From the NCBI GenBank assembly GCA_964057225.1, contig OZ059894.1:11904001-11968000 (forward strand): a stretch of 64,000 bases of DNA, in the 5' to 3' direction. The notes under the pieces were generated by a model. It did no database searches. It saw nothing but the letters and a program-made list of their open reading frames with translations, and had not been told where the DNA came from. Each line of letters begins with the position of its first letter. Positions within the stretch are counted from its first letter, which is position 1. The stretch is from Auanema rhodensis (taxonomy: Eukaryota; Animalia; Nematoda). Of this stretch, positions 1 through 64,000 are shown in pieces. Position numbers and translations under genes: made by a program.

Positions 1-272
1 TTTTTCTTATTCGAAGCGCTGCACTTTTTTCTATTCTTTTTATTCAAATACTTGTATATAGTTTTATATGTACGGTTGCAAAGTTTCCGAATATTTTATA
101 TATTTTTATACAATAATTAGGAGAAGGTTAATACAATGAAATCTCCCAACTTTACAGTGTTTGTATTGCTTACAGTATCTAGAACAACCACTCTTGTAAT
201 ATTAGAGCACATATCAATCAACAACTTTTTCTAGTTATCAAAGCTTTTTTATTTCTTCAAGATATTTCAAAT

Positions 273-283
273 AAAATATAAAA
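273..283 (-). terminator. Pol III terminator of 5S (TTTT ATA TTTT), repeated at every 5S
   Basis: T4 run at the 5S 3' end plus a second T4. Confidence 0.8.
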
Positions 284-401
284 GCTTACGACACCCGGGA
301 TTCCCAAGCCGTCTCCGATCCAAGTACTAACCGGGCCCAACGTTGCTTGACTTGCCAGATCGGACGGGATGGCGTACTTTCAACGTGGTATGGTCGTAAG
401 C
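283..401 (-). rRNA. 5S: 5S rRNA
   Basis: 119 nt GCTTACGACCATACCACGTTGAAAGTACGCCATCCCGTCCGATCTGGCAAG...GTCGTAAGCT; self-complementary ends; box A/C-like AGTCAAGCA and TTGGATCGGAGAC; TTTT terminator. Confidence 0.98.
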
Positions 402-424
402 AATGTTATATTCTTCATTATCAG

Positions 425-430
425 TTATAT
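425..430 (-). promoter_or_regulatory. TATA-like element ~-24 to -29 upstream of 5S (every copy)
   Basis: ATATAA at the usual position for 5S upstream elements; conserved in both 5S sub-repeats. Confidence 0.55.
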
Positions 431-642
431 CACTCTAAATCTTGTTGTTAATAGTTAGGACCACAAAGAAAACAACAGGAACAGTAACAAATGAAATGCC
501 CAAACTTTACAGTGTTCGAGTTATTTACAGTATCTAAGACTACCTCTGTCGTGTTATTAGAGCAAACATTCGATTAACAACAACTTTTTTTTAGTTATCA
601 AAGCTTTTTTATTTCTTCAAAAAATTTCAAATAAAATATAAA

Positions 643-761
643 AGCTTACGACACCCGGGATTCCCAAGCCGTCTCCGATCCAAGTACTAACCGGGCCCAA
701 CGTTGCTTGACTTGCCAGATCGGACGGGATGGCGTACTTTCAACGTGGTATGGTCGTAAGC
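643..761 (-). rRNA. 5S: 5S rRNA
   Basis: Identical copy, 360-bp sub-repeat. Confidence 0.98.
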
Positions 762-903
762 AATGTCATATTCTTCATTATCAGTTATATCACTCTAAAT
801 CTTGTTGTTAATAGATACGACCACAAAGAAAACAACAGGAACAGTAACAATAACAAAAAAAATTTTTTTTTCACCTATGTGTCTAAAGGTTAGCCATGTA
901 TCC

Positions 904-906
<3 letters not shown>

Positions 907-937
<31 letters not shown>
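907..937. repeat. (TA)n microsatellite in spacer, one per unit, length variable (~15-25 repeats)
   Basis: Direct reading; main source of small unit-length differences. Confidence 0.97.
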
Positions 938-939
<2 letters not shown>

Positions 940-1031
940 ACAGTAAAAAGTCCAATCAAGAGAGAAATTTTTTCAACACATAGTTGTTTTTTTTTAAATA
1001 TCATTGTTTTTCCTCATAACTCGGTTTAAAC

Positions 1032-1708
1032 TCGTTCTAACCCGTTGAAATACGTCTAGAAAGTCTTTATAACATGCATATGTATGATAGAACTTCATAT
1101 TTATTGTAATAGAAAATTTTATTTTCAGACGTCTTGGTTAACAATGATATGTTTTACCCCCTTATAATTTTTATCATAATGTTCCTTATACGGAACGCTC
1201 AATGAAACTTGCTTCCAGAAAAATTTCTTTCTATTTTTTCTTCATATGTACGTAGATACTATAGAGAACTATGATAGAAAACTTTAACATTCACGAAATC
1301 ATCATTTCTCATTACGCTACGGAGGTTTAAAAAGCTGTGTTTTACCTTATAATAGACCGGAAAACCCTTGTGTTAAAACTGGACCGTTTTTACACATATA
1401 AAAATGTCCCGTATTCGGGACCCTAATGTAACTTTTGATTCCCTATATTTTTTTTCATGAAATTTACAATCTACTGTAGAAAGAAGAATTATTTTTATAA
1501 AAACTGTAAATTTTTGAAAAATGAAAACAAAACGAAAACAAAAACAACTTTTTTTTGAACATTTTCTCACACAAGGGTCCCCCCTTACCTACTTTTTTTC
1601 TCATTACTCGTTTCAACCTCATCCGATCACTCTGCAAACATGTTTAATCGTTCTAACTTGTTGAAATACGTCTTAAAAGTCTAAACAACATGCATATGCA
1701 TAATAGAA
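1032..1708 (+). repeat. Diverged ~60-bp direct repeat pair in spacer (1032-1092 and 1648-1708); every unit
   Basis: tcgttctaacccgttgaaatacgtctagaaagtct..acatgcatatgtatgatagaa vs tcgttctaacttgttgaaatacgtcttaaaagtct..acatgcatatgcataatagaa. Confidence 0.85.
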
Positions 1709-1752
1709 ACCACCCGAATAGGCCCCCACGCACTAAACGAGATATATACATT

Positions 1753-1847
1753 ACCAGTATAGTAATAGAACACATATTGAAGATTAATTCGATAAGAACA
1801 ATTTATTGACGTAGAGAATGTTTGTTCCGAAAAACTACAATATTAAA
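1753..1847 (-). pseudogene. Decayed relic: short-element 3' tail + U2 nt 39-79 + short-element 5' head (present in every unit)
   Basis: 1753-1762 accagtatag = element head; 1763-1803 = U2 39-79 with 5 transitions; 1804-1847 aligns to element tail 2267-2310. Confidence 0.85.
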
Positions 1848-2120
1848 CTATAAAAGTAACAAAAGCGTAGAGGCAGCAAAGACATGAATAAACATAAATG
1901 TAAATACAGAATTACCAGGTAGTACATAAGTATGACAAAAAATTATAAGAAAGCCATGAAAATAGAAGGTTTGTGAACAAATGAGAGGTACATCTTTGAT
2001 CGTATAGTCATTTCTAAACCGTTCGTATGCTGCAGCATCGTCATAAGCGTCACTCAAGTTGAATTTCCATGTGTACTACACGATTTTCATTCTTATTGTT
2101 ACATTCTTTCCCTGAGGGAA

Positions 2121-2266
2121 TGGGCCGTTCCCGCCAGCAGTGCAAGAGCGGGTCGACCCGTGAGGTGGAGCTAGCAAGCCAGCATCTACCTCAAGTCTCA
2201 AAAATCGGTTAACCTTATTGTGAACCAATGGAACACATATCGAAGGTTAATTCGATAAGAACGATT
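2121..2266 (-). pseudogene. U2: U2 3' part (nt 39-184) downstream of short element; representative of 14 such loci
   Basis: Identical to U2 nt 39-184. Confidence 0.95.
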
Positions 2267-3054
2267 TATTGAAGTAGATAATGTTTGTCCCGGAGGACTA
2301 CAATATTAAAATAATTACTGAAGCCCGAAGGCAGCGAGAAATAGTAAGGATACTACCTGCACTGAGTGCGTCGTATCATAAAAAAAGAGATAGCTAATGG
2401 GCAAGTTGAAGAGCTTGAAATTAACAATGACGTCACTAGAAGTAAAGTTTTCTATCTGCAGCTGCGGGTAAAGAGGGTCAGCGTAAGCAGAATTCAATTC
2501 TACCAACAATTAGTGGGAACATTGAGAGAACAGATGAAGGAGGAAATTGTAACTTCAAGTAAAATAGATTATATCTTCAGCTGCGGGTAAAGAGAGTCAG
2601 CTTTGTACAGATTACTAGTTTACATAAGAAGTGGTAACATTTCAAAAAAGGAGCACAACATAAAAAACGAGACTACGGACTATGAGGTAAATGTTATCAT
2701 TGTCTGGATCGATGATTCGGCATTTGATTGCAGCTGCGGATTGAGTGGATCAGCTTGCATGGCGTCCGCATTCGACATCAGGGAAAATGATGAGTTTCTT
2801 GAGGTCCGGCTCGGCGGGCTGTTATGTCCTATTCCCTGTTGATGGTGTTGTTGTCCTTGAGCTTGTTCTTCTTCCCAGAAAAAAAAAAACTGTGAAGCTG
2901 AAGAGTCCTATTAAACGTCTTTAAACGCAAGATTAATAAGAAGCTACTACAGCTAACACAGGACCGCCTCAAGGCCTGGTAGATCAACCAGTGTTGCTTC
3001 AATCACCAAGTATTGCGGCCTGGGCCCTTGGATCAATTCACAACACCAGTATAG
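2267..3054 (-). mobile_element. Short non-autonomous U2-inserted element (788 bp unique), copy 1
   Basis: Absent from intact units; same insertion point as autonomous element; 41-bp direct repeat of U2 nt 39-79 (2226-2266, 3055-3095); ends TTCAATAA(A). Confidence 0.88.
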
Positions 3055-3133
3055 CAATGGAACACATATCGAAGGTTAATTCGATAAGAACGATTACTAC
3101 ACTTTGATCTTAGCCAAAAGGCCGAGAAGCGAT
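3055..3133 (-). pseudogene. U2: U2 5' part (nt 1-79) fused to short element; representative of 14 such loci
   Basis: Identical to U2 nt 1-79, then continues CTATACTGGT. Confidence 0.95.
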
Positions 3134-3575
3134 ACAGCATAGCCATGAGTATCAAAGACATCAAGCAAATGTATCGTACTTGTTACGAGTGCACTCTCTC
3201 ATTTGAATATAAAAGTGTGGTTTGACAATCTTGACTGTACAGGTCATAAATGGCTCATATAAACTGTGGATTTACTCAACTTTTGGACTTATTTTTTTCT
3301 TATTCGAAGCGCTGCACTTTTTTCTATTCTTTTTATTCAAATACTTGTATATAGTTTTATATGTACGGTTGCAAAGTTTCCGAATATTTTATATATTTTT
3401 ATACAATAATTAGGAGAAGGTTAATACAATGAAATCTCCCAACTTTACAGTGTTTGTATTGCTTACAGTATCTAGAACAACCACTCTTGTAATATTAGAG
3501 CACATATCAATCAACAACTTTTTCTAGTTATCAAAGCTTTTTTATTTCTTCAAGATATTTCAAATAAAATATAAA

Positions 3576-3694
3576 AGCTTACGACACCCGGGATTCCCAA
3601 GCCGTCTCCGATCCAAGTACTAACCGGGCCCAACGTTGCTTGACTTGCCAGATCGGACGGGATGGCGTACTTTCAACGTGGTATGGTCGTAAGC
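3576..3694 (-). rRNA. 5S: 5S rRNA
   Basis: Identical copy. Confidence 0.98.
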
Positions 3695-3935
3695 AATGTT
3701 ATATTCTTCATTATCAGTTATATCACTCTAAATCTTGTTGTTAATAGTTAGGACCACAAAGAAAACAACAGGAACAGTAACAAATGAAATGCCCAAACTT
3801 TACAGTGTTCGAGTTATTTACAGTATCTAAGACTACCTCTGTCGTGTTATTAGAGCAAACATTCGATTAACAACAACTTTTTTTTAGTTATCAAAGCTTT
3901 TTTATTTCTTCAAAAAATTTCAAATAAAATATAAA

Positions 3936-4054
3936 AGCTTACGACACCCGGGATTCCCAAGCCGTCTCCGATCCAAGTACTAACCGGGCCCAACGTTGCT
4001 TGACTTGCCAGATCGGACGGGATGGCGTACTTTCAACGTGGTATGGTCGTAAGC
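3936..4054 (-). rRNA. 5S: 5S rRNA
   Basis: Identical copy. Confidence 0.98.
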
Positions 4055-4196
4055 AATGTCATATTCTTCATTATCAGTTATATCACTCTAAATCTTGTTG
4101 TTAATAGATACGACCACAAAGAAAACAACAGGAACAGTAACAATAACAAAAAAAATTTTTTTTTCACCTATGTGTCTAAAGGTTAGCCATGTATCC

Positions 4197-4246
<50 letters not shown>

Positions 4247-5428
4247 ACAGTAAAAAGTCCAATCAAGAGAGAAATTTTTTCAACACATAGTTGTTTTTTT
4301 TTTAAATATCATTGTTTTTCCTCATAACTCGGTTTAAACTCGTTCTAACCCGTTGAAATACGTCTAGAAAGTCTTTATAACATGCATATGTATGATAGAA
4401 CTTCATATTTATTGTAATAGAAAATTTTATTTTCAGACGTCTTGGTTAACAATGATATGTTTTACCCCCTTATAATTTTTATCATAATGTTCCTTATACG
4501 GAACGCTCAATGAAACTTGCTTCCAGAAAAATTTCTTTCTATTTTTTCTTCATATGTACGTAGATACTATAGAGAACTATGATAGAAAACTTTAACATTC
4601 ACGAAATCATCATTTCTCATTACGCTACGGAGGTTTAAAAAGCTGTGTTTTACCTTATAATAGACCGGAAAACCCTTGTGTTAAAACTGGACCGTTTTTA
4701 CACATATAAAAATGTCCCGTATTCGGGACCCTAATGTAACTTTTGATTCCCTATATTTTTTTTCATGAAATTTACAATCTACTGTAGAAAGAAGAATTAT
4801 TTTTATAAAAACTGTAAATTTTTGAAAAATGAAAACAAAACGAAAACAAAAACAACTTTTTTTTGAACATTTTCTCACACAAGGGTCCCCCCTTACCTAC
4901 TTTTTTTCTCATTACTCGTTTCAACCTCATCCGATCACTCTGCAAACATGTTTAATCGTTCTAACTTGTTGAAATACGTCTTAAAAGTCTAAACAACATG
5001 CATATGCATAATAGAAACCACCCGAATAGGCCCCCACGCACTAAACGAGATATATACATTACCAGTATAGTAATAGAACACATATTGAAGATTAATTCGA
5101 TAAGAACAATTTATTGACGTAGAGAATGTTTGTTCCGAAAAACTACAATATTAAACTATAAAAGTAACAAAAGCGTAGAGGCAGCAAAGACATGAATAAA
5201 CATAAATGTAAATACAGAATTACCAGGTAGTACATAAGTATGACAAAAAATTATAAGAAAGCCATGAAAATAGAAGGTTTGTGAACAAATGAGAGGTACA
5301 TCTTTGATCGTATAGTCATTTCTAAACCGTTCGTATGCTGCAGCATCGTCATAAGCGTCACTCAAGTTGAATTTCCATGTGTACTACACGATTTTCATTC
5401 TTATTGTTACATTCTTTCCCTGAGGGAA

Positions 5429-5575
5429 TGGGCCGTTCCCGCCAGCAGTGCAAGAGCGGGTCGACCCGTGAGGTGGAGCTAGCAAGCCAGCATCTACCTC
5501 AAGTCTCAAAAATCGGTTAACCTTATTGTGAACCAATGGAACACATATCGAAGGTTAATTCGATAAGAACGATTA
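5429..5575 (-). pseudogene. U2: U2 snRNA 3' part (nt 38-184) downstream of the retrotransposon
   Basis: Identical to intact U2 copies from nt 38. Confidence 0.95.
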
Positions 5576-8500
5576 ATGGTTTATTGAATAACTAATGTTA
5601 TGATACAATAAATAACCAATAAAAAAGAGCCCAGAATCGGGGAGACGGTATTACCAGTACAACTTAAAACAGCAAGTAATTAAAAAGTACATAATAAGAC
5701 ACATTGCCAACAGAGGCTAAAACGACTCAAGAGTCGGGGGAGTGGGTTAAAAAAAATGAACAAAAAAATGAATATTAAAGCAGAACAATGAGAAATCAAG
5801 TGCCGCTATGATCAAACAATTTGAGTGCCTACGGCAATGATGTTAAAAATAAACAACAAAATACATGTACCAATGAAGGTCAGAAAGAAAGAAACAAAAG
5901 ACAAAAATAAGTAATACAAAAAGTAAATACATTACAATCAAATCACAAACAAGTCAATTGATAATTTCTTCTTCATATTGCCTTACACCAGAAACATGTT
6001 CCACGTAGATATTCCTGGCCCACTTGATGGTATCGGCGACGACGAGCTTCTCCATTAGCCGGTTGTAGTGGCTGCTGATCTTGAGTGATCGGAGGGCTTG
6101 TCCGTTGAGCGGGTCCATAGTTCCAAGCATTCCTACGACATATGCTTCTACACTAGTCTTATAACCAAGACATTGGTATTGGCTGGCTATGTCAGCATAT
6201 TTCCTCTCCTTTATCATACGCGCGGCTATCATGGCTTGACGGCGGTTTTCATAGCTCACTGTAACATCAACGATACTACAGTGTTTTGCGTCATGATCGA
6301 CCACTACTATGTCAGGTCGGAGTGTACTATTAATGCCAGGAAGAGGCTGGTTAGTGTAAACTTCTCCGTTTTTAGGCTCTGGCAGGGCTTTGATAAGACG
6401 GTCCACGATGTTGTTGTGGCGGAGTTGGATTGCTCTCGTGTGAGAGTGGCAGTGTCCAAGAACATGTGCAGCAGTTTCGTTGGAGTAACTACACCTGCGG
6501 CACTGTTTGTTTCCTTCTCCGTGTCTTCTACAGCCATTGAGCTGGAGAGTATTGAGTCGAGCCTTGTGGATGAATCGCCAATCAGCAAACCGTATGAAAT
6601 CTCCCTTCGCCATAAAGTGATTGGACGCTTTGTTGAGCATTGTGACATCAAAGACTTTCCCTTGATCCGGTTTTTGAAGAAGGATCCGAAGGTCTTTCAG
6701 CCATAATGCCCGTCGCAGGCTTCTGTGGCATAGTGAAGGTGTTAACAGTTGGTTGTTTAGATTGAGTTCTAAACCACTTTCGAGGCATGTCCAGTTAGCG
6801 TTGATGAGTTTCTTGAGTTGACGCATCGCTACTCTTACTCTAGTCCAGATGGAGGAAACATCAGATGTTTCGGTGTCGAAAATGCCATCAACGGAACCGT
6901 TGTAATATGCAGCTGTCTCATCGTTACTGGCTTGACGTTTAATCCTTTTTGATGCTACTTTTTTTGAGTCTTGATGCGCAATATCAGCTACTACAAGATC
7001 AGATGACTTCAAAAGTTGGTAGGCATGAGTGACTTCACAGACGTCTGACAGGTGTTGGAGTCGAGAGAGACCAAGTCCGCCGTAGTTAGTTGGCAGGTAG
7101 ATTGGTTCAGCACTGGCGTTTGGAGGATAGTGCATCCATCTACGGGCACAGCGTTTGAGTTCTTTGTCAAAGGCGACTAGTTTACTCTTTGGGACGTGGC
7201 CATTCGTCATATGAAAATTAAGGCAGGGCATCAGGAAGGTGCGTACTGCGTCAGCTTTCTGCCATTCAGCAAGTAAGGATTTGTCAATTTTTTCCAAGTG
7301 TTGACTCATAATATTCACTGTTGGAACCGCAGACTTATGTAAATGCATTCCAGTAGGGATTCCCAGGTGGGAGTAGCTGTCGAATTTGCTGAGAGCGGGT
7401 AGAGAGGAGCTCTGTAGCATGTATGAGGCTGTTGATATTTTCCCTTTGTCGATCGTCAAGGTGGCGCATTTCGCTGGTTTGAAGGTCAAGCCTGTGAAAT
7501 TAGCCGCATTTGATGCTGCGTCCAACATTTTCTGTAGATCTTCTGATGATGAGGAGACCAGGGCAAGGTCATCGGCGTACGCTAGCACAGCGATGTTGTG
7601 ATTGTGTAGCTTATAGCCAGTAGAGGATTCCAAGATGGTTTTAATTAGAGGTTCAATGGCAAGGTTGAACAGGATCGGAGATAGTGGGGATCCTTGTAAC
7701 ACACCTGCATGAACTGGAATGGTCGATGTGAGTCCGGAGCCTGTCTGGATTCTTGTAGAGGCATCTGTGTATAGAGCTCGTACTCGGGATATTGAGGCTT
7801 CAGCCACTCCTGACCATCTTAGAACGTCTAGCAGAGTTTCGTGTGGCAGCGATCCAAAAGCGTTTGCGAGATCAAGCCAAGCAATTGCAATTTTCTCACG
7901 TTTACGTTTAGCGTCCGCAATGGTACTTTGCAACATAAAGTTGTGTTCCATGCATCCAGCTTTGGCCACAAAGCCCTTTTGGGAGGGAGAAAGTCTTTTT
8001 TCTGCTCTTGCCCATGTTAGCAGTCGATGCGTAAGACAAGCTGAGTACGTCTTACCAATTGTGCACGAAAGTGCTATTGGTCGCCAGTTGTTAATGTCAG
8101 CTTTATCACCTTTCTTATGGATGAGGACGGTGGTCGACTCTTTCCAGGAAAAAGGGATGTGTCCTAGCTTGTGTACGGTGTTAAATATCGCTGCTAATAT
8201 GTGACCTCCTTGGTCAAATTTCTTCCAGTGCGAGTATCGAAGTCCATCAGCTCCTGGAGCCGTATCGCTGCAACGTCGTATGCGTTCCCAGACTTCCAAA
8301 GGGGTGAAAACACCTTCTAATGGGTCGGTACTAGCTGGCAAATCCGGTCTGGTGACTGTGATGGGGAGGGCTGGGCCTTGACTGCTGTGAACAGAAAGGA
8401 AATGTTTTTCAACCTCTGCAGATGGTATGGTGCAGGTTTCACTTTGTTCTCCGAGCAGTTGTCGAAAGGCTTTCTTCTTGTTGGCCCTCCAGAGCTTCTG

Positions 8501-9284
8501 GAGCTTCATCGCCTGGGTTTTTTGGTCTTCCTCAGGTTGTGTGTGTGGTCGGCGCCTTTGTCGGAAGTTGGGAACTTTGATCATAATGTCAAGAGACTTT
8601 CTGATTGCGTCTACCAACTCTTCCAGGACCTGCTCGAGCTCACTTTTGCACACAACCTTTTTAATTCTATCCACCCAAGTATTTTCAGAGTTTCTATTCG
8701 GATCAGGGTCGGCAAAAAATGGTTCTGTACTCGAAACCCTGATCTCGTTGAATATTTCACTCTCTCGCGGAAGGGGGGAAACTTCGGCCTCTGGGGACAA
8801 GTCCAGAATTGGGGCCTCAAACAAGCGTACCGTTGATGGAGATCCTTGTTCCTGTCCACTGGATGATGTTTCCTCCATTGTACGCTCCTCCACGGGCGGG
8901 GTGGTCGTCCTTGTGCCTGGTGGGCGGGTGTTCCTGATCCTCCGCAATATAGGGCGGGAACTGGGCTCTCTCGGAGATAGAGGTGAGATCACCACAGTTT
9001 CCTCTATGATGCGGAGGCATCCTTCAGCTTTTTTCTGATGGCTTTTAACGGCCTTCAGATTGCTGGTGAGGCCACAGGCACGGCACTCAAATTCTACTCC
9101 GACCTCATGTTCTCTCCGAAGATGGCGGACGAGACCATTGTGGTCTGAGTAGGATCGCGGAATAGGAGCGCAGATTGAACAAGAAAAAGGGCTCTGAAGA
9201 GGCACCTTTAGCTTGTAAAGCCCTTGCTCCATCTCTAGCAGATCTAAAGACTTACGTAGTACAGTTGCAATATCGATTTAGCCA
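5576..9284 (-). mobile_element. Full-length U2 snRNA-targeting non-LTR retrotransposon (Utopia-like), unique portion
   Basis: Interrupts U2 co-directionally at nt 38/39; 52-nt leader, single ORF, 378-nt 3' UTR ending TTCAATAAACCAT without poly(A); flanked by 59-bp direct repeat of U2 nt 38-96 (5517-5575 and 9285-9343). RLE-type elements targeting this U2 position are the known Utopia family. Confidence 0.93.
5954..9232 (-). CDS. Non-LTR retrotransposon protein (Utopia/NeSL-like, R2-group): N-terminal zinc fingers, reverse transcriptase, CCHC knuckle, restriction-like endonuclease
   Basis: 1092 aa uninterrupted. CSIC..HLRREH and CRAC..SHQ zinc fingers; RT motifs APGADG, LIHKKGD..NWRPIAL, QKGF, WLDLANAFGSLPH, GVLQGSPLSPILFN, YADDL; CRRC..ETAAHVLGHC; RHN; LRPDIVV..IVDVTV..K..KY (PD-(D/E)xK). 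Confidence 0.97.
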   Translation of the reverse strand: MEQGLYKLKVPLQSPFSCSICAPIPRSYSDHNGLVRHLRREHEVGVEFECRACGLTSNLKAVKSHQKKAEGCLRIIEETVVISPLSPREPSSRPILRRIRNTRPPGTRTTTPPVEERTMEETSSSGQEQGSPSTVRLFEAPILDLSPEAEVSPLPRESEIFNEIRVSSTEPFFADPDPNRNSENTWVDRIKKVVCKSELEQVLEELVDAIRKSLDIMIKVPNFRQRRRPHTQPEEDQKTQAMKLQKLWRANKKKAFRQLLGEQSETCTIPSAEVEKHFLSVHSSQGPALPITVTRPDLPASTDPLEGVFTPLEVWERIRRCSDTAPGADGLRYSHWKKFDQGGHILAAIFNTVHKLGHIPFSWKESTTVLIHKKGDKADINNWRPIALSCTIGKTYSACLTHRLLTWARAEKRLSPSQKGFVAKAGCMEHNFMLQSTIADAKRKREKIAIAWLDLANAFGSLPHETLLDVLRWSGVAEASISRVRALYTDASTRIQTGSGLTSTIPVHAGVLQGSPLSPILFNLAIEPLIKTILESSTGYKLHNHNIAVLAYADDLALVSSSSEDLQKMLDAASNAANFTGLTFKPAKCATLTIDKGKISTASYMLQSSSLPALSKFDSYSHLGIPTGMHLHKSAVPTVNIMSQHLEKIDKSLLAEWQKADAVRTFLMPCLNFHMTNGHVPKSKLVAFDKELKRCARRWMHYPPNASAEPIYLPTNYGGLGLSRLQHLSDVCEVTHAYQLLKSSDLVVADIAHQDSKKVASKRIKRQASNDETAAYYNGSVDGIFDTETSDVSSIWTRVRVAMRQLKKLINANWTCLESGLELNLNNQLLTPSLCHRSLRRALWLKDLRILLQKPDQGKVFDVTMLNKASNHFMAKGDFIRFADWRFIHKARLNTLQLNGCRRHGEGNKQCRRCSYSNETAAHVLGHCHSHTRAIQLRHNNIVDRLIKALPEPKNGEVYTNQPLPGINSTLRPDIVVVDHDAKHCSIVDVTVSYENRRQAMIAARMIKERKYADIASQYQCLGYKTSVEAYVVGMLGTMDPLNGQALRSLKISSHYNRLMEKLVVADTIKWARNIYVEHVSGVRQYEEEIIN

Positions 9285-9380
9285 TTAACCTTATTGTGAA
9301 CCAATGGAACACATATCGAAGGTTAATTCGATAAGAACGATTACTACACTTTGATCTTAGCCAAAAGGCCGAGAAGCGAT
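9285..9380 (-). pseudogene. U2: U2 snRNA 5' part (nt 1-96) fused to the retrotransposon 5' end
   Basis: Identical to intact U2 nt 1-96, then diverges 3 nt before the Sm site. Confidence 0.95.
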
Positions 9381-9822
9381 ACAGCATAGCCATGAGTATC
9401 AAAGACATCAAGCAAATGTATCGTACTTGTTACGAGTGCACTCTCTCATTTGAATATAAAAGTGTGGTTTGACAATCTTGACTGTACAGGTCATAAATGG
9501 CTCATATAAACTGTGGATTTACTCAACTTTTGGACTTATTTTTTTCTTATTCGAAGCGCTGCACTTTTTTCTATTCTTTTTATTCAAATACTTGTATATA
9601 GTTTTATATGTACGGTTGCAAAGTTTCCGAATATTTTATATATTTTTATACAATAATTAGGAGAAGGTTAATACAATGAAATCTCCCAACTTTACAGTGT
9701 TTGTATTGCTTACAGTATCTAGAACAACCACTCTTGTAATATTAGAGCACATATCAATCAACAACTTTTTCTAGTTATCAAAGCTTTTTTATTTCTTCAA
9801 GATATTTCAAATAAAATATAAA

Positions 9823-9941
9823 AGCTTACGACACCCGGGATTCCCAAGCCGTCTCCGATCCAAGTACTAACCGGGCCCAACGTTGCTTGACTTGCCAGAT
9901 CGGACGGGATGGCGTACTTTCAACGTGGTATGGTCGTAAGC
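9823..9941 (-). rRNA. 5S: 5S rRNA
   Basis: Identical copy. Confidence 0.98.
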
Positions 9942-10182
9942 AATGTTATATTCTTCATTATCAGTTATATCACTCTAAATCTTGTTGTTAATAGTTAGGA
10001 CCACAAAGAAAACAACAGGAACAGTAACAAATGAAATGCCCAAACTTTACAGTGTTCGAGTTATTTACAGTATCTAAGACTACCTCTGTCGTGTTATTAG
10101 AGCAAACATTCGATTAACAACAACTTTTTTTTAGTTATCAAAGCTTTTTTATTTCTTCAAAAAATTTCAAATAAAATATAAA

Positions 10183-10301
10183 AGCTTACGACACCCGGGA
10201 TTCCCAAGCCGTCTCCGATCCAAGTACTAACCGGGCCCAACGTTGCTTGACTTGCCAGATCGGACGGGATGGCGTACTTTCAACGTGGTATGGTCGTAAG
10301 C
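10183..10301 (-). rRNA. 5S: 5S rRNA
   Basis: Identical copy. Confidence 0.98.
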
Positions 10302-10443
10302 AATGTCATATTCTTCATTATCAGTTATATCACTCTAAATCTTGTTGTTAATAGATACGACCACAAAGAAAACAACAGGAACAGTAACAATAACAAAAAA
10401 AAATTTTTTTTCACCTATGTGTCTAAAGGTTAGCCATGTATCC

Positions 10444-10491
<48 letters not shown>

Positions 10492-11660
10492 ACAGTAAAA
10501 AGTCCAATCAAGAGAGAAATTTTTTCAACACATAGTTGTTTTTTTTTTAAATATCATTGTTTTTCCTCATAACTCGGTTTAAACTCGTTCTAACCCGTTG
10601 AAATACGTCTAGAAAGTCTTTATAACATGCATATGTATGATAGAACTTCATATTTATTGTAATAGAAAATTTTATTTTCAGACGTCTTGGTTAACAATGA
10701 TATGTTTTACCCCCTTATAATTTTTATCATAATGTTCCTTATACGGAACGCTCAATGAAACTTGCTTCCAGAAAAATTTCTTTCTATTTTTTCTTCATAT
10801 GTACGTAGATACTATAGAGAACTATGATAGAAAACTTTAACATTCACGAAATCATCATTTCTCATTACGCTACGGAGGTTTAAAAAGCTGTGTTTTACCT
10901 TATAATAGACCGGAAAACCCTTGTGTTAAAACTGGACCGTTTTTACACATATAAAAATGTCCCGTATGCGGGACCCTAATGTAACTTTTGATTCCCTATA
11001 TTTTTTTTCATGAAATTTACAATCTACTGTAGAAAGAAGAATTATTTTTATAAAAACTGTAAATTTTTGAAAAATGAAAACAAAACGAAAACAAAAACAA
11101 CTTTTTTTTGAACATTTTCTCACACAAGGGTCCCCCCTTACCTACTTTTTTTCTCATTACTCGTTTCAACCTCATCCGATCACTCTGCAAACATGTTTAA
11201 TCGTTCTAACTTGTTGAAATACGTCTTAAAAGTCTAAACAACATGCATATGCATAATAGAAACCACCCGAATAGGCCCCCACGCACTAAACGAGATATAT
11301 ACATTACCAGTATAGTAATAGAACACATATTGAAGATTAATTCGATAAGAACAATTTATTGACGTAGAGAATGTTTGTTCCGAAAAACTACAATATTAAA
11401 CTATAAAAGTAACAAAAGCGTAGAGGCAGCAAAGACATGAATAAACATAAATGTAAATACAGAATTACCAGGTAGTACATAAGTATGACAAAAAATTATA
11501 AGAAAGCCATGAAAATAGAAGGTTTGTGAACAAATGAGAGGTACATCTTTGATCGTATAGTCATTTCTAAACCGTTCGTATGCTGCAGCATCGTCATAAG
11601 CGTCACTCAAGTTGAATTTCCATGTGTACTACACGATTTTCATTCTTATTGTTACATTCT

Positions 11661-11673
11661 TTCCCTGAGGGAA
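11661..11673 (-). terminator. Hairpin immediately 3' of U2 (TTCCC-TCA-GGGAA), candidate 3'-end formation signal; every unit
   Basis: 5-bp perfect inverted repeat directly abutting the U2 3' end. Confidence 0.5.
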
Positions 11674-11857
11674 TGGGCCGTTCCCGCCAGCAGTGCAAGA
11701 GCGGGTCGACCCGTGAGGTGGAGCTAGCAAGCCAGCATCTACCTCAAGTCTCAAAAATCGGTTAACCTTATTGTGAACCAATGGAACACATATCGAAGGT
11801 TAATTCGATAAGAACGATTACTACACTTTGATCTTAGCCAAAAGGCCGAGAAGCGAT
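11674..11857 (-). ncRNA. U2: U2 spliceosomal snRNA, intact
   Basis: ATCGCTTCTCGGCCTTTTGGCTAAGATCAAAGTGTAGTA 5' end, branch-point recognition GTAGTA, stem IIa TATCGA/TCGATA, IIc TTAACC/GGTTAA, Sm site GATTTTTG, loop IV TTGCACT; ~184 nt, 3' end approximate. Confidence 0.97.
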
Positions 11858-11894
11858 ACAGCATAGCCATGAGTATCAAAGACATCAAGCAAAT

Positions 11895-11925
11895 GTATCG
11901 TACTTGTTACGAGTGCACTCTCTCA
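11895..11925 (-). promoter_or_regulatory. Candidate U2 proximal sequence element region (~-40 to -68)
   Basis: Positional inference only; GC-richer patch GTGCACTCGTAACAAGTACGATAC containing a TCGTA/TACGA inverted repeat. Confidence 0.3.
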
Positions 11926-12299
11926 TTTGAATATAAAAGTGTGGTTTGACAATCTTGACTGTACAGGTCATAAATGGCTCATATAAACTGTGGATTTACT
12001 CAACTTTTGGACTTATTTTTTTCTTATTCGAAGCGCTGCACTTTTTTCTATTCTTTTTATTCAAATACTTGTATATAGTTTTATATGTACGGTTGCAAAG
12101 TTTCCGAATATTTTATATATTTTTATACAATAATTAGGAGAAGGTTAATACAATGAAATCTCCCAACTTTACAGTGTTTGTATTGCTTACAGTATCTAGA
12201 ACAACCACTCTTGTAATATTAGAGCACATATCAATCAACAACTTTTTCTAGTTATCAAAGCTTTTTTATTTCTTCAAGATATTTCAAATAAAATATAAA

Positions 12300-12418
12300 A
12301 GCTTACGACACCCGGGATTCCCAAGCCGTCTCCGATCCAAGTACTAACCGGGCCCAACGTTGCTTGACTTGCCAGATCGGACGGGATGGCGTACTTTCAA
12401 CGTGGTATGGTCGTAAGC
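12300..12418 (-). rRNA. 5S: 5S rRNA
   Basis: Identical copy. Confidence 0.98.
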
Positions 12419-12659
12419 AATGTTATATTCTTCATTATCAGTTATATCACTCTAAATCTTGTTGTTAATAGTTAGGACCACAAAGAAAACAACAGGAACA
12501 GTAACAAATGAAATGCCCAAACTTTACAGTGTTCGAGTTATTTACAGTATCTAAGACTACCTCTGTCGTGTTATTAGAGCAAACATTCGATTAACAACAA
12601 CTTTTTTTTAGTTATCAAAGCTTTTTTATTTCTTCAAAAAATTTCAAATAAAATATAAA

Positions 12660-12778
12660 AGCTTACGACACCCGGGATTCCCAAGCCGTCTCCGATCCAA
12701 GTACTAACCGGGCCCAACGTTGCTTGACTTGCCAGATCGGACGGGATGGCGTACTTTCAACGTGGTATGGTCGTAAGC
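12660..12778 (-). rRNA. 5S: 5S rRNA
   Basis: Identical copy. Confidence 0.98.
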
Positions 12779-12920
12779 AATGTCATATTCTTCATTATCA
12801 GTTATATCACTCTAAATCTTGTTGTTAATAGATACGACCACAAAGAAAACAACAGGAACAGTAACAATAACAAAAAAAATTTTTTTTTCACCTATGTGTC
12901 TAAAGGTTAGCCATGTATCC

Positions 12921-12970
<50 letters not shown>

Positions 12971-14298
12971 ACAGTAAAAAGTCCAATCAAGAGAGAAATT
13001 TTTTCAACACATAGTTGTTTTTTTTTTAAATATCATTGTTTTTCCTCATAACTCGGTTTAAACTCGTTCTAACCCGTTGAAATACGTCTAGAAAGTCTTT
13101 ATAACATGCATATGTATGATAGAACTTCATATTTATTGTAATAGAAAATTTTATTTTCAGACGTCTTGGTTAACAATGATATGTTTTACCCCCTTATAAT
13201 TTTTATCATAATGTTCCTTATACGGAACGCTCAATGAAACTTGCTTCCAGAAAAATTTCTTTCTATTTTTTCTTCATATGTACGTAGATACTATAGAGAA
13301 CTATGATAGAAAACTTTAACATTCACGAAATCATCATTTCTCATTACGCTACGGAGGTTTAAAAAGCTGTGTTTTACCTTATAATAGACCGGAAAACCCT
13401 TGTGTTAAATCTGGACCGTTTTTACACATATAAAAATGTCCCGTATTCGGGACCCTAATGTAACTTTTGATTCCCTATATTTTTTTTCATGAAATTTACA
13501 ATCTACTGTAGAAAGAAGAATTATTTTTATAAAAACTGTAAATTTTTGAAAAATGAAAACAAAACGAAAACAAAAACAACTTTTTTTTGAACATTTTCTC
13601 ACACAAGGGTCCCCCCTTACCTACTTTTTTTCTCATTACTCGTTTCAACCTCATCCGATCACTCTGCAAACATGTTTAATCGTTCTAACTTGTTGAAATA
13701 CGTCTTAAAAGTCTAAACAACATGCATATGCATAATAGAAACCACCCGAATAGGCCCCCACGCACTAAACGAGATATATACATTACCAGTATAGTAATAG
13801 AACACATATTGAAGATTAATTCGATAAGAACAATTTATTGACGTAGAGAATGTTTGTTCCGAAAAACTACAATATTAAACTATAAAAGTAACAAAAGCGT
13901 AGAGGCAGCAAAGACATGAATAAACATAAATGTAAATACAGAATTACCAGGTAGTACATAAGTATGACAAAAAATTATAAGAAAGCCATGAAAATAGAAG
14001 GTTTGTGAACAAATGAGAGGTACATCTTTGATCGTATAGTCATTTCTAAACCGTTCGTATGCTGCAGCATCGTCATAAGCGTCACTCAAGTTGAATTTCC
14101 ATGTGTACTACACGATTTTCATTCTTATTGTTACATTCTTTCCCTGAGGGAATGGGCCGTTCCCGCCAGCAGTGCAAGAGCGGGTCGACCCGTGAGGTGG
14201 AGCTAGCAAGCCAGCATCTACCTCAAGTCTCAAAAATCGGTTAACCTTATTGTGAACCAATGGAACACATATCGAAGGTTAATTCGATAAGAACGATT

Positions 14299-15086
14299 TA
14301 TTGAAGTAGTCAATGTTTGTCCCGGAGGACTACAATTTTAAAATAATTACTGAAGCCGTTAGGCAGCGAGAAAATAGTAAGGATACTATCCGCACTGAGT
14401 GCGTCGTATCATGAAAAAAGAGATAGCTAATGGGCAAGTTGAAGAGCTTGAAATTAACAATGACGTCACTAGAAGTAAAGTTTTCTATCTGCAGCTGCGG
14501 GTAAAGAGGGTCAGCGTAAGCAGAATTCAATTCTACCAACAATTAGTGGGAACATTGAGAGAACAGATGAAGGAGGAAATTGTAACTTCAAGTAAAATAG
14601 ATTATATCTTCAGCTGCGGGTAAAGAGAGTCAGCTTTGTACAGATTACTAGTTTACATAAGAAGTGGTAACATTTCAAAAAAGGAGCACAACATAAAAAA
14701 CGAGACTACGGACTATGAGGTAAATGTTATCATTGTCTGGATCGATGATTCGGCATTTGATTGCAGCTGCGGATTGAGTGGATCAGCTTGCATGGCGTCC
14801 GCATTCGACATCAGGGAAAATGATGAGTTTCTTGAGGTCCGGCTCGGCGGGCTGTTATGTCCTATTCCCTGTTGATGGTGTTGTTGTCCTTGAGCTTGTT
14901 CTTCTTCCCAGAAAAAAAAAACTGTGAAGCTGAAGAGTCCTATTAAACGTCTTTAAACGCAAGATTAATAAGAAGCTACTACAGCTAACACAGGACCGCC
15001 TCAAGGCCTGGTAGATCAACCAGTGTTGCTTCAATCACCAAGTATTGCGGCCTGGGCCCTTGGATCAATTCACAACACCAGTATAG
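14299..15086 (-). mobile_element. Short U2-inserted element, copy 2 (variant 3' end)
   Basis: As copy 1 but ~9 substitutions + 1 insertion in the last ~115 nt. Confidence 0.88.
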
Positions 15087-15607
15087 CAATGGAACACATA
15101 TCGAAGGTTAATTCGATAAGAACGATTACTACACTTTGATCTTAGCCAAAAGGCCGAGAAGCGATACAGCATAGCCATGAGTATCAAAGACATCAAGCAA
15201 ATGTATCGTACTTGTTACGAGTGCACTCTCTCATTTGAATATAAAAGTGTGGTTTGACAATCTTGACTGTACAGGTCATAAATGGCTCATATAAACTGTG
15301 GATTTACTCAACTTTTGGACTTATTTTTTTCTTATTCGAAGCGCTGCACTTTTTTCTATTCTTTTTATTCAAATACTTGTATATAGTTTTATATGTACGG
15401 TTGCAAAGTTTCCGAATATTTTATATATTTTTATACAATAATTAGGAGAAGGTTAATACAATGAAATCTCCCAACTTTACAGTGTTTGTATTGCTTACAG
15501 TATCTAGAACAACCACTCTTGTAATATTAGAGCACATATCAATCAACAACTTTTTCTAGTTATCAAAGCTTTTTTATTTCTTCAAGATATTTCAAATAAA
15601 ATATAAA

Positions 15608-15726
15608 AGCTTACGACACCCGGGATTCCCAAGCCGTCTCCGATCCAAGTACTAACCGGGCCCAACGTTGCTTGACTTGCCAGATCGGACGGGATGGCGT
15701 ACTTTCAACGTGGTATGGTCGTAAGC
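15608..15726 (-). rRNA. 5S: 5S rRNA
   Basis: Identical copy. Confidence 0.98.
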
Positions 15727-15967
15727 AATGTTATATTCTTCATTATCAGTTATATCACTCTAAATCTTGTTGTTAATAGTTAGGACCACAAAGAAAACAA
15801 CAGGAACAGTAACAAATGAAATGCCCAAACTTTACAGTGTTCGAGTTATTTACAGTATCTAAGACTACCTCTGTCGTGTTATTAGAGCAAACATTCGATT
15901 AACAACAACTTTTTTTTAGTTATCAAAGCTTTTTTATTTCTTCAAAAAATTTCAAATAAAATATAAA

Positions 15968-16086
15968 AGCTTACGACACCCGGGATTCCCAAGCCGTCTC
16001 CGATCCAAGTACTAACCGGGCCCAACGTTGCTTGACTTGCCAGATCGGACGGGATGGCGTACTTTCAACGTGGTATGGTCGTAAGC
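15968..16086 (-). rRNA. 5S: 5S rRNA
   Basis: Identical copy. Confidence 0.98.
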
Positions 16087-16228
16087 AATGTCATATTCTT
16101 CATTATCAGTTATATCACTCTAAATCTTGTTGTTAATAGATACGACCACAAAGAAAACAACAGGAACAGTAACAATAACAAAAAAAATTTTTTTTTCACC
16201 TATGTGTCTAAAGGTTAGCCATGTATCC

Positions 16229-16276
<48 letters not shown>

Positions 16277-17603
16277 ACAGTAAAAAGTCCAATCAAGAGA
16301 GAAATTTTTTCAACACATAGTTGTTTTTTTTTAAATATCATTGTTTTTCCTCATAACTCGGTTTAAACTCGTTCTAACCCGTTGAAATACGTCTAGAAAG
16401 TCTTTATAACATGCATATGTATGATAGAACTTCATATTTATTGTAATAGAAAATTTTATTTTCAGACGTCTTGGTTAACAATGATATGTTTTACCCCCTT
16501 ATAATTTTTATCATAATGTTCCTTATACGGAACGCTCAATGAAACTTGCTTCCAGAAAAATTTCTTTCTATTTTTTCTTCATATGTACGTAGATACTATA
16601 GAGAACTATGATAGAAAACTTTAACATTCACGAAATCATCATTTCTCATTACGCTACGGAGGTTTAAAAAGCTGTGTTTTACCTTATAATAGACCGGAAA
16701 ACCCTTGTGTTAAAACTGGACCGTTTTTACACATATAAAAATGTCCCGTATTCGGGACCCTAATGTAACTTTTGATTCCCTATATTTTTTTTCATGAAAT
16801 TTACAATCTACTGTAGAAAGAAGAATTATTTTTATAAAAACTGTAAATTTTTGAAAAATGAAAACAAAACGAAAACAAAAACAACTTTTTTTTGAACATT
16901 TTCTCACACAAGGGTCCCCCCTTACCTACTTTTTTTCTCATTACTCGTTTCAACCTCATCCGATCACTCTGCAAACATGTTTAATCGTTCTAACTTGTTG
17001 AAATACGTCTTAAAAGTCTAAACAACATGCATATGCATAATAGAAACCACCCGAATAGGCCCCCACGCACTAAACGAGATATATACATTACCAGTATAGT
17101 AATAGAACACATATTGAAGATTAATTCGATAAGAACAATTTATTGACGTAGAGAATGTTTGTTCCGAAAAACTACAATATTAAACTATAAAAGTAACAAA
17201 AGCGTAGAGGCAGCAAAGACATGAATAAACATAAATGTAAATACAGAATTACCAGGTAGTACATAAGTATGACAAAAAATTATAAGAAAGCCATGAAAAT
17301 AGAAGGTTTGTGAACAAATGAGAGGTACATCTTTGATCGTATAGTCATTTCTAAACCGTTCGTATGCTGCAGCATCGTCATAAGCGTCACTCAAGTTGAA
17401 TTTCCATGTGTACTACACGATTTTCATTCTTATTGTTACATTCTTTCCCTGAGGGAATGGGCCGTTCCCGCCAGCAGTGCAAGAGCGGGTCGACCCGTGA
17501 GGTGGAGCTAGCAAGCCAGCATCTACCTCAAGTCTCAAAAATCGGTTAACCTTATTGTGAACCAATGGAACACATATCGAAGGTTAATTCGATAAGAACG
17601 ATT

Positions 17604-18391
17604 TATTGAAGTAGATAATGTTTGTCCCGGAGGACTACAATATTAAAATAATTACTGAAGCCCGAAGGCAGCGAGAAATAGTAAGGATACTACCTGCACT
17701 GAGTGCGTCGTATCATAAAAAAAGAGATAGCTAATGGGCAAGTTGAAGAGCTTGAAATTAACAATGACGTCACTAGAAGTAAAGTTTTCTATCTGCAGCT
17801 GCGGGTAAAGAGGGTCAGCGTAAGCAGAATTCAATTCTACCAACAATTAGTGGGAACATTGAGAGAACAGATGAAGGAGGAAATTGTAACTTCAAGTAAA
17901 ATAGATTATATCTTCAGCTGCGGGTAAAGAGAGTCAGCTTTGTACAGATTACTAGTTTACATAAGAAGTGGTAACATTTCAAAAAAGGAGCACAACATAA
18001 AAAACGAGACTACGGACTATGAGGTAAATGTTATCATTGTCTGGATCGATGATTCGGCATTTGATTGCAGCTGCGGATTGAGTGGATCAGCTTGCATGGC
18101 GTCCGCATTCGACATCAGGGAAAATGATGAGTTTCTTGAGGTCCGGCTCGGCGGGCTGTTATGTCCTATTCCCTGTTGATGGTGTTGTTGTCCTTGAGCT
18201 TGTTCTTCTTCCCAGAAAAAAAAAAACTGTGAAGCTGAAGAGTCCTATTAAACGTCTTTAAACGCAAGATTAATAAGAAGCTACTACAGCTAACACAGGA
18301 CCGCCTCAAGGCCTGGTAGATCAACCAGTGTTGCTTCAATCACCAAGTATTGCGGCCTGGGCCCTTGGATCAATTCACAACACCAGTATAG
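17604..18391 (-). mobile_element. Short U2-inserted element, copy 3
   Basis: Matches copy 1. Confidence 0.88.
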
Positions 18392-18912
18392 CAATGGAAC
18401 ACATATCGAAGGTTAATTCGATAAGAACGATTACTACACTTTGATCTTAGCCAAAAGGCCGAGAAGCGATACAGCATAGCCATGAGTATCAAAGACATCA
18501 AGCAAATGTATCGTACTTGTTACGAGTGCACTCTCTCATTTGAATATAAAAGTGTGGTTTGACAATCTTGACTGTACAGGTCATAAATGGCTCATATAAA
18601 CTGTGGATTTACTCAACTTTTGGACTTATTTTTTTCTTATTCGAAGCGCTGCACTTTTTTCTATTCTTTTTATTCAAATACTTGTATATAGTTTTATATG
18701 TACGGTTGCAAAGTTTCCGAATATTTTATATATTTTTATACAATAATTAGGAGAAGGTTAATACAATGAAATCTCCCAACTTTACAGTGTTTGTATTGCT
18801 TACAGTATCTAGAACAACCACTCTTGTAATATTAGAGCACATATCAATCAACAACTTTTTCTAGTTATCAAAGCTTTTTTATTTCTTCAAGATATTTCAA
18901 ATAAAATATAAA

Positions 18913-19031
18913 AGCTTACGACACCCGGGATTCCCAAGCCGTCTCCGATCCAAGTACTAACCGGGCCCAACGTTGCTTGACTTGCCAGATCGGACGGGAT
19001 GGCGTACTTTCAACGTGGTATGGTCGTAAGC
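18913..19031 (-). rRNA. 5S: 5S rRNA
   Basis: Identical copy. Confidence 0.98.
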
Positions 19032-19272
19032 AATGTTATATTCTTCATTATCAGTTATATCACTCTAAATCTTGTTGTTAATAGTTAGGACCACAAAGAA
19101 AACAACAGGAACAGTAACAAATGAAATGCCCAAACTTTACAGTGTTCGAGTTATTTACAGTATCTAAGACTACCTCTGTCGTGTTATTAGAGCAAACATT
19201 CGATTAACAACAACTTTTTTTTAGTTATCAAAGCTTTTTTATTTCTTCAAAAAATTTCAAATAAAATATAAA

Positions 19273-19391
19273 AGCTTACGACACCCGGGATTCCCAAGCC
19301 GTCTCCGATCCAAGTACTAACCGGGCCCAACGTTGCTTGACTTGCCAGATCGGACGGGATGGCGTACTTTCAACGTGGTATGGTCGTAAGC
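19273..19391 (-). rRNA. 5S: 5S rRNA
   Basis: Identical copy. Confidence 0.98.
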
Positions 19392-19533
19392 AATGTCATA
19401 TTCTTCATTATCAGTTATATCACTCTAAATCTTGTTGTTAATAGATACGACCACAAAGAAAACAACAGGAACAGTAACAATAACAAAAAAAATTTTTTTT
19501 TCACCTATGTGTCTAAAGGTTAGCCATGTATCC

Positions 19534-19585
<52 letters not shown>

Positions 19586-20912
19586 ACAGTAAAAAGTCCA
19601 ATCAAGAGAGAAATTTTTTCAACACATAGTTGTTTTTTTTTAAATATCATTGTTTTTCCTCATAACTCGGTTTAAACTCGTTCTAACCCGTTGAAATACG
19701 TCTAGAAAGTCTTTATAACATGCATATGTATGATAGAACTTCATATTTATTGTAATAGAAAATTTTATTTTCAGACGTCTTGGTTAACAATGATATGTTT
19801 TACCCCCTTATAATTTTTATCATAATGTTCCTTATACGGAACGCTCAATGAAACTTGCTTCCAGAAAAATTTCTTTCTATTTTTTCTTCATATGTACGTA
19901 GATACTATAGAGAACTATGATAGAAAACTTTAACATTCACGAAATCATCATTTCTCATTACGCTACGGAGGTTTAAAAAGCTGTGTTTTACCTTATAATA
20001 GACCGGAAAACCCTTGTGTTAAAACTGGACCGTTTTTACACATATAAAAATGTCCCGTATTCGGGACCCTAATGTAACTTTTGATTCCCTATATTTTTTT
20101 TCATGAAATTTACAATCTACTGTAGAAAGAAGAATTATTTTTATAAAAACTGTAAATTTTTGAAAAATGAAAACAAAACGAAAACAAAAACAACTTTTTT
20201 TTGAACATTTTCTCACACAAGGGTCCCCCCTTACCTACTTTTTTTCTCATTACTCGTTTCAACCTCATCCGATCACTCTGCAAACATGTTTAATCGTTCT
20301 AACTTGTTGAAATACGTCTTAAAAGTCTAAACAACATGCATATGCATAATAGAAACCACCCGAATAGGCCCCCACGCACTAAACGAGATATATACATTAC
20401 CAGTATAGTAATAGAACACATATTGAAGATTAATTCGATAAGAACAATTTATTGACGTAGAGAATGTTTGTTCCGAAAAACTACAATATTAAACTATAAA
20501 AGTAACAAAAGCGTAGAGGCAGCAAAGACATGAATAAACATAAATGTAAATACAGAATTACCAGGTAGTACATAAGTATGACAAAAAATTATAAGAAAGC
20601 CATGAAAATAGAAGGTTTGTGAACAAATGAGAGGTACATCTTTGATCGTATAGTCATTTCTAAACCGTTCGTATGCTGCAGCATCGTCATAAGCGTCACT
20701 CAAGTTGAATTTCCATGTGTACTACACGATTTTCATTCTTATTGTTACATTCTTTCCCTGAGGGAATGGGCCGTTCCCGCCAGCAGTGCAAGAGCGGGTC
20801 GACCCGTGAGGTGGAGCTAGCAAGCCAGCATCTACCTCAAGTCTCAAAAATCGGTTAACCTTATTGTGAACCAATGGAACACATATCGAAGGTTAATTCG
20901 ATAAGAACGATT

Positions 20913-21700
20913 TATTGAAGTAGATAATGTTTGTCCCGGAGGACTACAATATTAAAATAATTACTGAAGCCCGAAGGCAGCGAGAAATAGTAAGGATACT
21001 ACCTGCACTGAGTGCGTCGTATCATAAAAAAAGAGATAGCTAATGGGCAAGTTGAAGAGCTTGAAATTAACAATGACGTCACTAGAAGTAAAGTTTTCTA
21101 TCTGCAGCTGCGGGTAAAGAGGGTCAGCGTAAGCAGAATTCAATTCTACCAACAATTAGTGGGAACATTGAGAGAACAGATGAAGGAGGAAATTGTAACT
21201 TCAAGTAAAATAGATTATATCTTCAGCTGCGGGTAAAGAGAGTCAGCTTTGTACAGATTACTAGTTTACATAAGAAGTGGTAACATTTCAAAAAAGGAGC
21301 ACAACATAAAAAACGAGACTACGGACTATGAGGTAAATGTTATCATTGTCTGGATCGATGATTCGGCATTTGATTGCAGCTGCGGATTGAGTGGATCAGC
21401 TTGCATGGCGTCCGCATTCGACATCAGGGAAAATGATGAGTTTCTTGAGGTCCGGCTCGGCGGGCTGTTATGTCCTATTCCCTGTTGATGGTGTTGTTGT
21501 CCTTGAGCTTGTTCTTCTTCCCAGAAAAAAAAAAACTGTGAAGCTGAAGAGTCCTATTAAACGTCTTTAAACGCAAGATTAATAAGAAGCTACTACAGCT
21601 AACACAGGACCGCCTCAAGGCCTGGTAGATCAACCAGTGTTGCTTCAATCACCAAGTATTGCGGCCTGGGCCCTTGGATCAATTCACAACACCAGTATAG
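20913..21700 (-). mobile_element. Short U2-inserted element, copy 4
   Basis: Matches copy 1. Confidence 0.88.
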
Positions 21701-22221
21701 CAATGGAACACATATCGAAGGTTAATTCGATAAGAACGATTACTACACTTTGATCTTAGCCAAAAGGCCGAGAAGCGATACAGCATAGCCATGAGTATCA
21801 AAGACATCAAGCAAATGTATCGTACTTGTTACGAGTGCACTCTCTCATTTGAATATAAAAGTGTGGTTTGACAATCTTGACTGTACAGGTCATAAATGGC
21901 TCATATAAACTGTGGATTTACTCAACTTTTGGACTTATTTTTTTCTTATTCGAAGCGCTGCACTTTTTTCTATTCTTTTTATTCAAATACTTGTATATAG
22001 TTTTATATGTACGGTTGCAAAGTTTCCGAATATTTTATATATTTTTATACAATAATTAGGAGAAGGTTAATACAATGAAATCTCCCAACTTTACAGTGTT
22101 TGTATTGCTTACAGTATCTAGAACAACCACTCTTGTAATATTAGAGCACATATCAATCAACAACTTTTTCTAGTTATCAAAGCTTTTTTATTTCTTCAAG
22201 ATATTTCAAATAAAATATAAA

Positions 22222-22340
22222 AGCTTACGACACCCGGGATTCCCAAGCCGTCTCCGATCCAAGTACTAACCGGGCCCAACGTTGCTTGACTTGCCAGATC
22301 GGACGGGATGGCGTACTTTCAACGTGGTATGGTCGTAAGC
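22222..22340 (-). rRNA. 5S: 5S rRNA (single-5S unit)
   Basis: Identical copy, hybrid flanks. Confidence 0.98.
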
Positions 22341-22482
22341 AATGTTATATTCTTCATTATCAGTTATATCACTCTAAATCTTGTTGTTAATAGATACGAC
22401 CACAAAGAAAACAACAGGAACAGTAACAATAACAAAAAAAATTTTTTTTTCACCTATGTGTCTAAAGGTTAGCCATGTATCC

Positions 22483-22538
<56 letters not shown>

Positions 22539-23719
22539 ACAGTAAAAAGTCCAATCAAGAGAGAAATTTTTTCAACACATAGTTGTTTTTTTTTAAATAT
22601 CATTGTTTTTCCTCATAACTCGGTTTAAACTCGTTCTAACCCGTTGAAATACGTCTAGAAAGTCTTTATAACATGCATATGTATGATAGAACTTCATATT
22701 TATTGTAATAGAAAATTTTATTTTCAGACGTCTTGGTTAACAATGATATGTTTTACCCCCTTATAATTTTTATCATAATGTTCCTTATACGGAACGCTCA
22801 ATGAAACTTGCTTCCAGAAAAATTTCTTTCTATTTTTTCTTCATATGTACGTAGATACTATAGAGAACTATGATAGAAAACTTTAACATTCACGAAATCA
22901 TCATTTCTCATTACGCTACGGAGGTTTAAAAAGCTGTGTTTTACCTTATAATAGACCGGAAAACCCTTGTGTTAAAACTGGACCGTTTTTACACATATAA
23001 AAATGTCCCGTATTCGGGACCCTAATGTAACTTTTGATTCCCTATATTTTTTTTCATGAAATTTACAATCTACTGTAGAAAGAAGAATTATTTTTATAAA
23101 AACTGTAAATTTTTGAAAAATGAAAACAAAACGAAAACAAAAACAACTTTTTTTTGAACATTTTCTCACACAAGGGTCCCCCCTTACCTACTTTTTTTCT
23201 CATTACTCGTTTCAACCTCATCCGATCACTCTGCAAACATGTTTAATCGTTCTAACTTGTTGAAATACGTCTTAAAAGTCTAAACAACATGCATATGCAT
23301 AATAGAAACCACCCGAATAGGCCCCCACGCACTAAACGAGATATATACATTACCAGTATAGTAATAGAACACATATTGAAGATTAATTCGATAAGAACAA
23401 TTTATTGACGTAGAGAATGTTTGTTCCGAAAAACTACAATATTAAACTATAAAAGTAACAAAAGCGTAGAGGCAGCAAAGACATGAATAAACATAAATGT
23501 AAATACAGAATTACCAGGTAGTACATAAGTATGACAAAAAATTATAAGAAAGCCATGAAAATAGAAGGTTTGTGAACAAATGAGAGGTACATCTTTGATC
23601 GTATAGTCATTTCTAAACCGTTCGTATGCTGCAGCATCGTCATAAGCGTCACTCAAGTTGAATTTCCATGTGTACTACACGATTTTCATTCTTATTGTTA
23701 CATTCTTTCCCTGAGGGAA

Positions 23720-23903
23720 TGGGCCGTTCCCGCCAGCAGTGCAAGAGCGGGTCGACCCGTGAGGTGGAGCTAGCAAGCCAGCATCTACCTCAAGTCTCAA
23801 AAATCGGTTAACCTTATTGTGAACCAATGGAACACATATCGAAGGTTAATTCGATAAGAACGATTACTACACTTTGATCTTAGCCAAAAGGCCGAGAAGC
23901 GAT
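23720..23903 (-). ncRNA. U2: U2 snRNA, intact
   Basis: Same sequence as 11674-11857. Confidence 0.97.
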
Positions 23904-24345
23904 ACAGCATAGCCATGAGTATCAAAGACATCAAGCAAATGTATCGTACTTGTTACGAGTGCACTCTCTCATTTGAATATAAAAGTGTGGTTTGACAATC
24001 TTGACTGTACAGGTCATAAATGGCTCATATAAACTGTGGATTTACTCAACTTTTGGACTTATTTTTTTCTTATTCGAAGCGCTGCACTTTTTTCTATTCT
24101 TTTTATTCAAATACTTGTATATAGTTTTATATGTACGGTTGCAAAGTTTCCGAATATTTTATATATTTTTATACAATAATTAGGAGAAGGTTAATACAAT
24201 GAAATCTCCCAACTTTACAGTGTTTGTATTGCTTACAGTATCTAGAACAACCACTCTTGTAATATTAGAGCACATATCAATCAACAACTTTTTCTAGTTA
24301 TCAAAGCTTTTTTATTTCTTCAAGATATTTCAAATAAAATATAAA

Positions 24346-24454
24346 AGCTTACGACACCCGGGATTCTCCGATCCAAGTACTAACCGGGCCCAACGTTGCT
24401 TGACTTGCCAGATCGGACGGGATGGCGTACTTTCAACGTGGTATGGTCGTAAGC
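24346..24454 (-). pseudogene. 5S: 5S rRNA with 10-bp internal deletion
   Basis: ggattctccg instead of ggattcccaagccgtctccg. Confidence 0.9.
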
Positions 24455-24695
24455 AATGTTATATTCTTCATTATCAGTTATATCACTCTAAATCTTGTTG
24501 TTAATAGTTAGGACCACAAAGAAAACAACAGGAACAGTAACAAATGAAATGCCCAAACTTTACAGTGTTCGAGTTATTTACAGTATCTAAGACTACCTCT
24601 GTCGTGTTATTAGAGCAAACATTCGATTAACAACAACTTTTTTTTAGTTATCAAAGCTTTTTTATTTCTTCAAAAAATTTCAAATAAAATATAAA

Positions 24696-24814
24696 AGCTT
24701 ACGACACCCGGGATTCCCAAGCCGTCTCCGATCCAAGTACTAACCGGGCCCAACGTTGCTTGACTTGCCAGATCGGACGGGATGGCGTACTTTCAACGTG
24801 GTATGGTCGTAAGC
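24696..24814 (-). rRNA. 5S: 5S rRNA
   Basis: Identical copy. Confidence 0.98.
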
Positions 24815-24956
24815 AATGTCATATTCTTCATTATCAGTTATATCACTCTAAATCTTGTTGTTAATAGATACGACCACAAAGAAAACAACAGGAACAGTAA
24901 CAATAACAAAAAAAATTTTTTTTTCACCTATGTGTCTAAAGGTTAGCCATGTATCC

Positions 24957-25000
<44 letters not shown>

Positions 25001-26182
25001 ACAGTAAAAAGTCCAATCAAGAGAGAAATTTTTTCAACACATAGTTGTTTTTTTTTTAAATATCATTGTTTTTCCTCATAACTCGGTTTAAACTCGTTCT
25101 AACCCGTTGAAATACGTCTAGAAAGTCTTTATAACATGCATATGTATGATAGAACTTCATATTTATTGTAATAGAAAATTTTATTTTCAGACGTCTTGGT
25201 TAACAATGATATGTTTTACCCCCTTATAATTTTTATCATAATGTTCCTTATACGGAACGCTCAATGAAACTTGCTTCCAGAAAAATTTCTTTCTATTTTT
25301 TCTTCATATGTACGTAGATACTATAGAGAACTATGATAGAAAACTTTAACATTCACGAAATCATCATTTCTCATTACGCTACGGAGGTTTAAAAAGCTGT
25401 GTTTTACCTTATAATAGACCGGAAAACCCTTGTGTTAAAACTGGACCGTTTTTACACATATAAAAATGTCCCGTATTCGGGACCCTAATGTAACTTTTGA
25501 TTCCCTATATTTTTTTTCATGAAATTTACAATCTACTGTAGAAAGAAGAATTATTTTTATAAAAACTGTAAATTTTTGAAAAATGAAAACAAAACGAAAA
25601 CAAAAACAACTTTTTTTTGAACATTTTCTCACACAAGGGTCCCCCCTTACCTACTTTTTTTCTCATTACTCGTTTCAACCTCATCCGATCACTCTGCAAA
25701 CATGTTTAATCGTTCTAACTTGTTGAAATACGTCTTAAAAGTCTAAACAACATGCATATGCATAATAGAAACCACCCGAATAGGCCCCCACGCACTAAAC
25801 GAGATATATACATTACCAGTATAGTAATAGAACACATATTGAAGATTAATTCGATAAGAACAATTTATTGACGTAGAGAATGTTTGTTCCGAAAAACTAC
25901 AATATTAAACTATAAAAGTAACAAAAGCGTAGAGGCAGCAAAGACATGAATAAACATAAATGTAAATACAGAATTACCAGGTAGTACATAAGTATGACAA
26001 AAAATTATAAGAAAGCCATGAAAATAGAAGGTTTGTGAACAAATGAGAGGTACATCTTTGATCGTATAGTCATTTCTAAACCGTTCGTATGCTGCAGCAT
26101 CGTCATAAGCGTCACTCAAGTTGAATTTCCATGTGTACTACACGATTTTCATTCTTATTGTTACATTCTTTCCCTGAGGGAA

Positions 26183-26366
26183 TGGGCCGTTCCCGCCAGC
26201 AGTGCAAGAGCGGGTCGACCCGTGAGGTGGAGCTAGCAAGCCAGCATCTACCTCAAGTCTCAAAAATCGGTTAACCTTATTGTGAACCAATGGAACACAT
26301 ATCGAAGGTTAATTCGATAAGAACGATTACTACACTTTGATCTTAGCCAAAAGGCCGAGAAGCGAT
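26183..26366 (-). ncRNA. U2: U2 snRNA, intact
   Basis: Same sequence as 11674-11857. Confidence 0.97.
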
Positions 26367-26808
26367 ACAGCATAGCCATGAGTATCAAAGACATCAAGCA
26401 AATGTATCGTACTTGTTACGAGTGCACTCTCTCATTTGAATATAAAAGTGTGGTTTGACAATCTTGACTGTACAGGTCATAAATGGCTCATATAAACTGT
26501 GGATTTACTCAACTTTTGGACTTATTTTTTTCTTATTCGAAGCGCTGCACTTTTTTCTATTCTTTTTATTCAAATACTTGTATATAGTTTTATATGTACG
26601 GTTGCAAAGTTTCCGAATATTTTATATATTTTTATACAATAATTAGGAGAAGGTTAATACAATGAAATCTCCCAACTTTACAGTGTTTGTATTGCTTACA
26701 GTATCTAGAACAACCACTCTTGTAATATTAGAGCACATATCAATCAACAACTTTTTCTAGTTATCAAAGCTTTTTTATTTCTTCAAGATATTTCAAATAA
26801 AATATAAA

Positions 26809-26927
26809 AGCTTACGACACCCGGGATTCCCAAGCCGTCTCCGATCCAAGTACTAACCGGGCCCAACGTTGCTTGACTTGCCAGATCGGACGGGATGGCG
26901 TACTTTCAACGTGGTATGGTCGTAAGC
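26809..26927 (-). rRNA. 5S: 5S rRNA
   Basis: Identical copy. Confidence 0.98.
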
Positions 26928-27168
26928 AATGTTATATTCTTCATTATCAGTTATATCACTCTAAATCTTGTTGTTAATAGTTAGGACCACAAAGAAAACA
27001 ACAGGAACAGTAACAAATGAAATGCCCAAACTTTACAGTGTTCGAGTTATTTACAGTATCTAAGACTACCTCTGTCGTGTTATTAGAGCAAACATTCGAT
27101 TAACAACAACTTTTTTTTAGTTATCAAAGCTTTTTTATTTCTTCAAAAAATTTCAAATAAAATATAAA

Positions 27169-27287
27169 AGCTTACGACACCCGGGATTCCCAAGCCGTCT
27201 CCGATCCAAGTACTAACCGGGCCCAACGTTGCTTGACTTGCCAGATCGGACGGGATGGCGTACTTTCAACGTGGTATGGTCGTAAGC
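27169..27287 (-). rRNA. 5S: 5S rRNA
   Basis: Identical copy. Confidence 0.98.
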
Positions 27288-27429
27288 AATGTCATATTCT
27301 TCATTATCAGTTATATCACTCTAAATCTTGTTGTTAATAGATACGACCACAAAGAAAACAACAGGAACAGTAACAATAACAAAAAAAATTTTTTTTTCAC
27401 CTATGTGTCTAAAGGTTAGCCATGTATCC

Positions 27430-27477
<48 letters not shown>

Positions 27478-28804
27478 ACAGTAAAAAGTCCAATCAAGAG
27501 AGAAATTTTTTCAACACATAGTTGTTTTTTTTTAAATATCATTGTTTTTCCTCATAACTCGGTTTAAACTCGTTCTAACCCGTTGAAATACGTCTAGAAA
27601 GTCTTTATAACATGCATATGTATGATAGAACTTCATATTTATTGTAATAGAAAATTTTATTTTCAGACGTCTTGGTTAACAATGATATGTTTTACCCCCT
27701 TATAATTTTTATCATAATGTTCCTTATACGGAACGCTCAATGAAACTTGCTTCCAGAAAAATTTCTTTCTATTTTTTCTTCATATGTACGTAGATACTAT
27801 AGAGAACTATGATAGAAAACTTTAACATTCACGAAATCATCATTTCTCATTACGCTACGGAGGTTTAAAAAGCTGTGTTTTACCTTATAATAGACCGGAA
27901 AACCCTTGTGTTAAAACTGGACCGTTTTTACACATATAAAAATGTCCCGTATTCGGGACCCTAATGTAACTTTTGATTCCCTATATTTTTTTTCATGAAA
28001 TTTACAATCTACTGTAGAAAGAAGAATTATTTTTATAAAAACTGTAAATTTTTGAAAAATGAAAACAAAACGAAAACAAAAACAACTTTTTTTTGAACAT
28101 TTTCTCACACAAGGGTCCCCCCTTACCTACTTTTTTTCTCATTACTCGTTTCAACCTCATCCGATCACTCTGCAAACATGTTTAATCGTTCTAACTTGTT
28201 GAAATACGTCTTAAAAGTCTAAACAACATGCATATGCATAATAGAAACCACCCGAATAGGCCCCCACGCACTAAACGAGATATATACATTACCAGTATAG
28301 TAATAGAACACATATTGAAGATTAATTCGATAAGAACAATTTATTGACGTAGAGAATGTTTGTTCCGAAAAACTACAATATTAAACTATAAAAGTAACAA
28401 AAGCGTAGAGGCAGCAAAGACATGAATAAACATAAATGTAAATACAGAATTACCAGGTAGTACATAAGTATGACAAAAAATTATAAGAAAGCCATGAAAA
28501 TAGAAGGTTTGTGAACAAATGAGAGGTACATCTTTGATCGTATAGTCATTTCTAAACCGTTCGTATGCTGCAGCATCGTCATAAGCGTCACTCAAGTTGA
28601 ATTTCCATGTGTACTACACGATTTTCATTCTTATTGTTACATTCTTTCCCTGAGGGAATGGGCCGTTCCCGCCAGCAGTGCAAGAGCGGGTCGACCCGTG
28701 AGGTGGAGCTAGCAAGCCAGCATCTACCTCAAGTCTCAAAAATCGGTTAACCTTATTGTGAACCAATGGAACACATATCGAAGGTTAATTCGATAAGAAC
28801 GATT

Positions 28805-29592
28805 TATTGAAGTAGATAATGTTTGTCCCGGAGGACTACAATATTAAAATAATTACTGAAGCCCGAAGGCAGCGAGAAATAGTAAGGATACTACCTGCAC
28901 TGAGTGCGTCGTATCATAAAAAAAGAGATAGCTAATGGGCAAGTTGAAGAGCTTGAAATTAACAATGACGTCACTAGAAGTAAAGTTTTCTATCTGCAGC
29001 TGCGGGTAAAGAGGGTCAGCGTAAGCAGAATTCAATTCTACCAACAATTAGTGGGAACATTGAGAGAACAGATGAAGGAGGAAATTGTAACTTCAAGTAA
29101 AATAGATTATATCTTCAGCTGCGGGTAAAGAGAGTCAGCTTTGTACAGATTACTAGTTTACATAAGAAGTGGTAACATTTCAAAAAAGGAGCACAACATA
29201 AAAAACGAGACTACGGACTATGAGGTAAATGTTATCATTGTCTGGATCGATGATTCGGCATTTGATTGCAGCTGCGGATTGAGTGGATCAGCTTGCATGG
29301 CGTCCGCATTCGACATCAGGGAAAATGATGAGTTTCTTGAGGTCCGGCTCGGCGGGCTGTTATGTCCTATTCCCTGTTGATGGTGTTGTTGTCCTTGAGC
29401 TTGTTCTTCTTCCCAGAAAAAAAAAAACTGTGAAGCTGAAGAGTCCTATTAAACGTCTTTAAACGCAAGATTAATAAGAAGCTACTACAGCTAACACAGG
29501 ACCGCCTCAAGGCCTGGTAGATCAACCAGTGTTGCTTCAATCACCAAGTATTGCGGCCTGGGCCCTTGGATCAATTCACAACACCAGTATAG
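28805..29592 (-). mobile_element. Short U2-inserted element, copy 5
   Basis: Matches copy 1. Confidence 0.88.
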
Positions 29593-30113
29593 CAATGGAA
29601 CACATATCGAAGGTTAATTCGATAAGAACGATTACTACACTTTGATCTTAGCCAAAAGGCCGAGAAGCGATACAGCATAGCCATGAGTATCAAAGACATC
29701 AAGCAAATGTATCGTACTTGTTACGAGTGCACTCTCTCATTTGAATATAAAAGTGTGGTTTGACAATCTTGACTGTACAGGTCATAAATGGCTCATATAA
29801 ACTGTGGATTTACTCAACTTTTGGACTTATTTTTTTCTTATTCGAAGCGCTGCACTTTTTTCTATTCTTTTTATTCAAATACTTGTATATAGTTTTATAT
29901 GTACGGTTGCAAAGTTTCCGAATATTTTATATATTTTTATACAATAATTAGGAGAAGGTTAATACAATGAAATCTCCCAACTTTACAGTGTTTGTATTGC
30001 TTACAGTATCTAGAACAACCACTCTTGTAATATTAGAGCACATATCAATCAACAACTTTTTCTAGTTATCAAAGCTTTTTTATTTCTTCAAGATATTTCA
30101 AATAAAATATAAA

Positions 30114-30232
30114 AGCTTACGACACCCGGGATTCCCAAGCCGTCTCCGATCCAAGTACTAACCGGGCCCAACGTTGCTTGACTTGCCAGATCGGACGGGA
30201 TGGCGTACTTTCAACGTGGTATGGTCGTAAGC
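30114..30232 (-). rRNA. 5S: 5S rRNA
   Basis: Identical copy. Confidence 0.98.
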
Positions 30233-30473
30233 AATGTTATATTCTTCATTATCAGTTATATCACTCTAAATCTTGTTGTTAATAGTTAGGACCACAAAGA
30301 AAACAACAGGAACAGTAACAAATGAAATGCCCAAACTTTACAGTGTTCGAGTTATTTACAGTATCTAAGACTACCTCTGTCGTGTTATTAGAGCAAACAT
30401 TCGATTAACAACAACTTTTTTTTAGTTATCAAAGCTTTTTTATTTCTTCAAAAAATTTCAAATAAAATATAAA

Positions 30474-30592
30474 AGCTTACGACACCCGGGATTCCCAAGC
30501 CGTCTCCGATCCAAGTACTAACCGGGCCCAACGTTGCTTGACTTGCCAGATCGGACGGGATGGCGTACTTTCAACGTGGTATGGTCGTAAGC
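30474..30592 (-). rRNA. 5S: 5S rRNA
   Basis: Identical copy. Confidence 0.98.
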
Positions 30593-30734
30593 AATGTCAT
30601 ATTCTTCATTATCAGTTATATCACTCTAAATCTTGTTGTTAATAGATACGACCACAAAGAAAACAACAGGAACAGTAACAATAACAAAAAAAATTTTTTT
30701 TTCACCTATGTGTCTAAAGGTTAGCCATGTATCC

Positions 30735-30786
<52 letters not shown>

Positions 30787-31968
30787 ACAGTAAAAAGTCC
30801 AATCAAGAGAGAAATTTTTTCAACACATAGTTGTTTTTTTTTTAAATATCATTGTTTTTCCTCATAACTCGGTTTAAACTCGTTCTAACCCGTTGAAATA
30901 CGTCTAGAAAGTCTTTATAACATGCATATGTATGATAGAACTTCATATTTATTGTAATAGAAAATTTTATTTTCAGACGTCTTGGTTAACAATGATATGT
31001 TTTACCCCCTTATAATTTTTATCATAATGTTCCTTATACGGAACGCTCAATGAAACTTGCTTCCAGAAAAATTTCTTTCTATTTTTTCTTCATATGTACG
31101 TAGATACTATAGAGAACTATGATAGAAAACTTTAACATTCACGAAATCATCATTTCTCATTACGCTACGGAGGTTTAAAAAGCTGTGTTTTACCTTATAA
31201 TAGACCGGAAAACCCTTGTGTTAAAACTGGACCGTTTTTACACATATAAAAATGTCCCGTATTCGGGACCCTAATGTAACTTTTGATTCCCTATATTTTT
31301 TTTCATGAAATTTACAATCTACTGTAGAAAGAAGAATTATTTTTATAAAAACTGTAAATTTTTGAAAAATGAAAACAAAACGAAAACAAAAACAACTTTT
31401 TTTTGAACATTTTCTCACACAAGGGTCCCCCCTTACCTACTTTTTTTCTCATTACTCGTTTCAACCTCATCCGATCACTCTGCAAACATGTTTAATCGTT
31501 CTAACTTGTTGAAATACGTCTTAAAAGTCTAAACAACATGCATATGCATAATAGAAACCACCCGAATAGGCCCCCACGCACTAAACGAGATATATACATT
31601 ACCAGTATAGTAATAGAACACATATTGAAGATTAATTCGATAAGAACAATTTATTGACGTAGAGAATGTTTGTTCCGAAAAACTACAATATTAAACTATA
31701 AAAGTAACAAAAGCGTAGAGGCAGCAAAGACATGAATAAACATAAATGTAAATACAGAATTACCAGGTAGTACATAAGTATGACAAAAAATTATAAGAAA
31801 GCCATGAAAATAGAAGGTTTGTGAACAAATGAGAGGTACATCTTTGATCGTATAGTCATTTCTAAACCGTTCGTATGCTGCAGCATCGTCATAAGCGTCA
31901 CTCAAGTTGAATTTCCATGTGTACTACACGATTTTCATTCTTATTGTTACATTCTTTCCCTGAGGGAA

Positions 31969-32152
31969 TGGGCCGTTCCCGCCAGCAGTGCAAGAGCGGG
32001 TCGACCCGTGAGGTGGAGCTAGCAAGCCAGCATCTACCTCAAGTCTCAAAAATCGGTTAACCTTATTGTGAACCAATGGAACACATATCGAAGGTTAATT
32101 CGATAAGAACGATTACTACACTTTGATCTTAGCCAAAAGGCCGAGAAGCGAT
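31969..32152 (-). ncRNA. U2: U2 snRNA, intact
   Basis: Same sequence as 11674-11857. Confidence 0.97.
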
Positions 32153-32594
32153 ACAGCATAGCCATGAGTATCAAAGACATCAAGCAAATGTATCGTACTT
32201 GTTACGAGTGCACTCTCTCATTTGAATATAAAAGTGTGGTTTGACAATCTTGACTGTACAGGTCATAAATGGCTCATATAAACTGTGGATTTACTCAACT
32301 TTTGGACTTATTTTTTTCTTATTCGAAGCGCTGCACTTTTTTCTATTCTTTTTATTCAAATACTTGTATATAGTTTTATATGTACGGTTGCAAAGTTTCC
32401 GAATATTTTATATATTTTTATACAATAATTAGGAGAAGGTTAATACAATGAAATCTCCCAACTTTACAGTGTTTGTATTGCTTACAGTATCTAGAACAAC
32501 CACTCTTGTAATATTAGAGCACATATCAATCAACAACTTTTTCTAGTTATCAAAGCTTTTTTATTTCTTCAAGATATTTCAAATAAAATATAAA

Positions 32595-32713
32595 AGCTTA
32601 CGACACCCGGGATTCCCAAGCCGTCTCCGATCCAAGTACTAACCGGGCCCAACGTTGCTTGACTTGCCAGATCGGACGGGATGGCGTACTTTCAACGTGG
32701 TATGGTCGTAAGC
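32595..32713 (-). rRNA. 5S: 5S rRNA
   Basis: Identical copy. Confidence 0.98.
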
Positions 32714-32954
32714 AATGTTATATTCTTCATTATCAGTTATATCACTCTAAATCTTGTTGTTAATAGTTAGGACCACAAAGAAAACAACAGGAACAGTAAC
32801 AAATGAAATGCCCAAACTTTACAGTGTTCGAGTTATTTACAGTATCTAAGACTACCTCTGTCGTGTTATTAGAGCAAACATTCGATTAACAACAACTTTT
32901 TTTTAGTTATCAAAGCTTTTTTATTTCTTCAAAAAATTTCAAATAAAATATAAA

Positions 32955-33073
32955 AGCTTACGACACCCGGGATTCCCAAGCCGTCTCCGATCCAAGTACT
33001 AACCGGGCCCAACGTTGCTTGACTTGCCAGATCGGACGGGATGGCGTACTTTCAACGTGGTATGGTCGTAAGC
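32955..33073 (-). rRNA. 5S: 5S rRNA
   Basis: Identical copy. Confidence 0.98.
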
Positions 33074-33215
33074 AATGTCATATTCTTCATTATCAGTTAT
33101 ATCACTCTAAATCTTGTTGTTAATAGATACGACCACAAAGAAAACAACAGGAACAGTAACAATAACAAAAAAAATTTTTTTTTCACCTATGTGTCTAAAG
33201 GTTAGCCATGTATCC

Positions 33216-33263
<48 letters not shown>

Positions 33264-34445
33264 ACAGTAAAAAGTCCAATCAAGAGAGAAATTTTTTCAA
33301 CACATAGTTGTTTTTTTTTTAAATATCATTGTTTTTCCTCATAACTCGGTTTAAACTCGTTCTAACCCGTTGAAATACGTCTAGAAAGTCTTTATAACAT
33401 GCATATGTATGATAGAACTTCATATTTATTGTAATAGAAAATTTTATTTTCAGACGTCTTGGTTAACAATGATATGTTTTACCCCCTTATAATTTTTATC
33501 ATAATGTTCCTTATACGGAACGCTCAATGAAACTTGCTTCCAGAAAAATTTCTTTCTATTTTTTCTTCATATGTACGTAGATACTATAGAGAACTATGAT
33601 AGAAAACTTTAACATTCACGAAATCATCATTTCTCATTACGCTACGGAGGTTTAAAAAGCTGTGTTTTACCTTATAATAGACCGGAAAACCCTTGTGTTA
33701 AAACTGGACCGTTTTTACACATATAAAAATGTCCCGTATTCGGGACCCTAATGTAACTTTTGATTCCCTATATTTTTTTTCATGAAATTTACAATCTACT
33801 GTAGAAAGAAGAATTATTTTTATAAAAACTGTAAATTTTTGAAAAATGAAAACAAAACGAAAACAAAAACAACTTTTTTTTGAACATTTTCTCACACAAG
33901 GGTCCCCCCTTACCTACTTTTTTTCTCATTACTCGTTTCAACCTCATCCGATCACTCTGCAAACATGTTTAATCGTTCTAACTTGTTGAAATACGTCTTA
34001 AAAGTCTAAACAACATGCATATGCATAATAGAAACCACCCGAATAGGCCCCCACGCACTAAACGAGATATATACATTACCAGTATAGTAATAGAACACAT
34101 ATTGAAGATTAATTCGATAAGAACAATTTATTGACGTAGAGAATGTTTGTTCCGAAAAACTACAATATTAAACTATAAAAGTAACAAAAGCGTAGAGGCA
34201 GCAAAGACATGAATAAACATAAATGTAAATACAGAATTACCAGGTAGTACATAAGTATGACAAAAAATTATAAGAAAGCCATGAAAATAGAAGGTTTGTG
34301 AACAAATGAGAGGTACATCTTTGATCGTATAGTCATTTCTAAACCGTTCGTATGCTGCAGCATCGTCATAAGCGTCACTCAAGTTGAATTTCCATGTGTA
34401 CTACACGATTTTCATTCTTATTGTTACATTCTTTCCCTGAGGGAA

Positions 34446-34629
34446 TGGGCCGTTCCCGCCAGCAGTGCAAGAGCGGGTCGACCCGTGAGGTGGAGCTAGC
34501 AAGCCAGCATCTACCTCAAGTCTCAAAAATCGGTTAACCTTATTGTGAACCAATGGAACACATATCGAAGGTTAATTCGATAAGAACGATTACTACACTT
34601 TGATCTTAGCCAAAAGGCCGAGAAGCGAT
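34446..34629 (-). ncRNA. U2: U2 snRNA, intact
   Basis: Same sequence as 11674-11857. Confidence 0.97.
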
Positions 34630-35071
34630 ACAGCATAGCCATGAGTATCAAAGACATCAAGCAAATGTATCGTACTTGTTACGAGTGCACTCTCTCATTT
34701 GAATATAAAAGTGTGGTTTGACAATCTTGACTGTACAGGTCATAAATGGCTCATATAAACTGTGGATTTACTCAACTTTTGGACTTATTTTTTTCTTATT
34801 CGAAGCGCTGCACTTTTTTCTATTCTTTTTATTCAAATACTTGTATATAGTTTTATATGTACGGTTGCAAAGTTTCCGAATATTTTATATATTTTTATAC
34901 AATAATTAGGAGAAGGTTAATACAATGAAATCTCCCAACTTTACAGTGTTTGTATTGCTTACAGTATCTAGAACAACCACTCTTGTAATATTAGAGCACA
35001 TATCAATCAACAACTTTTTCTAGTTATCAAAGCTTTTTTATTTCTTCAAGATATTTCAAATAAAATATAAA

Positions 35072-35190
35072 AGCTTACGACACCCGGGATTCCCAAGCCG
35101 TCTCCGATCCAAGTACTAACCGGGCCCAACGTTGCTTGACTTGCCAGATCGGACGGGATGGCGTACTTTCAACGTGGTATGGTCGTAAGC
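35072..35190 (-). rRNA. 5S: 5S rRNA
   Basis: Identical copy. Confidence 0.98.
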
Positions 35191-35431
35191 AATGTTATAT
35201 TCTTCATTATCAGTTATATCACTCTAAATCTTGTTGTTAATAGTTAGGACCACAAAGAAAACAACAGGAACAGTAACAAATGAAATGCCCAAACTTTACA
35301 GTGTTCGAGTTATTTACAGTATCTAAGACTACCTCTGTCGTGTTATTAGAGCAAACATTCGATTAACAACAACTTTTTTTTAGTTATCAAAGCTTTTTTA
35401 TTTCTTCAAAAAATTTCAAATAAAATATAAA

Positions 35432-35550
35432 AGCTTACGACACCCGGGATTCCCAAGCCGTCTCCGATCCAAGTACTAACCGGGCCCAACGTTGCTTGAC
35501 TTGCCAGATCGGACGGGATGGCGTACTTTCAACGTGGTATGGTCGTAAGC
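35432..35550 (-). rRNA. 5S: 5S rRNA
   Basis: Identical copy. Confidence 0.98.
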
Positions 35551-35692
35551 AATGTCATATTCTTCATTATCAGTTATATCACTCTAAATCTTGTTGTTAA
35601 TAGATACGACCACAAAGAAAACAACAGGAACAGTAACAATAACAAAAAAAATTTTTTTTTCACCTATGTGTCTAAAGGTTAGCCATGTATCC

Positions 35693-35740
<48 letters not shown>

Positions 35741-37067
35741 ACAGTAAAAAGTCCAATCAAGAGAGAAATTTTTTCAACACATAGTTGTTTTTTTTTAAAT
35801 ATCATTGTTTTTCCTCATAACTCGGTTTAAACTCGTTCTAACCCGTTGAAATACGTCTAGAAAGTCTTTATAACATGCATATGTATGATAGAACTTCATA
35901 TTTATTGTAATAGAAAATTTTATTTTCAGACGTCTTGGTTAACAATGATATGTTTTACCCCCTTATAATTTTTATCATAATGTTCCTTATACGGAACGCT
36001 CAATGAAACTTGCTTCCAGAAAAATTTCTTTCTATTTTTTCTTCATATGTACGTAGATACTATAGAGAACTATGATAGAAAACTTTAACATTCACGAAAT
36101 CATCATTTCTCATTACGCTACGGAGGTTTAAAAAGCTGTGTTTTACCTTATAATAGACCGGAAAACCCTTGTGTTAAAACTGGACCGTTTTTACACATAT
36201 AAAAATGTCCCGTATTCGGGACCCTAATGTAACTTTTGATTCCCTATATTTTTTTTCATGAAATTTACAATCTACTGTAGAAAGAAGAATTATTTTTATA
36301 AAAACTGTAAATTTTTGAAAAATGAAAACAAAACGAAAACAAAAACAACTTTTTTTTGAACATTTTCTCACACAAGGGTCCCCCCTTACCTACTTTTTTT
36401 CTCATTACTCGTTTCAACCTCATCCGATCACTCTGCAAACATGTTTAATCGTTCTAACTTGTTGAAATACGTCTTAAAAGTCTAAACAACATGCATATGC
36501 ATAATAGAAACCACCCGAATAGGCCCCCACGCACTAAACGAGATATATACATTACCAGTATAGTAATAGAACACATATTGAAGATTAATTCGATAAGAAC
36601 AATTTATTGACGTAGAGAATGTTTGTTCCGAAAAACTACAATATTAAACTATAAAAGTAACAAAAGCGTAGAGGCAGCAAAGACATGAATAAACATAAAT
36701 GTAAATACAGAATTACCAGGTAGTACATAAGTATGACAAAAAATTATAAGAAAGCCATGAAAATAGAAGGTTTGTGAACAAATGAGAGGTACATCTTTGA
36801 TCGTATAGTCATTTCTAAACCGTTCGTATGCTGCAGCATCGTCATAAGCGTCACTCAAGTTGAATTTCCATGTGTACTACACGATTTTCATTCTTATTGT
36901 TACATTCTTTCCCTGAGGGAATGGGCCGTTCCCGCCAGCAGTGCAAGAGCGGGTCGACCCGTGAGGTGGAGCTAGCAAGCCAGCATCTACCTCAAGTCTC
37001 AAAAATCGGTTAACCTTATTGTGAACCAATGGAACACATATCGAAGGTTAATTCGATAAGAACGATT

Positions 37068-37854
37068 TATTGAAGTAGATAATGTTTGTCCCGGAGGACT
37101 ACAATATTAAAATAATTACTGAAGCCCGAAGGCAGCGAGAAATAGTAAGGATACTACCTGCACTGAGTGCGTCGTATCATAAAAAAAGAGATAGCTAATG
37201 GGCAAGTTGAAGAGCTTGAAATTAACAATGACGTCACTAGAAGTAAAGTTTTCTATCTGCAGCTGCGGGTAAAGAGGGTCAGCGTAAGCAGAATTCAATT
37301 CTACCAACAATTAGTGGGAACATTGAGAGAACAGATGAAGGAGGAAATTGTAACTTCAAGTAAAATAGATTATATCTTCAGCTGCGGGTAAAGAGAGTCA
37401 GCTTTGTACAGATTACTAGTTTACATAAGAAGTGGTAACATTTCAAAAAAGGAGCACAACATAAAAAACGAGACTACGGACTATGAGGTAAATGTTATCA
37501 TTGTCTGGATCGATGATTCGGCATTTGATTGCAGCTGCGGATTGAGTGGATCAGCTTGCATGGCGTCCGCATTCGACATCAGGGAAAATGATGAGTTTCT
37601 TGAGGTCCGGCTCGGCGGGCTGTTATGTCCTATTCCCTGTTGATGGTGTTGTTGTCCTTGAGCTTGTTCTTCTTCCCAGAAAAAAAAAACTGTGAAGCTG
37701 AAGAGTCCTATTAAACGTCTTTAAACGCAAGATTAATAAGAAGCTACTACAGCTAACACAGGACCGCCTCAAGGCCTGGTAGATCAACCAGTGTTGCTTC
37801 AATCACCAAGTATTGCGGCCTGGGCCCTTGGATCAATTCACAACACCAGTATAG
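37068..37854 (-). mobile_element. Short U2-inserted element, copy 6
   Basis: Matches copy 1, A-tract 1 nt shorter. Confidence 0.88.
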
Positions 37855-38375
37855 CAATGGAACACATATCGAAGGTTAATTCGATAAGAACGATTACTAC
37901 ACTTTGATCTTAGCCAAAAGGCCGAGAAGCGATACAGCATAGCCATGAGTATCAAAGACATCAAGCAAATGTATCGTACTTGTTACGAGTGCACTCTCTC
38001 ATTTGAATATAAAAGTGTGGTTTGACAATCTTGACTGTACAGGTCATAAATGGCTCATATAAACTGTGGATTTACTCAACTTTTGGACTTATTTTTTTCT
38101 TATTCGAAGCGCTGCACTTTTTTCTATTCTTTTTATTCAAATACTTGTATATAGTTTTATATGTACGGTTGCAAAGTTTCCGAATATTTTATATATTTTT
38201 ATACAATAATTAGGAGAAGGTTAATACAATGAAATCTCCCAACTTTACAGTGTTTGTATTGCTTACAGTATCTAGAACAACCACTCTTGTAATATTAGAG
38301 CACATATCAATCAACAACTTTTTCTAGTTATCAAAGCTTTTTTATTTCTTCAAGATATTTCAAATAAAATATAAA

Positions 38376-38494
38376 AGCTTACGACACCCGGGATTCCCAA
38401 GCCGTCTCCGATCCAAGTACTAACCGGGCCCAACGTTGCTTGACTTGCCAGATCGGACGGGATGGCGTACTTTCAACGTGGTATGGTCGTAAGC
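38376..38494 (-). rRNA. 5S: 5S rRNA
   Basis: Identical copy. Confidence 0.98.
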
Positions 38495-38735
38495 AATGTT
38501 ATATTCTTCATTATCAGTTATATCACTCTAAATCTTGTTGTTAATAGTTAGGACCACAAAGAAAACAACAGGAACAGTAACAAATGAAATGCCCAAACTT
38601 TACAGTGTTCGAGTTATTTACAGTATCTAAGACTACCTCTGTCGTGTTATTAGAGCAAACATTCGATTAACAACAACTTTTTTTTAGTTATCAAAGCTTT
38701 TTTATTTCTTCAAAAAATTTCAAATAAAATATAAA

Positions 38736-38854
38736 AGCTTACGACACCCGGGATTCCCAAGCCGTCTCCGATCCAAGTACTAACCGGGCCCAACGTTGCT
38801 TGACTTGCCAGATCGGACGGGATGGCGTACTTTCAACGTGGTATGGTCGTAAGC
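38736..38854 (-). rRNA. 5S: 5S rRNA
   Basis: Identical copy. Confidence 0.98.
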
Positions 38855-38996
38855 AATGTCATATTCTTCATTATCAGTTATATCACTCTAAATCTTGTTG
38901 TTAATAGATACGACCACAAAGAAAACAACAGGAACAGTAACAATAACAAAAAAAATTTTTTTTTCACCTATGTGTCTAAAGGTTAGCCATGTATCC

Positions 38997-39032
<36 letters not shown>

Positions 39033-40359
39033 ACAGTAAAAAGTCCAATCAAGAGAGAAATTTTTTCAACACATAGTTGTTTTTTTTTAAATATCATTGT
39101 TTTTCCTCATAACTCGGTTTAAACTCGTTCTAACCCGTTGAAATACGTCTAGAAAGTCTTTATAACATGCATATGTATGATAGAACTTCATATTTATTGT
39201 AATAGAAAATTTTATTTTCAGACGTCTTGGTTAACAATGATATGTTTTACCCCCTTATAATTTTTATCATAATGTTCCTTATACGGAACGCTCAATGAAA
39301 CTTGCTTCCAGAAAAATTTCTTTCTATTTTTTCTTCATATGTACGTAGATACTATAGAGAACTATGATAGAAAACTTTAACATTCACGAAATCATCATTT
39401 CTCATTACGCTACGGAGGTTTAAAAAGCTGTGTTTTACCTTATAATAGACCGGAAAACCCTTGTGTTAAAACTGGACCGTTTTTACACATATAAAAATGT
39501 CCCGTATTCGGGACCCTAATGTAACTTTTGATTCCCTATATTTTTTTTCATGAAATTTACAATCTACTGTAGAAAGAAGAATTATTTTTATAAAAACTGT
39601 AAATTTTTGAAAAATGAAAACAAAACGAAAACAAAAACAACTTTTTTTTGAACATTTTCTCACACAAGGGTCCCCCCTTACCTACTTTTTTTCTCATTAC
39701 TCGTTTCAACCTCATCCGATCACTCTGCAAACATGTTTAATCGTTCTAACTTGTTGAAATACGTCTTAAAAGTCTAAACAACATGCATATGCATAATAGA
39801 AACCACCCGAATAGGCCCCCACGCACTAAACGAGATATATACATTACCAGTATAGTAATAGAACACATATTGAAGATTAATTCGATAAGAACAATTTATT
39901 GACGTAGAGAATGTTTGTTCCGAAAAACTACAATATTAAACTATAAAAGTAACAAAAGCGTAGAGGCAGCAAAGACATGAATAAACATAAATGTAAATAC
40001 AGAATTACCAGGTAGTACATAAGTATGACAAAAAATTATAAGAAAGCCATGAAAATAGAAGGTTTGTGAACAAATGAGAGGTACATCTTTGATCGTATAG
40101 TCATTTCTAAACCGTTCGTATGCTGCAGCATCGTCATAAGCGTCACTCAAGTTGAATTTCCATGTGTACTACACGATTTTCATTCTTATTGTTACATTCT
40201 TTCCCTGAGGGAATGGGCCGTTCCCGCCAGCAGTGCAAGAGCGGGTCGACCCGTGAGGTGGAGCTAGCAAGCCAGCATCTACCTCAAGTCTCAAAAATCG
40301 GTTAACCTTATTGTGAACCAATGGAACACATATCGAAGGTTAATTCGATAAGAACGATT

Positions 40360-41147
40360 TATTGAAGTAGATAATGTTTGTCCCGGAGGACTACAATATT
40401 AAAATAATTACTGAAGCCCGAAGGCAGCGAGAAATAGTAAGGATACTACCTGCACTGAGTGCGTCGTATCATAAAAAAAGAGATAGCTAATGGGCAAGTT
40501 GAAGAGCTTGAAATTAACAATGACGTCACTAGAAGTAAAGTTTTCTATCTGCAGCTGCGGGTAAAGAGGGTCAGCGTAAGCAGAATTCAATTCTACCAAC
40601 AATTAGTGGGAACATTGAGAGAACAGATGAAGGAGGAAATTGTAACTTCAAGTAAAATAGATTATATCTTCAGCTGCGGGTAAAGAGAGTCAGCTTTGTA
40701 CAGATTACTAGTTTACATAAGAAGTGGTAACATTTCAAAAAAGGAGCACAACATAAAAAACGAGACTACGGACTATGAGGTAAATGTTATCATTGTCTGG
40801 ATCGATGATTCGGCATTTGATTGCAGCTGCGGATTGAGTGGATCAGCTTGCATGGCGTCCGCATTCGACATCAGGGAAAATGATGAGTTTCTTGAGGTCC
40901 GGCTCGGCGGGCTGTTATGTCCTATTCCCTGTTGATGGTGTTGTTGTCCTTGAGCTTGTTCTTCTTCCCAGAAAAAAAAAAACTGTGAAGCTGAAGAGTC
41001 CTATTAAACGTCTTTAAACGCAAGATTAATAAGAAGCTACTACAGCTAACACAGGACCGCCTCAAGGCCTGGTAGATCAACCAGTGTTGCTTCAATCACC
41101 AAGTATTGCGGCCTGGGCCCTTGGATCAATTCACAACACCAGTATAG
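40360..41147 (-). mobile_element. Short U2-inserted element, copy 7
   Basis: Matches copy 1. Confidence 0.88.
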
Positions 41148-41668
41148 CAATGGAACACATATCGAAGGTTAATTCGATAAGAACGATTACTACACTTTGA
41201 TCTTAGCCAAAAGGCCGAGAAGCGATACAGCATAGCCATGAGTATCAAAGACATCAAGCAAATGTATCGTACTTGTTACGAGTGCACTCTCTCATTTGAA
41301 TATAAAAGTGTGGTTTGACAATCTTGACTGTACAGGTCATAAATGGCTCATATAAACTGTGGATTTACTCAACTTTTGGACTTATTTTTTTCTTATTCGA
41401 AGCGCTGCACTTTTTTCTATTCTTTTTATTCAAATACTTGTATATAGTTTTATATGTACGGTTGCAAAGTTTCCGAATATTTTATATATTTTTATACAAT
41501 AATTAGGAGAAGGTTAATACAATGAAATCTCCCAACTTTACAGTGTTTGTATTGCTTACAGTATCTAGAACAACCACTCTTGTAATATTAGAGCACATAT
41601 CAATCAACAACTTTTTCTAGTTATCAAAGCTTTTTTATTTCTTCAAGATATTTCAAATAAAATATAAA

Positions 41669-41787
41669 AGCTTACGACACCCGGGATTCCCAAGCCGTCT
41701 CCGATCCAAGTACTAACCGGGCCCAACGTTGCTTGACTTGCCAGATCGGACGGGATGGCGTACTTTCAACGTGGTATGGTCGTAAGC
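41669..41787 (-). rRNA. 5S: 5S rRNA
   Basis: Identical copy. Confidence 0.98.
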
Positions 41788-42028
41788 AATGTTATATTCT
41801 TCATTATCAGTTATATCACTCTAAATCTTGTTGTTAATAGTTAGGACCACAAAGAAAACAACAGGAACAGTAACAAATGAAATGCCCAAACTTTACAGTG
41901 TTCGAGTTATTTACAGTATCTAAGACTACCTCTGTCGTGTTATTAGAGCAAACATTCGATTAACAACAACTTTTTTTTAGTTATCAAAGCTTTTTTATTT
42001 CTTCAAAAAATTTCAAATAAAATATAAA

Positions 42029-42147
42029 AGCTTACGACACCCGGGATTCCCAAGCCGTCTCCGATCCAAGTACTAACCGGGCCCAACGTTGCTTGACTTG
42101 CCAGATCGGACGGGATGGCGTACTTTCAACGTGGTATGGTCGTAAGC
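42029..42147 (-). rRNA. 5S: 5S rRNA
   Basis: Identical copy. Confidence 0.98.
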
Positions 42148-42289
42148 AATGTCATATTCTTCATTATCAGTTATATCACTCTAAATCTTGTTGTTAATAG
42201 ATACGACCACAAAGAAAACAACAGGAACAGTAACAATAACAAAAAAAATTTTTTTTTCACCTATGTGTCTAAAGGTTAGCCATGTATCC

Positions 42290-42345
<56 letters not shown>

Positions 42346-43672
42346 ACAGTAAAAAGTCCAATCAAGAGAGAAATTTTTTCAACACATAGTTGTTTTTTTT
42401 TAAATATCATTGTTTTTCCTCATAACTCGGTTTAAACTCGTTCTAACCCGTTGAAATACGTCTAGAAAGTCTTTATAACATGCATATGTATGATAGAACT
42501 TCATATTTATTGTAATAGAAAATTTTATTTTCAGACGTCTTGGTTAACAATGATATGTTTTACCCCCTTATAATTTTTATCATAATGTTCCTTATACGGA
42601 ACGCTCAATGAAACTTGCTTCCAGAAAAATTTCTTTCTATTTTTTCTTCATATGTACGTAGATACTATAGAGAACTATGATAGAAAACTTTAACATTCAC
42701 GAAATCATCATTTCTCATTACGCTACGGAGGTTTAAAAAGCTGTGTTTTACCTTATAATAGACCGGAAAACCCTTGTGTTAAAACTGGACCGTTTTTACA
42801 CATATAAAAATGTCCCGTATTCGGGACCCTAATGTAACTTTTGATTCCCTATATTTTTTTTCATGAAATTTACAATCTACTGTAGAAAGAAGAATTATTT
42901 TTATAAAAACTGTAAATTTTTGAAAAATGAAAACAAAACGAAAACAAAAACAACTTTTTTTTGAACATTTTCTCACACAAGGGTCCCCCCTTACCTACTT
43001 TTTTTCTCATTACTCGTTTCAACCTCATCCGATCACTCTGCAAACATGTTTAATCGTTCTAACTTGTTGAAATACGTCTTAAAAGTCTAAACAACATGCA
43101 TATGCATAATAGAAACCACCCGAATAGGCCCCCACGCACTAAACGAGATATATACATTACCAGTATAGTAATAGAACACATATTGAAGATTAATTCGATA
43201 AGAACAATTTATTGACGTAGAGAATGTTTGTTCCGAAAAACTACAATATTAAACTATAAAAGTAACAAAAGCGTAGAGGCAGCAAAGACATGAATAAACA
43301 TAAATGTAAATACAGAATTACCAGGTAGTACATAAGTATGACAAAAAATTATAAGAAAGCCATGAAAATAGAAGGTTTGTGAACAAATGAGAGGTACATC
43401 TTTGATCGTATAGTCATTTCTAAACCGTTCGTATGCTGCAGCATCGTCATAAGCGTCACTCAAGTTGAATTTCCATGTGTACTACACGATTTTCATTCTT
43501 ATTGTTACATTCTTTCCCTGAGGGAATGGGCCGTTCCCGCCAGCAGTGCAAGAGCGGGTCGACCCGTGAGGTGGAGCTAGCAAGCCAGCATCTACCTCAA
43601 GTCTCAAAAATCGGTTAACCTTATTGTGAACCAATGGAACACATATCGAAGGTTAATTCGATAAGAACGATT

Positions 43673-44460
43673 TATTGAAGTAGATAATGTTTGTCCCGGA
43701 GGACTACAATATTAAAATAATTACTGAAGCCCGAAGGCAGCGAGAAATAGTAAGGATACTACCTGCACTGAGTGCGTCGTATCATAAAAAAAGAGATAGC
43801 TAATGGGCAAGTTGAAGAGCTTGAAATTAACAATGACGTCACTAGAAGTAAAGTTTTCTATCTGCAGCTGCGGGTAAAGAGGGTCAGCGTAAGCAGAATT
43901 CAATTCTACCAACAATTAGTGGGAACATTGAGAGAACAGATGAAGGAGGAAATTGTAACTTCAAGTAAAATAGATTATATCTTCAGCTGCGGGTAAAGAG
44001 AGTCAGCTTTGTACAGATTACTAGTTTACATAAGAAGTGGTAACATTTCAAAAAAGGAGCACAACATAAAAAACGAGACTACGGACTATGAGGTAAATGT
44101 TATCATTGTCTGGATCGATGATTCGGCATTTGATTGCAGCTGCGGATTGAGTGGATCAGCTTGCATGGCGTCCGCATTCGACATCAGGGAAAATGATGAG
44201 TTTCTTGAGGTCCGGCTCGGCGGGCTGTTATGTCCTATTCCCTGTTGATGGTGTTGTTGTCCTTGAGCTTGTTCTTCTTCCCAGAAAAAAAAAAACTGTG
44301 AAGCTGAAGAGTCCTATTAAACGTCTTTAAACGCAAGATTAATAAGAAGCTACTACAGCTAACACAGGACCGCCTCAAGGCCTGGTAGATCAACCAGTGT
44401 TGCTTCAATCACCAAGTATTGCGGCCTGGGCCCTTGGATCAATTCACAACACCAGTATAG
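43673..44460 (-). mobile_element. Short U2-inserted element, copy 8
   Basis: Matches copy 1. Confidence 0.88.
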
Positions 44461-44981
44461 CAATGGAACACATATCGAAGGTTAATTCGATAAGAACGAT
44501 TACTACACTTTGATCTTAGCCAAAAGGCCGAGAAGCGATACAGCATAGCCATGAGTATCAAAGACATCAAGCAAATGTATCGTACTTGTTACGAGTGCAC
44601 TCTCTCATTTGAATATAAAAGTGTGGTTTGACAATCTTGACTGTACAGGTCATAAATGGCTCATATAAACTGTGGATTTACTCAACTTTTGGACTTATTT
44701 TTTTCTTATTCGAAGCGCTGCACTTTTTTCTATTCTTTTTATTCAAATACTTGTATATAGTTTTATATGTACGGTTGCAAAGTTTCCGAATATTTTATAT
44801 ATTTTTATACAATAATTAGGAGAAGGTTAATACAATGAAATCTCCCAACTTTACAGTGTTTGTATTGCTTACAGTATCTAGAACAACCACTCTTGTAATA
44901 TTAGAGCACATATCAATCAACAACTTTTTCTAGTTATCAAAGCTTTTTTATTTCTTCAAGATATTTCAAATAAAATATAAA

Positions 44982-45100
44982 AGCTTACGACACCCGGGAT
45001 TCCCAAGCCGTCTCCGATCCAAGTACTAACCGGGCCCAACGTTGCTTGACTTGCCAGATCGGACGGGATGGCGTACTTTCAACGTGGTATGGTCGTAAGC
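44982..45100 (-). rRNA. 5S: 5S rRNA (single-5S unit)
   Basis: Identical copy, hybrid flanks. Confidence 0.98.
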
Positions 45101-45242
45101 AATGTCATATTCTTCATTATCAGTTATATCACTCTAAATCTTGTTGTTAATAGATACGACCACAAAGAAAACAACAGGAACAGTAACAATAACAAAAAAA
45201 ATTTTTTTTTCACCTATGTGTCTAAAGGTTAGCCATGTATCC

Positions 45243-45292
<50 letters not shown>

Positions 45293-46619
45293 ACAGTAAA
45301 AAGTCCAATCAAGAGAGAAATTTTTTCAACACATAGTTGTTTTTTTTTAAATATCATTGTTTTTCCTCATAACTCGGTTTAAACTCGTTCTAACCCGTTG
45401 AAATACGTCTAGAAAGTCTTTATAACATGCATATGTATGATAGAACTTCATATTTATTGTAATAGAAAATTTTATTTTCAGACGTCTTGGTTAACAATGA
45501 TATGTTTTACCCCCTTATAATTTTTATCATAATGTTCCTTATACGGAACGCTCAATGAAACTTGCTTCCAGAAAAATTTCTTTCTATTTTTTCTTCATAT
45601 GTACGTAGATACTATAGAGAACTATGATAGAAAACTTTAACATTCACGAAATCATCATTTCTCATTACGCTACGGAGGTTTAAAAAGCTGTGTTTTACCT
45701 TATAATAGACCGGAAAACCCTTGTGTTAAAACTGGACCGTTTTTACACATATAAAAATGTCCCGTATTCGGGACCCTAATGTAACTTTTGATTCCCTATA
45801 TTTTTTTTCATGAAATTTACAATCTACTGTAGAAAGAAGAATTATTTTTATAAAAACTGTAAATTTTTGAAAAATGAAAACAAAACGAAAACAAAAACAA
45901 CTTTTTTTTGAACATTTTCTCACACAAGGGTCCCCCCTTACCTACTTTTTTTCTCATTACTCGTTTCAACCTCATCCGATCACTCTGCAAACATGTTTAA
46001 TCGTTCTAACTTGTTGAAATACGTCTTAAAAGTCTAAACAACATGCATATGCATAATAGAAACCACCCGAATAGGCCCCCACGCACTAAACGAGATATAT
46101 ACATTACCAGTATAGTAATAGAACACATATTGAAGATTAATTCGATAAGAACAATTTATTGACGTAGAGAATGTTTGTTCCGAAAAACTACAATATTAAA
46201 CTATAAAAGTAACAAAAGCGTAGAGGCAGCAAAGACATGAATAAACATAAATGTAAATACAGAATTACCAGGTAGTACATAAGTATGACAAAAAATTATA
46301 AGAAAGCCATGAAAATAGAAGGTTTGTGAACAAATGAGAGGTACATCTTTGATCGTATAGTCATTTCTAAACCGTTCGTATGCTGCAGCATCGTCATAAG
46401 CGTCACTCAAGTTGAATTTCCATGTGTACTACACGATTTTCATTCTTATTGTTACATTCTTTCCCTGAGGGAATGGGCCGTTCCCGCCAGCAGTGCAAGA
46501 GCGGGTCGACCCGTGAGGTGGAGCTAGCAAGCCAGCATCTACCTCAAGTCTCAAAAATCGGTTAACCTTATTGTGAACCAATGGAACACATATCGAAGGT
46601 TAATTCGATAAGAACGATT

Positions 46620-47407
46620 TATTGAAGTAGATAATGTTTGTCCCGGAGGACTACAATATTAAAATAATTACTGAAGCCCGAAGGCAGCGAGAAATAGTAA
46701 GGATACTACCTGCACTGAGTGCGTCGTATCATAAAAAAAGAGATAGCTAATGGGCAAGTTGAAGAGCTTGAAATTAACAATGACGTCACTAGAAGTAAAG
46801 TTTTCTATCTGCAGCTGCGGGTAAAGAGGGTCAGCGTAAGCAGAATTCAATTCTACCAACAATTAGTGGGAACATTGAGAGAACAGATGAAGGAGGAAAT
46901 TGTAACTTCAAGTAAAATAGATTATATCTTCAGCTGCGGGTAAAGAGAGTCAGCTTTGTACAGATTACTAGTTTACATAAGAAGTGGTAACATTTCAAAA
47001 AAGGAGCACAACATAAAAAACGAGACTACGGACTATGAGGTAAATGTTATCATTGTCTGGATCGATGATTCGGCATTTGATTGCAGCTGCGGATTGAGTG
47101 GATCAGCTTGCATGGCGTCCGCATTCGACATCAGGGAAAATGATGAGTTTCTTGAGGTCCGGCTCGGCGGGCTGTTATGTCCTATTCCCTGTTGATGGTG
47201 TTGTTGTCCTTGAGCTTGTTCTTCTTCCCAGAAAAAAAAAAACTGTGAAGCTGAAGAGTCCTATTAAACGTCTTTAAACGCAAGATTAATAAGAAGCTAC
47301 TACAGCTAACACAGGACCGCCTCAAGGCCTGGTAGATCAACCAGTGTTGCTTCAATCACCAAGTATTGCGGCCTGGGCCCTTGGATCAATTCACAACACC
47401 AGTATAG
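46620..47407 (-). mobile_element. Short U2-inserted element, copy 9
   Basis: Matches copy 1. Confidence 0.88.
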
Positions 47408-47928
47408 CAATGGAACACATATCGAAGGTTAATTCGATAAGAACGATTACTACACTTTGATCTTAGCCAAAAGGCCGAGAAGCGATACAGCATAGCCATG
47501 AGTATCAAAGACATCAAGCAAATGTATCGTACTTGTTACGAGTGCACTCTCTCATTTGAATATAAAAGTGTGGTTTGACAATCTTGACTGTACAGGTCAT
47601 AAATGGCTCATATAAACTGTGGATTTACTCAACTTTTGGACTTATTTTTTTCTTATTCGAAGCGCTGCACTTTTTTCTATTCTTTTTATTCAAATACTTG
47701 TATATAGTTTTATATGTACGGTTGCAAAGTTTCCGAATATTTTATATATTTTTATACAATAATTAGGAGAAGGTTAATACAATGAAATCTCCCAACTTTA
47801 CAGTGTTTGTATTGCTTACAGTATCTAGAACAACCACTCTTGTAATATTAGAGCACATATCAATCAACAACTTTTTCTAGTTATCAAAGCTTTTTTATTT
47901 CTTCAAGATATTTCAAATAAAATATAAA

Positions 47929-48047
47929 AGCTTACGACACCCGGGATTCCCAAGCCGTCTCCGATCCAAGTACTAACCGGGCCCAACGTTGCTTGACTTG
48001 CCAGATCGGACGGGATGGCGTACTTTCAACGTGGTATGGTCGTAAGC
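47929..48047 (-). rRNA. 5S: 5S rRNA
   Basis: Identical copy. Confidence 0.98.
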
Positions 48048-48288
48048 AATGTTATATTCTTCATTATCAGTTATATCACTCTAAATCTTGTTGTTAATAG
48101 TTAGGACCACAAAGAAAACAACAGGAACAGTAACAAATGAAATGCCCAAACTTTACAGTGTTCGAGTTATTTACAGTATCTAAGACTACCTCTGTCGTGT
48201 TATTAGAGCAAACATTCGATTAACAACAACTTTTTTTTAGTTATCAAAGCTTTTTTATTTCTTCAAAAAATTTCAAATAAAATATAAA

Positions 48289-48407
48289 AGCTTACGACAC
48301 CCGGGATTCCCAAGCCGTCTCCGATCCAAGTACTAACCGGGCCCAACGTTGCTTGACTTGCCAGATCGGACGGGATGGCGTACTTTCAACGTGGTATGGT
48401 CGTAAGC
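48289..48407 (-). rRNA. 5S: 5S rRNA
   Basis: Identical copy. Confidence 0.98.
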
Positions 48408-48549
48408 AATGTCATATTCTTCATTATCAGTTATATCACTCTAAATCTTGTTGTTAATAGATACGACCACAAAGAAAACAACAGGAACAGTAACAATAAC
48501 AAAAAAAATTTTTTTTTCACCTATGTGTCTAAAGGTTAGCCATGTATCC

Positions 48550-48601
<52 letters not shown>

Positions 48602-49928
48602 ACAGTAAAAAGTCCAATCAAGAGAGAAATTTTTTCAACACATAGTTGTTTTTTTTTAAATATCATTGTTTTTCCTCATAACTCGGTTTAAACTCGTTCT
48701 AACCCGTTGAAATACGTCTAGAAAGTCTTTATAACATGCATATGTATGATAGAACTTCATATTTATTGTAATAGAAAATTTTATTTTCAGACGTCTTGGT
48801 TAACAATGATATGTTTTACCCCCTTATAATTTTTATCATAATGTTCCTTATACGGAACGCTCAATGAAACTTGCTTCCAGAAAAATTTCTTTCTATTTTT
48901 TCTTCATATGTACGTAGATACTATAGAGAACTATGATAGAAAACTTTAACATTCACGAAATCATCATTTCTCATTACGCTACGGAGGTTTAAAAAGCTGT
49001 GTTTTACCTTATAATAGACCGGAAAACCCTTGTGTTAAAACTGGACCGTTTTTACACATATAAAAATGTCCCGTATTCGGGACCCTAATGTAACTTTTGA
49101 TTCCCTATATTTTTTTTCATGAAATTTACAATCTACTGTAGAAAGAAGAATTATTTTTATAAAAACTGTAAATTTTTGAAAAATGAAAACAAAACGAAAA
49201 CAAAAACAACTTTTTTTTGAACATTTTCTCACACAAGGGTCCCCCCTTACCTACTTTTTTTCTCATTACTCGTTTCAACCTCATCCGATCACTCTGCAAA
49301 CATGTTTAATCGTTCTAACTTGTTGAAATACGTCTTAAAAGTCTAAACAACATGCATATGCATAATAGAAACCACCCGAATAGGCCCCCACGCACTAAAC
49401 GAGATATATACATTACCAGTATAGTAATAGAACACATATTGAAGATTAATTCGATAAGAACAATTTATTGACGTAGAGAATGTTTGTTCCGAAAAACTAC
49501 AATATTAAACTATAAAAGTAACAAAAGCGTAGAGGCAGCAAAGACATGAATAAACATAAATGTAAATACAGAATTACCAGGTAGTACATAAGTATGACAA
49601 AAAATTATAAGAAAGCCATGAAAATAGAAGGTTTGTGAACAAATGAGAGGTACATCTTTGATCGTATAGTCATTTCTAAACCGTTCGTATGCTGCAGCAT
49701 CGTCATAAGCGTCACTCAAGTTGAATTTCCATGTGTACTACACGATTTTCATTCTTATTGTTACATTCTTTCCCTGAGGGAATGGGCCGTTCCCGCCAGC
49801 AGTGCAAGAGCGGGTCGACCCGTGAGGTGGAGCTAGCAAGCCAGCATCTACCTCAAGTCTCAAAAATCGGTTAACCTTATTGTGAACCAATGGAACACAT
49901 ATCGAAGGTTAATTCGATAAGAACGATT

Positions 49929-50716
49929 TATTGAAGTAGATAATGTTTGTCCCGGAGGACTACAATATTAAAATAATTACTGAAGCCCGAAGGCAGCGAG
50001 AAATAGTAAGGATACTACCTGCACTGAGTGCGTCGTATCATAAAAAAAGAGATAGCTAATGGGCAAGTTGAAGAGCTTGAAATTAACAATGACGTCACTA
50101 GAAGTAAAGTTTTCTATCTGCAGCTGCGGGTAAAGAGGGTCAGCGTAAGCAGAATTCAATTCTACCAACAATTAGTGGGAACATTGAGAGAACAGATGAA
50201 GGAGGAAATTGTAACTTCAAGTAAAATAGATTATATCTTCAGCTGCGGGTAAAGAGAGTCAGCTTTGTACAGATTACTAGTTTACATAAGAAGTGGTAAC
50301 ATTTCAAAAAAGGAGCACAACATAAAAAACGAGACTACGGACTATGAGGTAAATGTTATCATTGTCTGGATCGATGATTCGGCATTTGATTGCAGCTGCG
50401 GATTGAGTGGATCAGCTTGCATGGCGTCCGCATTCGACATCAGGGAAAATGATGAGTTTCTTGAGGTCCGGCTCGGCGGGCTGTTATGTCCTATTCCCTG
50501 TTGATGGTGTTGTTGTCCTTGAGCTTGTTCTTCTTCCCAGAAAAAAAAAAACTGTGAAGCTGAAGAGTCCTATTAAACGTCTTTAAACGCAAGATTAATA
50601 AGAAGCTACTACAGCTAACACAGGACCGCCTCAAGGCCTGGTAGATCAACCAGTGTTGCTTCAATCACCAAGTATTGCGGCCTGGGCCCTTGGATCAATT
50701 CACAACACCAGTATAG
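49929..50716 (-). mobile_element. Short U2-inserted element, copy 10
   Basis: Matches copy 1. Confidence 0.88.
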
Positions 50717-51237
50717 CAATGGAACACATATCGAAGGTTAATTCGATAAGAACGATTACTACACTTTGATCTTAGCCAAAAGGCCGAGAAGCGATACAGC
50801 ATAGCCATGAGTATCAAAGACATCAAGCAAATGTATCGTACTTGTTACGAGTGCACTCTCTCATTTGAATATAAAAGTGTGGTTTGACAATCTTGACTGT
50901 ACAGGTCATAAATGGCTCATATAAACTGTGGATTTACTCAACTTTTGGACTTATTTTTTTCTTATTCGAAGCGCTGCACTTTTTTCTATTCTTTTTATTC
51001 AAATACTTGTATATAGTTTTATATGTACGGTTGCAAAGTTTCCGAATATTTTATATATTTTTATACAATAATTAGGAGAAGGTTAATACAATGAAATCTC
51101 CCAACTTTACAGTGTTTGTATTGCTTACAGTATCTAGAACAACCACTCTTGTAATATTAGAGCACATATCAATCAACAACTTTTTCTAGTTATCAAAGCT
51201 TTTTTATTTCTTCAAGATATTTCAAATAAAATATAAA

Positions 51238-51356
51238 AGCTTACGACACCCGGGATTCCCAAGCCGTCTCCGATCCAAGTACTAACCGGGCCCAACGTTG
51301 CTTGACTTGCCAGATCGGACGGGATGGCGTACTTTCAACGTGGTATGGTCGTAAGC
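51238..51356 (-). rRNA. 5S: 5S rRNA (single-5S unit)
   Basis: Identical copy, hybrid flanks. Confidence 0.98.
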
Positions 51357-51498
51357 AATGTCATATTCTTCATTATCAGTTATATCACTCTAAATCTTGT
51401 TGTTAATAGATACGACCACAAAGAAAACAACAGGAACAGTAACAATAACAAAAAAAATTTTTTTTTCACCTATGTGTCTAAAGGTTAGCCATGTATCC

Positions 51499-51548
<50 letters not shown>

Positions 51549-52875
51549 ACAGTAAAAAGTCCAATCAAGAGAGAAATTTTTTCAACACATAGTTGTTTTT
51601 TTTTAAATATCATTGTTTTTCCTCATAACTCGGTTTAAACTCGTTCTAACCCGTTGAAATACGTCTAGAAAGTCTTTATAACATGCATATGTATGATAGA
51701 ACTTCATATTTATTGTAATAGAAAATTTTATTTTCAGACGTCTTGGTTAACAATGATATGTTTTACCCCCTTATAATTTTTATCATAATGTTCCTTATAC
51801 GGAACGCTCAATGAAACTTGCTTCCAGAAAAATTTCTTTCTATTTTTTCTTCATATGTACGTAGATACTATAGAGAACTATGATAGAAAACTTTAACATT
51901 CACGAAATCATCATTTCTCATTACGCTACGGAGGTTTAAAAAGCTGTGTTTTACCTTATAATAGACCGGAAAACCCTTGTGTTAAAACTGGACCGTTTTT
52001 ACACATATAAAAATGTCCCGTATTCGGGACCCTAATGTAACTTTTGATTCCCTATATTTTTTTTCATGAAATTTACAATCTACTGTAGAAAGAAGAATTA
52101 TTTTTATAAAAACTGTAAATTTTTGAAAAATGAAAACAAAACGAAAACAAAAACAACTTTTTTTTGAACATTTTCTCACACAAGGGTCCCCCCTTACCTA
52201 CTTTTTTTCTCATTACTCGTTTCAACCTCATCCGATCACTCTGCAAACATGTTTAATCGTTCTAACTTGTTGAAATACGTCTTAAAAGTCTAAACAACAT
52301 GCATATGCATAATAGAAACCACCCGAATAGGCCCCCACGCACTAAACGAGATATATACATTACCAGTATAGTAATAGAACACATATTGAAGATTAATTCG
52401 ATAAGAACAATTTATTGACGTAGAGAATGTTTGTTCCGAAAAACTACAATATTAAACTATAAAAGTAACAAAAGCGTAGAGGCAGCAAAGACATGAATAA
52501 ACATAAATGTAAATACAGAATTACCAGGTAGTACATAAGTATGACAAAAAATTATAAGAAAGCCATGAAAATAGAAGGTTTGTGAACAAATGAGAGGTAC
52601 ATCTTTGATCGTATAGTCATTTCTAAACCGTTCGTATGCTGCAGCATCGTCATAAGCGTCACTCAAGTTGAATTTCCATGTGTACTACACGATTTTCATT
52701 CTTATTGTTACATTCTTTCCCTGAGGGAATGGGCCGTTCCCGCCAGCAGTGCAAGAGCGGGTCGACCCGTGAGGTGGAGCTAGCAAGCCAGCATCTACCT
52801 CAAGTCTCAAAAATCGGTTAACCTTATTGTGAACCAATGGAACACATATCGAAGGTTAATTCGATAAGAACGATT

Positions 52876-53663
52876 TATTGAAGTAGATAATGTTTGTCCC
52901 GGAGGACTACAATATTAAAATAATTACTGAAGCCCGAAGGCAGCGAGAAATAGTAAGGATACTACCTGCACTGAGTGCGTCGTATCATAAAAAAAGAGAT
53001 AGCTAATGGGCAAGTTGAAGAGCTTGAAATTAACAATGACGTCACTAGAAGTAAAGTTTTCTATCTGCAGCTGCGGGTAAAGAGGGTCAGCGTAAGCAGA
53101 ATTCAATTCTACCAACAATTAGTGGGAACATTGAGAGAACAGATGAAGGAGGAAATTGTAACTTCAAGTAAAATAGATTATATCTTCAGCTGCGGGTAAA
53201 GAGAGTCAGCTTTGTACAGATTACTAGTTTACATAAGAAGTGGTAACATTTCAAAAAAGGAGCACAACATAAAAAACGAGACTACGGACTATGAGGTAAA
53301 TGTTATCATTGTCTGGATCGATGATTCGGCATTTGATTGCAGCTGCGGATTGAGTGGATCAGCTTGCATGGCGTCCGCATTCGACATCAGGGAAAATGAT
53401 GAGTTTCTTGAGGTCCGGCTCGGCGGGCTGTTATGTCCTATTCCCTGTTGATGGTGTTGTTGTCCTTGAGCTTGTTCTTCTTCCCAGAAAAAAAAAAACT
53501 GTGAAGCTGAAGAGTCCTATTAAACGTCTTTAAACGCAAGATTAATAAGAAGCTACTACAGCTAACACAGGACCGCCTCAAGGCCTGGTAGATCAACCAG
53601 TGTTGCTTCAATCACCAAGTATTGCGGCCTGGGCCCTTGGATCAATTCACAACACCAGTATAG
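52876..53663 (-). mobile_element. Short U2-inserted element, copy 11
   Basis: Matches copy 1. Confidence 0.88.
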
Positions 53664-54184
53664 CAATGGAACACATATCGAAGGTTAATTCGATAAGAAC
53701 GATTACTACACTTTGATCTTAGCCAAAAGGCCGAGAAGCGATACAGCATAGCCATGAGTATCAAAGACATCAAGCAAATGTATCGTACTTGTTACGAGTG
53801 CACTCTCTCATTTGAATATAAAAGTGTGGTTTGACAATCTTGACTGTACAGGTCATAAATGGCTCATATAAACTGTGGATTTACTCAACTTTTGGACTTA
53901 TTTTTTTCTTATTCGAAGCGCTGCACTTTTTTCTATTCTTTTTATTCAAATACTTGTATATAGTTTTATATGTACGGTTGCAAAGTTTCCGAATATTTTA
54001 TATATTTTTATACAATAATTAGGAGAAGGTTAATACAATGAAATCTCCCAACTTTACAGTGTTTGTATTGCTTACAGTATCTAGAACAACCACTCTTGTA
54101 ATATTAGAGCACATATCAATCAACAACTTTTTCTAGTTATCAAAGCTTTTTTATTTCTTCAAGATATTTCAAATAAAATATAAA

Positions 54185-54303
54185 AGCTTACGACACCCGG
54201 GATTCCCAAGCCGTCTCCGATCCAAGTACTAACCGGGCCCAACGTTGCTTGACTTGCCAGATCGGACGGGATGGCGTACTTTCAACGTGGTATGGTCGTA
54301 AGC
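54185..54303 (-). rRNA. 5S: 5S rRNA
   Basis: Identical copy. Confidence 0.98.
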
Positions 54304-54544
54304 AATGTTATATTCTTCATTATCAGTTATATCACTCTAAATCTTGTTGTTAATAGTTAGGACCACAAAGAAAACAACAGGAACAGTAACAAATGAAATG
54401 CCCAAACTTTACAGTGTTCGAGTTATTTACAGTATCTAAGACTACCTCTGTCGTGTTATTAGAGCAAACATTCGATTAACAACAACTTTTTTTTAGTTAT
54501 CAAAGCTTTTTTATTTCTTCAAAAAATTTCAAATAAAATATAAA

Positions 54545-54663
54545 AGCTTACGACACCCGGGATTCCCAAGCCGTCTCCGATCCAAGTACTAACCGGGCCC
54601 AACGTTGCTTGACTTGCCAGATCGGACGGGATGGCGTACTTTCAACGTGGTATGGTCGTAAGC
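54545..54663 (-). rRNA. 5S: 5S rRNA
   Basis: Identical copy. Confidence 0.98.
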
Positions 54664-54805
54664 AATGTCATATTCTTCATTATCAGTTATATCACTCTAA
54701 ATCTTGTTGTTAATAGATACGACCACAAAGAAAACAACAGGAACAGTAACAATAACAAAAAAAATTTTTTTTTCACCTATGTGTCTAAAGGTTAGCCATG
54801 TATCC

Positions 54806-54857
<52 letters not shown>

Positions 54858-56184
54858 ACAGTAAAAAGTCCAATCAAGAGAGAAATTTTTTCAACACATA
54901 GTTGTTTTTTTTTAAATATCATTGTTTTTCCTCATAACTCGGTTTAAACTCGTTCTAACCCGTTGAAATACGTCTAGAAAGTCTTTATAACATGCATATG
55001 TATGATAGAACTTCATATTTATTGTAATAGAAAATTTTATTTTCAGACGTCTTGGTTAACAATGATATGTTTTACCCCCTTATAATTTTTATCATAATGT
55101 TCCTTATACGGAACGCTCAATGAAACTTGCTTCCAGAAAAATTTCTTTCTATTTTTTCTTCATATGTACGTAGATACTATAGAGAACTATGATAGAAAAC
55201 TTTAACATTCACGAAATCATCATTTCTCATTACGCTACGGAGGTTTAAAAAGCTGTGTTTTACCTTATAATAGACCGGAAAACCCTTGTGTTAAAACTGG
55301 ACCGTTTTTACACATATAAAAATGTCCCGTATTCGGGACCCTAATGTAACTTTTGATTCCCTATATTTTTTTTCATGAAATTTACAATCTACTGTAGAAA
55401 GAAGAATTATTTTTATAAAAACTGTAAATTTTTGAAAAATGAAAACAAAACGAAAACAAAAACAACTTTTTTTTGAACATTTTCTCACACAAGGGTCCCC
55501 CCTTACCTACTTTTTTTCTCATTACTCGTTTCAACCTCATCCGATCACTCTGCAAACATGTTTAATCGTTCTAACTTGTTGAAATACGTCTTAAAAGTCT
55601 AAACAACATGCATATGCATAATAGAAACCACCCGAATAGGCCCCCACGCACTAAACGAGATATATACATTACCAGTATAGTAATAGAACACATATTGAAG
55701 ATTAATTCGATAAGAACAATTTATTGACGTAGAGAATGTTTGTTCCGAAAAACTACAATATTAAACTATAAAAGTAACAAAAGCGTAGAGGCAGCAAAGA
55801 CATGAATAAACATAAATGTAAATACAGAATTACCAGGTAGTACATAAGTATGACAAAAAATTATAAGAAAGCCATGAAAATAGAAGGTTTGTGAACAAAT
55901 GAGAGGTACATCTTTGATCGTATAGTCATTTCTAAACCGTTCGTATGCTGCAGCATCGTCATAAGCGTCACTCAAGTTGAATTTCCATGTGTACTACACG
56001 ATTTTCATTCTTATTGTTACATTCTTTCCCTGAGGGAATGGGCCGTTCCCGCCAGCAGTGCAAGAGCGGGTCGACCCGTGAGGTGGAGCTAGCAAGCCAG
56101 CATCTACCTCAAGTCTCAAAAATCGGTTAACCTTATTGTGAACCAATGGAACACATATCGAAGGTTAATTCGATAAGAACGATT

Positions 56185-56972
56185 TATTGAAGTAGATAAT
56201 GTTTGTCCCGGAGGACTACAATATTAAAATAATTACTGAAGCCCGAAGGCAGCGAGAAATAGTAAGGATACTACCTGCACTGAGTGCGTCGTATCATAAA
56301 AAAAGAGATAGCTAATGGGCAAGTTGAAGAGCTTGAAATTAACAATGACGTCACTAGAAGTAAAGTTTTCTATCTGCAGCTGCGGGTAAAGAGGGTCAGC
56401 GTAAGCAGAATTCAATTCTACCAACAATTAGTGGGAACATTGAGAGAACAGATGAAGGAGGAAATTGTAACTTCAAGTAAAATAGATTATATCTTCAGCT
56501 GCGGGTAAAGAGAGTCAGCTTTGTACAGATTACTAGTTTACATAAGAAGTGGTAACATTTCAAAAAAGGAGCACAACATAAAAAACGAGACTACGGACTA
56601 TGAGGTAAATGTTATCATTGTCTGGATCGATGATTCGGCATTTGATTGCAGCTGCGGATTGAGTGGATCAGCTTGCATGGCGTCCGCATTCGACATCAGG
56701 GAAAATGATGAGTTTCTTGAGGTCCGGCTCGGCGGGCTGTTATGTCCTATTCCCTGTTGATGGTGTTGTTGTCCTTGAGCTTGTTCTTCTTCCCAGAAAA
56801 AAAAAAACTGTGAAGCTGAAGAGTCCTATTAAACGTCTTTAAACGCAAGATTAATAAGAAGCTACTACAGCTAACACAGGACCGCCTCAAGGCCTGGTAG
56901 ATCAACCAGTGTTGCTTCAATCACCAAGTATTGCGGCCTGGGCCCTTGGATCAATTCACAACACCAGTATAG
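56185..56972 (-). mobile_element. Short U2-inserted element, copy 12
   Basis: Matches copy 1. Confidence 0.88.
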
Positions 56973-57493
56973 CAATGGAACACATATCGAAGGTTAATTC
57001 GATAAGAACGATTACTACACTTTGATCTTAGCCAAAAGGCCGAGAAGCGATACAGCATAGCCATGAGTATCAAAGACATCAAGCAAATGTATCGTACTTG
57101 TTACGAGTGCACTCTCTCATTTGAATATAAAAGTGTGGTTTGACAATCTTGACTGTACAGGTCATAAATGGCTCATATAAACTGTGGATTTACTCAACTT
57201 TTGGACTTATTTTTTTCTTATTCGAAGCGCTGCACTTTTTTCTATTCTTTTTATTCAAATACTTGTATATAGTTTTATATGTACGGTTGCAAAGTTTCCG
57301 AATATTTTATATATTTTTATACAATAATTAGGAGAAGGTTAATACAATGAAATCTCCCAACTTTACAGTGTTTGTATTGCTTACAGTATCTAGAACAACC
57401 ACTCTTGTAATATTAGAGCACATATCAATCAACAACTTTTTCTAGTTATCAAAGCTTTTTTATTTCTTCAAGATATTTCAAATAAAATATAAA

Positions 57494-57612
57494 AGCTTAC
57501 GACACCCGGGATTCCCAAGCCGTCTCCGATCCAAGTACTAACCGGGCCCAACGTTGCTTGACTTGCCAGATCGGACGGGATGGCGTACTTTCAACGTGGT
57601 ATGGTCGTAAGC
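57494..57612 (-). rRNA. 5S: 5S rRNA
   Basis: Identical copy. Confidence 0.98.
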
Positions 57613-57853
57613 AATGTTATATTCTTCATTATCAGTTATATCACTCTAAATCTTGTTGTTAATAGTTAGGACCACAAAGAAAACAACAGGAACAGTAACA
57701 AATGAAATGCCCAAACTTTACAGTGTTCGAGTTATTTACAGTATCTAAGACTACCTCTGTCGTGTTATTAGAGCAAACATTCGATTAACAACAACTTTTT
57801 TTTAGTTATCAAAGCTTTTTTATTTCTTCAAAAAATTTCAAATAAAATATAAA

Positions 57854-57972
57854 AGCTTACGACACCCGGGATTCCCAAGCCGTCTCCGATCCAAGTACTA
57901 ACCGGGCCCAACGTTGCTTGACTTGCCAGATCGGACGGGATGGCGTACTTTCAACGTGGTATGGTCGTAAGC
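57854..57972 (-). rRNA. 5S: 5S rRNA
   Basis: Identical copy. Confidence 0.98.
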
Positions 57973-58114
57973 AATGTCATATTCTTCATTATCAGTTATA
58001 TCACTCTAAATCTTGTTGTTAATAGATACGACCACAAAGAAAACAACAGGAACAGTAACAATAACAAAAAAAATTTTTTTTTCACCTATGTGTCTAAAGG
58101 TTAGCCATGTATCC

Positions 58115-58166
<52 letters not shown>

Positions 58167-59493
58167 ACAGTAAAAAGTCCAATCAAGAGAGAAATTTTTT
58201 CAACACATAGTTGTTTTTTTTTAAATATCATTGTTTTTCCTCATAACTCGGTTTAAACTCGTTCTAACCCGTTGAAATACGTCTAGAAAGTCTTTATAAC
58301 ATGCATATGTATGATAGAACTTCATATTTATTGTAATAGAAAATTTTATTTTCAGACGTCTTGGTTAACAATGATATGTTTTACCCCCTTATAATTTTTA
58401 TCATAATGTTCCTTATACGGAACGCTCAATGAAACTTGCTTCCAGAAAAATTTCTTTCTATTTTTTCTTCATATGTACGTAGATACTATAGAGAACTATG
58501 ATAGAAAACTTTAACATTCACGAAATCATCATTTCTCATTACGCTACGGAGGTTTAAAAAGCTGTGTTTTACCTTATAATAGACCGGAAAACCCTTGTGT
58601 TAAAACTGGACCGTTTTTACACATATAAAAATGTCCCGTATTCGGGACCCTAATGTAACTTTTGATTCCCTATATTTTTTTTCATGAAATTTACAATCTA
58701 CTGTAGAAAGAAGAATTATTTTTATAAAAACTGTAAATTTTTGAAAAATGAAAACAAAACGAAAACAAAAACAACTTTTTTTTGAACATTTTCTCACACA
58801 AGGGTCCCCCCTTACCTACTTTTTTTCTCATTACTCGTTTCAACCTCATCCGATCACTCTGCAAACATGTTTAATCGTTCTAACTTGTTGAAATACGTCT
58901 TAAAAGTCTAAACAACATGCATATGCATAATAGAAACCACCCGAATAGGCCCCCACGCACTAAACGAGATATATACATTACCAGTATAGTAATAGAACAC
59001 ATATTGAAGATTAATTCGATAAGAACAATTTATTGACGTAGAGAATGTTTGTTCCGAAAAACTACAATATTAAACTATAAAAGTAACAAAAGCGTAGAGG
59101 CAGCAAAGACATGAATAAACATAAATGTAAATACAGAATTACCAGGTAGTACATAAGTATGACAAAAAATTATAAGAAAGCCATGAAAATAGAAGGTTTG
59201 TGAACAAATGAGAGGTACATCTTTGATCGTATAGTCATTTCTAAACCGTTCGTATGCTGCAGCATCGTCATAAGCGTCACTCAAGTTGAATTTCCATGTG
59301 TACTACACGATTTTCATTCTTATTGTTACATTCTTTCCCTGAGGGAATGGGCCGTTCCCGCCAGCAGTGCAAGAGCGGGTCGACCCGTGAGGTGGAGCTA
59401 GCAAGCCAGCATCTACCTCAAGTCTCAAAAATCGGTTAACCTTATTGTGAACCAATGGAACACATATCGAAGGTTAATTCGATAAGAACGATT

Positions 59494-60281
59494 TATTGAA
59501 GTAGATAATGTTTGTCCCGGAGGACTACAATATTAAAATAATTACTGAAGCCCGAAGGCAGCGAGAAATAGTAAGGATACTACCTGCACTGAGTGCGTCG
59601 TATCATAAAAAAAGAGATAGCTAATGGGCAAGTTGAAGAGCTTGAAATTAACAATGACGTCACTAGAAGTAAAGTTTTCTATCTGCAGCTGCGGGTAAAG
59701 AGGGTCAGCGTAAGCAGAATTCAATTCTACCAACAATTAGTGGGAACATTGAGAGAACAGATGAAGGAGGAAATTGTAACTTCAAGTAAAATAGATTATA
59801 TCTTCAGCTGCGGGTAAAGAGAGTCAGCTTTGTACAGATTACTAGTTTACATAAGAAGTGGTAACATTTCAAAAAAGGAGCACAACATAAAAAACGAGAC
59901 TACGGACTATGAGGTAAATGTTATCATTGTCTGGATCGATGATTCGGCATTTGATTGCAGCTGCGGATTGAGTGGATCAGCTTGCATGGCGTCCGCATTC
60001 GACATCAGGGAAAATGATGAGTTTCTTGAGGTCCGGCTCGGCGGGCTGTTATGTCCTATTCCCTGTTGATGGTGTTGTTGTCCTTGAGCTTGTTCTTCTT
60101 CCCAGAAAAAAAAAAACTGTGAAGCTGAAGAGTCCTATTAAACGTCTTTAAACGCAAGATTAATAAGAAGCTACTACAGCTAACACAGGACCGCCTCAAG
60201 GCCTGGTAGATCAACCAGTGTTGCTTCAATCACCAAGTATTGCGGCCTGGGCCCTTGGATCAATTCACAACACCAGTATAG
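59494..60281 (-). mobile_element. Short U2-inserted element, copy 13
   Basis: Matches copy 1. Confidence 0.88.
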
Positions 60282-60802
60282 CAATGGAACACATATCGAA
60301 GGTTAATTCGATAAGAACGATTACTACACTTTGATCTTAGCCAAAAGGCCGAGAAGCGATACAGCATAGCCATGAGTATCAAAGACATCAAGCAAATGTA
60401 TCGTACTTGTTACGAGTGCACTCTCTCATTTGAATATAAAAGTGTGGTTTGACAATCTTGACTGTACAGGTCATAAATGGCTCATATAAACTGTGGATTT
60501 ACTCAACTTTTGGACTTATTTTTTTCTTATTCGAAGCGCTGCACTTTTTTCTATTCTTTTTATTCAAATACTTGTATATAGTTTTATATGTACGGTTGCA
60601 AAGTTTCCGAATATTTTATATATTTTTATACAATAATTAGGAGAAGGTTAATACAATGAAATCTCCCAACTTTACAGTGTTTGTATTGCTTACAGTATCT
60701 AGAACAACCACTCTTGTAATATTAGAGCACATATCAATCAACAACTTTTTCTAGTTATCAAAGCTTTTTTATTTCTTCAAGATATTTCAAATAAAATATA
60801 AA

Positions 60803-60921
60803 AGCTTACGACACCCGGGATTCCCAAGCCGTCTCCGATCCAAGTACTAACCGGGCCCAACGTTGCTTGACTTGCCAGATCGGACGGGATGGCGTACTTT
60901 CAACGTGGTATGGTCGTAAGC
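60803..60921 (-). rRNA. 5S: 5S rRNA (single-5S unit)
   Basis: Identical copy, hybrid flanks. Confidence 0.98.
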
Positions 60922-61063
60922 AATGTTATATTCTTCATTATCAGTTATATCACTCTAAATCTTGTTGTTAATAGATACGACCACAAAGAAAACAACAGGA
61001 ACAGTAACAATAACAAAAAAAATTTTTTTTTCACCTATGTGTCTAAAGGTTAGCCATGTATCC

Positions 61064-61111
<48 letters not shown>

Positions 61112-62436
61112 ACAGTAAAAAGTCCAATCAAGAGAGAAATTTTTTCAACACATAGTTGTTTTTTTTTAAATATCATTGTTTTTCCTCATAACTCGGTTTA
61201 AACTCGTTCTAACCCGTTGAAATACGTCTAGAAAGTCTTTATAACATGCATATGTATGATAGAACTTCATATTTATTGTAATAGAAAATTTTATTTTCAG
61301 ACGTCTTGGTTAACAATGATATGTTTTACCCCCTTATAATTTTTATCATAATGTTCCTTATACGGAACGCTCAATGAAACTTGCTTCCAGAAAAATTTCT
61401 TTCTATTTTTTCTTCATATGTACGTAGATACTATAGAGAACTATGATAGAAAACTTTAACATTCACGAAATCATCATTTCTCATTACGCTACGGAGGTTT
61501 AAAAAGCTGTGTTTTACCTTATAATAGACCGGAAAACCCTTGTTAAAACTGGACCGTTTTTACACATATAAAAATGTCCCGTATTCGGGACCCTAATGTA
61601 ACTTTTGATTCCCTATATTTTTTTTCATGAAATTTACAATCTACTGTAGAAAGAAGAATTATTTTTATAAAAACTGTAAATTTTTGAAAAATGAAAACAA
61701 AACGAAAACAAAAACAACTTTTTTTTGAACATTTTCTCACACAAGGGTCCCCCCTTACCTACTTTTTTTCTCATTACTCGTTTCAACCTCATCCGATCAC
61801 TCTGCAAACATGTTTAATCGTTCTAACTTGTTGAAATACGTCTTAAAAGTCTAAACAACATGCATATGCATAATAGAAACCACCCGAATAGGCCCCCACG
61901 CACTAAACGAGATATATACATTACCAGTATAGTAATAGAACACATATTGAAGATTAATTCGATAAGAACAATTTATTGACGTAGAGAATGTTTGTTCCGA
62001 AAAACTACAATATTAAACTATAAAAGTAACAAAAGCGTAGAGGCAGCAAAGACATGAATAAACATAAATGTAAATACAGAATTACCAGGTAGTACATAAG
62101 TATGACAAAAAATTATAAGAAAGCCATGAAAATAGAAGGTTTGTGAACAAATGAGAGGTACATCTTTGATCGTATAGTCATTTCTAAACCGTTCGTATGC
62201 TGCAGCATCGTCATAAGCGTCACTCAAGTTGAATTTCCATGTGTACTACACGATTTTCATTCTTATTGTTACATTCTTTCCCTGAGGGAATGGGCCGTTC
62301 CCGCCAGCAGTGCAAGAGCGGGTCGACCCGTGAGGTGGAGCTAGCAAGCCAGCATCTACCTCAAGTCTCAAAAATCGGTTAACCTTATTGTGAACCAATG
62401 GAACACATATCGAAGGTTAATTCGATAAGAACGATT

Positions 62437-63224
62437 TATTGAAGTAGATAATGTTTGTCCCGGAGGACTACAATATTAAAATAATTACTGAAGCCCGAAG
62501 GCAGCGAGAAATAGTAAGGATACTACCTGCACTGAGTGCGTCGTATCATAAAAAAAGAGATAGCTAATGGGCAAGTTGAAGAGCTTGAAATTAACAATGA
62601 CGTCACTAGAAGTAAAGTTTTCTATCTGCAGCTGCGGGTAAAGAGGGTCAGCGTAAGCAGAATTCAATTCTACCAACAATTAGTGGGAACATTGAGAGAA
62701 CAGATGAAGGAGGAAATTGTAACTTCAAGTAAAATAGATTATATCTTCAGCTGCGGGTAAAGAGAGTCAGCTTTGTACAGATTACTAGTTTACATAAGAA
62801 GTGGTAACATTTCAAAAAAGGAGCACAACATAAAAAACGAGACTACGGACTATGAGGTAAATGTTATCATTGTCTGGATCGATGATTCGGCATTTGATTG
62901 CAGCTGCGGATTGAGTGGATCAGCTTGCATGGCGTCCGCATTCGACATCAGGGAAAATGATGAGTTTCTTGAGGTCCGGCTCGGCGGGCTGTTATGTCCT
63001 ATTCCCTGTTGATGGTGTTGTTGTCCTTGAGCTTGTTCTTCTTCCCAGAAAAAAAAAAACTGTGAAGCTGAAGAGTCCTATTAAACGTCTTTAAACGCAA
63101 GATTAATAAGAAGCTACTACAGCTAACACAGGACCGCCTCAAGGCCTGGTAGATCAACCAGTGTTGCTTCAATCACCAAGTATTGCGGCCTGGGCCCTTG
63201 GATCAATTCACAACACCAGTATAG
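62437..63224 (-). mobile_element. Short U2-inserted element, copy 14
   Basis: Matches copy 1. Confidence 0.88.
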
Positions 63225-63745
63225 CAATGGAACACATATCGAAGGTTAATTCGATAAGAACGATTACTACACTTTGATCTTAGCCAAAAGGCCGAGAAGC
63301 GATACAGCATAGCCATGAGTATCAAAGACATCAAGCAAATGTATCGTACTTGTTACGAGTGCACTCTCTCATTTGAATATAAAAGTGTGGTTTGACAATC
63401 TTGACTGTACAGGTCATAAATGGCTCATATAAACTGTGGATTTACTCAACTTTTGGACTTATTTTTTTCTTATTCGAAGCGCTGCACTTTTTTCTATTCT
63501 TTTTATTCAAATACTTGTATATAGTTTTATATGTACGGTTGCAAAGTTTCCGAATATTTTATATATTTTTATACAATAATTAGGAGAAGGTTAATACAAT
63601 GAAATCTCCCAACTTTACAGTGTTTGTATTGCTTACAGTATCTAGAACAACCACTCTTGTAATATTAGAGCACATATCAATCAACAACTTTTTCTAGTTA
63701 TCAAAGCTTTTTTATTTCTTCAAGATATTTCAAATAAAATATAAA

Positions 63746-63864
63746 AGCTTACGACACCCGGGATTCCCAAGCCGTCTCCGATCCAAGTACTAACCGGGCC
63801 CAACGTTGCTTGACTTGCCAGATCGGACGGGATGGCGTACTTTCAACGTGGTATGGTCGTAAGC
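63746..63864 (-). rRNA. 5S: 5S rRNA
   Basis: Identical copy; partner copy would lie beyond window end. Confidence 0.98.
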
Positions 63865-64000
63865 AATGTTATATTCTTCATTATCAGTTATATCACTCTA
63901 AATCTTGTTGTTAATAGTTAGGACCACAAAGAAAACAACAGGAACAGTAACAAATGAAATGCCCAAACTTTACAGTGTTCGAGTTATTTACAGTATCTAA

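Follow-up and report, generated by a model that had tools for sequence, protein, structure and literature searches.

Within an array of tandemly repeated U2 and 5S genes lie short noncoding insertions, here called S, at the U2 site that is also occupied by an intact Utopia-type non-LTR retrotransposon, here called B, and we judge it probable that the S insertions are non-autonomous, U2-site-specific retroelements mobilized in trans by the reverse transcriptase (RT) and endonuclease of B. The window, by which we mean the whole 64,000-nt stretch of DNA that was analyzed, consists of this array, with every gene on the minus strand; 5 of its 20 U2 bodies are uninterrupted, 14 contain an S insert, and 1 contains B. 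A genome-wide census, based on pattern counts over the 1.3-Mb array, returned 422 U2 bodies, 47 S-type copies (an occupancy of ~10% of U2 units), and 74 B 3' ends, all within one array on one contig. The 14:1 excess of S over B that had been put forward in the initial annotation is therefore a local effect: the genome as a whole has more B 3' ends (74, including those of 47 full-length elements) than S-type copies (47).

The Utopia-type element

B and its flanks are laid out in the window as follows.

5576-9284, minus strand: B, full-length Utopia-type non-LTR retrotransposon, 3709 bp
5954-9232, minus strand: B ORF, open, 1092 aa
9107-9181, minus strand: N-terminal C2H2 finger of the B ORF
7454-8122, minus strand: RT of the B ORF, with YADD at 7559-7585
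6449-6502, minus strand: CCHC of the B ORF
6197-6319, minus strand: PD..D/E..K restriction-like endonuclease (RLE) of the B ORF, a motif only, with no Pfam match
5576-5953, minus strand: B 3' UTR, 378 nt, terminus ..AACATTAGTTATTCAATAAACCAT
5517-5575, minus strand: 58-59-bp U2 duplication (nt 38/39-96) flanking B, downstream copy
9285-9343, minus strand: upstream copy of this duplication, within a U2 nt 1-96 head at 9285-9380

The description of 5576-9284 as an intact, Utopia-like element with RT and RLE domains was borne out by the 1092-aa ORF, its match to RVT_1 (E = 3e-28), its motifs, and the location of B at U2 nt 38/39; the ORF is also similar to solved R2 proteins (E = 7e-69). With the zinc finger, CCHC, and endonuclease motifs read from the translation, B has the Utopia layout of an N-terminal zinc finger, a central RT, a C-terminal zinc finger, and a PD..D/ExK endonuclease. 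The ORFs of the copies examined are open, dN/dS between copies is ~0.16, and B is demonstrably, at the level of its sequence, intact, multicopy, and under purifying selection. The surplus of B 3' ends (74) over 5' ends (47) indicates 5' truncation. Such truncation is typical of target-primed reverse transcription (TPRT). Relatives with 42-48% identity to B (L044, L052, L053, and L054) end at U2 nt 39; L052 is from Dendroctonus ponderosae, which is among the reported Utopia hosts (PMC4640811). A 19-nt match to the B tail on contig C3 was rejected as a copy of B, as the adjoining 43 nt of the B 3' UTR is unmatched there.

Structure and families of S

The S features of the window are as follows.

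2267-3054, minus strand: S1, reference copy, 788 bp, noncoding, between perfect 41-bp repeats
2955-3054, minus strand: the conserved first ~100 nt of S (5' domain), with a long predicted hairpin
2267-2376, minus strand: the conserved last ~110 nt of S (3' domain), with three hairpins and then the AACATT..TTCAATA terminal tail
2226-2266, minus strand: 41-bp U2 duplication (nt 39-79) flanking S1, downstream copy, lying in the U2 body (nt 39-190) at 2115-2266
3055-3095, minus strand: upstream copy of this duplication, lying in the U2 head (nt 1-79) at 3055-3133
14299-15086, minus strand: S1b, a recombinant of an S1 body and an S2-type 3' ~90 nt, 98.6% to S1
17604-18391, 20913-21700, 28805-29592, and 37068-37854 (1-nt gap), minus strand: S1 copies
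40360-41147, 43673-44460, 46620-47407, and 49929-50716, minus strand: S1 copies
52876-53663, 56185-56972, 59494-60281, and 62437-63224, minus strand: S1 copies
1757-1896, minus strand: decayed junction relic, made up of an S 5' start, a U2 nt 39-79-like piece, and ~86 nt of S 3' sequence

The initial annotation had reported a 788-bp sequence without an ORF at 2267-3054 in 14 of the 20 U2 genes; the recurrence count agrees (12 identical copies, 1 with a 1-nt gap, and 1 at 98.6%), as does a longest stop-free stretch of 83 codons. A blastx comparison of the S families with B and 120 relatives gave nothing below E 0.3 and thus no coding remnant. At a permissive threshold, 2267-3054 had no Rfam, tRNA, 5S, or 7SL match; S has neither a head derived from tRNA, 7SL, or 5S, with its internal Pol III promoter, nor the dispersal across many genomic sites that mark a classical SINE. 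No ribozyme was found in S or in the ends of B in an Rfam search up to E 5, the B ends likewise gave no tRNA, 5S, or 7SL match, and no promoter was identified; sequence models frequently fail to detect ribozymes of the R2 type. A hand-built HDV-like fold that combined U2 nt 31-79 with the 5' end of S was discarded, as it departed from the canonical topology.

S-type elements fall into four diverged families: S1, which is present in the window, and S2, S3, and S4 elsewhere in the array. S1 and S2 are only ~73% alike overall, but invariant columns among the four families make up 70-85% of the terminal ~100 nt (78-85% at the 5' end) versus 5-35% of the interior, a pattern that argues against neutral decay and for selection acting on the ends. 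The alifold of the 5' domain reaches -26 kcal/mol, without compensatory changes. Precisely at the 5' junction, S4 and S1-3 differ by 11 nt, and yet both adjoin U2 nt 79, which would be hard to obtain by random deletion. The 5'-truncated S copies that were to be sought genome-wide were absent, the 47 5' ends matching the 47 3' domains, and the S 3'-domain motif occurs 47 times within the array and not at all outside it. A scan of metagenome contigs with an invariant S 20-mer revealed no S homologue outside this organism group; seven matches in GC-rich bacterial DNA were set aside as chance.

Insertion site and termini

S and B both lie in the sense orientation of U2, which resumes at nt 39 after S and at nt 38/39 after B; this common bottom-strand site, U2 nt 38/39, is the published insertion site of Utopia (PMC4640811). 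The shared position and orientation claimed in the initial annotation therefore stand, but not the placement of the S junction directly after GTGTAG: this motif is U2 nt 32-37, and the junction lies one base beyond it, after T38. As anticipated, U2 nt 39 onward adjoins S genome-wide (32 of 32 S1-3 3' ends), and U2 nt 79 precedes all 47 S 5' ends. All 47 copies are in U2, with none at non-U2 sites and no terminal inverted repeats, in keeping with the U2 specificity that had been proposed. The U2 nt 1-96 junction was found upstream of B in 47 of 47 full-length copies, and the B 3' ends checked are followed by TAATCGTTC (nt 38/39) in 62 of 65 cases and by CGTTC (nt 42) in the other 3. The flanking U2 repeat is a perfect 41 bp (nt 39-79) for S and 58-59 bp (nt 38/39-96) for B in every copy; S thus alters its target differently from B, a difference that would not be expected of a single endonuclease responsible for both cuts. 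The U2 head upstream of S1 (3055-3133) retains an intact nt 38/39 target. Antisense pairing between leaders and U2 near the site, visible by eye for S4 (TACTACAC), did not stand out against shuffled sequences (p 0.056 for S4, 0.07-0.15 for S1-S3, and 0.38 for B).

The 3' terminus of S is TTCAATA, the next two A's being U2 nt 39-40, and that of B is TTCAATAAACCAT(T), so that the 'TTCAATAAA' common to both is out of register between them, by 6-7 nt. The two ends are alike at 16 of 19 positions, or at ~23 of 26 with one 9-13-nt gap; no internal B window scores as high (0 of 706), and by shuffling the similarity to B has a p of ~0.004 for S1 and S2 and 0.01-0.04 for S4, with no significant similarity for S3. 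The earlier observation that the last ~20 nt of S and B are alike therefore holds above chance for S1, S2, and S4, whereas the identical ending attributed to them gives way to the shift in register. At the 5' end, only S4 resembles B (~17 nt, AATCGATA..ACTG; p ~0.01). The likeness of S and B is restricted to ~17-26 nt at the extreme ends: blastn of S against B found nothing, and S is not recognizable as an internal-deletion derivative of B. The best match of an S 3'-domain covariance model in the 4-kb B region was the end of the B 3' UTR, at an E value of 0.58 and without the hairpins, and the same model had no significant matches in relatives. The S 3' tail does resemble the Utopia tail, including an AATAAA-like motif of the relatives, and one chimera joins S1(1-742) to a 172-nt B tail with microhomology at the junction.

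Spread within the array and expression

Eighteen of the 32 S1-3 copies lie within one ~73-kb block of near-identical units in a repeating 3309/2947-bp alternation. This alternation points to unequal crossover as the process by which the block of 18 S1 copies was amplified, and most window copies belong to this block; the caution, voiced at the outset, that near-identical copies may have spread in this way was well founded. The unit haplotypes of the window, with only 8 variable blocks, are too uniform for insertion and conversion to be separated there; S accompanies either allele of one indel and occurs in units with a single 5S gene as well as in those with two. Compound arrangements (S-U2-B, B-U2-S, and S4 tandems) are present and were considered as proof of independent insertion, but unequal crossover between U2 repeats yields identical products. 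Every unit also carries the S/U2/S junction relic, at 73-90% identity, and so old a relic in each unit indicates a long residence of S.

In runs X11 and X12, which are probably RNA (a status that we have guessed) and whose contigs give no transcript ends, contig depth was 16-17 for S1, 62-68 for S3, and 2-3.5 for B; in DNA run X8, it was 320 for B, 207 for S1, and 17 for S3. S contigs are thus relatively far commoner than B contigs in the two probable RNA runs. Both S and B are present in the runs of organisms A-D.

We think it rather unlikely that S elements are fossils, perhaps of an extinct Utopia lineage that cut the top strand at nt 79, which spread only by crossover or conversion and not through B. 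The concentration of copies in a single patterned block would suit such an origin, as would the lack of truncated copies, the fully uniform junctions, a duplication length unlike that of B, the capacity of crossover to account for compound arrangements, and the absence of any autonomous element with the S termini. Against it, the ends are conserved in four diverged families, near-identical S1 copies are spread across ~1 Mb in at least four distinct structural contexts, the 11-nt difference between S4 and S1-3 leaves both at U2 nt 79, S is overrepresented in the probable RNA runs, and a chimera of S and B exists. There is very little likelihood that S is retained by host selection, with the U2(1-79)+S transcript serving as a functional noncoding RNA or a regulator of U2 dosage: the ends are conserved and predicted to be structured, and the apparent expression of S3 per copy is far above that of S1, but S is found in only a tenth or so of units, as very different families and tandem multimers, destroys the U2 gene that hosts it, sits exactly at a retrotransposon nick site, and matches no Rfam family. 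It is hardly credible that S is other mobile DNA, such as a Dada-like non-autonomous DNA transposon, or a product of array rearrangement, for although Dada-type DNA transposons are reported to target snRNA genes (PMC8869645) and arthropod Utopia families do not usually have so long a flanking duplication, S lacks terminal inverted repeats, joins U2 exactly at the Utopia nick site and always in U2 sense, has a Utopia-like 3' tail, and has an interior unrelated to the array spacer, the junction relic excepted.

Discussion

Mobilization of S in trans by B, as proposed in the initial annotation, is favored by the shared site and orientation, the terminal similarity, the noncoding nature of S, and its U2 specificity, although no event was found for S that requires retrotransposition rather than recombination; with uniform 5' junctions and no truncated copies, S offers no direct hallmark of independent insertion events. 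We suggest that the U2 promoter of the interrupted gene would drive transcription through S, giving a read-through RNA headed by U2 sequence, and that the B protein would bind the conserved 3' domain and terminal tail of this RNA, nick U2 at nt 38/39, and prime S cDNA there by TPRT. The upstream U2 piece, extending to nt 79 for S and to nt 96 for B, may ride on the RNA and guide the 5' join, which would explain both the lineage-specific duplication length and the uniform 5' junction. Inserted copies would then be multiplied or lost mainly by unequal crossover, from which most window copies would derive. More tentatively, it is possible that rider and driver RNAs alike carry U2 pieces, that S elements are a long-lived and diversified line of U2-promoter-driven parasites of Utopia, and that the 41- and 59-bp "duplications" are inherited RNA heads, which rebuild an intact target ahead of each insertion. 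Were this so, insertions could be stacked, as in the S4 tandems, the S-U2-B compounds, and the relic, and S would be the first non-autonomous partner of a U2-specific retrotransposon, with a new mode of self-target regeneration.

Utopia elements are U2 snRNA gene-specific RLE non-LTR retrotransposons with no target duplication in arthropod families and a 20-bp duplication in reptile families (Kojima & Jurka 2015, PMC4640811). B resembles them in its domain layout, in the U2 nt 38/39 start downstream, in its restriction to U2, and in its tandem insertions; it differs in its 58-59-bp duplication and high copy number (74 3' ends in a 422-unit U2 and 5S array). No mention of a non-autonomous partner is made in that study, nor did we find a report of one in the literature, in agreement with the initial annotation, whose author was aware of no described U2-site-specific partner of this kind.

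Close parallels to S are the R2 SIDEs and R2/R1 hybrid SIDEs, short, ORF-less elements that are presumed to borrow the TPRT machinery of autonomous elements and that are plainly built by joining the 3' end of the autonomous element to its 5' ribozyme, with variable 5' junctions (Eickbush & Eickbush 2012, PMC3414825). S is likewise ORF-less and shares the specific site of an RLE element, and the S/B chimera recalls the hybrids, but only ~17-26 nt per end are like B, no ribozyme was detected, the junctions are uniform, and S has diversified into four families. SINEU elements, U1/U2-headed SINEs mobilized by Tx1-Mar (Kojima 2015, PMC4494074), are similarly non-autonomous, with snRNA sequence at the 5' side and a partner inferred from shared target preference; they are, however, dispersed in Mariner copies, depend on a partner whose endonuclease is of the APE type, and include the head within the element, whereas the U2 piece upstream of S is simply part of the host gene, and it is the U2 gene that is targeted. 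Uniform 5' junctions have also been described for R2 elements whose RNA retains upstream 28S sequence, and were explained by annealing of this host sequence to the target (Eickbush, Burke & Eickbush 2013, PMC3774820), which offers a reason for the constant, lineage-specific junctions at nt 79 and nt 96; R2 processing is by a demonstrated HDV-like ribozyme, however, and none was found for S or B, in which the host segment kept on the RNA would be located downstream of the nick rather than upstream of it.

Development of site-specific RLE retrotransposons, R2 among them, as gene-insertion tools is under way, and the recognition of RNA by their proteins is a central question. A natural pair of an intact Utopia element and four diverged noncoding riders, in which no more than the ~100-nt ends and a ~20-nt tail are kept, would show by comparison which RNA features the Utopia protein needs. 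Such a pair would also bring to snRNA genes the autonomous/non-autonomous relationship known for R2 in rDNA. With the long U2 duplications, an intact target remains ahead of each insertion, which may explain the persistence of these elements in a 422-copy array, where insertion could continue without exhausting the functional U2 genes.

Results

Organization of the array and its insertions

An Rfam search of the window identified U2 bodies (20) and 5S genes (about 37) on the minus strand only, arranged in units of approximately 2.46 to 2.48 kb that each carry one or two 5S genes. Of the U2 genes, five have no insertion, 14 are interrupted by the short element S (reference copy S1, 2267-3054, minus strand), and one is interrupted by B, a non-LTR retrotransposon of the restriction-like endonuclease (RLE) type (5576-9284, minus strand). 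In the 181-Mb assembly of 112 contigs, the array spans roughly 10.9-12.2 Mb of the contig (C1) on which the window occupies positions 11,904,001-11,968,000, and it holds 422 U2 3' bodies. The array has at least one inverted segment, since approximately 20 U2 units at C1:11223000-11303000, together with several copies of B, have the reverse orientation. One 5S copy (24346-24454) is probably defective: it has a 10-bp deletion (TCCCAAGCCG) and reaches 92 bits where the other 5S copies reach 111. A (TA)n microsatellite in the spacer (900-940 and the equivalent place in each unit) varies more than any other part of the unit, with differences between units of up to 20 bases (10 TA repeats).

Insertions and related features in the window (genes read in the U2 sense)
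S-bearing U2 gene: U2 nt 1-79, S (788 nt), U2 nt 39-190
2226-2266 and 3055-3095: 41-bp perfect repeat around S, two copies of U2 nt 39-79
B-bearing U2 gene: U2 nt 1-96, B (3709 nt), U2 nt 38/39-190
5517-5575 and 9285-9343: 58-59-bp perfect repeat around B
B: 52-nt leader, 1092-aa ORF, 378-nt 3' UTR
1757-1896, with equivalents at, e.g., 5065-5204 and 11310-11449: decayed stacked-S junction

In both arrangements, the upstream U2 head therefore keeps a complete nt 38/39 target. The B ORF encodes a C2H2 finger, an RVT_1 domain with YADD, a CCHC finger, and a PD..D/E..K motif, and it matches solved R2 proteins at an E value of 7e-69. The longest ORF in S is of 83 codons or fewer, and searches of S for inverted repeats and for Rfam matches yielded none.

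B as a Utopia-type element

Utopia elements are RLE retrotransposons in which the downstream U2 sequence starts at nt 39, with no target duplication in arthropod families and one of 20 bp in reptiles; non-autonomous partners are not mentioned (Kojima & Jurka, PMC4640811). Judged by its U2 insertion site and protein layout, B is a Utopia-type element, although the long, target-regenerating U2 duplications of this array are unlike those of published Utopia families. The best named relatives of its protein are from the nematodes Plectus, Panagrolaimus, and Diploscapter (45-61% identity), followed by those from scorpions and insects. Four relatives (42-48% identity), from two metagenome/Logan contigs, Dendroctonus ponderosae, and Centruroides, likewise end at U2 nt 39, and an AATAAA-like motif lies 3-11 nt ahead of this junction in all four (L044:12700-12727, L052:6050-6077, L053:2390-2419, and L054:4395-4422, L052 being D. 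ponderosae) and in B (CAATAAACCAT); it may be a conserved 3'-end signal of the clade. S terminates in CAATA, and A39-A40 of U2 supply the rest of such a motif.

Genome-wide census

Copies were counted genome-wide by exact sequence patterns. All 32 of the S1-S3 3' ends are followed by U2 nt 39 onward, a point the initial annotation had proposed to check, and neither S nor B has any copy outside the array. The 5' ends of S number 35 of the S1-S3 type and 12 of the S4 type, each directly preceded by U2 to nt 79; since the 3'-domain motif also occurs 47 times, each S-type copy is full length, S termini occur on no longer element, and the 5'-truncated copies that had been sought are absent among these 47. 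For B, 74 3' UTR ends were found with only 47 canonical 5' ends, each at U2 nt 96, so about one-third of copies have a variant or truncated 5' end, the pattern that target-primed reverse transcription would be expected to leave. The 14:1 excess of the short element first reported proved to be local to the window: approximately 10% of U2 genes genome-wide carry an S-type element, and 47 S-type copies compare with the 74 B 3' ends. Among the 65 B ends with an exact tail, 62 adjoin U2 nt 38/39 and three adjoin nt 42. The latter (C1:11110303, 12029166, and 12052713) show a 4-nt target loss and share a G-to-T tail change, which points to a B subfamily or separate insertion events.

S families and their conserved ends

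Besides S1, three families were distinguished: S2 (783 nt, 73% identity to S1), S3 (743 nt), and S4 (865 nt, with 11 additional nt at the 5' end). In a four-way alignment, the first ~100 nt have 78-85% invariant columns over most of the region (60% in the first alignment window, where the extra 11 nt of S4 add gap columns) and most of the last ~110 nt has about 68%, whereas the interior has 5-35% and is alignable via short motifs only. The 5' domain is predicted to fold as a long hairpin and the 3' domain as three hairpins, in family sequences too alike for compensatory changes to show. One window copy (14299-15086) is a recombinant, with an S1 body, S2-type sequence over the last ~90 nt, and a terminal variant of its own (..CATTGACTAC..). 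Every unit also has, at a distance of about 260 bp behind U2, a decayed junction of two stacked S-type elements. It comprises the 3' end of S (identity of 85% over 47 nt and 73% over 86 nt), a piece resembling U2 nt 39-79 (90%), and an S 5' start.

Sequence relationship between S and B

Ordinary blastn gave no match between S and B, and a search of S for a B coding remnant found none. Comparisons anchored at the extreme ends exceed chance. The last 60 nt of S1/S2 score 24 against B (shuffle P = 0.004), a score reached by none of 706 internal B windows; the alignment comprises TATTGTA, a gap opposite a 13-nt hairpin in S, and AACATTA..TA.TTCAATA. The proposed terminal likeness holds for S1/S2 and also for S4 (shuffle P = 0.014-0.04) and fails for S3, whose tail gave no significant score. 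S4 and B also share AATCGATA..ACTG within their first 40 nt (P about 0.01), a stretch missing from S1-S3. When the 3' domain of S was represented by a covariance model, the top match across 4 kb of the B region coincided precisely with the B 3' end, but only at E = 0.58 and with the hairpins unmatched; the S hairpins were not found in B.

A single-copy chimera at C1:11338320-11339237 (L029:1330-2247) joins S1 nt 1-742 to the last 172 nt of a B 3' UTR, 96% identical to the window's B, at a TTTTAA microhomology; U2 nt 38-96 and a further B element come next. It could have arisen by template switching of the reverse transcriptase or by deletion within an S-U2-B compound.

Activity and expression

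All 12 of the B ORFs fetched are open, with 23 distinct codon differences (15 synonymous, 8 nonsynonymous) and a dN/dS of about 0.16, indicating that a functional protein was at work as B lineages spread. Contigs were the form in which public runs were examined. In two runs guessed to be RNA (X11 and X12), S1 contigs have a depth of 16-17 and S3-type contigs 62-68, B is represented by three short contigs at 2-3.5, and the depth of U2 repeat bins is low. The corresponding depths in DNA run X8 are about 320 for B, about 207 for S1, 17 for S3-type, and thousands for U2 bins. That both the S:B and the S3:S1 ratio are inverted argues that X11 and X12 reflect transcripts and that S RNAs outnumber B RNA, although per-contig depth is a poor measure and contig ends, set by graph branching, do not show transcript ends. 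S3-type contigs in these runs (L034:4900-5606) are about fourfold deeper than S1, against 3 and about 31 genomic copies, respectively, and per-copy expression seems very unequal. The two elements also occur in DNA runs whose labels name three further organisms or strains, where S1 is identical and B differs by about 1%. Neither a ribozyme nor a promoter was detected.

Discussion

We consider mobilization of S in trans by B the probable explanation of these data. The strongest argument that S elements have been copied by way of a step in which RNA or protein is recognized, and not just carried by the array, is the pairing of conserved ends with divergent interiors, the pattern that selection for mobility yields. 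S is a family and not a single insertion: U2 nt 79 adjoins both S4 and S1-S3 despite the 11-nt difference precisely at this junction, which is awkward for descent from one event. Among site-specific RLE elements, R2 is known to have non-autonomous partners (SIDEs; PMC3414825), and snRNA-headed SINEs (SINEU) have been assigned a partner by shared target (PMC4494074). Our literature search bore out the initial impression of novelty, finding no report of a non-autonomous partner for Utopia or any U2-specific element.

Mobilization by B is limited by the lack of truncated S copies and of any event that was necessarily retrotransposition of S, by the absence of the S hairpins from B, and by the missing tail similarity in S3. 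That S is a fossil, spread at present by recombination only, is a less likely reading. The caution that copies may have spread by unequal crossover was well founded, as 18 of the 32 S1-S3 copies lie within C1:11,906,267-11,979,346 in near-identical units of alternating length (3309 and 2947 bp), the signature of this process. Compound arrangements (S-U2-B at L020 and L034, B-U2-S at L022, S4-S1 at L027) and four tandem S4 copies (C1:11633792-11637295), spaced at 906 bp (865 + 41) with the 41-bp U2 piece as sole separator, can arise by re-insertion or crossover, both routes fitting.

Under mobilization by B, the U2 promoter would drive transcription through the U2 head into the element, and the B protein would recognize its own RNA at the 3' end. 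It would also bind the 3' domain and tail of S, either with lower efficiency or because S mimics the B RNA. The protein would then nick the bottom strand at U2 nt 38/39 and prime cDNA synthesis there, and the U2 head would be part of the element RNA, its cDNA annealing to the target. Such a head best explains the constant, lineage-specific 5' junctions (nt 79 in four S families, nt 96 in 47/47 B), and similar annealing has been proposed for R2 elements with uniform junctions (PMC3774820). The 41-bp and 59-bp duplications would be inherited heads and not the outcome of separate cuts, and the chief objection to an enzyme shared by S and B would fall away. Once inserted, copies would be multiplied or removed by unequal crossover. 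Each insertion would rebuild an intact target upstream, making stacked arrangements possible, and the decayed junction in every unit indicates that the stacking of S-type elements, by then already flanked by the 41-bp repeat, is old in this array.

Follow-up and report, generated by a model that had tools for sequence, protein, structure and literature searches.

Extra U2 sequence precedes two retroelements inside a U2 gene array of the nematode Auanema rhodensis, and it may well be an inherited part of the RNA that each element copies, namely U2 nt 1-96 in an autonomous element and nt 1-79 in a family of short elements. This reading is held with moderate confidence. The window is the whole stretch of DNA that was analysed, 64,000 nucleotides of contig OZ059894.1 (assembly GCA_964057225.1, positions 11,904,001 to 11,968,000 of the forward strand). 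A broader proposal is more tentative and somewhat doubtful. It holds that a Utopia lineage made U2 nt 1-96, which is everything up to the Sm site, heritable in its own RNA, with the host snRNA promoter as its sole promoter. The head would guide the joining of the 5' end and determine how long the apparent duplication is, each insertion would rebuild a full target so as to permit tandem nesting, and short parasitic partners would carry heads of their own lengths.

All Rfam matches in the window are U2 and 5S genes, which lie on the minus strand in a tandem array, and the window is organised as repeated 5S-5S-U2 units. U2 positions are numbered from one intact gene (Table 1), and this U2 was compared by BLAST with the whole window. 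The comparison revealed 20 U2 units: five are intact, one contains a 3.7-kb element, and 14 contain a 788-bp element. Intact and interrupted units have identical flanks, compared over 400 nt before U2 and 300 nt after it. The U2 parts around both elements are 100% identical to the intact gene, and an intact-type U2 upstream region lies directly ahead of every chimera. The Sm site AUUUUUG occupies U2 nt 100-106. In the fold predicted for intact U2, nt 55-62 (TTAACCTT) and nt 89-96 (AAGGTTAA) form a helix. The units have one or two 5S genes, with or without a short element, and are about 2477, 2947, or 3309 bp long; this variable content points to unequal crossing-over. One 5S copy (window 24346-24454) is shortened to 109 nt and scores 92 bits, compared with 111 bits. 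The host U2 itself is unusual at nt 34-46 (window 11812-11824), where it reads GTAGTA-ATCGTTC, whereas all related loci have the canonical GTAGTA-TCTGTTC. The non-canonical stretch begins immediately 3' of the insertion site, and an additional A is present at nt 31. This deviation after the insertion site may reflect co-evolution of target and element.

Utopia is a U2-specific group of the NeSL clade that bears a restriction-like endonuclease (RLE) and has a precise 3' junction, after which U2 resumes at nt 39 (Kojima & Jurka 2015, PMC4640811). The 3.7-kb element, present once in the window, has one intact ORF of 1092 aa, which encodes N-terminal C2H2 zinc fingers, a reverse transcriptase (RT), a CCHC motif, and a PD-(D/E)XK restriction-like endonuclease, in that order and with no APE domain. 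Residues C911/C914/H923/C928, R972-P973-D974, D989, E995, and K1008 are invariant in the alignment of the ORF with its homologs. A Pfam search of the ORF returned RVT_1 only, Exo_endo_phos was not found, and no Myb family appeared among the Pfam profiles at E<=0.01. The absence of a Myb domain is a criterion that separates Utopia from R2 (PMC13188248). Past the element, the gene continues from nt 38-40 in the numbering of the local 190-nt U2, a sequence with one extra A. The best matches of the ORF are environmental sequences at 59% identity, and the next come from nematodes (Plectus, Panagrolaimus, and Diploscapter) and arthropods (Dendroctonus, ants, and Daphnia). The best named matches belong to species of the published Utopia host groups, such as Dendroctonus ponderosae, ants, and Daphnia, and NeSL-like proteins with an Ulp1 protease are more distant (33-34%). 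A lookup of the exact 1092-aa protein in public assemblies found nothing on record. Judged by its domain order, insertion site, and the hosts of its homologs, the autonomous element is most probably a new member of Utopia (NeSL clade).

Rfam searches at gathering thresholds and at E<=5 gave U2, 5S, and otherwise only chance miRNA-like matches. No ribozyme or other RNA family was found in window 1700-9500 at E<=5 with Rfam models, which can overlook divergent HDV-like folds. A short upstream ORF lies inside the U2 head (window 9292-9314, nt 67-89), with an ATG at nt 67, seven codons, and a stop at nt 88-90; it precedes the element ATG at 9232. Both elements end in CAATAA(A), which may act as a poly(A) signal; cleavage would then occur in the downstream U2.

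Table 1. Features of the U2 array and its two elements, with positions in the window.
Feature	Position	Strand	Basis or remark
Intact U2 gene (one of five), numbering reference, 190 nt	11857..11668	-	Rfam, 148.4 bits
U2 upstream (promoter) region at the autonomous-element unit	9381..9780	-	All 400 nt agree with the five intact genes (0 mismatches)
U2 head, nt 1-96, of the autonomous element	9380..9285	-	Identical (100%) to intact U2 over this stretch
Autonomous Utopia-type non-LTR retrotransposon, 3709 nt	9284..5576	-	Bounds from U2 matches; 3' end ...CAATAAACCAT(TA)
Intact ORF, 1092 aa	9232..5954	-	ORF list, Pfam RVT_1 (E=3e-28), translation
Downstream U2 nt 38-190 (3' part of the interrupted gene)	5575..5423	-	100% match
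U2 head, nt 1-79, of the short element	3133..3055	-	U2 match; same structure in 14 units
Short non-coding element, 788 nt	3054..2267	-	Last ~70 nt alone resemble the autonomous 3' end, patchily
Downstream U2 nt 39-190, short-element unit	2266..2115	-	U2 match
Variant short copy	14299..15165	-	U2 junctions at nt 79 and nt 39 as in the main type; ~750 nt identical, then 10 differences clustered within the final ~115 nt
Old tandem-junction relic, found in each unit of the array (tail of a short element, U2 39-78 at 90%, head of a short element)	1753..1878	-	Sequence comparison

The original prediction placed the ends of the U2 heads at nt 96 and nt 79 with direct repeats of 59 and 41 bp, and U2 BLAST confirmed these values. 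The repeat is 59 bp at the autonomous element (nt 38-96) and 41 bp at the short element (nt 39-79), and it becomes 57 and 40 bp, respectively, if the site lies just after GTAGTA. The 3' ends read ...CCAT(TA) in the autonomous element and ...CAATA(A) in the short element, where the terminal TA or A also matches U2 T38/A39. The insertion may have taken place at the published site immediately behind GTAGTA, and the 3' junction is ambiguous by 1-2 nt. Within this ambiguity, both elements were inserted at the same 3' site, as had been proposed, and U2 resumes at nt 38-40. The 3' ends of elements at eight related loci also lie on U2 nt 38-40, with ...TAA followed by TCTGTTCTTATC. In the predicted fold, the 96-nt head ends at the last base of the nt 55-62/89-96 helix, and nt 79 is the first base past the loop of stem-loop IIb. 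Since nt 96 lies 3 nt before the Sm site, neither head contains this site; the predicted fold and the coordinates thus agree with the leader end and the missing Sm site that had been described for the chimeras. Avoidance of snRNP assembly by a head without the Sm site is purely conjectural.

The predicted folds of the chimeric leaders contain a pairing between the branch-point recognition sequence GUAGUA (nt 34-39) and a UACUAC-like motif early in the element body. It spans 6 bp in the autonomous element (9260-9265 with 9342-9347) and 11 bp in the short element (3048-3058 with 3093-3103), on the minus strand. In a sister short element known from an RNA contig, 12 of 13 positions match the antisense of U2 nt 31-43, which is marginal (p ~0.02). 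The pairing could be due to chance or shared ancestry, and it might, going by these modelled folds, be part of the head system. The 5' ends of the elements were also considered as older, degenerate U2 heads; this candidate was rejected, as the similarity was not significant (p ~0.15-0.2 for the autonomous element and ~0.3-0.5 for the short element).

The short element is plausibly the non-autonomous partner of the autonomous element, a link drawn from the 3' terminal module shared by the two sequences. Of the 13 other short copies, twelve match the first at 100% identity and one has a difference at a single position. Identical copies with identical flanks indicate that the short copies multiplied together with the array, so that they represent about one modern insertion. 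They are 14 near-identical array duplicates and not many independent insertions. The variant short copy may be a second modern insertion. It is a mosaic with differences confined to its 3' end (window 14299-14415), which points to a second subfamily as partner in recombination or template switching.

A degenerate U2 39-78 fragment also lies in the spacer of every unit, approximately 310 bp downstream of U2. At this relic, the tail of a short element is followed by U2 39-78 at 90% identity, an A, and CTATACTGGT, so G79 has been replaced by A. Read from its sequence, the relic is an old element-U2-element tandem junction that arose in an event independent of the modern insertion. The nt-79 boundary is thus common to the modern short element, the copy with the variant 3' end, and a relic that has diverged by about 10%. 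A relic with this boundary had been described earlier and was confirmed, apart from the change at position 79. The element-U2-element order of the relic junction also proves the further claim that the regenerated target is used for tandem insertion.

Under inheritance of the head, the cycle would begin with a copy that has no recognised promoter or ribozyme and lies directly behind an intact U2 promoter. Transcription of this copy would begin at U2 +1 and extend across the head into the element. The bottom strand of a new target would be nicked at nt 38-40 for target-primed reverse transcription, and the cDNA would end with a 3' end complementary to the U2 head. This end would anneal to the target, where the end of the heteroduplex would fix both the top-strand cut and the start of second-strand synthesis. 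The new copy would repeat the head length of its parent, giving a 'duplication' of family-specific length, and each insertion would leave a complete target upstream for further tandem insertion. New head lengths would arise from aberrant integration or template switching to U2 RNA and would be inherited afterwards.

This cycle is the best fit for several observations. It explains two families that share a 3' module and have reproducible heads of 79 and 96 nt. A stagger fixed by a shared protein is expected to give equal head lengths, so the observed difference counts in favour of an inherited head. It also best explains the range of head lengths among relatives, from about 12 nt to the whole U2, and the lack of any detected promoter or ribozyme in the element together with the intact U2 promoter upstream. 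It counts against this reading that the window offers a single autonomous copy and what amounts to one modern short insertion. A second point against it is that snRNA-type promoters are not known to make long mRNAs.

The relatives come from metagenomes. Most of 80 metagenome loci are distant non-Utopia RTs without U2 flanks, and a U2 flank is absent at L001, L086, and L089. Locus L002 has the 3' junction alone; the start of its contig may correspond to U2 nt ~60-68 and was not counted. Locus L085 consists of tandem 7.3-kb units with U2 39-192 and no U2 5' part, which leaves its 5' boundary undefined, and at L005 U2 40-57 is followed by non-U2 sequence. In the soil-metagenome contig L003 (6179-11323), U2 nt 40-192 follows the element, and its 5' end is abutted by a complete U2 (184 bits), the join lying only a few nt from where stem-loop IV ends. 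At L004, U2 1-51 is joined directly to the element. At the protein level L003 and L004 have 62% identity, and their elements share the 5' start TCAGTGTATA, so homologous 5' ends are joined to very different U2 positions. Locus L088 (1-4960) contains two different Utopia copies in tandem with U2 39-59 alone between them; the downstream ORF of this locus has a GATA-type zinc finger (Pfam PF00320). As far as these sequences can tell, a single fixed nick stagger explains the varied head lengths among relatives poorly.

DNA contigs from two related organisms (B and D) contain the element at 98-99% identity as well as the relic junction. They also contain U2 ends at nt 78-80 beside unrelated short inserts of 17 and 25 nt. 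The 17-nt insert, AAATTTTGGTATTTCAT, belongs to a 56-bp tandem satellite composed of U2 40-78 plus 17 nt (runs X2 and X8), which is reminiscent of the U2_sat of Ciona YURE elements. The 25-nt insert occurs in a junction of the form U2(...80) + 25 nt + U2(48...), and a contig of organism B reads U2(...190) + 11 nt + U2(38...). Such junctions at nt 78-80 and nt 190 beside short inserts show that a U2 extension can arise without an inherited head. The idea of element-encoded U2 leaders in the original prediction is therefore upheld in part: it agrees with the family-specific, reproducible boundaries and the varied heads of relatives and is weakened by the nt 78-80 endpoint beside unrelated inserts. 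Several other element 3' ends in the related organisms (runs X2 and X8) are joined to U2 nt 38-45.

The alternative that survives best, although we consider it unlikely, is a classical long target-site duplication (TSD). The endonuclease or a repair step would break the top strand approximately 41 or 59 bp downstream of the bottom-strand nick, and the overlap would be filled in from target DNA, with no U2 needed in the RNA. Both repeat copies are 100% identical to the resident U2, as this explanation expects. The recurrence of the nt 78-80 endpoint beside unrelated inserts in organisms B and D, including the 56-bp satellite, fits a preferred top-strand break. Precedents exist: reptile Utopia elements make 20-bp TSDs (PMC4640811), and an 'exceptionally long' TSD for R9 of rotifers as well as TSDs for CRE and R4 elements are cited in PMC3636483. 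Two lengths in one array, for elements with a common 3' module, are difficult to obtain in this way, provided that a single enzyme serves both, as we infer. A fixed stagger would give truncated copies the same length as well, and the window contains no truncated copies. Overlaps from about 12 nt to the whole U2 among relatives also speak against it, and so does the 153-bp overlap around the 11-nt insert, which ends at the U2 3' end, an unlikely position for a nick.

A second alternative, which appears less probable still, is that the head is added anew at each insertion. When first-strand synthesis finishes, the RT would switch to the top strand of the target or to a mature, truncated, or nascent U2 RNA and copy back to nt 1, and the upstream homology would resolve the junction. 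The endpoints at nt 79, at nt 96, and at the 3' end would then reflect RNA ends or structure and not inheritance. A predicted helix does end with nt 96, nt 79 comes directly after the loop of stem-loop IIb, and the 5' end of the L003 element abuts a complete U2 only a few nt from the mature 3' end. The U2(...190) junction of organism B points in the same direction. Template switching is also the proposed explanation for the U1/U2 heads of SINEU, and chimeras of snRNA and L1 have been described (PMC4494074). A template jump, however, normally arrives at the 3' end of an RNA, and internal endpoints would require truncated U2 species. The nt-79 boundary recurs in events that have diverged by about 10%, which argues for inheritance or a fixed rule, and the boundary differs between the two families. 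The birth of heads by switching or aberrant joins may be followed by their inheritance, so these readings are compatible and not mutually exclusive.

An artefact of assembly or array homogenisation is highly improbable: units are 100% identical over kilobases, as with collapsed or polished repeats, but independent short-read contigs from other samples and organisms hold the element and the relic junction as well as further junctions at U2 nt 38/40, unrelated metagenome contigs have the same architecture, and the junctions are sharp and located at the published Utopia site.

Expression was assessed with sequencing runs in the form of assembled contigs, in which RNA runs were flagged 'RNA?' and DNA carry-over is possible. 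Contigs were compared with window 5380-9343, which takes in the U2 head from nt 38 onward, since U2 nt 1-37 is nearly identical to human U2. In two RNA-labelled runs, the autonomous body is represented by three short contigs at a depth of ~3, and the U2 3' half has a depth of ~10. The U2-to-element ratio in two DNA runs is 34:1 and ~600:1, and the comparison of these ratios makes DNA carry-over an unlikely source of the RNA signal. The RNA contigs thus show weak transcription of the autonomous element. A contig of ~800 nt is present in both RNA runs at a depth of 8-12; it starts with U2 nt 50-79 and continues with AACAATCGATACTACACTGGTTCAGTGAAT... This contig is a sister short element with the nt-79 boundary, and a head-body junction is therefore present in RNA. 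The nt-96/element junction occurs in no RNA contig of the two RNA-labelled runs. The chimeric U2-element transcripts that had been predicted to start at U2 +1 are represented by the sister-element junction, which begins at U2 nt 50, and no contig showed a start at +1. The short element of the window itself, with 14 copies and perfect promoters, was not seen among the RNA contigs of the two runs. RNA-labelled contigs of runs X12 and X13 (window 5380-5563) contain the U2 3' half plus 95-225 nt beyond the U2 3' end, and these extensions represent either read-through or DNA carry-over.

SLACS makes a 49-bp duplication. Like SLACS and CRE, which occupy trypanosomatid spliced-leader RNA genes, the autonomous element is an RLE-bearing element inside a Pol II-transcribed small-RNA gene; SLACS and CRE differ in their clade, their host gene, and their two ORFs. 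Transcription of SLACS is reported to start at +1 of the interrupted SL RNA gene (PMC3447711). CRE-clade elements make target duplications (PMC3636483). The same paper cites R9 of bdelloid rotifers (Gladyshev & Arkhipova 2009), which differs in that its target is 28S and its duplication is read as a true TSD of fixed length.

In R2, junctions are uniform, with a length typical of each species, because the RNA keeps upstream 28S sequence at its 5' end and passes it on; earwig R2 even propagates sequence from downstream of the site through its RNA (Eickbush, Burke & Eickbush 2013, PMC3774820). An inherited U2 head would resemble R2 in its co-transcription with the target gene and in the target sequence at the RNA 5' end. 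R2 depends on Pol I read-through and an HDV-like ribozyme, with 9-36 nt of 28S retained (PMC3774820), whereas here no ribozyme was detected and the 5' end would be the U2 start. The head is also longer than in R2 and comprises the whole U2 5' domain. Second-strand cleavage is set by a 4-way junction (PMC6895275), with which an inherited head is consistent. The short element resembles SINEU as a short retroposon that has a U2-derived 5' head and no internal promoter. The U1/U2-derived heads of SINEU are thought to be gained by template switching and its transcription to depend on flanking promoters (Kojima 2015, PMC4494074). SINEU is dispersed outside U2 genes and mobilised by Tx1 (APE-type), whereas the heads in this array directly adjoin a real U2 promoter.

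Among published Utopia families the 5' boundaries vary, with an overlap of 0 bp in arthropods and 20 bp in reptiles, and tandem insertions are known in Nasonia (PMC4640811). In oomycetes, an intact U2 upstream of Utopia was interpreted as a deletion, with an alternative stated, and promoters and transcription are not discussed in this description (PMC4640811). The array agrees with Utopia in the ZF-RT-CCHC-PD-(D/E)XK ORF of the autonomous element, the site after GUAGUA, the family-variable 5' boundaries, the occurrence of tandem insertions, and the host groups of the homologs. Unlike the published families (0 and 20 bp), the overlaps here are 57-59 and 40-41 bp, are family-specific, and are accompanied by a non-coding partner. 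The host U2 also differs, as it reads ATCGTTC and not TCTGTTC right after the site. By analogy with L003, which gives the same picture, the intact upstream U2 of Phytophthora suggests U2 heads and not deletions. The proposed mechanism would be known R2 and SLACS behaviour transferred to a U2 gene and, on this analogy, is not a new principle. The new features are the long, family-specific U2 heads in Utopia and the short partner.

The 5' half of the integration of RLE retrotransposons is the least understood step, and R2 is almost the sole model. A Utopia family with 40-59 nt from downstream of the nick at its 5' junction would be a second natural system in which the effect of the RNA 5' end on second-strand cleavage and duplication could be followed. 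The lengths of the autonomous element and its short partner differ within one array, which allows a direct comparison. The finding also suggests that the pattern of intact U2 upstream of Utopia in Phytophthora should be re-read. If true, it would mean that a protein-coding retroelement is expressed from an snRNA promoter. It would also explain an array in which most U2 units are interrupted while a complete target is kept.
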